Shown: piece by piece, positions 1 through 64,000 of the stretch
How positions within the stretch are numbered: position 1 is the first letter of the stretch
How the letters are laid out: each line of letters opens with the position of its first letter
Assembly (NCBI GenBank): GCA_028534125.1
Contig: CM052823.1
Span: 74,276,001 to 74,340,000 of the forward strand
Length of the DNA: 64,000 bases
From: Lama glama
Lineage: Eukaryota
Direction: 5' to 3'
Made by a program: the position numbers and the translations under genes
Notes under the pieces: generated by a model
What the model was told of the DNA's origin: nothing
Database searches by the model: none
What the model saw: the letters and a program-made list of their open reading frames with translations, nothing else

Positions 1-643
1 CAGTTTGGACAGATAACCAGAGATCTTACACTATGACACGTCTATGAGTGGGAGAGACAGATGAGAGGAGAGAGCTTAGGAGACAGTCTGCAGTGAGAGA
101 GTTCTGTCGGTGAAGGAACACCATGAGCTCCAAGAAGCTCATTTCTTCTCATCTTCTCTACTACACTAAAAGACTTCAGAAGAATTCAGCCAAAGTAACA
201 AGAACCTCTATATGCGGAGGATGTGTAGTCCTTTCTACCAGAAAAGCTGATGGTTTTAAGGAAAACACTAAATTAAAAATATAATTTTACAAGCCATGTA
301 TTTCTCAAAATATTAGCTACATAGAAATTTTTTTAAAAAATTGTACAACAGATTGCTACTCCTCCCATCACATGGAACTAGACAGCCCCTGTGTTGAGTT
401 CTGTCTCTCAAAATATACTTAAGTCTACATAAAACCTGTTTACATCCTGATGTTTAGCTGTTTTTCAGTAAAAGTTTGCTGAACAAATGAAGTAATAGGA
501 TTAGTTTCCAACCATAGTCCTTTTCTCCCAAGAACAAGTTGTTCACAAAGAAGTGATTTTTTTCAACTTTTTGCAAAGGGAGACCTGAATCTCTTGGAAA
601 ATCTGAATAAGCTCATGCGTCTTCTCACAAAAACTGCATATAC

Positions 644-838
644 AGGGGCTGGGAGGAGGGTGCCAACAGAGGGAAAGTGCTTAATGTGTAAGAGATTTTA
701 TTTTGGGTGATGGAAATGTTTTGGAACTAGATAGAAGAGGTGTTTGCATTACATTGTGAATGTACTGAATTGTTCATTTTAAAATGGTTAATTTCTAGAT
801 TGTGAATTTCACCTCAGTAAATTATTTAAATAAATAAT
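644..838 (+). mobile_element. Old L1 (L1MB-like) 3' end
   Basis: Resembles the L1M 3' UTR (ggtgatggaaatgttttggaactagatag...gtgaatttcacctcagtaa). CTGCATATAC is repeated on both flanks (about 634-643 and 866-875) as a TSD. Confidence 0.7.
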
Positions 839-1587
839 GAAATGCACCCCGCCCCCCCAAAAAAGCTGCATATACTGACACCCTATAGAAAATCACACCC
901 ACAATTTCAGAGGACTCATCACCTCCTGGGGGCCTAGTCGTGGACTGCCTTAGGAGATGCGAGGTGAAGAATCTCTGTAACTAGCCAAACTTACAACATG
1001 TGAGCATCTACTCTGCTAACACGGTCAAGTACAAAGCTACACAGTTGTGCGTGACTAACAAGAGAGCCACTCAGAATCCAGACAATAGCAAACTTATTCG
1101 AGTTCATCTGCTAAATTACCCAGTTATCTGTACCTTACTACTCTTCTCCAGGATTTGCTTTATGTTTGTCAACTGCTGAGCGGGGTGGAACAGGAAAAGG
1201 TTTATCTGAAAGGGAAATATTTTGCTCCTCTTCAATAACTTTTACAAAGAAAAAGAGGGCAAAGGGCAAAATGCAGTATGTATGTATGGTTACCAGTTAT
1301 TGTAAGAAAATCTAAATCAACCATCTCTGGGGAGAACACACCCATGCATTTTTCCGATTATAGGCAGGCATCTCCCCAGCTCCTGGTTGATCTTTACAGC
1401 ACCTCTCCTAGCAGGAATCTCAGTTTGGATTCTGAGGTAATACAGACTGACCTTTGGAGTTCGGGGTTTTTGAGCATGACCCACCCATTCTCCACGTATG
1501 GCGCCTACAATAAATGCTGCACTTCCCTTCACCACAAAAAAAAAAAGATCGACCTTTTATTTAAAAAACTGCTAATAAATTTATACT

Positions 1588-1770
1588 TTATAGCACAGGG
1601 AACTATATTCAATATTTGTAGTAACTTATAGTTTAAAACAATATGAAAATGAATATATGCTTGTTCCTATATGGCTGAAGTATTGTGCTGTACACCAGAA
1701 ATTGACAACACTGTAAACTGACTGTACCTTCAATAAAAATATATTAAAAAAAAAAGAAATTAAAAAATAA
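1588..1770 (+). mobile_element. 5'-truncated cetartiodactyl-type L1 3' end
   Basis: tatagcacagggaactatattcaata...gctgtacaccagaaattgaca...cttcaataaaaa plus an A-rich tail. The same motif recurs about 10 times in the window. Confidence 0.8.
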
Positions 1771-3368
1771 AGGCTCCCTCCCCCCAAAAAACAACAGCTC
1801 ATAGCAAACTGACAGCACAAAAGAGATACCAGAAGAAACATTCCCAGAAACAAAAGACTGCAGGTACTCTGGAATCACCACTTTGCAAAGCAGTTATGCA
1901 ATTATATGTAGAAGCTAACATCAATGCTCTGCTCTGCTAAAAAAAAAAAAAAAAAACTCACAGAGTATAACAGTGGAAAAGACCTTAATCAACACCTTCA
2001 ATTTATGGTTCAGGAGTCTGAAGCCAACTCAGCACAGAATTAAGATTTAGTTCTGTGTTCTAGTCTAGGATTCTTCTATTGAGGGAGCTGGGGAGGAGAG
2101 AAGGAGAATGGAGTGGGCACAGGAGTCTTGAACAGATGAAGAACTGCTCCCAGCCCTCCCCTGTGTAATGGTGCCTAAGTCAGCAGAGAATGGGGAGAAC
2201 TCAACCCTGCATGGAAAAGCCCCCAGGCTTCACCCCTCCCATCATGCAAGCCTCCTTTCTCTCCACAGCCAACTTTCATGCTGCTACCCAAACACAGCCA
2301 AGGTTAACAAAACCATAGCTCAAATTCCATTTGTTTCAATATTATATAAAGTAGAGTTTTCAATAATTTGTCACAGCTCCTGTCTTTCCCCATTCCTATA
2401 TATCCTTCGCACTGATCAAATTCACAATATTTCTCTATATAAAAAGAATAAAAAGCCAGATAGGAAAATAAATCTAATAAAAACATATACAAAAGTAAAA
2501 TAAAATGAAATGGTATACAAACAATTATTATTGCCAGTCATGCCATCTAATATAGCTCTACCTAAATCATGGAAACATTTAGGGTCAGCTGTATAAATAA
2601 GAAATAACAATCAGGGTGACTTTTCAGTGTGGTAGGATTTTCCATACCCTCACATCTTATTTTTCTTCTCTTTTTTCCCTGGGTTACATAAACTCTGAAA
2701 TTACATTAAGAAAAATGATCTCTGAAATTTTATTCATTCAAATGATTACCTGGGGCTTTGAAGCACAAGCAAACCCATCACCTGACTTACCCTCAGCCCA
2801 CAACATTTTATTCCCTTTGGGGGCAAAGATAACAGAAACAGCGAAATATGCTCAAGTTTCATATCTAACTAACTTTCGATCAGACTCTCTTCCCTATTTT
2901 ATTTATTATACTATTCTCAAAATCAACTCTTCTCTCAAGAATCATTTCTAGACAATCTTTATTGACAGGTTAATAACCAAACTCTGGGAGACCCAAGAAG
3001 GGCTTTCTACTGGTTAAACTCCCAGGACAGCCTCTCAAGTCCAGGCTGGCTCCCAGACCACTCATTTCTTTCTGTCTGAATTGTCCTAGGACACACGAGC
3101 AATATGCATAAGATAAATACTTTACAAGTAAAGAACTAGCAACGTGAGAACCGAGAAGGTGTTAACCAACCCGACAAGAGGAAAGATTTCCAAAATTCTG
3201 CCTTCTGGGGATATTCACAGATAAACCTCTCTGGGCTTTTACATTTACTCATACTTAAACACCTATTGCAAACCCACAATTTCCACATGACGAACCACAA
3301 AATGTCAGTTATAAAAAATAACCAGTTTTACTTGTTTATAAGAGTGGCTCATGTGAAATCATCCCAAC

Positions 3369-3569
3369 CTGTTCTTTAAGTGCAGTAACTGTGGCATCCA
3401 GCTTCCTTTGTAAGGACGACACCTGCTCTTCGTATTTCTTCGTGAGGCCTGTAACGATGCTCTCGTGCTGCTCTCTGGCACGCTGAAGTGACTCCGAATG
3501 CCGGAGGTCCAGCAGCTGCTGCTTCAGGCTGTCCAGGGCCATTTCGGTTGTTCTGCACTTCTTCACCAT
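3369..3569 (-). CDS. CEP152: CEP152 coding exon 9 (201 nt, coiled-coil region)
   Basis: ctag|ATGGTG...GAACAG|gttggg. Encodes [67 protein letters not shown], matching mammalian CEP152. The next canonical exon is not in the window. Confidence 0.96.
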
Positions 3570-4005
3570 CTAGTGAATGCACACAAAATGCTGATGTTTA
3601 CAGGACTCTGAGTTTTGACTCTAAAAACCAACCATGCTTAAATAGGAGTAAAGAAAAGGTCTCCCCATCAGGGCTCTAGTTCCTCAAGATTTCCCTAGCT
3701 GGGACCTACAAGGCCCATGGTTGCTGGAAACACTTCACGGAGAAAAAAGTCTGTAGTTATTCAAGGAGAGTGCAAGACGATTTTGTGCAACGTGATGGCA
3801 CTGTGGGTACCACAGTGTGGGTACCAGGCTAGGAACCCGCTGCTACTACACCAGTCCCAGTGCTGTTTGCATCGTTCTCTGGAAATCCAATTGTTAGGTC
3901 ATAGGAAAATGACAACTGTTTCGTTAAAGACTGATGAAACCTGTGAATAGTCATTTACTAAAAACAGTTTTGAAAGCTATAACGGTAGTCGTTGCAAAGT
4001 AACAG

Positions 4006-4484
4006 TGTGGTAGGTTAAATAATGGCTCCCAAAAGACACCCACGTCCCAATCCCCGAAACCCGTGAATCTGTTGTGTTATGTGTCAAGGGAAAAGTAATG
4101 TTGTGACCAAATTAAAGTTGCTAATCAGATGACCTTAAAATAAGGAGATTATCCTGGATTACCAAGCAGACCCAATCCAGAAGGGTCCTTAAATGAGGAA
4201 AAGTGAGGCAGAAAAGTCAGAACCAATGACTCCCGGCCCTGAAGATGGAAATGGGCCATTGCCAAGGAACACAAGTAGTCTCTACAAGAAGCTAGAAAAG
4301 GCAAAAAAAATGGGTCCTCCCCTGGAGCCTCTGACAAGCAATGCAGCCCTGTGGACACCTTGATCTTAGCCCAGCGAGATCCATGTCAGACTTCGGACCT
4401 CTACCTGTACTGCAATGACTTTGTGCCATTTTAAGCCATTAAATTTGTGGTAATTTGTTACAGCAGCAACAGGAAACTACTATA
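4006..4484 (+). mobile_element. MaLR solo LTR (MLT1C/D-like)
   Basis: Starts tgtggtaggttaaataatggctccc, has internal ggagattatcctggatta, and ends ttttaagccattaaatttgtggtaatttgttacagcagcaacaggaaacta, typical of MLT1. Confidence 0.85.
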
Positions 4485-5594
4485 TGTGGTGATTCTGTTG
4501 CTTTTATTTTTTCATTTATGCTACTTTATTTTTTATAAATGCAACTTCTAACTGATAAAAAGATTACAAAGTTGTAACTTTTCACCACAGAAAAGCAATT
4601 CAACCCTGTAATAACTATTATCATTTTTAACTTTTTGGAAAATAATAATCTATTCCACACAAAAAATAAAATTTCAAACAAGGCCTATTCTTCATTCTAT
4701 TCCAGAGATTGCCTATTTCTCCCAACACTGCTTTAACTGCCTAAGACATGCATCCATTTGCTCAATAATGTGGACACTGTGTGTACTTCAGGACAGGACG
4801 ACAAGCCGGCCGAGGTTTGAAGTCCTATCGCTTTCTGGTGAGAAGAGACAGACAATAACAAGTAAACAAATGAGATGATTTCAGATGGTTTTGAAACAGA
4901 GTGATCAAACGCAGCTGATGAAGGGGAGTGGGAATGTGACGCTATCGGCTACTTTAGATGGGAGGTGGATGGGAAGTCCTCTCTGAAAAAGATCCGAAGG
5001 ATGAGAAGGAACCAGACATGAGACAACATTGCTTAAACTCTTCCATTTAACCGTCTTCAGAACAGGCCACAAACCTCACCTAAAACCGAGTCACCTTCAT
5101 TGTTAACTACCTTCCTTTCCTCCAACATGGTATTATTTTCATGAACCACCCACCACCCAGCTGGGCTACCAGTGACTATGGGACTATTTCCCGGAATCAA
5201 GCGGCTGCCTGTTTCCTTAATCAAAGAATGTGCCACCACTTTAAAGACAAGTCTACTGGGGTCAGAAAATTGAGGTCCTGATGCTTTGTCAGTAACTGGC
5301 TCTGTAACCCTGGGCAAGTTAATTTAGCCTCTCCAAGACTTGGTTAACTCATCTATAAAATGGTAAGCACAATGCCTGAATAATCAAAATCCCAACAAGC
5401 TTTTTTTTTTTTTTAACAAAGCACATAAGTTGATTTGCAAGATCTAGAAGGGAAAACGTGAAAAAGTGCTGTAACATTTTTTTAAAGAATAGTAAGGGTA
5501 GCCCTTATTTACCAAATTTCAAAACACAACATAAGCTATAGTTGTGATAGTATCAAAGCAGGAATACAGAAATATATACAAAAAAAGAAAAATA

Positions 5595-6260
5595 CAGACC
5601 ACCTATTATGTGCCAGGCACTGGGCTTACATGGTAGGGCTAAGATGAGGGCAACCCGTTCTTGCCTTCAAGATGTTCCCAGTCTGTTATAGCAGATGTGA
5701 TCGTCTGGCTTGGGGAGGAAAGCAGGGAGACGCAGGAAAAGCAAACCCTTGAGCAGGGGCTTGTTAGTCAAATAGCAGTGTGTTGTGGAAAGGGCATTCC
5801 AGAGAGAGGAGACAGTACATAAACGTACATAAAAACAACAAGTAAGCTGTTGAGGTTGAGGAGAGTAAGAGAAGAGAAAGGCAGGGATCAGATGGTCATC
5901 TTGATGCCATACTTTGCCCCGTAAGTAAAGCAGGGTCACTGAAAAGCTTAAAGCAAGGGAAAGACATAATTAGAGCTGTACTTTAGAAAGATTACTCAGA
6001 CGGCCATAAAAGAGAATTAGGAGAAGGGGTAAGAAGATTAGAGACTAGTTAAGAGACTTCTGAAAAATATAGTACAATCCTGAATTAGGGCCATGTGGAC
6101 CGAAATGAGGAGACTCAACAGAACACAGCAGCGACTGGATGACGAGGAACAGAGGAGGTGAGGTCTCCTCCAGATTTCTGGTGTACAGATGACTATGTAG
6201 ATGGGAGACCCACTCCTCCAAGGAAAGGGAGAGAAATGTAGGCTTATGGGAGAAGAAGGT
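5595..6260 (-). mobile_element. L2 LINE remnant
   Basis: acctattatgtgccaggcactggg start followed by a purine-rich antisense L2-like body. Boundaries are approximate. Confidence 0.6.
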
Positions 6261-6363
6261 GTTCTAAGTTCTTCTAAATTTAGTCCCACAACACCAAACG
6301 TTAAGGAACTAACTTTTCATTGTAAAAAATAACTTTTTATCATCAATAAGGCCAAATATTTAC

Positions 6364-6503
6364 CTGCTCTTCATTAACTTTTAATGCTTGTATTTGGGTC
6401 TCCAATGCTTTTATTTGTGCTTCAAGCTGTATTTCTCTTTCTTTTCCATTCTGAAAGAGTTTCTGTGATTCTCGAAGGCTGAGGGTCAAACCATCCTTTT
6501 CAT
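6364..6503 (-). CDS. CEP152: CEP152 coding exon 8 (140 nt)
   Basis: ttctag|ATGAAAAG...GAGCAG|gtaaat. Encodes (D)[46 protein letters not shown], phase 1 to 0. Confidence 0.96.
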
Positions 6504-6735
6504 CTAGAATATTAAACAAATTTATATAAATAATACATTACTGTAGAGGGACCCTGTCACAATCTCTATCAAATATCAGATCTACATCACACATAAATGT
6601 TGTCACATTCAATTCCATTCAGATAATGAACTTCACTTGATTTGGAGAAAATTAGAAAAGTTCCAAAAAAGAATGTGTGAGTAACACCAGAAAAATTTTA
6701 GAGAACCAGAACCACTCCCTTCAAAAATCGTATTG

Positions 6736-7258
6736 TATGGAATACTACTCGGTCATAAAAAAAAGAACAAAATAATGCCCTTTGCTGAAACGTGGGTGGA
6801 CCTGGAGATCGTCATTCTAAATGAAGTAAGCCAGAAAGAGAAAGAAAAATACCATATGATATCACTTATATGTGGAATCTAAAAAAAAAAAAGACACAAA
6901 TGAACTTATTTACAAAACAGGAACAGACTCACAGACACAGAAAAAAAACTTATGGTCACCGGGAGGGAAGAGAGTAGGAAGGAATAAATCGGGAGTTCAA
7001 GATTTGCAGACATTAACTACTGTATATAAAATAGATAAACAACAAGGTTATACTGTAGAGCACAGGGAACCATATTTAGTACCTTATAGCAACCTATAAT
7101 GAAAAAGAATATGAAAACGAATATATGTAAGTATATGTATGACTGAAACATTATGCTGTACACCAGAAATGGAGCCAACATTATAAACTGACTATACTTC
7201 AATTAAAAAAACTAATACAAATAAATTGAAAGAAAGAAAATTTCAATTAAGAAAAAAA
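6736..7258 (+). mobile_element. L1 3' end (end of ORF2 plus 3' UTR)
   Basis: tggaatactactc...aataatgccctttgc...gaagtaagccagaaagagaaagaaaaataccatatgatatcactt...cttcaattaaaaaaa. Confidence 0.88.
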
Positions 7259-8144
7259 TTTTTTTATCTTATTGCATGCCTTTGGGGACCAAAAGAACCC
7301 CTAACAATCATTTCAGCATTTGTTACTTGAGAAGCTACATAGCTGTGACAAACCCCTGCTAATCAAAGAAGGAGTCCGAGGACAAATTACTTTTTATATA
7401 TACCTGCAGTGAACTCTTAAATTCACCTAATCTTAAATTTTTCCCACATACTTTACTGTAACAGTTCACAAGCTCTTCTCTAATAACAAATTTTAGGACC
7501 ATTACAGAAAGAGACCTTTCCATTATCAATTAAGCTGGAAATGAGCTGGAGTTCAGTCACAAAATTGTTTTACAAATGAAATTTCAACATTAACCAAACC
7601 TACAGAAAGCACGAAGGGTAAGCAATCGTAACTTGAAATCTGTGTTTACTCAGTGTGCTGCTCCCGGAGATGGCTGCGTTTTCCCCCTGGCACACCTACC
7701 GCAGTTCAGGGTCACTAACTTCTACTTGGATTAAAACACTGTGCTAATTTGTAAGCTCAGAAAACGGATTGCCAACTAAACACAAGTCTCTCTGGGAATT
7801 GGAATAGTTCGTCCAAGGTAAATTCCATAAGGAATCAACAACTTTTTAGAACAGAATGCTATCAGCATTTTAAAATACTGTTCGTTGACTAACACTGTAA
7901 TAAAAAGAAGAGAAAGAAGAAAAGGGAGAAAATGAGGACCTGAAATAGTATGTTCTGAAGAGAAATCCAAGGCAAGGTGTCCAATGCCTTGGGTTTTTGT
8001 TTCATTCTTGGTTGATTCACTATGAGCCCTCTGCCCAAGCGCATCAACTCCCTAAGTCTCGTATCTAAAATGACGTTACTGGAAACAAGATATTGAGCTC
8101 TTGTGTACCTCATAATTGACAGCACCCAACAGTTACTAGCTTAC

Positions 8145-8285
8145 CTTGGATCATCAGAAGCTGGTGATTCAGATATCTAATTTGACGTTCACTTTCATTT
8201 AACTTTTCAACTAAATTGTCTAGTTGTCTCTCTTTTGCTTTGTTAAGAACCTGAAGTTGAATAATCTGCATATTTTCCACAGAGT
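8145..8285 (-). CDS. CEP152: CEP152 coding exon 7 (141 nt)
   Basis: aagcag|ACTCTGTG...ATCCAAG|gtaagc. Encodes (N)[46 protein letters not shown], phase 1 to 1. Confidence 0.96.
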
Positions 8286-8354
8286 CTGCTTTGGAATTAA
8301 AGACAATTTATTAGAGAAGAGCACATCAAAATATAAACTTGTGGTCATTTAGGG

Positions 8355-8866
8355 CAGTGTTTTTTAAACTGTGAACACAACTCATTAGAGTAGCATGAGA
8401 TCAATTCAGCGGACTGTGACTAGTGTATTTTAAAGAACAATGTTACTGAACCAAGACTTCGGTCTGCTCGCCCGCACGCAGTAAAGCCAAAGTACTCAGT
8501 TATGGTGAAGGAGAGTGCAGTGTTTATTGTACGGCACCATACAAAAAGTTGGGGCTTTTTGACTATTAGCTGTCCCGGACTCCTCACCTGGCACCTTAAA
8601 ATCAATGTGGCACTTTCCTTGGCCACAACCCAATGTAAGTAGATTAGCTTTACTGAGCGCTGGTGAGCAGACCCAGGTTTTGGTTTGGTAACAACAAGAT
8701 AGGATATAATAGAATATTTCACCATGCATCATGTAGTATAAATATTATTATGTAAAATGTCTGTTTCATTTCTGTATTTATATAGATAAGTATTGCAGAG
8801 AATATCACAAGGTAAAAAATGTACTTCTTACAACGGTCACTGCCAGAAAAATTGGAAAAGTCACTA
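8355..8866. mobile_element. Old non-autonomous hAT-Charlie-type DNA transposon (MER113-like), interrupted at 8441-8697
   Basis: The cagtgttttttaaactg...tggaaaagtcacta ends and the internal segments resemble the recalled consensus on both sides of the insertion. Confidence 0.55.
8441..8693. mobile_element. Insertion of two inverted ERV-LTR termini (TGTTAC...GTAACA) with ACAA target-site duplication
   Basis: The left 50 nt and the reverse complement of the right 50 nt match at 40/50. ACAA occurs at 8437-8440 and 8694-8697. The arms resemble a laurasiatherian ERV1 LTR end. Confidence 0.75.
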
Positions 8867-10022
8867 TTTAAGTGTTTAACCCTGAATCACTACCATTCTG
8901 GCTGATGAAAAATAAGCATATACCAATTACAATGGAAAAGAGCTCCATGCTCTCATAAAATTTTTTTTAAAAGTGCATCAACTTCTATAAAACCATTGTC
9001 AAAGAAAATTTCTAGATATCCTTCTCAAAATATTTTATTTTAAGCAGGAATGAACTGATATTTATACTGGTACATAACTGCTGAATTAATGAATTAATGA
9101 ATAGATTAGTAAAGAATTTTGAGGTCTTCTTTCAGAAACAAAGTCATTTTAAGGACCACTTAAAAAAATCATTGAGGGGAATAAAAGAAAAAAGTGATTC
9201 ACAGGAGAAGCATAATCCTTCAACTATACAATGACCAATATTTTTCATTTCCTACAAGAACAATGCTTCTACTTACTAATGAATAAAACAGTCCTCTTTT
9301 TTTAAAAGATATGGTTAAGCTCCAAAAAATGAAGACTGAAAACTTTATTACAAGTCAACTCTGCTTGGGCCTTAGAGTAGGGCTCACCCAGGAATAAACA
9401 GTGTACAAGCCACACCTCTCTTCAAACTTTTTTTAAACTACTGTTACTAAGAAGCTATAATCACTAAATTTGGCACAACCGTTAAGTTATTTAATTAACT
9501 TCCAAATATCAAATTTGGGCAAATGTGTAATAACTTGGACAAGGAAAAAATCAACTTGATAAAATACAGATCCTTAAGAAAGTGATGCAAGGTTATGTTT
9601 GCAAAAAGACCAGGAGATACAACGTAATAACACAGTAGAAATGAAATAACGCCAGGATGTCAGGCCACCATCGTGATGTTCATTTACTCAACCCCAAATC
9701 ACTTATGCCCCACACACGGCCCACTTCCTCATCTCTTCACTCCACAAAGACTTAGGAACAAAGAGAGGCTGTCCCCATATTTGCTGTTGAGTCTTCAGGG
9801 GAAAGTGAGTTTTGGTCTCCCCCATAGGCTTCCTGCAGCCTGAGTATAGGATGGAAGCAGGACTATGAAGTGAAGCCACTAAGTCCAGTTTCCTCCCTGG
9901 CATATCCCAGGAAACCCAGAATATCCAACAGGACTTTCCCTCCGCTTCTTAAAAATCAAACAAAGAAAAAACTTGCTGTCACACTCTAGAATCACACTGG
10001 CTCTTCAAGACACACAATAACT

Positions 10023-10250
10023 GGTGGGGGGGGGGGTGTAAATTAGGAGTTTGCAATTAGCAGATACAAACTACTATATACAAAATACATAATAAGGTCC
10101 TACAGTACAGCACAGGGAACTATATTCAATAGCTTGTAATAACCTGTAATGAAAAAGAATATGAAAAAATACATGTATAACTGAATCACTATGCTGTACA
10201 CCTGACACTAACACAACATTGTAAATCAACTGTATCTCAAATTAAAAAAT
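10023..10250 (+). mobile_element. Truncated L1 3' end with TSD
   Basis: L1 3' UTR motif. CACAATAACT is repeated at 10013-10022 and 10258-10267. Confidence 0.85.
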
Positions 10251-11064
10251 ATATATGCACAATAACTAGAAGCTATTTCATGTGCCAGAAAGTATGACAA
10301 TAAAAGTGGGACATATTAAAACACTGATTCAGATCAGTCAGGTACAAGTTTGGTTTTTGGTTTTGAATGTTTGGATCACCTCAAAATTCTCTAGCAGCAC
10401 TTTTCTCATTCATATTTATATATATATACTATATAAAAGGAATTTTTTTGGCAAGTGTCACATGACTAAACCTGAGATGTAAGTCCAGTTTTAACTCTGA
10501 GTATAAAGTAATTAACGTCATAGTTGCCTACTTATTCCACTAGAACCCTAAAAAACCAAAAGAAAAACTTAAGATAATGACTGACCTACTAAATTACATT
10601 TCTATACAGTCAAAAATCTAAGATTGAAAAGAAAACTATATTTCATTTTCCAAATTAGACTTCAGTTTAAAAAAAAAGCTAATAAAGTTTTAACCAACTA
10701 GAACGACTAAATATTCAGCTGAAAAAATTTAATACTTCAGGAAAATTTCAGATACATGAGAAGGTAGAAAGAAGAGTACAGTGAATCCCAGTAACCTGTC
10801 ACCTGGACTCAGCAACTGTCAACTCACGGCCAGTCCTGCTTTGTCTATATCCTCACCCAACATCAGCCCCCAACAACATGATATTTGATGTAAATTCTAG
10901 ACTTCTTTTCAGTTTATTTATAAATACTTCAAGTCATAGCTCTCAAAATAGGATTCCAAAAAAAAAATTCCATTATACTTAAAAAACAAATTATTGAACA
11001 TGTTCCATGTGCTCAAAATTCTCCAATTATGTTATTAAGAAATAAACATAGACTTAATACATAC

Positions 11065-11230
11065 TTTCATTAGCTCCTAAAAACTGTTGTTGCAGGTCTT
11101 CAAACGTGTCACTTCCTGCAACGTCCTGAGCTGGCAAGCCATTATTCTGGGCAGAAGACTGATAAGGTTTATATGTTACTTTATACGATTCCAAAGGTTG
11201 ACAACTGGGACCTTGTGACGTACCAAATTG
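11065..11230 (-). CDS. CEP152: CEP152 coding exon 6 (166 nt using the upstream in-frame acceptor)
   Basis: taatag|CAATTTGGTACGTCACAAGGTCCC...AATGAAA|gtatgt. Encodes [55 protein letters not shown]. The 5' boundary is inferred from frame. Confidence 0.88.
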
Positions 11231-12285
11231 CTATTACAAGATGATAAATGAAATTGGCAATTAGGATTTGGCCTTTTCTTCAAAAATTATCTGAACTAAA
11301 CAACTTAATTTTGCTATAGAACTTAACTGTGGTACAATTACAAATTTTATACACACATCTTTCCTTAAAAACAGTACTGATTGTTATTTACCACTGTTCA
11401 TTGAAAGTCTGCAATATATAATTTCACAAAACTTAACTGAACTTTTGAGCATATAATGGGGCCAATTCCATACATAACACTCAAGAATTGCAATAAGATC
11501 GTATATAAATATTTAAGAATGATTTAGATGATACCAATATCATAGAAACATAAAAATGCACAGATGTAGTAACAAGAACATGTGATACTCGCCTCATGTG
11601 GAATAAATATTCAGTAACTTTTGTGGAAAGAATAACATTTTACAGAGCTGGTAGTAAAAGAAAATGACCACCATCGTGTCACTCGGTGACACAGAATAGC
11701 TATGGGCAAAAAGAGGCATTCATTGTCACTGAGAAAGTCAAAGAAGCAGCGAACTGTATGCTAAGGTCTTACTTCAGTAAACTCTTCCCGGGGGAGGGGG
11801 GGGACGACGGGGGGTGGTTCTTTCCTCAACATTCATCCTGTCTACTACTATATCATCACAAAAGAGAGATCAGCTTTGACGTATTTGACCTTAAATTTGT
11901 GATGAGGGCAGTGAGCTAGACAATCAAGGTAACTGAATGGTGTCATCTAGGTGATAACACTGCTTTCAAACTGTATCCGGATACCTGAAAGCAGCTTCTC
12001 ACCGGAGTACAGAGAATGGAAGAAGCCAGAAGCAGCAGTAAGATGGCTACTCTTTGGCAGTCTTAACTTTTAATGTTTAGTTAACTGTTCCCACCAAGTT
12101 TCTATTTTAAAATTCTCATTTAAGATGATTTAATTAGCTCAACAGAAAACAGCATGACTAATTTAGCACGAGCCTGAATAAATGCATTCTCTGAAATGTC
12201 TGTACTTAAATCTGACCATTGCACATACATACATTTCTTAAACACACACAGACACAAATTCTTGAAAGTCAAGTTCTTACAATAC

Positions 12286-12564
12286 CTGAAAATGATTCCT
12301 TTGAGGATCCGAAAATGTAATTACTTTGGTTGGCTGGCTATTAAATTCCTGCTTCTGACCGTTGGTATATGGCCTAAAGTTTTCAGGAAGGTGATATAAA
12401 TCAGTCTGTTCGTATTTACTCGGGGGACTATAACCACTTCCACCTTCGTCTCCACCTCCTTCAGGATGGTACCCGGGGTGCTGGTCTTCAGGTCGGCTTT
12501 GATTCTCTTCCCAAACATTGCCACTCTTCTCTCCAACATATATATCCCGAATCTCATTATAGTC
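12286..12564 (-). CDS. CEP152: CEP152 coding exon 5 (279 nt)
   Basis: caatag|GACTAT...TTTCAG|gtattg. Encodes [93 protein letters not shown]. Confidence 0.95.
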
Positions 12565-12642
12565 CTATTGGAGAGCAATAGTAAAGGAAAAGCACTGAGA
12601 CCTGCTCCCACCCTCGAAGCCATTACCACACCAGATACTTAC

Positions 12643-12715
12643 ATTTACACTCTGAGATTTAGGCAGCACTTGATGCTCATTCCAGTTCATCTCCGATTGC
12701 TCTGAATGATGTGGC
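12643..12715 (-). CDS. CEP152: CEP152 coding exon 4 (73 nt)
   Basis: ttgtaag|GCCACAT...GTAAAT|gtaagt. Encodes (R)PHHSEQSEMNWNEHQVLPKSQSVN and is followed by a 78-nt intron. Confidence 0.93.
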
Positions 12716-12939
12716 CTTACAAAAAGTCAGTACTTTAGATCAGAATCGATCATTTATTTGGACAGAGACATCCCAAAGAACCCCAAGATTTTAACATGTT
12801 TTCCCTCCAAACTTCACCTTAAAGTTTAAGAACTGGTCTACAATTTTATAATCACATACATTATCACTGCCTGTAGAGAATCAAAAGAAACAGACTTCTA
12901 GAATTGTGATGTGCAGGCGAAGGGGATGTCAGGTCCTTA

Positions 12940-13062
<123 letters not shown>

Positions 13063-16000
13063 TCAGAATCTCACCAACTCGAACACAAGATGCCAAACCA
13101 AAGCTGCCTTGGAACGAGTGATTTTGACTCCAGAAGTCAAATAAGTTCCCAATTTCTGCATTTAATAAATGTCTTAAATTCCACAGGAATTATGTTCATC
13201 ATTGCACTTGGGGAAAGAGGAATACTGAAATAGCAGGATTTACATTAGAAGGCTTTACTTTCTCCTACAAAGGTATTAGATTTAAGTGCACATACAACAG
13301 TATTTTAAAACTTCTTTATGCAAACACAGCAAGTCATAATAATGGTACAATCACTGTATCATGTTATCACAGGGCAGATTTGAGTCTCAGAATCCTCTTG
13401 TTCTGCCAGTAACCAGACCTGGAAGACTTGACAATCAGACATCCCCCAGGGAATGTGAGGAGCCAGATGCACTTTGCCCAGGTGGTGAGACCAGCAGCAG
13501 CAGCAGGTGGCCTGGAAGCCCTCAAAAGCTCTAACAATAGGATAGAAAGCTTTTGGGGAGTGACGAATTAGTAAACAAGCATCTAATTCCAAAGACGAAA
13601 AGATACACAATACTTGGATCTTATATAAACAGCTGACTAAAAAGAAAGCTGTAAGATTCAGGTTTTTACAGACACAGCACTCTCAAAAGCTTAACTCGAA
13701 AACTGACATAAAAGCATCTGACTTTGTTCTCCAATTTTTTTCTAGAAAAAAACTCACATTTTTAGCATTTTGCCTTATAAAAACTACATAGAAAAAATTC
13801 ACTCAAGTTTCAAGATAAACTGTGATAAAGAGATAAATGAATTGCCTAATTTGTTGAATTTCAATATCCATCTGTAAATATCTTTCTTCAAATCCCAATA
13901 TGTTGACTTAAAATTTGTAACAATCAGAAGATTCAAACATTTTCCTAAATATTCAGGGGACTGCTTATGATGACTTCTCTTTAAAATTAAGCACCAGTTA
14001 AATTAGCAAGTTGACTGAGTCCCTCCAAGTACATAAATCAGTCCCATAAAATTATGCAATGAGTGAATTTTAAAGATATCAAATACTCTATGAAAACTTG
14101 GAGGGAAAAAATGAGAAGCTCCTTAGTTTTTGGCAGGTTTCCGCCCCCCCACCCCATTTTTCTGCTATTAGAATAAAAGAAATGAAATGCAGCTATTAAA
14201 TACATCTGAGTATTATATCTATAGTCAAAAAACTTCCTTAAACAAAATACATATGGTGAAAGTTAAATTAAAATATTCGAAGAAATGTCTGAAAGGAATG
14301 CCCCAATTGTTAACTGAGTTTTAGCGAAATCAAATTTGGGAGTGGAAATGGGGTACATGAGGTGGGGAAGGGGGATATACAAATCATATATATATTTCTA
14401 TACATATAAATCAGTTTCTAATATTCACCAGATTATTTTTTAAAGGTGTTCTTGATCTATTTGGTTCTTTAAAAATGAAACAAGAGGAAAATATTCTATT
14501 CCAATGAAAAGTAATCTTGATACTAATATTAACAACCAAGGCCCTGACTTACTGGCTAACTGCTCACGCAGGCAACTTAAAAATCATTTTGAGAATTAGC
14601 CATATCAGAATTGACCCAAAGACATAATGAATAAGAAACAACACTAAAAACAAAACAGAACACATCAACACGTCAGGATATCACATGTGTAACTCAAGAG
14701 AAAGGTAGCGAAGTGATTTTACAAAGACACAAAATTCACTAAGAAAAAAACACCTATGAGGTCTTTTAAAAGTAGTCTAACCTATTTTGTCTATAATTAC
14801 GTATCTCTGCCTTAAGGAAAAAGACTATACCCACATGTAACACAGGGAAAAAGAACAAAATAGATATTTTATACTCACATCAAGTAAGGACTCCTGTACA
14901 GAAGAAATATTTTCTTCTAAACTGTCAGTGAGGTTCAAGTACATAGCTGTATAACTCAAGGGAACCTTGATAGGGACATCTAAACATTTTTTTAAATACA
15001 TTCCCCGCCTCACAAAGATAGAAAAAGCTACACATTAATTAAGCAATTCTTTGCAGCTTTGTGACACCACAAAATTAACAAAACTGGCATCCATGGAGGA
15101 AAATTAATTTGAGCTTAAGCAATAAATTCATCAAAATGCTTCTGGATCCACAGGCCAACTTATCAACTAGCAAGCTCATCTCAATTGTATTTAGTGTTTT
15201 ATAAAAATATTTACAGCTATACTAACATTTTTAAATCATTTCATTCACCTTCAAAAAATTTCTCCATCAAATTCTGTGGCATAGCTGGGCCATATTCCTT
15301 GGCTTCCACCAACTCTGAGGGCAGAGAGAGGCTAAGCGAGCTGAGTCCTCCTAATAAAGCCTTTCAGGAACAAAAGCCCACCCGCTAGGCTTCCACTTCC
15401 AGGATCAGAGTGCACCCTCCTCAGGTCTACTGTCAAATAGATTTTGCTCTTGGTCATTGAGCCTTATGCCATAAAACACAAAATTACCTTATCAACTTAG
15501 ACATGCTACCAAACAGAGAATTTTAAAAACTGTGTATTTTCCTCATTAAAGATCCACCCAACTGCCAAATACTGATTCAAAGACAAAGAAAACACTCCTT
15601 ATAAATGGCAAGAGTTAATCCCACTCATTACTTCCAAATTCATCATACTGCTTTCTGGTTGCAGATGCAATCTTCTCAGCAGAACAGTACTGAGTATCAA
15701 CTGAGTTTAATAATCACAGATCTCTCCCCTAGAAAGAAGATCATTTGCCATTCCTATGTCTCCTACCGAAAGGCATTCAAAACTCTTCAATAAGCTGGTC
15801 TCCCTTCACTATCACAGGTTTGCTCCCGAAAAGTAAAGAAAAAAATTAGGGTATTTTACTCAAAGAATCTCAGCAACAAAACACTTTACAATAACCCAAA
15901 TAGAATATCCAAAAAGCCTAGTGTAGGGGGAATGTAAAACAGAACAGGTAAACCTTTCATTAGCGTTTTTCGGCTTAAATTAATCAAACAGATTGTCTTC

Positions 16001-16171
16001 AGAGTCTATAATCCTTGAAAGTCATGAAAGCAAGAGCTCTCAGGTTACAAACCATACATCTTCTCCCCAGAGAAGAGTAGCAAATGGAGTGGCCAACGTT
16101 CATCTGCCTTTTGAAATGGTTATCCCATAAGAACACTAAAAAGATTCTGATATTTAAAAACATGAATTATT

Positions 16172-16478
16172 AAAACAGACTCATAGACATAGTGAACAAT
16201 CTTATGGTTACCGGAGGGGGAAAGGGTGTGGGAAGCGATAAATTGGGAGTTTGAGGTTTGCAATTATTAACCACTATATATAAAAATAGATTTAAAAAAT
16301 TTCTTCTGTCTAGCACAGTGAACTATACTCAATATCTTGTAATAACCTTTAATGAAAAAGAATATGAAAATGAATATATGTATGTGTATGCATGACTGGG
16401 ACATTATGCTGTATACCAGAAACTGACACATTGTAACTGACTGTACTTCAATAAAAAGTAAAAATAAAAAATAAAAAA
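16172..16478 (+). mobile_element. Truncated L1 3' end
   Basis: acagactcatagacatag...cttcaataaaaa. Imperfect TSD aaaaacatgaattattaaa / aaaaatatgaatcattaaa. Confidence 0.85.
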
Positions 16479-19400
16479 TATGAATCATTAAATAATGCTT
16501 TCATGGATACACGCTTAGCAGAATCTCCATTTGAGCCTAAGAGCCAAGTTAAAAACACCCCTGAAAAGGCACAACACGGGATTGATAAAGGGTCAAATAA
16601 CTTGGCAGCTAGAGCTTAGTCTATGAATTATACTATGTGCAGATATTTTTAAATGCATTCCATTGTTGAAACAAATTTTATAATGTTAGTAGGGAAGACT
16701 CTGCCTCGATTGCCACACATCTGAAAAAGAAATGGAGCAACATTTATTAGGCCAGTACCGGCTATGCAGCAGGTGACACGTAACACAGCTCTGGCCCAGG
16801 AGGAACACTGGCGGTCCTCCAAGCCAAACCTCTCCCTCTAAAGGTGTGCAAGCCAGGGCCCAGGGAAGGCAAGGGGCACGTCCACGAAAAGTGAGCCTTC
16901 CCGGCCCAGGGCCCAGCCCCAGAGCCTGCCTCTCTCCATCCCGACTCCTGTTTGCTTCTACATGACATTTAGTGGTCACGGGAAGGACACTTATTTCTAC
17001 CTGCTTGTATATGGTCAAGCATCAGTCTGCTGGAGTTCAGTGTTTTTGTTCCCACTGTGGCAGTTCCCAAAACAAAACAAAACAAAAAGCAAAAAACCTG
17101 TATATTATGGAAAATATTTCAAAGGCACAATCTAGATAAAGTATAAGAAGATGCTAAAAAAATCAAAAAAATATGTAATATGAACACTCAACCATTTGCA
17201 TCTTTGCTTTTCTTCGGTGATAACAAGGAAATTTCACTAAATAAGTCAAATAATACACAATGTAAACAAGTACTAACTGTACAACTCCCTCTAGTGGGGA
17301 CAAAGTAGCAAAATGTTTCCTAAATACATCAAACAAGGCAGCTAAAAGTGGAAGAAAGGCTATGCAATCCAAACTTAACCCCTAAAACACGATTCCAAGC
17401 TCAGCTGAGCTTATTATTTTATTAGAGAAATAATAGCAAAACTAAGAGGGACTCGGACCAGTATTCCCAGGCCCAAGTTTCTGTCTGCCAACTGCTACTC
17501 AAACCACTTACCTTTCTACTTAAGATCATTTTCCAAGTTTCAAATTTATCATCACTAAATAAATGACCATCAGCAAGTATTACCTTGATACCACAGATTA
17601 CTAAGTACTTCTACCCCAATCCACCGGCTCCAAAATATATATACATTTATACATGATTTTACTATCTAGAACCAAGCAATAATCACAGAGCCACTTCTGG
17701 TGACAGTGCAGAGAGTATATGTATGCTCCAGCAAATCGTGAGATCCCAAATGACAACCCTGCCTTAAGCTGTGCTTTACCAATAACTTTGATGCTTACAG
17801 CAACCACAACGACAACAACTCTGTGTAACAAAACAGCCAATGATGAACTCCCAAAGTATAGTGACTTTAGGTGAAAAATATTTTGCAAAAATCACATTGT
17901 TACACTACGGATGAGTTAATAAAAACTTTTGAACTCCTCTGGGCCAGCTTTACAAGCAAAAGTTTGCCTAGAATGCTCTGGATGAGGTCTACCTAGCAGC
18001 AAGAAGGACAAGGACACCAGTAGTTCTCAGACGGTACAGAAAGTAATGTGCTCCAGTAAGTTGTGAGGACTACACGTGATATGAATATTAATTGATATGA
18101 TACCGTATCTCCACGGTATGACCACCCTCCCTCACCTGCACCCTATTCTGCTCTGTTCACCGTGTAGGAGATGGAGTTTCCGGTGAAACATGGGGTGAGG
18201 CTGTGTGTTATGCACTCCTCTGCTGTGCCTTGGCACACAATGTGAAACTTTTACCAATACACCATTTACAACTGTAGCAATTTAGAAATGATTATAGCGC
18301 CTTGCTTTTCTGCAAAATTCCTGGAGGTTTTTTTCAAAATCTGGGTCTCTTTGTGGTGGTCTGTGGCTGGAGATTCCACTGGTCTAAATGTCCTCTGAAT
18401 GTTGCATCACATTATTATATCCTTTCCTTTTCTGAAGATTAAATGCACTTTCTCCATTTATTCTTCAGTGCAAACAATAGAGGGAACAGAAGGAAAAGGC
18501 ACCATCATCACTGCAGAGCTGCTAATTTAGGATGGTACGTAGGCTGGAATGTGATCTTGGCTTACTCAATGACTTATGGACATAGTCCCAACTGACCCTG
18601 AAGCACCAAAATCAAACACCTCGGTAAAGCATGTTGTATAGCAATGCGCCGTTCATACTAGACGGTCAAAATCAGGATTATTCTGCCATTTACAGAAACG
18701 GGATCTCAAATCCTTAGCAGGGTAGACCAAGAGTCAGACATGGCCTGCTTGGCCAGCTCTACAGCACATCCCTGGGATGCAGGCATTCCTCCTATATAAA
18801 TGAACTGAATATAAAGTGATCCAGTAAGTAGAGAAAGCAGTACGCATTAGCCCACTGCTAACATGCTAATCTACCTGGCAAGCCCAAAGCTACCAACCAG
18901 GCTGGCATGAAAACACCATTCTTTCCTTTAACCTCTTAAGGCTGTAAACTATTCTGCTATCATAGGGTCAGGGAGATTGAGGAAGTTGAACAGGCTCCTG
19001 GATAGGAAAACAAACTTAGGTTTGATCAGCCAATTTATTATTTTAACTTGCAGTGACAAAATATAAATACAGCTGAATTCTTATAATCTGGAATTTTGTT
19101 GCTGAAACTCTCTAACCTCTGATCTCACATCCTCCCTTGTAGCAGATTCTTTTTAAAAATAGGAAAAAACACTTATTACCATGGAACACTTTTTATTAAC
19201 AGGAACCATAATCTTCATGTTAGTCAAGTTAGCTAAATGTTCTCTTCTTCCACTTTGCTACAAACGCTCATTCTTAGATACTTCATCTCTTAAAAGTGCC
19301 TTTTCCTCTGGAAATCCCCTACCCCAGCAGATAATCTAGCAAGAAGTAATCCCAATGGCTATTTTGTAGATCATCTAGAATTAACTGCCTCCTTAAGTAC

Positions 19401-19739
19401 CCTCCTTTAAAATTTTCACCCCACTATACGCCTGGCAGTAAGTTCTCTCTAATACCCTACCCATCTTTTCCAGTGAAAAAATCGCCTGTCAGATTCTATT
19501 TTCTTCTTCTTTAAAGTCTACTATAATAATCACTTAAACTGATCCTCTCAAGAATCCCAGTAGCTAAATTCCGGCAAACTATCCAAAGCCATCAGGGTCA
19601 TGAAACCCTCAAGCTGTGAGTTCACAAAGTAAAAGAAAACCCTCACCCCAACCCTTGCCACAGCAATTGTTGTGAAGGCCCCTGTCAGAATCCGGAAACC
19701 CTGGAAAGGGTCACAAACCCCAGTGCCCTCAGTGATCTG

Positions 19740-20035
19740 GCAGAGAATTTACAAGAGGGAAGCTGGCAGGTCCAAGTGCACAAGCCCATGTCTGGGGGTG
19801 GGGACTGTGGCCAGCTGGGAAGGGAAAGCCAGTGCTCAGCTCCAGCCCGCCTGCTGCCACATGCAGACAGGCCACGTGCAGACCAGGCTTAGGACACTTC
19901 AAGACAGGCCAGAAACTCTGGATTGTTATATGAAATGTTTTAATCTTTAAATAGAGATTCAATGTTTTTAAAAACACTGTGCAACCAAGTAATACATGTC
20001 TATGGACAAAATCCACCAAGCTGCCAGCTTTGTCT
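19740..20035. mobile_element. hAT-Charlie DNA transposon fossil (MER102-like)
   Basis: ccagaaactctggattgttatatgaaat...acactgtgcaaccaagtaatacatgtctatggac...gccagctttg resembles the recalled MER102 consensus. Confidence 0.5.
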
Positions 20036-20218
20036 TGACCCTAACTCTACTGCCAGCCTTTTGGGCAACTGACCCTATTCCTTGCTTCCTATTAAGACAA
20101 ATGATCCACACCAACTATTAAAAAGGATTATTTTATATATTAGAAAATGGTTCCTATCAAGCATAGTCCCAGTACAGAAAAAACCTGTTATCACAGTCAA
20201 TCAAGAAATTTTACTCAA

Positions 20219-20427
20219 TTTACAAATGTTAGCCACTATATATAAAAGTAGATTTTAAAGTTTCTTCTGTATAGCACAGGGAACTATGTTCAATATCTTA
20301 TAATAACCTTTAATGAAAAAAATATGAAAGCAGATATATGTATGTATATGCATGACTGGAACATGGTGCTGTACACCAGAAACTGACACATTGTAACTGA
20401 TGGTACTTCAATTTAAAAAAAAAAAAA
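20219..20427 (+). mobile_element. Truncated L1 3' end
   Basis: Same L1 3' motif with poly(A). The flanks aaattttactcaa / aaattttattcaa look like a TSD. Confidence 0.85.
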
Positions 20428-20539
20428 TTTTATTCAAACTAAAAACAATCATAACAAGCAGATGGACTTCCACCAACTGCCACTATTACTACGGAGCTAA
20501 GAATTCTGTTAAACACACACACACATAAATAATACAATC

Positions 20540-21130
20540 TCCTCCTCACACTCCTTTTCTCCTTTAGTCTACTTACACAACACAGCATTCAGAAAGACCT
20601 TTCAAATATGTGAGCAGAAAACTTCCCTGCCTAAAATCCTCCACCGGCTTCCTGCTGCTCCTGGAATAAAATACCAGCCTCTTCCTGTGACATACCACGA
20701 TCTGGTCCAGAGCACCTCTTCCCCTGCCTCCACCACGCACCCCTTGCTAACACAACCCCAACACCATTGCCTTCCGGCTGTTTCGCAGATACTTAAGGTC
20801 TCTTCCTAACTTCCAGGCTCTACACTCAGGTGGTGGCCTCGAATATTCCTCCCAGATCTTCTGTGTGGCGCTCCTTCTCATGGGTCGTCTCAGCGCAAAC
20901 ATTTCCTACTCCAAGAGACCTTCCCCTGCCAGCTCCCTACTGGTTGCTTTAATGTCACCCTATTTTGTTCCCCTATCATTTATCAGTGCTAAATCGCCAC
21001 TCACTCAAAAGCCTTTATTTTTCTTCATGTGCTTTGCTTGTTTCTCATCTGCCTCCACTGGGGTGTAAGGTACCCGGAGCAGAGAACCTTGCCGGACTCG
21101 GTCAAGGCCAAGTTCCACACACGCAGGCCT
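20540..21130 (+). mobile_element. L2 LINE remnant
   Basis: Pyrimidine-rich L2-like sequence (cttccctgcctaaaatcctccaccggcttcc...atctgcctccactggggtgtaag). Ends are approximate. Confidence 0.6.
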
Positions 21131-21378
21131 CTGCCTCCAAGGCTAACCACTACGTCAGAAGTGAAAAAGCCTTAAAAAATCTAACCAGTTATCTGATGGC
21201 ATCACACACAGTTGCTTCACTCTGGTCACAAAAAAAGGGAGCAGTCCACTTACCCACTTTTTAGAAGTCCAAATGCTGACCAAGTTTTAGGGGTTTCAAA
21301 ATGACACAAAATGATATAATTTGAGTCAGGAAATAAGATTAAGATTGGGTTTAGAATCTTTTTTTCTGAGTAACCTAC

Positions 21379-21465
21379 CTCTTTCTCCCTTTCATAGTCT
21401 TCTTGGTCATACACTTCGTCTTCATTTTGTGTCTGCAGTGCCACACTGCCAAAGTCCAGGGACAT
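21379..21465 (-). CDS. CEP152: CEP152 exon 2, start codon (whole exon 21379-21472 including 7 nt of 5' UTR)
   Basis: cccgcag|GAAGAGC ATG TCC CTG...AAAGAG|gtaggt. [29 protein letters not shown] is the CEP152 N-terminus. Confidence 0.97.
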
Positions 21466-22718
21466 GCTCTTCCTGCGGGAGCAAAAGATGTTTGGTTTCT
21501 ACATATGCCATAGAATTTCCCAGACTCAACGACACAAGAGATGCCATACAAAAAAGACAAAAGCAGTTGGGGAGAATAGGCAACTCATGTAGAACAAATG
21601 GTTAGTATTCCAAATATAATGAGAGTCCTTACAAAGTAATGGTGATTCACAGAAAATAGCTGTATGACATCAATTCATGACAATGAAAATAATGCCAAAA
21701 GCTGATAAACCTAGGACTAGACCTTTCTAGCAGTCTGGGAAAGTATAACCTAAAACTTAAGATTTTTGTCCACACAAAAAAGTAAGAATAATCTAAAAAC
21801 GTGCCAAAACAAAAATTTTTAAGAATCCGCAAAGTTCCTAATTTGATGTATTAAATATGGCACAGGTAGCATCCTCCACAATTTGCTTCATCTTTTAAAT
21901 ATCACAAATCCAAGTCATGTTTTACAGAAAGGAGAGTCACTAAATCCTGAGTTAATGACTGCTGCCCAAAAAACATTTACAACCTGGTAAACTCCACAGG
22001 GCACACAAGAAAACTATGTGCTAAATGCCCTGCTCCTATACTTGATAAAATCAGGTTCTAGCAAAAAATACTCAGGACAAACAAAAGTAGAGGATGTGAA
22101 GCTATATCACTGTCCAAAAGCAACAGCGAGACTTCCCTGGAGAACAGTCACCGCTGTGGTACAGTTGGCAGTCAGAGATGGGTTCCAAGTACTCACAGTC
22201 AAGAGACTGTGGATGATTTGAGTTACAGGTAGGGATCCTGACACTACACAGAAAATACCCAGAATTTCAAAAGCTCTGAACAAACCTGACCAAAAAAAAG
22301 TAGGCAGGTGTCATCAATTACACAGCCGAATACTGCCCTCTATCCAGTCCACTATGCCGCATGCGAATCACGTGCACTTTGATGTAAGCCCGGGCCACAA
22401 CTCAGCCACTCACTTTTCAGGCTCTAAAATGTCATTAAATTGCAAGTGAAATCAGCTAAGACCGGCAATCCAAACACATTTTACCATAAAGGACTTCGCT
22501 TCCTCGTGTTAACAGTCAAGAACTAAGAGCACACACTTTTATGTAAGCCAGTGGCTCTATAGCAAAAGATATTCCGCTTCATCACATGTAAGGTGCCCAT
22601 GATTGTATGACAGTTGTTTGTATCACTCTAAGCAAAAGATGTGGCCAATTAAAGCATGACACATCATTAATTTTAAAACGCAGCCCAATTTTGTCCATGT
22701 TAGAATGTGAAAAGGCCA

Positions 22719-22818
22719 GGGGTGGATATATAGCTCAGTGGCAGAGCACATGCTTAGCATGTATGAGTTCCTGGGTTCAGTCCCCAGTACCTCCATTAAG
22801 AAAAATAAAAAAAAAAAA
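22719..22818 (+). mobile_element. tRNA-derived SINE (camelid vic-1-like)
   Basis: A box tagctcagtgg, B box gggttcagtccc, then cctccattaa and an A tail. There is no tRNA acceptor stem. Confidence 0.85.
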
Positions 22819-24099
22819 TTTGAAAAGAAAGTGAATTGATGAAATATGGTATTACAGATTAACATAAATATGAATTTCATTGCTGAAAATCCCCATATGT
22901 CAAGTTTTTGTTTGTTTATTCCAAAGACTGAATTATGTTTCCTGGTCAAACTCTAATTTGCAATCCACCTTCTTTATCCCTCCCTCTCAGGTCCCTACAC
23001 CCAGCCCATCCCTTTCAACTTTATGAATTCAGACTCCTCACATCAACTAAACCCTTGCAGCCTCTGCTTCTTAGATAAGACCTGCTCCTTTCTGTTCCTG
23101 TGGCGGGGCTACATGGAGGAAGGGACACATGTACTTTCACCGAGAGGGAAAATAGAGGAGCTTGGGGAATCTAAACATTGTCTCTCCCTGCAACTATTAG
23201 AACCCTCTTGATTACCAGCATACGATGGAGATCTGAATATGGTAAAGAGCCTATATATGATGTAGCTAAAATGGTGAGGGGAAAACACTCACACAAGCTC
23301 ATGTCTCTAGGGTTTTTTCATTATTGCAAGTGAACGTCAAGTCTACAGAATCTACAGATAATGAAAATACTAGCCGATTTAAATCCTGGCTCCTTAAAAG
23401 AAATGCAATTAAGCTGGATCTTAAAAACATCCTTGAATACTCCAGGCAGAAATAATCTTTCCTGCTTTCAATTCTCATGATATTCTCTGTCTTTTCCTAC
23501 ATTTTATAGTTAAAGCCAGAATATGGAATTTGGGTTACTTTCTTTTATTAGGTAAAAGAAGGGAGGGTTTTTTTTTTTCCAACCCTTCACTAACCTGCCA
23601 TCAATTCCTGTTTTAAAAAAAAAAAAGAATATTAAGATTTACAAGAGCCTTTTGCTAAATATAGCTATTTTCAATAAAGAACTACTTTTTTTCAGAGAAT
23701 AATGAATTCTACAAGGTATTTTCATTTTCAAGTGAATGTATTTTTTACATTTTAAGAGAGTGTAAAAGATCAAACTGTATCTTTTTTTGAATGGCATTTT
23801 AAATCCAAACCATGTCATTAAGGAAGAAATCTGAAAATATCTGAAGAACAAAATCTCTTTCCACTGCGGAAGAAAAGGTACAAATTGGCTTTCCTTCTGA
23901 AAAGTACAAACTACCAGAGGCCTTAAGAAACTATTTAGGCATAAAGGGAAATTTGATAAACTTACTGTGGGTTTAAAAAAAATACTAAAAAGGTAATTAA
24001 CTAAAACTTAAAAGCTAATGCTTTTCTTCTGCTTATTAATCACTAATTACCACTGCTAGCAGAGACTTTACTATAATATTCAGAACAGTAGAAGAGGCT

Positions 24100-24431
24100 G
24101 CTTAAAAAAAAGGCAAGAAAACAAACAAACAAAAACAAAGCGTAAATACAGGACAGAAATAGACTCATAGACAGAGAATACAGACTTGTGGTTGCCAGGG
24201 GGGTGAAGGGTGGGAAGGGATAGACTGGGATTTCAAAATTGTAGAATAGATAAACAAAATTACAGCATATAGCACAGGGAAATATACATAAAATGTTATG
24301 ATAACTCACAGAGAAAAAAATGTGACAATGAGTGTGTATATGTCCATGAATGACTGAAAAATTGTGCTGAACACTGGAATTTGACACAACATTGTAAAGT
24401 GATTATAAATCAATAAAAAATGTTAAAAAAA
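24100..24431 (+). mobile_element. L1 3' end, different subfamily variant
   Basis: gacagaaatagactcatagacagagaatacagacttgtggttgccagggg...aaatcaataaaaaatgttaaaaaaa. Confidence 0.8.
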
Positions 24432-24699
24432 TACAGTAATGAGTGTATAATACATGTCTATATTTCATATGATGAAAAAAGCTAAACATTGTTAAATAAA
24501 TGTCTAGAAAATTCTTGGAAAAAAAAAAAAGCAAGACAATAAACCCAGAAGCCATAAAGGAAAAACATGACAGAAACTTAACCACAATAAAATAAAATCT
24601 GGATAAGGCAAGTCATCATTAACATGTCAAATAAGATGTATAAAAAAGAGCATCACTACATCACTAACAAAGTCAAAAGATGAAATAATAACAATGAAG

Positions 24700-24880
24700 A
24701 CAAATAACAAGTTTATATTGTATAGCACAGGGAACAATATTCAGTATCTTGTAGTAACTTATACAGTGAAAAAATATGAAAACGAATATATGTATGTTCA
24801 TGTAGAACAGCATTATGCTATACACCAGAAGTTGATACATTGTAAACTGACTGTACTTCAATTAAAAAAAATATAAATAA
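24700..24880 (+). mobile_element. Truncated L1 3' end nested in older L1M-like sequence
   Basis: tatagcacagggaacaatattcag...ctgtacttcaattaaaaaaaa. Confidence 0.8.
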
Positions 24881-25939
24881 TAATGAGAAAAATATTTGCA
24901 AAACTCAGGACAAAGTCCCAATGTACAATTCTCACAAAGAAATGAGAAAAAGGCAACTCAGTTTAAAATGGGCAGCTTATATGATGTTTCATTAAAAAAA
25001 AGAAATGTAAATGCTCAATGAACTTGAAAAGAACCATAAGCTCACAAAGAATTCAAAGTGTCATTTAAACAACGAAATATGACTTTCAACCACTAAATTT
25101 GAAAGAAAAAATTGGTTAACACCTAGTGGTGGCTCTTTTATAGGAAACAGGCATCCTCATGAATTACTGATGAAAGTATGAACTGGGAAAACCATCTTGA
25201 AAACTATTAAAGCTGAAATATCAAAAAAAATTTACCCTATTAAAAGTACTTCTGAATAAATTTGGCAATACTATGTCACTAATAAAGATAATGAAACATT
25301 TCTATGTATATTGACTGATTAAAAAATCAAGATGCAGAATAAGTGTACAAAAATAACAAGCTGGTTAATGCTTTCTTCTTGGATAGATAACTTTTTCTGA
25401 ACCTATTAAAAAAAACTATGTTCTGTCATTTTGTTACACTCACATGGGAAGGGCTCAGTCTCAGTACTCATCTTATTGTGCCCGGTTATGTTTTCTTTGC
25501 CCTCCTTGCAATGAGAAAGAAGATGGGTATTTAAAAAGCAAAAGTACATTGTTTTGTCTCATCTATAAGCACTCTGGAGCAGAATTAAAATATATAACTC
25601 CCTCACACTTTGCACACAGTAGGCACACAACAAATATTTGCTGAATGAATACATTCCCTTTGCTCTATACAGATTCATTATTTCAATAAAATTTTACCGA
25701 GCACCTACTGTGTGCCAAGGCATATCCTAAATGTATCATACATATGGCACCAGCCATGGGAAGCTTATAGTCTCTTAGGGAAACAATGATATAAATTAAT
25801 AGTTACAATGATACCTTGTAATACATTCTGTTATAGAGGAAAGTATAAAGCACAAATTAACTATGCCTAAAAAGAAAACGCTGACAAGTTTCACAGAAAG
25901 ACTGATTTAAGATTAGGAATAGAGCGTAAAGGACACAAC

Positions 25940-26170
25940 ACAGCTGTAAGTAGTTAAGGATGAGTGCACTCATTCAGACAACCTGGGCTCAATTCTGGCT
26001 CTCCCGTTTATCAGCTGTGCAAACTTGCACAAACTGTTTCCATTTCTTCATTAATAAAATGGGGGGTCAAAACAGGGCCCACCTCAAAGACTGGTTATAT
26101 ACAAGATTAGCGTATATAAAGTGCTTAGGACTGCGTACCAATTAATACATTTTAGTTTCGTTATTATTAT
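25940..26170 (+). mobile_element. MIR SINE
   Basis: tagttaagga...cagacaacctgggctcaattctggctc...taaaatgggg...taaagtgcttag MIR core. Confidence 0.7.
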
Positions 26171-27341
26171 GATATGGTTACTGATGAAGAGAAACCTGCC
26201 AGCTACAAAAGAGGTTCAAGGAACAAAGGTGAACGTGCAGCCTGTGGGAAACCTTCCTTTAAATAATGCAAGTTTTTCTGGGATGAAAATGCCACTTTCT
26301 TCAAGATGCCCTCCCAATTCTGTTCCCTCTGTGAAATTAATCACTCTTTCATACCTTCAGGCGACATTTTTTATACTTTTATATGGCTTCAATTTCGGCC
26401 TCTTATTGAGTGCATTCACATCTAGGAAGTGCATATAAATTGTCACACATTGTGAAGGATATGGCGAAATTCAGTTTAAATTAGACTCAAGTTTATGGCT
26501 GTAAGATAGAAAAGGTTAAGCGCCACAAAGCGGGGAAGGGAAGAGGGGTCGTCTTTAAGTACCCTGGGAGTTAGGAAATTCTACTTACATACTAGCTTCC
26601 TTTCCCGAATGGAAATGGCCGGAGCACACTAGCCTGTTTCAGATTTTCAATAACCTGGTTTAGGAGGCCTATTTATTCATTTAACAATTACTTGCCAAGC
26701 CCTGTTCAAGATTACAAAGTTCACCGGGGTGTGGTGGAGGGAAAGAAAATAGACGTATTAAAAAATGATGACAAGAGTCTGTGATCAGTGCTACTGACAG
26801 CAGCTTGGACAAATAGTTCCAGGGTACCCAGAGAATGCAGTGAGTAGGCACCCACAGGCTGAACGAAGAATAAACCAATGACCTTACCAAGGAACTCCGT
26901 TTGGCGTCAACTATAGCACAACAAACAGGTACCGCGAGGCCGAAGTTGCACGGAGCCCAGGATGCCTGCGGCTGCTGGCTTGGGCTGCCAGCGTCACGTG
27001 CACCCGGTCAACACACGTGCACAGAGCACCCACTGTGAGCCAGGCACGGGGCCAGGGTGACCGCGGCGGGGGTCCCCACGGTAGGGTCTCAGGGCTGCTC
27101 TAGCAGCCTGGAGGAGGCGAGGAGGGCTTCCCAGACGCCACTTCTAAGTAGGGTTGGGGTCTGGACGGCACTTCAAAGTCAAAGGCTGAGCCCCCACCCC
27201 CACCCCCGCTCGCGAGCAGTCCCCCACGGCAGGATTTGGGGAGGGGGCAGGTCAGTCCTCCGGGAAGCCTCAGCCAGAATCCCAAGGACCCCGCACCTCC
27301 TCCTACCCCAGGCCCAAGCCCAGCCGCGAAGTGAAACTCAC

Positions 27342-27620
27342 CGGACGCCACGGACGCTGACACCGCGGAGACTCCCCAGCTCCGGCCGAAGACCAAGTGG
27401 TAGCAAACCCCCGCACCTGGCGCTAATCCGCTAGCTCCTTCCTAATCACAGCCGAACCACGGGGCCCCGAGGGCACTGAGGAGCAGCCGCCGCCTCCAAT
27501 CGCTGGCTACAAACTGGCCCGGTGGGCGAGGCCATGCCGGCTCGGGGCCGGGCATGAAGGCGGAAGTCTCCGCCTTCCTCAAGCTAGGTTGAGAAGTCGC
27601 CTGCAGTTGCAAATACTACA
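27342..27620 (-). other. CEP152: CEP152 non-coding exon 1 (TSS position uncertain)
   Basis: Consensus donor CCG|gtgagt at 27342/27341 inside the CpG island. The upstream limit is estimated from the promoter motifs. Confidence 0.65.
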
Positions 27621-27626
27621 AGGCTG

Positions 27627-27724
27627 TTTAAAAGCGGGCGCCAGCGGTGGCGGGAAGTTCCTCCTGGGCGCCCATTGGTGGATTCGTCAGCCAATTACGA
27701 AAGGGTCGACTCCAGAGGGGCGGG
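27627..27724 (-). promoter_or_regulatory. Cell-cycle promoter module: CDE/CHR-like element, E2F site, CCAAT boxes, GC box
   Basis: On the minus strand: GGCGCC-CGCT-TTTAAA (27642-27627), TTCCCGCC (27656-27649) and CCAAT (27678-27674). On the plus strand: CCAAT (27691-27695) and GGGGCGGG (27717-27724). Confidence 0.7.
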
Positions 27725-29084
27725 TTTATCGGTTGCATGAGGAAGCCCAAACACCTGGCCTCCTGCTTTTGCTGACTCTCCGGTTTTGCCCGAGCCCCCG
27801 GCCCCGCCTCCCACCACAAGGCGTGGTGACTCATCCCCCCTGCGCTCCCCGCTCCTAAGCCCCAGTTCTCAGCTGCAGCACACAGAACCCACACTTGCCC
27901 CACCGAACCCTTACCTTGGAGGTTTTTCTCTTTGCGCTTCTGATTCTCTAAGGTGCCTGTTTCCCCATCACCTGAAGAGCTTCAGAGGTTGTTTCACTCT
28001 GTCTTCATGCTTACTAGGTCCCGCCATGTTTGAATTTGTGTTTCTTTAATTATTGATGAGATGACACATTTTCCACATGTTTATTCACTACTTGAATTTT
28101 CTCGAGTGTGAATGTTCTTGTCGCTTAGGTATACGTTAACTTGTCCTTGAAGACAGCACTGCCCAGTCTCTGGTAAAGTCCATTATTGCATCTATCTTCC
28201 TGGGGTAAAAGGGTTCCAGCGAATTTCAGGGAGTTGGTAGCACCACGTTCAAACATCCTTTTAACCACTTCCCATATATACTAGTATAGATTAAAATGGT
28301 TGTTTAAGTTTGTTCATAATTTGGCGACTTTTCCTTTGCTACCTCATTATGCCACCCCTGGATGGCTATACTGATCCCTGTAACCCCATCCACTTAGCAT
28401 AAGGGTCTGACACATAATAGGTACTTAATCCATAACAATAGATGAGTGAAATCTCTGACAGGGCTGCTCCTGGTTCCCAGAGTGCCTTTTTGTTTTGCTC
28501 AAGCTATTTCTTTCACCTGTACTATCCTGCTTGATTTACCCAGCTGCTCAGTCTTCAAGACAAATGAGCACCTCCTCTGAAGCCTTTCATGACACACACC
28601 CCCCTCCCTTGTTAGACATGATCTTTCTTCCCTCTGGACACAGTGTGCTTATCTTATTGTAGTCTTTATTATCTGCTGCAGTTAGTTGCTGTGTGATTGT
28701 TACACTCAGTCCAATGTTACTATCTTGAGGCACTAACTTTGCTTCGTGGACACCTAGCATGCTTTGTGGTCCCTGGTAGGCACTCAGAACAAATTTGATA
28801 AATGAGTAAATGAATGAACAAATCAAATGAAGGGTTTTTGTGCCCGAAAAAAAAAAAAACAAATAAAAGACATTCAGGTAAAAGGCAGTTGAAATCTGAG
28901 CCAAGGTGTCTGTGAATGAGATCTAGGCTCAGGGGGCTTTCCACATCTCACTGCAGACCATCAGCAGGCTGTGTGTGGTGTGCTATGCTAAGGGTTAAGA
29001 TGAAATGCTACAGCAAACTGCTAAGCAATCCCTGCCCACAAACAGCTGCTTCTTAGAGCGTCTTAGAGGAATGAAAGCAAAAAA

Positions 29085-29584
29085 NNNNNNNNNNNNNNNN
29101 NNNNNNNNNNNNNNNNNNNNNNNNNNNNNNNNNNNNNNNNNNNNNNNNNNNNNNNNNNNNNNNNNNNNNNNNNNNNNNNNNNNNNNNNNNNNNNNNNNNN
29201 NNNNNNNNNNNNNNNNNNNNNNNNNNNNNNNNNNNNNNNNNNNNNNNNNNNNNNNNNNNNNNNNNNNNNNNNNNNNNNNNNNNNNNNNNNNNNNNNNNNN
29301 NNNNNNNNNNNNNNNNNNNNNNNNNNNNNNNNNNNNNNNNNNNNNNNNNNNNNNNNNNNNNNNNNNNNNNNNNNNNNNNNNNNNNNNNNNNNNNNNNNNN
29401 NNNNNNNNNNNNNNNNNNNNNNNNNNNNNNNNNNNNNNNNNNNNNNNNNNNNNNNNNNNNNNNNNNNNNNNNNNNNNNNNNNNNNNNNNNNNNNNNNNNN
29501 NNNNNNNNNNNNNNNNNNNNNNNNNNNNNNNNNNNNNNNNNNNNNNNNNNNNNNNNNNNNNNNNNNNNNNNNNNNNNNNNNNNN
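29085..29584. other. Assembly gap (500 N)
   Basis: Run of N flanked by A tracts on both sides. Confidence 1.
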
Positions 29585-31437
29585 AAAAAAAAAAAATTAA
29601 GTGACTTGCCCAAGGTTACACAGCTAATGTAAGACAGAGACAGAATTTGAACCCAGCTCCTTTATCTCTACATCCAGAGCTCATCACTATATATACAATG
29701 TAAGTGAGACTTAAGCACCTAAGTCACGAAAGATGCAAAATAAGAAATAAATCAGACTCTTGCCTCTAAAAACGGATCTGAGTGGACATATTATAATCAA
29801 CAAAATTTTCATGATTGCCTATCAGGTTTAATTCCTGGCTTAGATGCTTGAATATAGTGTGAGGCAGGACCCCTACCCTCCAGACAACCACACTCTATTT
29901 GAGGTGCAAGATGCTTACCAAAAAAGACAAATGATAACACACGCACACAAAATAGTTCACTACAATATACGCAATATGAGTAGAATAGGTAATAATTCTG
30001 AGGAAGAGTGACTATATAAGGAAAAATCTATCAGGGAAAGCTCCTGGAGGAAGAGAGAGTCAACAGGCAGGCTGATCAGCATGAGTGATTGCAGAGTGAA
30101 GGGCAGACCAGCAAAAGAAAAGGATTCTTGTATTTAAACATCAAATTGCAGAAGTAGCCTGGGACAAGGTAGCCAACAGAGGAGCCTGAAGCCTGGAGGA
30201 ATGGGAAAGCCATTCTACAGAGGTGAGGTAGGGGGCGCACAAGGACTGAACTTAACATGTCCAGAGAAACACAAGCACACAGAGGCATTCTAGGGTAATA
30301 AAGACAAATGCGGAAAAAGAGAAAAACTGCTAAAGACCTTGAATGCTGGACAGAACGTTTGCAGAATGTTGGGTCAATGTTTATCTTGCATTTTTTAAAC
30401 AGACACACCTGTGAGTTGGGAAGGGCTCCCTCTGTCAGACTCATTTAAATTGCAAGGGGAAATGCTCTGTTGTTGAGATGGGGTCCCTCCCACTCAGATC
30501 ATTTATGAAGGTGGAGTTAAGCCTTCCTTCCCTCCTTTTCCTACCTTTTCTTTGGTGTCAAAGCTAGCAGGTCAAAGCAATACCATCTAGTGTAATAGGG
30601 AGTACTATTCTCAAAAGAGCCCCAAACTTAGAGATCTGGTTCATGTTCCAACTCTCCTACCTACTAGCTTTTGTCCACAATTTATTTAACACTTATGTGC
30701 CTCGAAGTTCTTATTTGAAAATAGGAGTGATAATATCTACTTTCGCAGGATTGTAAAAAGGATGAAATGAGATTGTGTGAAAGAGCTTTTAAAATGTAGA
30801 AACACCATTTAACTGAGTGTTATTTAGGTAAGGAATATCAAACCATTATTTGTAGTGTATTTAATAGTATTTTTTAAGCATCTACTTTGTGCCAAGCACT
30901 GTTCTAGGGGTACATTTAATATTGACATGTGGCTGAAAATGCCTTCCCTGATTAAGCCCCTTATCAGAATCTGCTCCTGCCCACAGCCACTCTGACCTCA
31001 CCACCATCACCTCCCTACCACCCCAAGACTTGGCCATACCTGATTGGGTCAAATGTGAGTACCAGACCCAAGCTGGGCAAATCATATTCCCTACTCAGAT
31101 AACTGAAATAATATTCCAGGAAACTGAGTCAAGTAGTAACCGTACAGAAAAGAAATAGACTTTCATCACACTGGTCTGTATTTTATGGAAAATACACTAC
31201 TTCCACAGCCGGGTCATGTACATGGTGGAGCCTAGACTGAAGATCATGAACTTCTGCCACTTAGAGCCATGGGTCTGCCCATTCCTACACTTTGTGAAGC
31301 CTGACAGTTCGTCTTTTCTTTGGTTTGTGATCATCTGAATCTTAAAACATCTTTTGACTTGGGCAAGCTTGGGTCATGTAGGGGTTGAATAGTTTCTCCT
31401 CCTCCACGTATTTCATGTCCACCCAGAACTCAGTAGG

Positions 31438-32048
31438 CACCCAACTGCTTTCTGGAGTGGCTGTACGATTCGACATCCTCACCAGGGATGTATGTGGATC
31501 CACTTTCTTCTCATCCTAGTCAACATTTAGTGTTGTCATTATTTTTCATTTACCCATTCTGATATGTGTGTAGTAATATCTCATTGTGATTTTCATTTAC
31601 ATTTTCCTACTGGCCAATGATACTGAATTTTTTTTTCACATGCTTATGTGCCACATCTATCTCTCCAGTGAAATGTCTATGCAAGTTTTGGGCCCATTTT
31701 CTAATTAGATTTTTTTACTGTTGAGTTTTAAGAACTTCTTTTTTTAATACATTCTAGATATGTGGTTTGTAAATCCTTCCTCCCAGTCCATAGCTTGTCC
31801 TTCATCCTCTCAACAGAGCTTTCACCAAGCAAAAATTCATACTGTCAATGAAGTGCAACATACCACTTTTTTTAAAGGATCATGTCTAAGGACTCCTTGC
31901 CTAGCCCTATATCCTGAAGAGTTCCCTGTATGTTTTTCTTTCCTAAAAGCTTCATAGTTATACATTTAAGTCCATAATCCATTTGAGTTGATGTTTATGT
32001 ACAGTGTGAGGTTCATCCTTTTGTCTAGAGATGTACCGTTGTTCCAGT
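31438..32048 (-). mobile_element. Old L1 (L1M) ORF2 3'-region fragment
   Basis: Antisense L1 signature: gtggctgtacgatt...atatctcattgtgattttcatttacatt...catttaagtccataatccattttgagtt. Confidence 0.75.
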
Positions 32049-32089
32049 GCCGCCTGCTGTGAGGCTGTCCTTGTGGGGTCGCCAGGGGT

Positions 32090-32325
32090 GGCCAGGCCCC
32101 TCCTCTGCAGCCCCAGCTCCTGAGAGGCAGCCCTTCCTTACAGCTCTCTCTCCAGATTCTGTTACTGCTCCCTCCCCTCAGTCCTCCCGCTGGCTGAGCA
32201 GCACTGCATCCTCCCTTGTGGTTCCCCCTACTCTGCCCACACCTTTGTAAGCAGTCCCTCTATTAAACACTCCTCTAAGTACCCAATTTAAGTGAGCCAT
32301 CTGTTTCCTGTCAGGACCCTGACAT
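32090..32325 (+). mobile_element. ERVL LTR 3' part (LTR41-like)
   Basis: ctgcccacacctttgtaagcagtccctctattaaacactcctct...gccatctgtttcctgtcaggaccctgac resembles the recalled LTR41 end. Confidence 0.6.
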
Positions 32326-32396
32326 CCTTCAAACGATAAATGTTCCAACTCCCAAACATCAGACATATACTGTCAACTGTCACAAAGCAATACTCA

Positions 32397-32402
32397 TTTA
32401 TT
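32397..32402 (-). terminator. SHC4: Probable SHC4 polyadenylation signal AATAAA
   Basis: AATAAA on the minus strand followed by GU/U-rich sequence (ttgctttgtg...tatgtctgatgtttg), at the boundary with a repeat-dense intergenic region. Confidence 0.6.
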
Positions 32403-33770
32403 TTTTTGAAAAGTTGTTTACAGGTTTTTATATGGCAAATGGATTCCCACTTTAAGACAGATAAAGATAAGAGTGTGTCATTAAAATAGCATGCAGTCAA
32501 ACACTTCTTTTGTTGTTTCATTTTATTTTCACTGTGTCTGTTGTATCTGTAACTGCAGAATTTGTTCATCTAACTACTATACGTTACATTCAGATACTGA
32601 TCATCTACGTGTACTGCTCACATCAGTTCTAATCTTTGTGACTATTTGTATCAAGAACTCTTTCTTGCCACCCAGTTATCATTTTGTTCAACCAGGATGA
32701 GACCATAGCACCACTCTCTCTGTTACATTGACTAGATCACCCACAAATGTCACTGATTTATACCCATGCTGACCCCCTTTATGAGGACAGATAATCACGG
32801 ACTATAGTGTATGCAAAATTGAGGGAAAAGACATTATTTCCTAGTTGTATAAAAGGAAACAAACCTATCTAAGAAGCCAATAGCAGAAGTAAAATAAAAG
32901 CATAAACCTTCACATAAAAATATTAGAGTTCAGTGTGCTTGATTTCCGATGATTTCTTTCCAAAAGAAGTTTCTCATATTTTATTTAAAACTTAGCAAAT
33001 ATTCACAATTACAAAGATTAAGTTGTATCTACACAGCCAAAATGAAGTGGAGTTAAGGCAACTGTCTGGATAACTCAAGATGAAAAAAAAAAAAAAACCA
33101 CTCTAACAGCCATATCTCTATATGTAAAGGCAGATAAAGGACTGAAGCTGTCTTCTCTACTCAAAATAATCAAATCTACTTCTACCATCATTACTTACAT
33201 TTTTTCAAAGTTTCAATGTTTTCGACTGAAAGTCTCCAGATCTCTGCTAATCTGAATGATCTCAGTCAATACAGACAAAGACTAGAGAAACAGCTGAAGT
33301 TTCCACCTTAATTATATAGACTGGTTATCAACGTTGACCCCCAATAAATAGAAAATTTGCTTTTTATAGACTCATGTTAGGGCTGAAATGGACCTCTGAA
33401 TTTACCTAGCCCAGCTCCCTCATTTTATAGACAAGGAAACTGGAGCCCAGATGGGTTCAGCAAGTTGGTCAAGGTCACACTGAGACCCAGTCCAAGTGCT
33501 TTTCCCTACACAACACTTGATTACACCATCCGTTTACCAAGTGTGCCTACATGTGGCAAAACTTCCCAATTGTTTCATTCAATGTTTTCTCCCTTCTGCA
33601 TTTTGTCTGGTCATATCTAGAAAAAGTGCTAAGGATACATGTAGATGGAACTTTGATTCAGTCACGGCCAATTGAGGGGATATTTCCCTATGTTTAAAAT
33701 AAATTTAGTACTTTAAATAAGAATGGAACCAATTTGGAGATTGAATATGAAGAACACTGGTTTGCCATCT

Positions 33771-33873
33771 ATTTATTATTATTATTATTATTTTTAATGG
33801 AGACACTGGGGATTGAACCCAGGACCTTGTGCGCACTAAGCATGCGCTCTACCACTGAGCTATACCCTCCCCC
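33771..33873 (-). mobile_element. tRNA-derived SINE in the SHC4 3' UTR (sense to mRNA)
   Basis: Minus strand reads ggggagggtatagctcagtggtagagcgcatgcttag...gggttcaatcccc...ccattaaaa(taa)n. TSD cactggtttgccatct / cactggtttgtttgccatct. Confidence 0.9.
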
Positions 33874-34727
33874 TACCACTGGTTTGTTTGCCATCTTTTA
33901 AATCCATGCACTCATAAGCTCTTTTTTGGGGGGTTCGGGGGGTGAGAGGGAGGGAGGAGGGAGAAATGTGATGAAATCAGAAACAACTGATAGAGCTGGC
34001 TTTTTCAGTTCATCATATGCTGTACACAAACAGTCTACATAGCAAAGATTGAAAAACACTAGGCCAAAGAATTTGGACTCCAGTCCTTTAACCAGCAAGT
34101 GGGACAGGCCAATGAAACAGACCAGCACTTTCAGTGGCTTCTGATTTGACTCCACTGGCACAGACACAGCCTGAATTCAACGTCCAATTTATTTTAACAC
34201 TACTGTGAAAGTGCTACTGAACAGAAAAGGTAATAAAGTCAATAACTATTAAGCAAATTGCTTCTTATTTTTGTAACAAGGAAAAACTTTTTTTTGGCAA
34301 ATGGTTCTATAGTTATAGAATATGAAGTCACTTAGAACTAATTTCCCCAATATGAAAATGTCCCCAGATTATCAAGTTGAAAGGCACATACCACTGCCCC
34401 AGCAGTTCATTCAAGTTGTCTTTAGCATGTGAAATTTTAATTGTGCTTTTAGCTTGTTATCAATGCAACATGGCCTTAAAAAGTGACATCCGTGCATATG
34501 TATAATTTCTTTTCAAACGGACTCATCCTCCTCCCCTCTGCTGATTTTCAGTTTCTGAAGATCAATTTTTGTTAGTTCTTTGTTTTATAAAGGACCATGG
34601 TGGTCTCAGAAAGATACACTTCACAGTCTGTGCTCTAATTTATCTAGAAATCGAGTTTGAATGATCTTTGTGTCCTCACACAAAATGGACTTTCTTGAAG
34701 TGCCAGTGTGACGGTACTTCCACACAG

Positions 34728-34883
34728 TCATTTGTTGGAATGCAAAAGTCCTGGATTATTATCTTTTCTCACTGGTTGTTTAAGGCTTACTTCACTTCCA
34801 GAAGAGATGATTGGCAAACTATTATCCATATGGTATCTGATAAGGTGGCCCACATTATCAAATACATGATCCTTGGTCCTCAC
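34728..34883 (-). CDS. SHC4: SHC4 last coding exon 12 (end of SH2 domain and stop)
   Basis: ttcaag|GTGAGG...AAA TGA. Encodes [51 protein letters not shown]. Confidence 0.97.
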
Positions 34884-35184
34884 CTTGAAAAGGAAATACA
34901 AATATGTTAGGTTAAATGACAACAGATCTCCTGAAAGACATAAACAATTAGGTGGGAAAAAGAGACAGACATATCCTGGAATGAGCTATTGGCTGAAAAA
35001 AAAGAAGAAAAGGTACGTTCAATTCCGTATCCCTTTGTAAACAATTTTCTCATTCCCCATTACCTTTTTAAAGCAACTGTCCCTCCCAGTTAGGAAAACA
35101 GTAACACCTGTCACCCAATACGAATTTGTAACCAACCCCTTTGCCATGTTACTGTTTGATACATTCTATCATGTCACTATTCCT

Positions 35185-35885
35185 ATATTTTGTCTCATAT
35201 GAGTATGGCCACCCCTGTTTTCTTTTGGTTGTCATTTGCATGGAGTATCTTTATCCATCTTTTCACTTTCAGTCTGTGTGTCCATAAATCTAAAGTGAAC
35301 CTCACAGATCTAGAAAACAAACTTATGGTTACCAAAAGGGAAAAGGGTGGGTGGGGAGGGATAAATTGGGAGTTTGGGATTTGCAGATACTAACTATTAA
35401 TATAAAATAGATAAACAACAAGGTCCTACTGTATAGCACAGAGAACTATATTCAATATCTTGTAATAGCCTATAATGAAAAAATATGAAAAGGAATATAT
35501 ACATATATAACTGAATCACTATGCTGTACACCAGAAATTGACACAACATTGTAAATGACTATAGTTCAATTTTCAAAAAAAGAACTAGTGAAAGCCAAAA
35601 AGATTTTTTTTAATGCATGATTCTTTTGGGTACTGAACTTTCTAATAAATAAACTTTCTCTTGTTTGTGATATGACCATTATTAACCTTCTGGTTAAAAA
35701 TAAAAATAGGGTAAAAACAAGGGAAAAAGTGAGCCCCCTATAAACAGCGTACATAATAGCTGGATCTTGTGTATTCAGCTATCCATTCAGCTATTCTGCA
35801 TCCTTTGATTTGGGAGTTTAATCCATTTACATTTAAAGTAATTATTTATAGAGCAGGACTTGCTATTTTGTTAATTGGTTTTTGT
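35185..35885 (-). mobile_element. Old L1 fragment (start of ORF2/endonuclease region), interrupted at about 35299-35725
   Basis: catttgcatggagtatctttatccatcttttcactttcag...ctaaagtga // ...aacagc...tttaatccatttacatttaaagtaattatt is the antisense L1 ORF2 5' signature. Confidence 0.7.
35299..35582 (+). mobile_element. Truncated L1 3' end nested in the older L1
   Basis: ctcacagatctagaaaacaaacttatggttacc...gctgtacaccagaaattgacacaacattgtaaa...aaaaaaa. Confidence 0.88.
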
Positions 35886-36489
35886 CCAGGATCTGTCTAC
35901 AGGCATCTCTGCTCCAAGCATACATCTTTGATTTGACTTGATACCATTCTATTGCTCTGTCTGCTCCTGTAAGACTTCATGTATGCTCCCCCCTTAAAAA
36001 TTCTGCCCTTTCAAGGTTTATCTTGTATGTGAGACCTTGTAAGATGCCTTTTCAGTTTGCCTCAAGCAGAGCACCCCTCTCTCCTGAGAAACACCATAAT
36101 GTGTTGGTTGAACCATTCTTATGTCATTCATCCTTAATTAAGCATCTGTTTTATGAAATATAAGCACCCTGAGAGCAAGGACTCACTATGTGATACTGAA
36201 CAATAGTTAGCTGTGAATCCCTGTACCTCCATGTAGTAGGTATTCATTTAATTCACTGAATTGAATTGAGAAGGGCAGAAAGAGGCTGTTCTCTCGGTGA
36301 TCCTCTAGGGTGGCTCCCACTCAAACCCCTCCACCGGCCTCTACTTACCACTTCCTGCTCCAGCTGGAGGGTTCAAGAAGAGGTGAACCCTTAACACTGA
36401 ACACCCTTCAATATCAGGTTTCATACCTATCACTTAGCGTAACCTTGATCACAAGATTCTGTGAAGTCATAACGAAAGGTCAGTGATAC

Positions 36490-36743
36490 CTTGCCTTCAG
36501 GGTCCACCAGGAGAAGATGTTTTGCCTGGCCTCCCTGGAGCCCACTCAGCACATACTGGCCAGGAGACGTTGCACTCTCTCGAACCAGGAAGTCCCCGTC
36601 CTTTACCAAGAGGCTCTCTGCCGCTTTCCTGCTCAGCTTGCCGTGGTAGCAGTCTTCACTCCGCAGCTGCTGTTTAATGAGTGGCAGAGAATGCGTGCTG
36701 GCAGGCTGGGCCGTGGCACCTGGCTGAACAGTTTCTGGTGCCT
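36490..36743 (-). CDS. SHC4: SHC4 exon 11 (254 nt, most of the SH2 domain)
   Basis: cttcag|AGGCACCA...GGCAAG|gtatca. Encodes ...CYHGKLSRKAAESLLVKDGDFLVRESATSPGQYVLSGLQGGQAKHLLLVDPEGK, containing the FLVRES motif. Confidence 0.97.
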
Positions 36744-39232
36744 CTGAAGTCAAAATATAAGGAGAGATGCCACCAAGTTACCTCCTCACCCACCCATTCA
36801 TTCATTCACTCAGCAAATACACTTGAGGCCATACTGTGTGCCCAGCACTGTTTCAATTATGCTATTTCTGGAACAAACAGGGTTCTTGTTTCCAGAACTT
36901 CCAACGGGCTCTAATTTAATGGTAGATCCAAACATTGCCTTTGACTTCTGTAACCAGGAAAGCCTTGCCCAGGTGCAGGAGTTTTCCTTTCAGATGAGAA
37001 ATGGAACTGACCCATGAGAACTGCTTTCATAAGTGCAGAGAGGGGCTCTTTATCTCCCAGGGGCTGTATGTTAAAGAGAAAGAGCTTATGCTCTACCTGG
37101 ATTACAGATAAATTCTAAAACATTCCCAAACTCTTTGAAAATGCCTAGAGTAATGATGGGCTATGCCCACTTTTTAGCATTTACCTTTTTTAAAAAAAAA
37201 CTACCAACATGCTTCAGAGATGCTTCGGCCCAAGAGCTTTAAAGCTATGCTGAACCTCACAGCATTCCTGTTAAATGATCATTCTGGTTTTGTGTGTGTG
37301 TGTGTAATTTGCCTGCCTGGACAAAGCAGAATCAATCAGGTAAAGGAAGGTGAAACATCAGGGAGGCATGGCCTGAGGCAGGTCCCCCAAGGCTCTGCAG
37401 AATAAATGCTATCCAGAGTTGAAAGCACTGGGGTACATCCAGGTAGCCCTTTATAGTACTATTGATACTCATAGTGATAATTATTATGTAGTTTTCATTT
37501 TTTTGAGTATGACAGGTAATGCTCAATGCTTTACATAATATTGTCCTGTTTGTCTCTCAAAATTAGACAGGCAAGGAAATGGATCTTTAAAAAGGTTATA
37601 TGACTTTCCCCAAGTCACACTGCTAACATGCTGTAGATCTGGGATTTGAAATGAGATCTGGCATCACAGCCCAGGTCCTTAATCACCACACTCTAAGACC
37701 CTGGCCTTGGATGAGGAAATCTTTCAATTTTCAAAATTGGTCTAAACCATTCTACTTCTACAGAACCCACAAAGGTCCCTAAGTACACAGCAAGGCTATA
37801 AGGATGATACACAGCATCGCCAGAAGCAATAACATAAAATTCTTACGTCTGAATACAGATAAAAGTTGTTATGTCAAAAAAAAAAAGTTGTATGTGTAAT
37901 ATGGCAAATTTACTAGGAAAATAACCATAGAAATCAGACTTTGTCTTTTTAAATGCAAATGAGTTTTGGCATAGAAACCAGCTTCATCTTTATAAATGCA
38001 AAGGAGTGTTTACATGTCCTTATGCAAGGGTCTCACAAATGAGAAACCCTTTTGACTTTCAGTTTTACCACTTAAACCAGACAAACCCAGGAAATCACTG
38101 ATACAGGCAACCAGTGCCCTGTAGACATAGTTCAGTTCTCCTGTCAATATGTTACAGTTTCGTCCCTACTTAAGAACTTCTCTCCGCGTAGCACAATTAT
38201 GGTGCAGCATTTCATGAATATATCTTTTTGAAAATATCTTTAGTTTACATCTAATGGCTAAAAATATTCTCCTCTATTATCAGATTCTATCTGTTGTTGC
38301 CAGAGAAAGGCTGAAGAAATATGTCCGGATTTGATGAATAATGTCTGTAGTTGGCCTTAGCGCTGCCTGCTTTCAGGCATAATAGAGAACTTCTGGTGTG
38401 TGTTTGTGTATGTGAGAGAGAAAGTGTTTGTGTGAGTGTGAGGAAGATTCACGCCTATGTGTGTAGGCCCACGAATCTCAGTGAACAATGGCTTTTAGTA
38501 TATTCTGAGATAGTGAAGTACTCTTGGACGAGGACAAAACAAAAGAAAATCAGACATTATATCATCTTGAAAAGAGGCAACAGATCATTGGCCAGCCCCA
38601 GGGTATGGACAATATTTTCCTAATACAGTTTCCCAAATCAGCACAATTTCAACCATCAAAACATTTGCTGAAAACACAATTTTTCTAAAAGGAGAATATG
38701 TAACAGATTTTTTTTTAACTTTTAATTTAAAAAGTTATACATGTTAATTTTTTTAATCTGGTAAAAACAAAAAAACAAAGAAAATGAATCACCCACAGTC
38801 CCATCACAAAGTACAACCTCTCTTTTACATTGTGGTGCATTATCTAGTTTTGACTCCTTTTCGTCCGTACTGCTGACTTCGAGAAAGCTAATCATAATTT
38901 AAATATGGTTATTTAGATCATTTCCATAGACTAGTTAATAAATTATTAACTTAATATAATTATATTTTCTCACAAGTAGTGAAAGCTAAGGAAGCAACAA
39001 GGAAAAAAATACTGTTTATAAAATTAAAAATGTATACAAAAGTCAAGACAGCCATATAACTAAAGATAAAATCAGAAGAGGAATATAATCTTGGGAGAAA
39101 AGTGTCAGGGTTCAGGGACAATCCTCAATTTTCTGTTGTGGGAAGAAAAGACTACCCTTTTCTCCTCATTATAAGCCTCCGTCTCTGATTCATCCTCCAC
39201 CACTTATCCTCCATAAGTGCTCACTTTGTGCA

Positions 39233-39855
39233 CAGTAGTTGTATTTTATAAAATTTCCAGAACACTGAATTAGTGAAAACGGAACCCCTGCCCCTAAGAC
39301 AAATGCAGGGTGAGGTTCTCCCAAGCCTCTGGTCACAACATTTCCACCAATCCATCAACACAGGACCTTGTTTTATGTGTGTTTCTGTTTGAGAATACTG
39401 TATTTAGTATATATGGTTGCTGATTCAGTATCACTGAACTCACGGGCAGCAGCACTGTAGCTCATGCTTGAACTAAGTTTATCTAATGCAGATCTTTTCT
39501 CTGTCAGGCAATCATAGCCCTCTTGCACTTAGGGTCACCAGACAGCACTTCAGTACTACACTTGGGGGTCATTTTAAATAGCAAAATCATCAACAGAGAG
39601 CACAAAAATGCAGGCAGTGTAGCAGTAAGTAGACCTCAAGAGTTCACCTGTTTACAGCAAGAGCTGAAACAAGCAGGCAGAGTGGGGCCTGGTTTGACCT
39701 CAGCTGGGAGGTTACACACTAGGCAACTCAAATTCTGTTGCTTTGCACATACCACAAAAGTGCCGTGAGTACTGATTTGGGGATTACAAATAAATTTTAG
39801 CAGGTGAGCAAATTCTCAAATTATGCAACCTACAAATTATGAGAAATTGATTATG
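39233..39855. mobile_element. TcMar-Tigger non-autonomous DNA transposon (MER82-like)
   Basis: gaacactgaattag...gcctctggtcacaacatt...ccagacagcacttcagtactacacttgggggtcattttaaa...ttacaaataaattttagc matches the recalled MER82 consensus along about 620 bp. Confidence 0.8.
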
Positions 39856-40029
39856 TATTATATATCAGTATGTATATATATCAGTATGCATTACTGGGTG
39901 TGTGAAAATTATAAAAATAGGAATTTATTGCATTATCGAGGAGAAAAATACATTCACCTCTATGAAGTGTCTAACACGCTGACAGAAAAAGATATTAACA
40001 TAAAATGTTAAGCATAAGTGAAAGGTTGA

Positions 40030-40700
40030 GATAGCACTGAGAGAAAAATTATCTGTAATATAAAGGAAAAAGTACACATCATTAAGATATATTACAAAGC
40101 CATAGTAATTTGTATATGATAATTAATATGCTGGTATACAACAAGCAAGTAGGCCAATATAAAAAGTATAATAAAGGCCCAGAAACAGATTCACATACAT
40201 ATATAGGAGGAATCTGGTAAAATGGGGAGACGCATTAGAGAAAGAGGAGATTATGCAGTTAATGTTGTTTGGAAAATCAGATGACTTAACATAGACAAAA
40301 TTAAGTTAGCCCCTCCACCTCCGAGAAAATATAAAGTTCCAGTGAAATAAATATTTTATTTGTAAATAAAACTATAAAGGCAATAGAAGAAAGTGTAGTA
40401 CGAGTTAGATTAAGAAGAGAAAATTTAATCCAAAGAGAGTAGAAGGAAGACATAATAAAGATATAAATGGGAGTCAACGAAACAGAAAACAAACAAACAA
40501 CAACAAAAAAAAGAAAAAAATGAAACCCAAACTTGAGTCCTTTGGAAAGATCAATTAAATGAATAAATCTCAAAGAACACTGATCAAGAAAAAAAAAGGA
40601 ACAGAAATGATAAATAACAGGAAAGAGAGAAGGCATCCTCCAGGCAATAAAAAGACAGTGAAGGAATATAATGGGAAATTTCACGTGGAACTGACTCCCG
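40030..40700 (+). mobile_element. Degenerate L1 ORF2 fragments
   Basis: A-rich, with tattacaaagccatagtaat...ggcccagaaacagattcac...tttggaaagatcaattaaatgaataaatct. Confidence 0.6.
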
Positions 40701-40829
40701 GCAAACAGAGAAAGCCTACAAAGTTTTTAAGGAAATTACACTGCCCAAGAAACCGCAATCCCTTCTTGTCCGTGGCTTTTTGGCCTCTAAAGCAAACTCC
40801 CATCGCTCAAGCCCACGTCAACAGGAAAT

Positions 40830-41810
40830 AGGTTGTACTAGTGGGGAAGCCCCTAAGAAAGGCATTTTTCCCAACATCTCCGTTCTCTGCACACAGGAAA
40901 GATAACAGCAGAAACAAGCCAGAGGGCACAGTCCGGGCCCACAGGTGACAGTGGACGAGGAGAGTCCTCTCCGAAAGCTGAACTAGAGTCCAAGCAAATA
41001 GCTTTCTCCCATTCCAGTTCAGGGAGTCTTCACAACTGCTGCCTGGCAGCACTTGGTAATCACTCTGGACCAGTGACCACTGCGTTTCTGCACGCTTCCC
41101 TTTTGTCAATGTGGGTTCTCACTGAGGCTATTCTATTCCTCTTCCACCACTAATTTTGGGTGGGGAAGGAGCTAGAAAACTTGGCAAGTAGTAAGGATCC
41201 CCATCCAATCTTGACTGAGAGGATCTCACATCACCCAGATGTCACAGACTTCAGGCTGGACACTGTCATTGTTGGGGGTATTTGCAAGGTCTCCCTTTGA
41301 GAGACAGCAAATGTGTTCTATGTGAAAGGAAGGTGTGCTGTGGCAGAGATGATTAATTGTGGACCAATATCTATTCTCCCTTTCATCACATTATGGGACT
41401 CCTAATTTTCAGCTGGGCACATGGACACACAGCTAGAGGAATGTTTCCCACTCCTGTGAAGCTAGGTATGGTCCCATGTCTAAGTTCTGCTCGTGGCAGA
41501 GGAGAACAAATGATGTCTGCCACTTCTGGGTCTCCTCCTTTAAAGGAACGTGTGTGCACTCCTCTTGCCTTTCTTGCTTCCCACTGGCTGAATACAGATG
41601 TGATGGAGAGAGCCTAGGCTCTTAGAAGGAAGATAGAAGACCTTGGACCAGAGATGGAAGCCGGCTGTTGAGAACAGCAAAGCTGTCCTACCCGCCCTGC
41701 ACCACCCATCTTGGGGCTATTAGGTAAAATAAATGAACATCAGTCCTTTTTATACTTTGGCATTTAGGGGAGTTTCTTTGCTATGGCAGCTTAGACTGAC
41801 ACCAATAATA
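40830..41810 (+). mobile_element. MaLR remnant: internal 3' segment plus MLT1J-like LTR (from 41339)
   Basis: ggaccagtgaccactg MLT-int motif, then tgtggcagagatg...ttttcagctgggcacatgg...ttgctatggcagctta. Confidence 0.65.
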
Positions 41811-42849
41811 ATTCAACACAAAGATTAAACAGTTTCAGTACTAATGATTTCCTCCGGCCGTGTTAGATCAGAGTGAAGACTGGGTCACAGCTCTTCCTAG
41901 GCTGGCAGTGTAAGAGGGTGAACCGAGGAGCCCTAACGGCATACTTGAGATATATTAGGTTCATGTCTCTAGATTTGTTTTTGTTTTGTTTTACTGAACT
42001 AACCGTAACTCACCATGATAAGGGAGGCTGAGTTTGCCTAAGGAAGCTGAAGAGAATTTTCAATGGAAGAAGGAAAGAGAGAGGAGGAAACATTAGGAGG
42101 GAAATATTAAAAGGTGTACTTAAAACATTCTGCAGAAAGTTATGTTTAAAGTTATCCCTATTCCATTTTACTAAATTTTCTCATATCAACATTATATATA
42201 CTTTTGGAGTAGGAGTTAATTATTTTTTGGAGAGAATGATGGTATGCTGAAATTAACCTCAAGGGGCTAGTGAGAAGCCCAGAAGGGCTATGGTACATCA
42301 AATCTTAAACGGAAATAAAAAGTACGAGAGGACCGCAGGCCTAAATTATTAAATATCCTGCTGCTAAGGCAGGGAAAGGGAAAAAGGACGAAAAAAAGAA
42401 AACAGACTGGAATCAATGAAAATACATTTTGACATTACAATTTTGGACAGAACAGAACTTATTACTTTCAACTAATGACAGGAATGGTATTATGGATTAA
42501 TTTTGCCTTTCATATTATTAAATTGTCAATGACAAAAGGCAAAGTTTCTTTGCTTGAGTTATAAGGATTTTTAACATTGAGGATTTGCTTATAAAGGGAC
42601 TGGAGTTGTAAATCAAGGAATAACCCAGATCACCTAATGTGGGCTACCCATTAAATGTGTTTTCTCATAAAACATTGTTGCTTTGAAAAGTCCATGAAAT
42701 GGAAGTGACTGAGTGCACGCTGTCACAAAGTGACTCTCAAAACCTGAGGTCCAGAAACTTCTCCCAAAAACTGCCCCTCTGCATTAAACAGTTAAATTCA
42801 CTGCAGAAATCTGAATTCACTGCATATCCCGCATCCACAACACAAGATG

Positions 42850-43500
42850 CCCTCTGTGGTGGACGTGGAGGTGCACTACCCGGATCCCTCTTCAAGGAAG
42901 GACCAAGTACCCCAGATGTTCTACTGACCGCCCCTTCAGGGTCTGCCTCAGCTGCAGAGAGCTGCCTGCCCACGGGCTTGCCCGCCCTCGTGGGCCACAT
43001 CCAAAGACGGAGATAAGTGGGGCAAAAAGGCCCTGCCCTCGGGCTCCATGTGGGACAACTCCAGCAGGCCCCGTGTGCTCCCTGCAGGGGTGGCAGAGGC
43101 TTCGTCAGGCTGGCATGGTTGCCCCACCTCTCTCTCTGCTCAAGCCTGCTTTCTTCCCCCCCTTCCTGATTCTGATCCCAACAAAGACCCTGCATGCCAG
43201 GCCCCATCTCAGCATCTGTTCCAGAGAATCCAACCAGCTTGTGTGGTTGTCAAGAGTGACCTGGGAGAGCCTGCAAGAAGACGGCCCGCTTGCCACCTGG
43301 CTGGGAATGAAGACCTTTGTCTCGGCCCAGAGAGCTCAGGTGGTCGAGAAAAGCCGAGCCTCAGCAAAATCGCCTTTCAGACTTCACCTTGTCATTGCAG
43401 CCACACCAGCCGCAAAGTTGCCCTTGGCAGTCTGGAGAGACTTCCTGGGCGAGTGAAAGGACTTGTTCTCAGCCACTGGTTCTCCTTCTTTAGACTGAGC
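42850..43500 (+). mobile_element. ERVL LTR16-like LTR with adjacent internal sequence
   Basis: gggacaactcc...ctctctctgctcaagcctgctttcttcccc...catctcagcatctgttccagagaatccaacc resembles the LTR16 3' half. This explains the cluster of GC-rich spurious ORFs. Confidence 0.6.
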
Positions 43501-44072
43501 CGAACTTGACACTAAGCCAATCTCTGAACCCAACAAGCTTCAGCATTTTATGAAAAGCATTTTTTGTTCATTTATTTTTCAGTCGATTGTAGGCTTTTGG
43601 CTTGTTTTACTTTTATTTATTTACGCTCCTGTTTATGGATTTACCCCCTGGAAGCAATCTGGCAGGAAAATGATGTTTATCTCATTGTATTTTACTCACA
43701 GTATATGGCTGAAGAAAGAAGTCATCTTATTTTAATGCTGTATAGATGACTTACTAAGGGGTTTTGAAATGAATAAAATTAACACTATCACTAAACAGAG
43801 CTGAAATAGTGGCCACTGTTCCCCATGCAAACAAATTCAAAATTATTTCCTGGCTTTACAGCCCTTCCTTCAGCAAAAACAAAAGTTTGGAGTCAATTTA
43901 AAGTGTTTGAAAAGATTATTCAAAATCAAAGTCCCCAAACCTTGAAATCCACAACATCTCCACCAAGTTTTAAAATATATTAACTGTGGTGAGGGACTGA
44001 GGTAAGAAAGAATCCTTTTAACTTCCAGAAAAATGAGGCTGAGGAAACATCCTTCTTGAAAATGAGAGACAG

Positions 44073-44533
44073 TGTAGTGAGTTGAACAGTGGTCCCCAAA
44101 GGACCACTCTCAAGTCCTGACCCCTGGTACCTGCAAATGGGACCTAATTTGGAAAAAGGGTCTTTGTAGACGAATTAAACTAAGGACATGAGATGAGCTC
44201 TTCCTGGATTTCCGGCCCATCTATCAGAGAAAGGTGTCCTGGAAGAGAAAGGAGAGGGATATTTGAGATACAGGGGTAAGGCCATGTGGAGAAAGAGGCA
44301 GACTGGAGTGATATGTCTCCAAGTCAAGGAATGCTAAAAACTGCTGTCAGCCACCAGAATCCGGGAGAAAGACACGGAACCCAGTCTCCTCTAGAGGCTC
44401 CCAGAAGGAACCCACCTGGCTGCCATCCTGATTTAGGACTTCTGACCTCCGTAATTGTGAGAGAATCCATTTCTGTTGTTGTAAGGCTCCCCATTTGTGG
44501 TCACTTGTTTCAGCAGCACAGGAAACTAACACA
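44073..44533 (+). mobile_element. MaLR solo LTR (MLT1C-like)
   Basis: tgtagtgagttgaacagtggtcccc...ggccatgtggagaaagaggcagactggagtgat...cagcagcacaggaaactaacaca, with TG..CA ends. Confidence 0.85.
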
Positions 44534-44553
44534 GGCAATGAGCAGCCACTTAC

Positions 44554-44733
44554 TTTCACGGTGCCACGGGCTCCCCAGTGGGTGAGCTGAGCTTTGATTT
44601 CCAGCAGAGACAAGTGTGCTTTGAAGAGCCTGCGTATTAATGTAGGAGGGGTCGTCGAAGAGATCCACCCGACACGTGTGCTTCCTCAGTGACGCCTCTC
44701 GTTGGGCCTGCACCCCTTTCTCATGTGCATTAC
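44554..44733 (-). CDS. SHC4: SHC4 exon 10 (180 nt, CH1 region)
   Basis: ccacag|GTAATGCA...CGTGAAA|gtaagt. Encodes (G)NAHEKGVQAQREASLRKHTCRVDLFDDPSYINTQALQSTLVSAGNQSSAHPLGSPWHRE, with a Grb2-type YxN motif. Confidence 0.96.
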
Positions 44734-45349
44734 CTGTGGTGAGTAGTTAACAATCAATGTACCATGTTTTCGCTTTGTAAACAATAAATAAAATCATGGT
44801 TTTCAGCCCAGCATTGACAGGAAGGGAAAAGCCATGCCCCTCTCACACAAGAACTGAATACCGACAGAGATCTGACTGTAAAAACAAAATCAGCGTCGGT
44901 CTTTAAGGGAAAGCACACTCTGGCTGGCCTCCCTGCCCACCCGCCTGCCCCGTCCCTCAGCTGACCCGCTGGTTCAACAGCAGACAGCAGATAAACCAGG
45001 AAGACCCGAAAGAGGAACAGCCAGGGGAGGCAGGGAGCTGACTGTCCAGCAAACAGCACACACCTGCACGGCTCAGACCGGCGGTCCAGGAACCGAGAAA
45101 ACACACATGCCACGTGGAACTTGAATATCTACTATGTAAGCTGCTTTTCAAAAACCTCATCACTTAATTTTAAATTATTAGGAGTGGAAGTCCATCTTCC
45201 CTCTGTTGCCAAGGTTTTGTTTTGCCAGACGCAGCCAGCAGCACCAGCTGCTGATGGTCATTGTGTCATCTGACGGGAAGAACCCACCGCTTGGGTTACC
45301 GCCTTCTTCCCCCGACCCTGCCCTCTCCCCTCCACTCCGTTCAATCCTT

Positions 45350-45905
45350 GCGGCCAAAATTATCTTTTTATGGCTGAAAATCTGATCCTACTTCTCAGAG
45401 GTTAAAAAACCCTGTCACTGCCTCCCACTGCTCTTCAGATACAACTCAGACTCTTCAGTAAGCCCCAGGCCCTCTGCCAGTGCCCAGCTTCCCTTGCACC
45501 CCAGTCCTCCCCAGTCTCTGACCGGGCTCACATGGGCCTTCTCGCAGTGTAAGCGCCACCCTGAGGCCGTTTTCTCTGACTGACATGCCCTTCCCTCCCC
45601 TTCTCCATCTCCCTCATCTTGAGGTGTCAGTTTAAACACATTTTTCTCAAGAGAACCTTCCCTGACCTTCTCAGACTAGACTCTGTCTCTCTGCTTTCCT
45701 AGAAGTTTGCACTTCACCTTTGAAGCCCATATCACAAAAGTAATTCGTTCCACTATGTTATCATCTTTTTTAAACATCTGTTCTGCATCTAGACTGCATG
45801 TTCCGTGAAATCAGGGATGCTGTCTGTCCGGTTCACAGCTGCAACCTCTGCCTTTTGCACCTGCCTAGCATATACTACAACATCAACAAACAGTGACGGA
45901 ATGAA
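45350..45905 (+). mobile_element. L2 LINE 3' remnant
   Basis: ctcaagagaaccttccctgacc...ctagactgcatgttccgtgaaatcaggga...gcacctgcctagcata. Confidence 0.65.
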
Positions 45906-46965
45906 AGGATACCTGCACAATATTTCACTACCTGATGGCATGAAGTACTTTGTACCATCCAACTGGTTCTGACCTGAGAATGCCAGGATAGAATGTTTTC
46001 CCTTTTCTGTTTAAACACATACACGTATAGTCTTGGCAAGGTCCCCGTGAGGCTGCACCCGAAGTAGTGACATCGACATTCCCCTGTTTTACTATAAAAC
46101 GACAGCAGTCCTTCCAGTCAATTAAACCCCTTCAATGTGGTCCAAAAGGGACCAGCTTTATACTGGATTTCACATCATGGCGAATAGTGCTACGATTCTT
46201 ACGATGCAAGTATGGAAACCTAAAACACACCAAATAGGGGAAGCCGGGTCGGAAGACTACAGTCCTGCCTACTGCCTGCTCCTCCTTCACTCCTTGTCTG
46301 TCCAGTCCTTACCCATCCCCTTGTCCCATGTCTGCTCTGTATGTGGGGTATCCTGAGGGAGCAGTGGGATTTCTACAGAGGGAGGGGCAACAGGGCACCT
46401 TACCTCTCTGTTGCATTTTACAACACAGGACAGTTTCCATTTGCTTGGTTAAGTGGATTCATCAACTATATTATCCAATTTAAACTAAACTTAGTTTCAC
46501 AAATGGACAAGTGGCTAAAAGACCACTGCCAAGAAATCAAGGGCTGAAGATCACTCTTTTACTCAGTACAAGCTCCTCCTTAACTATGTTATGAACTTAT
46601 AAACAATAATGATCTGATTAGATCAACTTTGGCCTCCTGACAGTTAAAATTATCAAGACTGAAATGTGGATTTATGCCTATTTTGTTTATTTTGTTTATT
46701 AGTAAATGCTCTAAATGTATATTGGGCCTTGAGTTATTACCTAATGACAGTATTCAGCCATTGTAATTAGCAAGACAGTTTTTGAAAATGTCTATTTATC
46801 ATTAACTCTAACTTTGAAATTTTCTACTCTTGTGTATGTTTTATAATACATGCATAATACATTAGTATCCTGCAGAGAATTCATGCATGATTGAATTCTT
46901 ATTTATTTAGGAGTACCTTCCCATAAAAATTTAGTGAAAGTGGAATATGATGAAAAGTGTGTAAA

Positions 46966-47278
46966 AAACCAAAAACAGACTAATGGACATAGAAAACAAA
47001 CTATGTTTACCGAAGTGGAAACGATGGGGGAGGGATAAATTAGGAGTCTGGGGTTAACAGATACGCATTACCATCTATATAACAGATAAACAACAAGGAT
47101 AACGTAGGGAAGTATATTCAATTTCTTGTAAACACAATGGAAATGAATCTGGAAAAAAATATATGTATGTATGTGTGTGTGTATATATATATACATATAT
47201 ATATATAATTGAATCACTTTGTTGTATGCCTGAAACCAACACTGTAAATCAACCACACTTCAATAAAAAACAAAAAAA
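46966..47278 (+). mobile_element. Truncated L1 3' end with internal (TG)n(TA)n
   Basis: aacagactaatggacatagaaaacaaac...ggagggataaattaggag...cacttcaataaaaaa. Confidence 0.82.
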
Positions 47279-50200
47279 TTTTTAAAGTGTTTGTAAGAGG
47301 TCTGCTTCTAAATTAACATGGACCTGGGTTCAGATCCCCTGGTACCTCTTATTATTTGTGTGGCCTGAGGCAAATTACTTAACCTAAGTGTCAGTTTTCA
47401 TATCCGTAAAATGGGGATGCCAAGCTTAAAACACGTTATGCGGATACAATGAGAGTGTGGGTGAGCCCCTCACTGAACTCGGTGCCTGCCTCGCTGCTCA
47501 GCTGTGTGCTTACTCACTGATGCTGGCACGCTGAGCATGGTGCTCATATCTTGCTTTGATATTCTTCCTGTCCCTTTCCTGACCTGACTCCGACTTGTCC
47601 TGTAACATTCTGCACCTCAGGCTGGGCAAGGTGCCACTCCACAATAAACTGTAGGTCTCTATTTATTTCTCTGCCTTCCCACTGACACTGCAAATTCCTT
47701 GAGTCCTGAGGAGAGATTAGAACCCATTTATCTGTTAACTTCCACATCTTCAACGCCTGGTATGAAGCAGGTGCTCAAAAGAAAAATGTTTGTCAGCTGA
47801 ATGAACAGATGACTGAATGTCTACCCAGTTTTCCTTTCTTAGCAATTGTGGCCCCACCATGTTGTGAAGACCCTGAGGCACCCTTTAGCACGGGGTGCTG
47901 ACTCGTCTGTCCGCCCCCAGCGCACTGGCACGAGCCGACCACATCGAGTTTACCAGCCCACGGGGCTACACAAAAGCATCAATGTCTAAACAGTCTCTCT
48001 CAAAAACGACCATTCCTTTTTTGCAAATGAGCCATTATATCTAAGTCAGTAATGCTGTCTTCAATCAAAAAAATAAAATAAAAAATAAACCACAGAACTC
48101 ACCCTGTGCCCAAATTAAAAATCTTTCTAGGGTAAAGTGTGTGGTTGATGGGAGCTTAACCACACATGCCAGGCACCATGCATTCCAAAAGTTCTCCGTG
48201 CCAAGTATTACTTTGAGAACCTATCCAACCTGCTGAAGAGAAGATTTGTGGCAGAAAATAAATACATACACGCTGTATGTACTATATGTACCAAAGTTTT
48301 TAAGTGCAAGCTCTTAGGGTTTGTGGGAAATTAACATCTTTTTTATTTAAAATATCAATATTTTCATTTTAACTTGAAGGTTGGGGAAACATTATTCTAT
48401 TTTGCTAATTATTTTTCTCCACAAGGGAATTTATTATTAAGGGCAGAACTCTTTTATACGTCTTGAAATAAACACAATTAACTCCTTCAACAATGAGACG
48501 CCTACTGCAGTGTTTCTAATACACCAGAATTCAAGCTTCAAGTCAGTATTTGAATCAACAAATTACTTTGAGTAAAAAAGCCAGACCTTACTGAAAATAT
48601 TTGTTTAGGTGTCTCTTAAATGCTTACGTATGAATCTCTGGGAAAAGCCATTAAAAACAGTCCATTTGTTATTCTGGCAACTTCTATTAGTTTGGTCACT
48701 GGTTATGAATTTCAGGTCACTTTTAAATACATGCCCAAGTAGTCACAGGCCCACCCCAAAATAGGAGCCCCTGACTTCTGGGTGTCTGTGGGTAAACAGA
48801 CACTGAGTTAGAAAAGCCCTTCTAGCCTCAACAAGAGGGACTTCACTTGTTCGCTGTGGCCCCTGGTGCGGGGGTTGAGTCTCCCAACCCCGCACAGTCT
48901 TAGTGGCTGAGGTCTGGGGAGATGGCTTCCTAGCACTCTGGTTCCCAATGGAAGTTAGAATCTGCTTTTCTAAGAAAACAATGCTGTAGTGCAGTGATCT
49001 TCAGGGGTTAGAGGATATCCAGTGGGAGGGTCTTTTCGAAACTACAAACAACATCTCTCACCTCCCTGAGATTCTGAAAGGTTCCCAGCTGTGAACTGCT
49101 ACCTTAGGTCACCGTGAGGGAAGGCAGTGTGCCAAGGCTCTGTTTGGGTCCCAGACTGCCCCACAACCAGTGTAACAGGAGAACAGGTGCTTGCAATAGA
49201 ATTTCCTAGTGCTGTATTTGCCATTACGAAATATACATGCAAACTCCGGGACAGGAAACAAAAATGTCAGAATACGGTCACTAGTCTAGGAGACAGCCAT
49301 CATGGCCAAAAGTAACTCTATAGAAATAGGTTCCAGGCTGCAAATAAGTGTTTATTACAAAAGTCTGTTGAGTTTAGATCTGATAGTGCTTAGGGCATGT
49401 GGAAGCCAGGAAAGAATAAGGGGTTACATGGTAAGTTGGTTTAAAGGAGAAATAAAACCAAGATAAACAGAAACAGTAAATTGGATTCTAGGACAAGGTT
49501 ACACTTACAAAAAGAAAAATCTTGAATAAAGTTGAAATGGTACCTCCCTATCCACTAATTCCTTCTTAACTGTATGCTTTGGCGGCACGGACGGGGAGGG
49601 GGAAGGCTACTTTAAAAACGTAAAACAAAAATCAAATCAAGGTGAGTGCTCCTGAGAAAAAAGGAAAAGGAAGGAAAGCATAGCCCTCTTCTCTGACGAT
49701 AGTGTCTTGATTTGGCACAGTCAGCATCATCCTAGGAATGCTGAGGATCTTCATGCAGTGAGTTCCCTTCAGGAGCTACGTGACTGCAGACAGGAGGGCG
49801 TGCCACGACGACTGTTTCGTGGACTGGAGGGAGATGAGCTGGGAGGAGTCGTATCTGGGCAAGGCTAACCGATTTGGAGCTCCACAGGACTCCGTCCTGG
49901 GTCCAAAACTCTCTCTCTCTCTTCCCTGTTCTCTCTCCGTGCAATGACCAGGGAACTGGTCCTGGCACACTCAGGAATTCCAGCTCTCATTTATACTTTC
50001 TCCCTCCCCCTCTCCCTCCCTCCCTGCCCTCTCTGTGCTGGGAATTCTCCATAATGCCCACTCATCCTTCAGGTCTTGGTTTGGTTGCCACTTCCTTAGG
50101 GAGAACCTCTCCAGCCCCCCTAGATTAAGTTGGGTTTCCCTGTTATTTGTTCCCATAACATCTTGCGCCTTGAAATACTCATCACATTCGTAAGCATTGG

Positions 50201-51605
50201 TTGAAGGTATGTCTTTCTGGCTAAACTGCAAACTACATGAATGCCAATTGTGTCTCCAGCCCCAGCACCCAGCCCAGTGCCTGCCCCACAGGAGGTCCTC
50301 ATAATCACTGAGTGCCTCATTGGATAAGTGAAAATGCAGAATGAGATAGAACAGGAGCTGGAGATATTTCAAACTGAGCTTCAGCATGGGCAGAAGGTGG
50401 ATACGATACTACAAAGCGTGTGTGGATGCTCCTGAAACTATATCAGAGGTTAGGAATTTCCAGGGGAAGGGGAAAAGAGGAAGGAAGGAAGGAACCGCAG
50501 CTCCTAGGGAACACAGGTTTTAAAAGACATTCACACCTGACGTCAATTCAATTTGTTTTAGTCCTATTACTAAGAACTTGTTTGGGACTTTAAATACCTT
50601 TGAAGAATGGCATGGAATTTTAGTTTCTGTCAAAAAGAACCATGTTTTTAAAGAACTTATAACGCTGTCTTGGCTCACTACTTCTACTACTTTTGCAGGG
50701 TAGAGGAAAGCAGTAATCACAGCTGTAACCAAATCCTCAGGAATCCCCACTGCATAAGAAGTAATGAAATTAATGGATCACGTTGACATAATCCCATAAG
50801 AAATATGAGAATATCCTTGGAAGTGAGAGACTACCTTCCAGGTGGCAAGCTGCTGCTAATTTAAGTCCCTAAGTGTGGTTATCAACTCCATCCTCCACTG
50901 CACTATTTATAAAGTCCAGTTACCTCCCCCTCTAAAGCGGCAAAACCTTTCGTTCCCAAAGAAATAAATACTTTCATTAACTTATAAGCGTACAATGACT
51001 ATCTAGCAGTGTAATGTTTTTAGGAAAATTAATTTCCAATCTTGATAGTTTATTCCCTACATTTGTGTTGTGGAAAAGTTGTCCCCAACATCAAGTATCA
51101 CGTGCAGTAATGAGACATGTCATGCCCTGGCAAGTATGGGGTACATGGACCTCTAACTGGGATGCTCACATTTCAGATTTCTTTTTGTTCCCTCTGCCAA
51201 GCAGAAATGAAGGTTTTCTCTTAATCCTAACGGCTCTGACGAGCATCAGTTTTCATATGAGCCTACTGTCCGATGTTCTGTGAAGTGGCACTCCCTGGAG
51301 GTTTGAGGAGAGCAAGCACCTTTCCAGTGAGAGGGCCTTCATGATGTCAGAGCAGTGGAAGAGCCCTGAAAGCAGAACCGCAGGGTGGAAGGGCACACAG
51401 GGACAGGGAAGAACCGCAGCTTCCCGACTGACACACACGGGGCATTCTGGGCTTCTCAGAACGCGGGAGGCCTGCAGCCGAAGCACGTGTTTGGTTATTC
51501 ACCCTTGACTCTCCCACGAAGTACTTAAGAGCAAGGGCCCCACACGACCCCATAACTTAAAAGGAAAAAGGAGAGTGGCAGATGGAGAGGGGCGATTGTA
51601 CCTAC

Positions 51606-51666
51606 CCGCGGCCCTGCTTTGTTCTAAACAGTTCTCATATACACTGCTGCACTTGGAGTTTCCAGG
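51606..51666 (-). CDS. SHC4: SHC4 exon 9 (61 nt)
   Basis: atacag|CCTGGA...GCCGCGG|gtaggt. Encodes PGNSKCSSVYENCLEQSRAA(G), and its phases match both neighbours. Confidence 0.94.
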
Positions 51667-53366
51667 CTGTATGAACAACAAATTGCAAAACATTAACAAA
51701 CACAGAATAAGTTCAGAAGCTTTATTATTTTTTCTTTAAAAAAAAAGTCTTCATTTTTTCCCTTTAAAAAAGTATCTTTTTTCCCATAAACTTTAAAAAC
51801 AAAATAATGTTCCCAGCAGAATTTAGTGGACAACTTCACTTTCCGACACAGGAAGTGCCTGACAGGTGAGAAAAGGAAACTGAGACTTTAGGTGGCGAGT
51901 ACAGACGCCTCTCCTGGTGCGTTGCTTTGGCATTACAGAGAAAGGTCTGACTGGGGTCGGGGGTGGTAAATGTAAGGGCTGTATCCGAGAGTTACTGCTT
52001 CCGCTTGGGAGGTCACGTTGCAGGACTCAATCCAAGTCTCAGCCAGAAAGTGTGATTTCCAGAACACTTGTGCAAACACTGGCCATGGAGTAAACCACTA
52101 TTTAACCATGAACCAGCAGACTGGAGCCCTACTCTACTGAGGTGTGTGCCAGGCTCACTTTTCATCCTTGAAAATCTCATGCTGTCAAAGGCGTCAATGA
52201 TCCCTTATACACATAGCTCTCTTCAGTAACGGTATAGGAGTCACTGATGCCTTTGAGAAGGGCAATGTCTATCCTTCAGAAAGATTGATCTGGCAGTTTC
52301 ATATAGGAGGATTTAAAGGAATGAAATCAGAGACAAGAATGGGGCTTTCAGAATCATCCAGGCAAGTGGGGACCAGAACTGAGGAAGACGCAAGAGGAAT
52401 GATAAAGGCTGGGTAGATTCAAGATATTTTCATGGTAGGATCCTAAGCCTTGAAGACTGAGTTGATATGAGGCCCAAATTGTGAGAAACAGAAAAGACTG
52501 AAGATCAGTGAAAGAGTAGGACTGCTATTAATAAACATGTGTAAATCAGTAAAGGAATCTGGCTTGGAGTCAAGCATAGAATGGTGAGTTTAATCTTGAT
52601 ATGAACTAGCAATATAATGCTTGCGGCATTATGGCTGGAGAGGGAGGTAACGACTGAGACTGAGAGGTTGGAGGAGTGCGCACAGAGGTGGCATGCCTGA
52701 GGTGAGACCAGGGCCAAGGCCAGACCCCTCGGAAGTGATTCCATGGAGGTGAGGCAGGGGCTCGACTTCACAGGGGAGGGGATGCAAGAAAACAAGATAT
52801 TAAAAAAAGATGCAACTTACTTTGAAACACATCAAAAATAAGATGGATTGATGGATGGCAGATAGCTACACAGGATGACAGAGCAAACAGAGTAAAAGTA
52901 TAACTGTAGGACCTAGGTGGTGAGCATCTGAGTACTCACTATGTATTTCTTCCAACTTTTTTGTGACACAGAGGTTGAAGGACGGACAAGGGCACAGAGT
53001 TGGGAGGAGGGGGTGGGCTCAGGAGCTCAGTGGAAAGATTAGCCATGGAGACAGTAGCTAAGGAAGAAAGTTAAGGAACACGTGGAAAGACCTGGAGATG
53101 GGAAAGGGTGAAGTTGAGGGTAACACGTTGGACAGTCCTAGTCTTCTCAGTGAAGTAAGATGTGAGGTCATCCCCTGAGGCCGAGGCTGGGGGATTAGGA
53201 GAACAAATTATTTAATACAGGCTCCGACAATGATTCACTCTCTGGCTCTGTAATGAGGAAGATGATACCTTCTCTAAACCAGCATTTGGAAATCCTCAAA
53301 TTAAGCTCTCTGGTGATAAGGACAGAAGTGCATGGCTAGCTCCAATAGCAATAAAACATTACTTAC

Positions 53367-53538
53367 CAAATAGCACAACTTTTCACACCGTATGGGACAG
53401 TAAGCCATTTGTTCTGTGGCTTGAACTTGGATCCGCACATCTGAAACACCACCAGCAGGCGGCTGCTTCCCTGGGATTTCATTGTAATACTCATGATCCC
53501 CTCTCTCCTCGGCATGGCCGTCAACATGCACCTCCTCA
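53367..53538 (-). CDS. SHC4: SHC4 exon 8 (172 nt, CH1 with YYN motif)
   Basis: ttacag|TGAGGAG...TATTTG|gtaagt. Encodes (S)EEVHVDGHAEERGDHEYYNEIPGKQPPAGGVSDVRIQVQATEQMAYCPIRCEKLCYL. Confidence 0.96.
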
Positions 53539-53799
53539 CTGTAAGGGAAAAAAGCATCCCCAAGACACTGGGTGGGAATTCAAATGCTGTGGGGGATGCA
53601 GAGGGAGCAAAGCCATGTAAATCGTCCTGAAAAACTTCGCATTCATGTTTTAAGTTTATAGCTGTGCTTAAGTGATGTCAAACTTCTGGATGGAAGCAAC
53701 CATATGGTTGAGTTGTTTAGCTTTCTGTAGACAATTAAAGTGGGGTCAGCCAACAAAAAGTGCCAGGGGTGATGCTTTTGTGTCTTTCCTCAGTGATAA

Positions 53800-53920
53800 A
53801 ATATGTGTATGGGTGTGTATATCCATATACATACATAGATATGCATGTGTATTATGTATATGTATGTATGTGCGTGTATATATATATAGATATATACACA
53901 TATGTATCTACATATCTATA
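53800..53920. repeat. Degenerate (TA/TG/CA)n alternating purine-pyrimidine tract
   Basis: atatgtgtatgggtgtgtatatccatatacatacatagatatgcatgtgtattatgtatatgtatgtatgtgcgtgtatatatatatag... Confidence 0.8.
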
Positions 53921-55168
53921 CGAACTCCCTGAATGTAAGGTGTTTTGTCAATAGGATAAAAATACAAAGTTTTCCTGGTTGTCTCCAGAATGCTTTCACT
54001 GTATCATTTCGGAAATGCTTTGCTTGAAGAAAATTTAGATATTGGACAGAGGGCCTGGCCCAGTTTATTAAGCTAAGATGAAAATAATACAAGAGCTATG
54101 GCCAACTATCTTGTCTGCACAAATCTGGAATATATGAGATTCATAAAGAAATATCAGAACCATATGTGGCAAGTGGGTAGATTTACGTAAACATGCATTG
54201 TTTTAAAAATTGAAACAAGGCAAAAAAAAAAAAAAGGATTTTTTTTCTTCCAAATCGGAATTAGTAAAAGTTGCTTATGACAAAGAATAAATCAAGTCCA
54301 TTTGGACTGAGCTGATTCCACTGACAACCCACACAGTTTTGTTGGGTTCATTACATGTCAACAAAATGACAGCACTCAGATGTAAGTGCTACCCTAGGGA
54401 AAATCCAACACCAGGGCCTGCTGCGAGCTCCTCTCCTCCGCTACCCTAGCCCACCTCCTAGAGGGAGATCTCCAGACCCAGTGTTGGCCGAGACACAAAA
54501 TGACAAAGTACGGGTTTCCAGAAATGCACTTAAAAGTGCCTGAGAGTTTTGCTTCTTGGGTGTGAAATCTACTAGCCGGCGGCCTCACTGCATTCCCACT
54601 CGTGGTGGATTCTGACAGGCCTGAAAGGGCTCAGCTTTCCTGGTGGACTTCCTGTGCCTCAGACAGAACCGCCAGATCCCCGGGTCACGTCGTGTTCTAC
54701 CCCTGTCATAGCTTAGCTGGAGCTGATCTAGTTGCACTGCAAACCAGCAAACCAACAGGAATTCTTGCTCCAGCCATTGTATTCTTATTATTCTGCTCTT
54801 CTTCCTTAATTTTTTAAAATGGATAATGCAAGGGATCTGGGGTTGAAACAAATCTGAGAAATGTGTTGATGCTTATTATTTTATGATACTGCCTGATTCA
54901 CTCATAGTTCTGTATACCATCAGAGAAACAGGGTCAGCCCCTTCCCACTGTTAGTGTTTCCTTTAATTCTGCTACAGAGCAAGGGGGAATATCTGGACAA
55001 ATATGAATGGAGGGAAAAAACAGAAAATGTCACTGTTAGATTGGACTGAAACTGTACCTGTTTGTAGGAAAAACACTACTGATTTCATTGCTCAATTTAA
55101 AATGCTATGTTAACTTTAAAACCAAACGAAATACGGTAAGTCAAATAATTATAGAACTCCTGGCTGAC

Positions 55169-55292
55169 CTTTCACAAGACGTATTCAAAGAAGGATTTTT
55201 CAAATACTGTTTAAACCGGAGTTCGAAGGCCTGCCCTATGGTACTTATGACGTCTTGGGCCATTCCACTGCGGCACTCCAATATGTGGCAGG
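55169..55292 (-). CDS. SHC4: SHC4 exon 7 (124 nt, end of PTB domain)
   Basis: ttgcag|CCTGCCAC...TGAAAG|gtcagc. Encodes (A)[40 protein letters not shown]. Earlier exons were not found in the window. Confidence 0.97.
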
Positions 55293-55659
55293 CTGCAAGA
55301 GGACACACAAAACAATTACCATCGACTGTCAGTAAGAGAAGGGTATATAAAGTCAAAACACCTGCAGAACAGGAACTGGGAACTGAATAAAAGGAAGCAG
55401 GTTTACAAGCTCTCTTCAGCTCTGAAATGGCATAAAGAATACCTCATATTTCACATGCATCAAACAGAAGAAACATTCATATTTTACAACCAAGTATCTC
55501 AAAACATTTACAATTTTTTGCCTTGAGGTAGATATCTGGGGCCCACATTTTAATAAAGGCAGACTCAGCTTGACTAATCGTGTGACTCTGGTTCAGTGCT
55601 AGATCTAGAATTCCACCCAGAAGATGCTTAGAGCAGCAACCTGGCGGGAAGATGAGGGG

Positions 55660-55785
55660 TTTTTTGTTTTGTTTTAATTTACTTACATTTTATTGAAGTA
55701 CAGTCAATTTCAGTGTCTCAATTTCTGGTATACAGCACAATGTCCCAAGCATGCACACACATACATATATCCTTTTTCATATTTT
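55660..55785 (-). mobile_element. Very short L1 3' end, sense to SHC4, with TSD
   Basis: ttttattgaagtacagtca...tttctggtatacagcac is the reverse complement of the L1 3' motif. GGGAAGATGAG occurs at 55646-55656 and 55790-55800. Confidence 0.8.
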
Positions 55786-56169
55786 GGTGGGGAAGATGAG
55801 TAGTCTTGCTTTCACATGGCGTGCCACAGATGACTGAAAAAAAGGTGACTTTCTAAGCTCCCCCCAACAGAATGGGGGATGAGCTACTGGTGAAGATAGG
55901 GGCTTTACAACGCTCCCTCCGCTAGCCGTTCCTTTGCCCTGTCTTTGAAATCCTACCAAAGAACTATCTCCAATAAGCATCAAAATAAAGATGTCATGAA
56001 GACAACATTACCAGAAGATGTTCAAAATTTTTACGAGACACTTTATTTGAGAAGCAGTTACTGGAAAGGACTAATTTTCCTGAGCAAATTCAAGAAGCAA
56101 ATTGTGGAGAGGGCCGCTGACAGACTCTCACAAACAAATTAGCAAGGCCGCCGCTGCCGCTACGTAAAA

Positions 56170-56560
56170 ACAGGAGCTTATGTTTGGGGACCATAAATTA
56201 ACCTCCCCACCATGAGGAATATCAGGCTTGCCTTGGTTAGAGTATGGTGTCGTGCTTAGGGCCTTACCATACGAAGATTTAACTGAATTTGCGGTTTCAT
56301 AAGGATGGCATAGAAAAGGTCGTAAGGATGGCTTAAAGTGAGAGGCAGTAAGTCCCATGAGAAAAATTTTAACAACAAATTGGTTTGTATAGAATTGAGG
56401 GGTGAGGAAAAGCTTGATAATGGTTAAGCATATACAAGAATGTTGTAAAAACCTGTCAGCTATTCTCTGAGAACAGGAAAGGCTTAAATGAGAGCACAGG
56501 GAATCAGACACCCGGGAAGGTATGAAGTTGTGGGACTAATGTGGGAATATATTACCAAAA
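56170..56560 (+). mobile_element. Ancient CR1/L3-like LINE remnant
   Basis: gccttggttagagtatggtgtcgtgcttagggccttaccatac...aaggatggcttaaag...tcccatgagaaaa weakly resembles the L3 3' region. Confidence 0.4.
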
Positions 56561-56939
56561 GGGACACCCGAGGAGAGCAGAGCCCCGTCCTGATAGAATG
56601 ATTTAACTGTGTTGACTTGGAAGCATGATTTTAGGCTTTGCATTATCTTAGAAAGGATTTTGTATTTATTTAAAGTAAAAGGCAATCCATTCACATCTAA
56701 TGGAATTTGCAGAGCCTCTCACGGCAGGTGACAGTAGAACATGCAACGGTGTTTCCTAGCTTTATGCGGATAATCATCTCAAGGAATGTCAGATAATTCT
56801 CATTTCAGAATTAGCTGAACATTTACTTAAAGGATTTATGTCTCTGAACTTCCGGAAGGGATATTTGTGTATATGGGGGTGGGTGGTATTATTAAATCAA
56901 ACAACATTAAGGTGCCAAACCTCCAAAAGTTATTTAACT

Positions 56940-57077
56940 TTTCTTTTTTAAAAATAATTTTTGTGGGGGTCAACTAGGTTTATGTATTACTTACTTATGT
57001 ATTTGAAATGGAGGTGGGGGGGATTGAACCTTGTGAATGCTAAGTACACACTCTACCCCTGAGCTATAACCTACTCC
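56940..57077 (-). mobile_element. tRNA-derived SINE (degenerate)
   Basis: aatggaggtgggggggattgaacc...ctctacccctgagctata. Confidence 0.8.
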
Positions 57078-57209
57078 TTATCATTGCTTATAAGGTTGTC
57101 CCTTTAAAGAAACAACTTGGATCCTGAAACAGACTTAGGAGCTAATTACAGTTTTGAAAACTCAATTAAGAAAATTCGTAACCGAAGGGAAAATGTTTGG
57201 GCTGTCTTT

Positions 57210-57516
57210 TATTTTATCTTATTTTTTTGAATTTTTTTTTTTGAGGGAGGTAATTAGGTTTAATTATTTACTTACTTGATGGAGGTACTGGCAATTGAAC
57301 CCAGGACCTCATGCAGGCTAAGCATGCACTTTACCAATTGAGCTATACCCTCCCCCCAAGATATTTTATTTATTCATTATTATATTATTTATTTTTATTT
57401 TGGAAGGGGAGCTAATTAGGTTTATTAATTTCTTGTACAGGATGTACTGGGGATTAAACCCAGGACCTTGTGTATGCAAAGCATGCACTCTTCCAGTTGA
57501 GCTATACCTTCCCACC
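57210..57516 (-). mobile_element. Two tandem tRNA-derived SINEs inside one TSD
   Basis: SINE heads at about 57356 and 57516. TGGGCTGTCTTT occurs at 57198-57209 and 57517-57528. Confidence 0.85.
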
Positions 57517-58150
57517 TGGGCTGTCTTTAGACTGCCATTGTATATTGCCCCTTCTTTTTCTCTACACAAGCTTCACATAGTGACCAATGCATAGAAGGTG
57601 TTTTTAAAATAGGTGTTGAAGGAATAAATACTGATTTCTCTGAATCACACCAAAAACCCAACTGTGAGAAACTGTCTTCACTTTTACTGAAGTGAGACCC
57701 ATAGGGAGCCCCCATCATGGGCAGGTTCTCACAACCAAGGAGCAGTACACATGATTGCTTGGGTCATTTGTGGCAATGGTCTCCTCCTTCCTGGTCAGAC
57801 CTCATATCCTTAAATCTTCAAAGTGCCCTTGGAGATGCATCGTCCAGTTGGCTCAAAAGAAGTTGTGTTATACTGTGATAAGAAAAGGTAATTCACTTGA
57901 TATCTTTTCTTTCATCTCATAAATTCCTGGTCCAATTAAAAATCAAGACTGGAAATCGCATCAAAATGTAAATAATTTTTGAAATTTTATTTTCTCTTAG
58001 GATCAAGAAGATGTCTGGAGATAAAGATGGAAAAGATAATGAGAGAGGCAGGAAATTCAAGCATAAATAAATAGATAAGTAAAAAAAATAGACAGATAAA
58101 GAAAGAAAAACTGAAATGTCCCTCCCATGAGAAGGATGAGAGAACAAGGA

Positions 58151-58198
58151 TGTTTGAAAGAACTCTATGCAGAGATTCAGATCCCAGTTCAAGTTCCA
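58151..58198 (+). repeat. 48-bp direct repeat, copy 1
   Basis: 45/48 identical to 61318-61365. Confidence 0.9.
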
Positions 58199-60558
58199 AT
58201 TATGCCATGATCTATGTGAATAAGTTATTCTATAGCAAGGTCCTCACTGCCAAGGCACTGAATGATCTTTGAAGTCCCCTCCTGCTTTATAGAAATCCTA
58301 GCCTCCCTCTGTTGCAGGAGTTTAAGGAACAAGGCAAAGCACGTGGGCACACAGGAATGAATGAATCAACCAAAGCCACCAACTGTCCTCTCCCGCTTCT
58401 CATGTGCTTCTAAAATGTCTTAATTTTTCTCAACTTTTCTGATTCTGACACTTGAGGTCCTGGTCCTGTTCCTGGGCTGATGTTACCAACATAATTTTCC
58501 GCTTTGCCTTAGGTAACCTTGTTACTTTTCTAAGCTTAAACAGAAAGAAAAAGAGAAAATAGTGGTGCCTATCTCCACCAAAGAAACAGCTGGACAAAAA
58601 GCCTGACCTGGGCAGGCGCTCCGCTCCGCGCAGCCTCGCCACCTGCAGGGGACGCATGTGTGGATGGTGCTCTTGCTGCTCTCACGTGTTGCTCTGTGAA
58701 AATGCTCTTTGTTCTTTTTTAGGCTGCTCATGAGCTAGATGAAGAATGAGCTTTGAATCACATACAAATATGCCCATTTCCCCAGTGCTAGACCCACCTC
58801 CAAAAGCCCAGATAAGTACCAGCTTGGCCAAGAACTGCCCAATCTTCAGCTAATGGTAAGGAAGAAAGACAAGTTTATAAAAGTCCCAATGACCAGAAAA
58901 GAATTTGACTTTCCAGTGATGTGATAATTTTGCATGGAAGCCTGAGCTTTGATCTCCATGTCTGGAATCAGACACAGACTTGGGTCCTTTTCATCCTGCC
59001 TTGTAACCAGACAGACCCACAGTTCTACTCTGGGTATGGGGTGCTTTATGAAGTAAGATTTAGAAGAATCTCAGATTCATATTCTCTGTCTTTTTCATTT
59101 GGTTTCCTAATTGGATAGTTATGGGCAAGAGGCTGAGAACAATTCTTAGAGAATAACAGGCCCTTCTTTACTATTTTATATGTATTTTAAATAGGTCCGT
59201 TGTTGCTGTTGGCTTGTTTTTGTTTCTGTTTTTTGCTTTTATTAGAAAAGCAGAAATTCAAAAGTGCAGCTTCTCAGGTGAACCACCAGATGGAGCTGTG
59301 GGACTAAAAGTCTAGCACTGCTTATGAAGAAACCAGTGGGAAGAAGCTAGCCAGCAGTCCGACTACAGTGAGCGAATGACACCAGGACGAATGCAAGTAT
59401 TTTATAACCACAAAGATAAATATACATAATTAGGTTAATTTAAATTGGTTTTACAGGTGGTATTTGTTTTACTTTCTTCGGTGACTCAGGACCATGGCCT
59501 TCCTATATCAGGTAGTCCAGGTAAACTAGGGTCAGACAGAATATTTAAACCTTCCTGTACTAGACACATTTGCGTAAGAGGTGAAGAGATTTCCCCATTG
59601 ACAGCAATTACAGGGGCCGGCTGTATTAGTCACCAGGTAGACTCAACACATTCTTACTAGAACTCATCTTGTCTACAGAAAAGGCCTTTTATGAAATGAG
59701 TTCACTAAAGGGTCCTAGCTGAGATGGAAAAGTGTCAGCTTCCCTTACTTGAATGCATTAATGCTAAAAAAGTGAATCAAGCAAACAGTGGGAACATTTA
59801 GGATTATTAGCATGAAACCTAGGCTCTCTGCCTCTCAGCCAGGCTCCCCTTGTCCCTGAGGTCTGGCCCCTGCCTTTACCCAGCCTGTCAACTGCTGGGC
59901 TCAGTGGCATTTTTCATCATCTTTCCCCTTAATTCCCTTTCAGTCTGAGACATTCCCAGCTGTCTTCTCCCAGAGAAACTTGCTCTTCCTCCATCTTCAC
60001 TAATACTCATCTCTTGGTTTTGTCCCACTCCCTGAGAACCTCAGCCCTCTTCTTCCTGGGTTCTTCCTTCAGTGATCTTGCTCACCCTTAGGACTAAGAG
60101 CTGCTGTTTCCCCAGTCCTGCACCTGAAGGCCTGGTGTCTCTCCCACCCCTCCACCCACCTCCGGGCTTCTCCTCCACTAAACATTTTCCCCTGCATGAA
60201 CCCAACTCACTAGGTGATTTTCTAGCATTGTCTCTGGTTTCACTATTTTCTGGTATTTATTCAGGGATTTTGAGCATTCTTTTCCTTTCACAAAGGTAAT
60301 AAATATTCATTATCGGAGTTTTAGAAAATTAAAAAAAACTCCAAGAAGAAATACAAATTACATAAGTCTCACTGTCCAGGAGTAACTACACACTATTAAT
60401 ATTTTGGCATGTATCTTTCCAATCTTTTTACCAAAAAATTACCTGGGATCATACTATACACATTGTTTCATAATCTGCTTTTTGCACTTAACAATATTGT
60501 GAATATTTTCCCCATGTCATTATTTATTCTATAACACTAGCTTTAATTGCTACATCGA

Positions 60559-60692
60559 GGGGGAGGGTATATCTCAGGGGTAGAGTGTGTGCTTAGCATG
60601 CATGAGGTCTGGGTTCAATCCCCAGCACCTCCATTAAAAAACAAACAAACAAACAAACACAATCACCCACCCCTAAAAAAAAGCTTAAAAAA
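60559..60692 (+). mobile_element. tRNA-derived SINE inside an old antisense L1M fragment (about 60290-61080)
   Basis: gggggagggtatatctcaggggtagag...gggttcaatccccagcacctccattaaaaa(acaa)n. Confidence 0.85.
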
Positions 60693-61317
60693 TTAAATTG
60701 CATCAGAGTACATTCATTGGATTCATTTAAATAATTTGCTATTTATGAATACTGAGTTTTCTTCTTCCTATTATATAAATAACATATGACAGTGATCTTT
60801 ATTGCTTTAATCTTTGTGCATGGCTTACTCCCTTAGACGTGGCATTGCTGGTTGAAAAGTATTTACATTTTTTAAAGTTTTGATGCAAACTGCCAAATTG
60901 CTCTCCATTTGGACCTACACTCCTACCAGCAGTGTTAAGAGTTATTACTACTCTAAATCACGTTTTACCTTTGATCAGTGTTTGAAACTGAAAGACAAAA
61001 TATGATACCTAATCATAATTTGTGTTTCTCTGATTGCTAATAAAGTTAAACTTTTTTTTTTTAACATTTCTTGGTGCCTTGTTAAGTGTGTACTCCACAC
61101 CTGGAGTTGGGCCAGGTGCTTACTGGCTGGGTGAGCTTAGTAAAACCATCTTGTCTCAACTCCAGAGTTTCCTCCTATAAAACAGAAGTGATACCTTACC
61201 TCACAGAATTTTTGTGAGGATGAAATAAGACAGTGAAGACTATGTACTCCTGACAATGCCTGGCATGTGGTGAGCACACAACAAATGATGACGTTTTTGT
61301 CTATTTCTCTGTCGGGT

Positions 61318-61365
61318 TGTCTGAAAGAACTCTATGCAGAGATCCAGATCCAAGTTCAAGTTCCA
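61318..61365 (+). repeat. 48-bp direct repeat, copy 2
   Basis: 45/48 identical to 58151-58198. Confidence 0.9.
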
Positions 61366-64000
61366 CACTTGGAACACCACGCCGCATCACTCAGGATAAT
61401 AACAATAACAACAAGGGCAACAATGATAATAATAGCTGTCATTTATCGCATACTTACTATGAGCCAGGCATCGAGATATTTGCGTTGCATACAATAGCTC
61501 ATTAAATCCTCAGGATCATCTGCTCTCGATTTCTTTATCAACTCTCGTATCTAAATAGCTCCCAAGTACTGTTAGTTCACAGTTTTGTCCAAACTGTCCC
61601 TTCTTTCCCCAGGGCAGTTTGGAACATCTCTACCCCTGCTCAGGACCAACGAGATACCCTCCAAACTGGACTCTGCAATTCCAGACTGCTTTCCTGCCCA
61701 CCAGTATCACTTACACAGATATAACGGTCAGAAAAATTCTCATTTTATAATTTCAGTAGAATGGCAGAAGCCAGAATAATTTTTAGAAAGCTCAAAATCT
61801 TCTATAGCTTCCAGTGACCGTTTGGCTGGCATTCAAAGCCTCCGTAATCCGTTTCTGCCCTATCTTCTCAGCCGTGGTTTCCCTACTTCTACTCTCTGCT
61901 TTCTCTGCAACCCCACTCTTGCACACACCATCCAAACCCACAGCCCGAAGCTCCCGCTGCACAGCTCTTCCGCCTGGGCCTTTATTCACTTATTCTCCAG
62001 CCCCTTGCTAGAGTCCAGGCATGGTTCTCTGTGCTCCCTGCCTTCTCCTGCACATCCTACAGGGTTATGTTTCTCTTGCGCATGCAAGCCAGGAATTACT
62101 TCTCTTCCATAAAAATTAGCTCAGTTCTTTGTATATTAGGATGTAATTAATAAATGTTTCTGGGCTCGAGAGCTGCATCTGTACCTCTGTGCAGAAATTA
62201 AAGTCCAGAGGCTCAGATGAGGGGGGAGGATTTGACACAAGAGGGGTGGGCAAGCAGTGGGTATGTTGTGAACATAGTGGCTTCTCACAGAGGTTTCCAT
62301 AACCAAGGTAAACAAGAGAAGGGGTGAGCGGACAAGAAAGGAGCAGCAAGTGATGAGAAGACACTATATTTTTTGCCCAAGAAAATCACCCTCTGTTTCT
62401 AAGTCTTGTTTCCCCAAAGGAGAAAGAAAGATGAGAAGGGAGGAAAGGAAATGATGCTTCCCCTGTATCACCTGTTAGTACTCCCAACGACGACAGCAAG
62501 TAGATGTTACTACTCCCACTGAAAGAAACTGAGATTCAGGATGTGAAACAACTTGGCTGAGGTCTATGGGGAGATGCTGGGAGAATTATGATTCCCACCC
62601 CGCCTGTCTGACTCCAGCATCTTTCTTATTTCCTGTACACATGTTGGGGACTAATGAAAGAAAAAGCTGAAACTTCTATTTGAACTGTTTTCTGAGTCCC
62701 TTTCTTCTCAACTCTCAAATTCCATCCATGAACTCAGTCAGCAGTTCCCATAAATGCCTTTGCAGAGTCCCCATGCCAGGATCCCTGTGGGTCCCCTTCA
62801 CGCAGTTCAGCTCGGATGAAATACTCAGGCACCAGAACAGGAGATTTCAAAGAGAATGAGCTGCATCGTAATTTTCTCTGCCTCTCTTACTTCCCTTAAG
62901 CAGGCGGGGAGATTTGCAACCATGTGGATCCCACTCGGCCATGACCCTCAGCAGCCGGCATTCATCTTTGAACTCCTCCCACCGTTTCCTGAAGAGCACT
63001 GTCATGCCTGAGATATTCAGTGACTGATGGCAAAGTCACTAAACATCTAGATTTCCTGATCTATTTGTTCCTCCTTTCACCCCGTCCTTTTCAAGCTGAG
63101 AGAAAGGGCTCTGCTGTTCAGAGGCCCTCCCCAAATAGCACACGCTTCTTTAGGGAAGCGACGGCTTGATTCAAAGAGGCTGCTCTTTTCTGGTATCCTT
63201 TGTTGTGTTCCGTTCCTACTCCCCCGTTCCCCCTTCACTAGTTCCTGTCTCTCTTACCCACTCTTTGGCCAGTGTCCATTCTTCCCTACAGACTTTCAAG
63301 TGTATCTATTTTAATAGAGTATTGCACAGTATTCATCACCTGTTCCTTCTTCTCATCACATACAGCCATGTGCTCTTGGCAGGCATTTACTGAGCATTTA
63401 CTGAGCATCTACTATGTGCCAGGTTCTGTGCCAGCAGCTGGTCCTCATAATTTCATTTCTGACAATCACAAGAGCTTCCAAATGGATCTTCCCACCTTAA
63501 ATTTCTCCTTGAATCCATCTACAGCATCCTGCCGCCAAATCAACCTTCCTAAATCTCTGCTTGGTGAACAGCCTTCTCCACCCGTCAGCCCACAGGATTA
63601 AGTCCTTACTTAGCAGCTCTCCCCTGTCTGCCCTCTGGATGCCTTTCTGACTTTTCCCCCTCCATACACAATCTGCATTCTAGTAAGTGTGCTCTACACA
63701 TCTGCTCCTCAGTGTGCCATGTGCCTTTCCACCTCTGGGTCTTAGAGGTCCTTGAATTTCCAAATTCCACTCCATGTGTGCTTAATAAGTGTTTGTAGGG
63801 GCAAACCCATACCCCCTGGGGTGACAGAGGATGCTGCCTGAGCAGGAGGCTCTAGTCAAAGGGGAGAAGCAGCCCAATACTCGTCCCTAAGAGAAGTCTG
63901 AATGTCCCGGAGTTCAGGCTGAGAAGCAACACTACGGTCATGTCTGTCCATAGAGGTCCAGTGACCTGAGGAACTTCAGGCTCCTGATCCGAAGCGTGGC

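Follow-up and report, generated by a model that had tools for sequence, protein, structure and literature searches.

The window, a 64,000-nucleotide stretch of the llama (Lama glama) genome, contains a discrete insertion of 253 bp made of two inverted arms and flanked on both sides by the tetranucleotide ACAA (Table 1). The initial annotation had described this unit and its 4-bp flanking repeats, and both were confirmed. The insertion appears to interrupt an older repeat spanning positions 8355-8866, which we take to be DNA-transposon-like, and the annotation had further proposed that this host repeat resumes past the insert. The flanks of the unit do show weak, colinear similarity to the older repeat at three loci, which had been chosen with motifs from both flanks, making the result partly circular. 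The underlying motif search returned 46 matches, versus 18 in the control. A DNA search for continuity of the host repeat returned the window itself as its sole match, and a BLAST search of the flanks against the collected loci yielded nothing useful. The bases immediately outside the host repeat (8347-8354 versus 8867-8874) agree at 5 of 8 positions, weakly resembling the 8-bp duplication that we assume to be a feature of hAT-type families. No Rfam match was obtained in 8300-8900 at E-values up to 1, and no tandem repeat was detected at the unit.

Table 1. Positions of the inverted-arm unit, its components and the surrounding host repeat (numbering of the 64,000-nt window)
Feature	Coordinates	Strand	Length	Remarks
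Older host repeat, left part	8355..8436	.		Starts CAGTG; weak alignment to L095, L097, L103
Left target-site duplication copy, ACAA	8437..8440	+		4-bp duplications also flank ordinary solo LTRs of this family
Inverted-arm unit	8441-8693		253 bp	Starts TGTTAC, ends GTAACA; TG...CA termini
Short arm	8441..8549	-		Distal R and U5 (final ~109 bp of the LTR) in inverted orientation; integrase-type TG...CA end
Short-arm poly(A) signal, AATAAA	8523..8528	-		From the sequence and alignment with ordinary LTRs
Joint, five bases common to both arms	8545..8549	+		AAAGT in the window; predicted first bases of the viral RNA
Long arm	8545..8693	+		LTR sense; last 149 bp of the LTR
Unpaired loop	8550..8578	+	29 nt	Ordinary proximal R, LTR sense
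ACTCC	8579..8583	+		Complementary to the joint motif; predicted site of priming
Long-arm poly(A) signal, decayed (AATCAA)	8600..8605	+		From alignment with ordinary LTRs
Right target-site duplication copy, ACAA	8694..8697	+		
Older host repeat, right part	8698..8866	.		Weak alignment to ~8770; end approximate, read off the sequence

As originally reported, the termini of the two arms are identical at 40 of 50 positions without gaps, and the similarity can be followed over approximately 100 nt; the gapped alignment scores 84, versus a mean of 17 and a maximum of 33 for 1,000 shuffled sequences. Folded as DNA, the unit has a z-score of -4.99, and none of 200 shuffled sequences folded equally well. 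The ordinary LTRs related to the unit measure approximately 475-770 bp, with 500-650 bp taken as the size of the parent LTR, and their 3' ends match positions ~107-253 of the unit in one orientation and positions 1-105 in the other. The unit hence comprises two arms, one long (149 bp) and one short (109 bp), that share five bases (149 + 109 - 5 = 253) and abut with zero foreign spacer. These matches on opposite strands bear out the proposal that a single target-site duplication encloses two outward-facing copies of one LTR 3' end. They also set the unit apart from the layout of a solo LTR (U3-R-U5 in a single orientation), given that U3 is absent and the left 109 bp are an inverted R-U5 segment. 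The unit does have the shape of a MITE, with long terminal inverted repeats, a target duplication and no coding sequence, and to that extent the label 'MITE-like' was apt; the label covers shape alone, and the arms are plain LTR ends. Lacking a U3 promoter, a coding sequence and any sign of self-copying, the unit in the window is a dead, neutral fossil.

An assembly fold-back artefact was considered as the source of the inverted arms and ruled out, since the arms are only ~70-80% alike (20-30% diverged) and the insertion is present in 14 DNA sequencing runs. At least 0.94 of the words of region 8200-8950 were present in 14 of the 24 listed runs, which carry 4 organism labels (3 rows may correspond to the source), indicating that the insert is real and widespread in the group. 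The 6 RNA runs contain just 0.05-0.27 of the same words.

A genome search using the window unit as query yielded 470 candidates, 40 of which were scored; these gave at least 66 matches, the majority of which are ordinary LTRs. In 25 ordinary copies, the position equivalent to the start of the long arm coincides with a GGAGT motif; a TTTAAAA/TATAAAA box lies approximately 29 bases ahead of this motif, and AATAAA follows 55 bases after it. Relative to these copies, one arm of the unit runs from 29 bases past a TATA-like box, whose spacing predicts the RNA start, to the terminal CA, and from this arrangement of sequence signals we infer that the long arm represents R-U5 from the start of the viral RNA. 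Among 16 ordinary LTRs, the 4-bp duplication is exact in 5, matches at 3 of 4 bases in 6 (one of them with a boundary off by a base) and is worse in the remaining 5. On the basis of these 4-bp duplications, we presume the parent LTR to belong to ERV1. An exact U5 17-mer occurs 245 times in the genome; in two samples of LTRs, 12 of 25 and 1 of 15 carry it unchanged, which roughly places the family at some 500-3,700 ends; as a rough lower bound, two-armed units would then represent at least about 0.3-2.5% of that number. No internal coding region or pol was found in the loci collected. Near-identical LTR pieces also occur on tiny G000 contigs (C245546, C335976, C337211, C546390, C547166, C746596, C746892, C748514 and C748715), and these are a collapsed multicopy segment containing the parent LTR.

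The genome-wide check of the junction recommended in the initial annotation yielded 12 further two-armed units, 10 in the first LTR family and 2 in a second one. Including the window, the first family presents such units at 11 independent loci (window, L032-L037, L039, L059, L067 and L079; L040 is a duplicate of L039 and is not counted separately, and L009 is the same locus as L032), and the second family, which has an unlike U5, contributes L038 and L072. The 13 units span 220-259 bp, and L077, L080 and L063 are partial cases. The joint pattern search identified 7 loci, versus 0 in the control, and a looser joint pattern gave 51 matches, versus 1 per strand in the control, many of which are ordinary LTRs (15 and 20 were inspected as loci, 1 was already known and 15 were judged by matched text alone). 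Most two-armed units came from searches in which the joint was part of the pattern. Such patterns select for the joint, and the fair tests are hence the joint-independent searches based on distant anchors separated by gaps of up to 300 or 500 bases. These returned L033, L035 and L039/L040; together with L009, a full unit recovered with the window unit as query, the GGAGT joint is present in 4 of 4 first-family loci besides the window. The corresponding tally for the second family is 1 of 2, the exception being L094 (L094:1467-2040; G000:C2, near 22270450), an element of ~575 bp with two U5 ends in which both arms extend into U3, the joint lies in U3 and there is no duplication.

The joint motif is GGAGT in most of the other units and AAAGT in the window. 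To the left of GGAGT the units present short-arm bases (CAA or similar), where 22 of 25 ordinary LTRs have a G, and to its right the units continue with R; these two boundaries map the joint to five bases. Other inverted repeats of 6-8 bp near the joint are unused. A control search for elements with two U3 ends returned a single locus, L092 (L092:1492-1818; G000:C37:54433143-54433469), which spans 327 bp and has two outward U3 starts and TG...CA ends, without a duplication; it is possibly a plus-strand counterpart of the two-armed units or two fused LTRs. Several individual loci present features of their own. At L038 (1392-1652), in the second family, the joint carries a 12-bp tandem repeat, and GTCAT is repeated 2-3 bases outside each end, which suggests an aberrant insertion. 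L063 (979-1645) has an R-U5 arm with the usual joint, after which come ~10 bp belonging to the short arm, AT-rich filler sequence and an inverted LTR that begins around U3 position 92; it may be a deleted element of the L037 type described below. L039 and L040 (G000:C66703) are identical inverted duplicates ~1 Mb apart (3094 of 3094 bases), as are L013 and L014 (G000:C961247), also ~1 Mb apart; both pairs are large palindromic or duplicated segments.

Among the 10 free-standing units, the 4-bp duplication is exact in 4, matches at 3 of 4 bases in 1, at 2 of 4 in 3 and at 1 of 4 in 2. Four exact duplications in ten units have a probability of about 1e-7, and it is therefore likely that integrase inserted them. 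The window unit combines TG...CA ends with a duplication of the length typical of the family, matching at 4 of 4 bases. Left flanks agree with inverted right flanks at 0-4 of 10 bases, and so are not inverted copies of them.

In 3 of the 13 units (L032, L059 and L037), the short arm continues, 4 bases past its CA, into a tRNA-Arg primer-binding 18-mer. Compared with the tRNA-Arg genes of the genome, this 18-mer matches at 17 of 18 positions in L032 (CCT), 17 of 18 in L059 (CCT variant) and 16 of 18 in L037 (TCG); in the other 10 units, and next to any long arm, the best match is 9 of 18, and by this comparison the window copy itself has no primer-binding site. All three primer sites are on the short arm, as predicted by extension of a self-primed strand. 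The leaders that follow them in L032, L059 and L037 are homologous for ~200 bases and then end at different points, and the loci collected include no ordinary 5' LTR followed by this leader. L050 (G000:C24, near 41426000-41428500) contains four tRNA-Arg genes, three CCT and one TCG, within 1.7 kb.

The three units with a primer site belong to composite elements. L037 (732-1657) is a 926-bp mini-provirus consisting of the hairpin unit, the tRNA-Arg primer site, ~195 bp of leader and a normal 3' LTR; its leader jumps at a short AAGGAAA match into the U3 of that LTR, which has the U3-R-U5 layout in the sense of the provirus. L032 (858-1649) and L059 (minus strand, ~1911-1400) present instead a U3 start, an inverted leader, an inverted primer site and the hairpin unit. 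The inverted U3 start that terminates these elements (~50 bases in L032, ~70 in L059) makes their outer ends the two natural priming points of reverse transcription, and they may have formed when the 3' end of a plus strand annealed to that of a self-primed strand. None of the composite elements has a clean duplication (1 of 4 bases in L032, 2 of 4 in L037, one end lost in L059).

In our assessment, the unit in the window is probably an integrated self- or cross-primed minus-strand strong-stop DNA (R-U5), likely inserted by integrase. During reverse transcription, a tRNA primes the copying of U5 and R, and the copy ends at the first base of the RNA. The ACTCC at the 3' end of this strong-stop DNA would pair with GGAGT approximately 30 bases inward, located either on that molecule itself or on its twin transcribed from a second packaged RNA. 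Extension of the paired end by reverse transcriptase, back through U5 and into the tRNA, would yield the 253 bases and add a primer-binding site to the short arm. Read along its minus strand, the unit would then consist of U5-R up to the RNA start, a turn at ACTCC/GGAGT, U5 again and the primer site. The position of the joint, at an RNA-start-proximal GGAGT lying 29 bases from a TATA-like box and provided with an ACTCC complement, fits strong-stop self-priming. Once double-stranded, the extended product would have an integrase end on each side and could be inserted directly, a variant of this route being that two strong-stop DNAs prime each other and integrate as a 250-bp duplex. [quoted passage not shown] L037 looks like a provirus with the hairpin as its 5' LTR, and provirus formation followed by collapse seems at most slightly more likely than direct insertion. 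In ordinary copies, GGAGT is complementary to an ACTCC ~30 bases downstream, with a mean of 3.9 of 5 bases paired and an intact stem in 8 of 25; the predicted pairing probability of the 3' end is at least 0.5 in 5 of 25 ordinary LTRs, all of them among the 8 whose stem is intact, which makes the priming step plausible rather than strong. The weak points of the mechanism are a pairing of 5 bp, an RNA start that is predicted, and the joints of L092 and L094, which lie elsewhere. The proposal gives specific form to an option of the initial annotation that the data support, a fold-back or template switch followed by insertion by integrase.

Other processes could bring two LTR ends into this arrangement. 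Two head-to-head LTRs, or two viral ends in one integration, might have been joined by a later deletion or repair, with ACAA being due to chance or to paired integration. The arms are indeed as diverged from each other as from other copies of the family, and L094 and L092 may be such cases, but random deletion would scatter breakpoints over hundreds of bases, and in 4 of 4 joint-independent loci both fall within the same five-base motif; exact duplications in 4 of 10 units are likewise difficult to accommodate. The fixed joint thus disfavours the two-donor origin with deletion that had been put forward earlier, which we regard as very improbable and, for the canonical units, as largely refuted. 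A template switch during host replication or repair, acting at GGAGT/ACTCC in an integrated LTR and replacing U3 with an inverted duplication, would exploit an inverted repeat that ordinary LTRs do contain. L032 and L059 can be drawn as an inverted duplication within a 5' LTR followed by solo-LTR recombination, and L092 and L094 are examples of other inverted joints. To generate the free-standing units, however, copying would need to end precisely on the terminal CA and to reconnect precisely with the left duplication, their flanks are direct rather than inverted, and inverted repeats of equal or greater length nearby were left unused. We hence deem a host template switch improbable.

It is also conceivable that one or two founder hairpins gave rise by amplification to a small non-autonomous family, consisting of MITEs mobilized by an integrase-like transposase or of a hairpin-LTR provirus lineage. 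Ginger-type transposons have TG ends and 4-bp duplications, the length range and joint are common to the 13 units, and old copies of one identical-armed founder would give the star-like identities observed. The units, however, belong to two LTR families with unlike U5, carry three primer-site sequences of two tRNA-Arg types with leaders that end at different points, lack a promoter and are no closer to each other (identity of 0.715 between long arms and 0.757 between short arms) than to ordinary LTRs (0.757). When closer relatives of the window subtype were sought, at low sensitivity, an ordinary LTR was the sole match. In addition, the arms of each unit share variants of their own: close to the terminus, an additional base is present in each window arm, and each L037 arm has an additional A ahead of AATAAA. 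Arm identity within units (0.752) and between units (0.741) did not differ significantly (p = 0.10), whereas rare variants common to both arms of a unit exceeded those of permuted pairs (p = 0.014 for non-CpG columns, p = 0.018 for all columns) in a weighted test that was devised after the alignment had been seen. These rare shared states lean towards separate parents for the units. Amplification from a founder therefore appears unlikely to a marked degree, and of the small non-autonomous family envisaged at the outset, the many copies stand, but they look like independent events from different parents. The differing primer sites, subtypes and LTR families point instead to repeated independent events rather than to one MITE family, and two LTR families with different primer sites make at least four origins likely. 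The arms have diverged by ~19% at non-CpG columns (23% in the window copy); if substitutions accumulate at around 2e-9 per site per year, the units would be roughly 45-60 million years old.

Compared with known systems, the units share TG...CA ends, a 4-bp duplication and the same R-U5 with solo LTRs of what we take to be ERV1 or gammaretrovirus-like elements, from which they differ in that U3 is replaced by an inverted copy of R-U5. With MITEs and Ginger-type transposons, as we understand them, they share short length, lack of coding sequence, long terminal inverted repeats, TG ends and a 4-bp duplication; unlike these, their arms are plain LTR ends, 3 copies run into a primer site and leader, and no amplified lineage was seen. 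The integrated HIV-1 proviruses with asymmetric LTRs described in PMC9278108, where unequal LTRs are ascribed to strand transfer between the products of two packaged genomes, offer a further parallel, but they differ in having 3' LTR deletions, and the relevant passages of that source mention neither self-priming nor an inverted U5 end.

The closest precedent is the self-priming of HIV-1 strong-stop DNA in vitro, presented in section 5.1 of PMC6088434 as a dead end that is suppressed by nucleocapsid and undetected in endogenous reactions. There too, according to that section, a 3' end pairs inside the strong-stop DNA at the start-of-R hairpin and is extended through U5; the present units, by contrast, are double-stranded, integrated in the germ line with a duplication, derived from an extinct non-lentiviral element and based on a 5-bp stem. 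Section 8 of PMC4668388 (Masuda et al. 2015) describes abortive in vitro products in which the strong-stop 3' end anneals, inter- or intra-molecularly, to a short G-rich internal match, in a manner dependent on the G-run at the start of the RNA, and is extended to the end of the primer RNA. As proposed here, the two-armed units resemble these products in their short internal match and in their extension to the primer end, and differ from them in being integrated, a fate absent from the passages of that section. No report of an integrated or endogenous self-primed strong-stop form was found in the full-text literature, in which older virology is thinly covered and a prior description is possible.

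Beyond the window, we consider it on balance credible that mammalian genomes contain an unrecognised, recurrent class of insertions, formed by self-primed strong-stop DNA that was rescued and integrated and that sometimes replaced plus-strand strong-stop DNA and hence the whole 5' LTR. If so, these insertions would be in vivo proof that a supposed dead-end product reaches the germ line, their joints would pinpoint, to within about 5 nucleotides, where the RNAs of extinct retroviruses began, and the form should recur in other LTR retroelements. Strong-stop self-priming is a standard argument for the need for nucleocapsid in reverse transcription; the units suggest that self-priming happened repeatedly in real infections and was followed by integration, and the question of whether it occurs in vivo becomes testable with existing genomes. 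They also call for caution with MITE-looking elements that have TG...CA ends, which can be retroviral by-products. Elsewhere in the window, positions 1496-1537 are 84% identical over 43 bp to the poly(A)-signal region of the unit arms and represent another LTR remnant.
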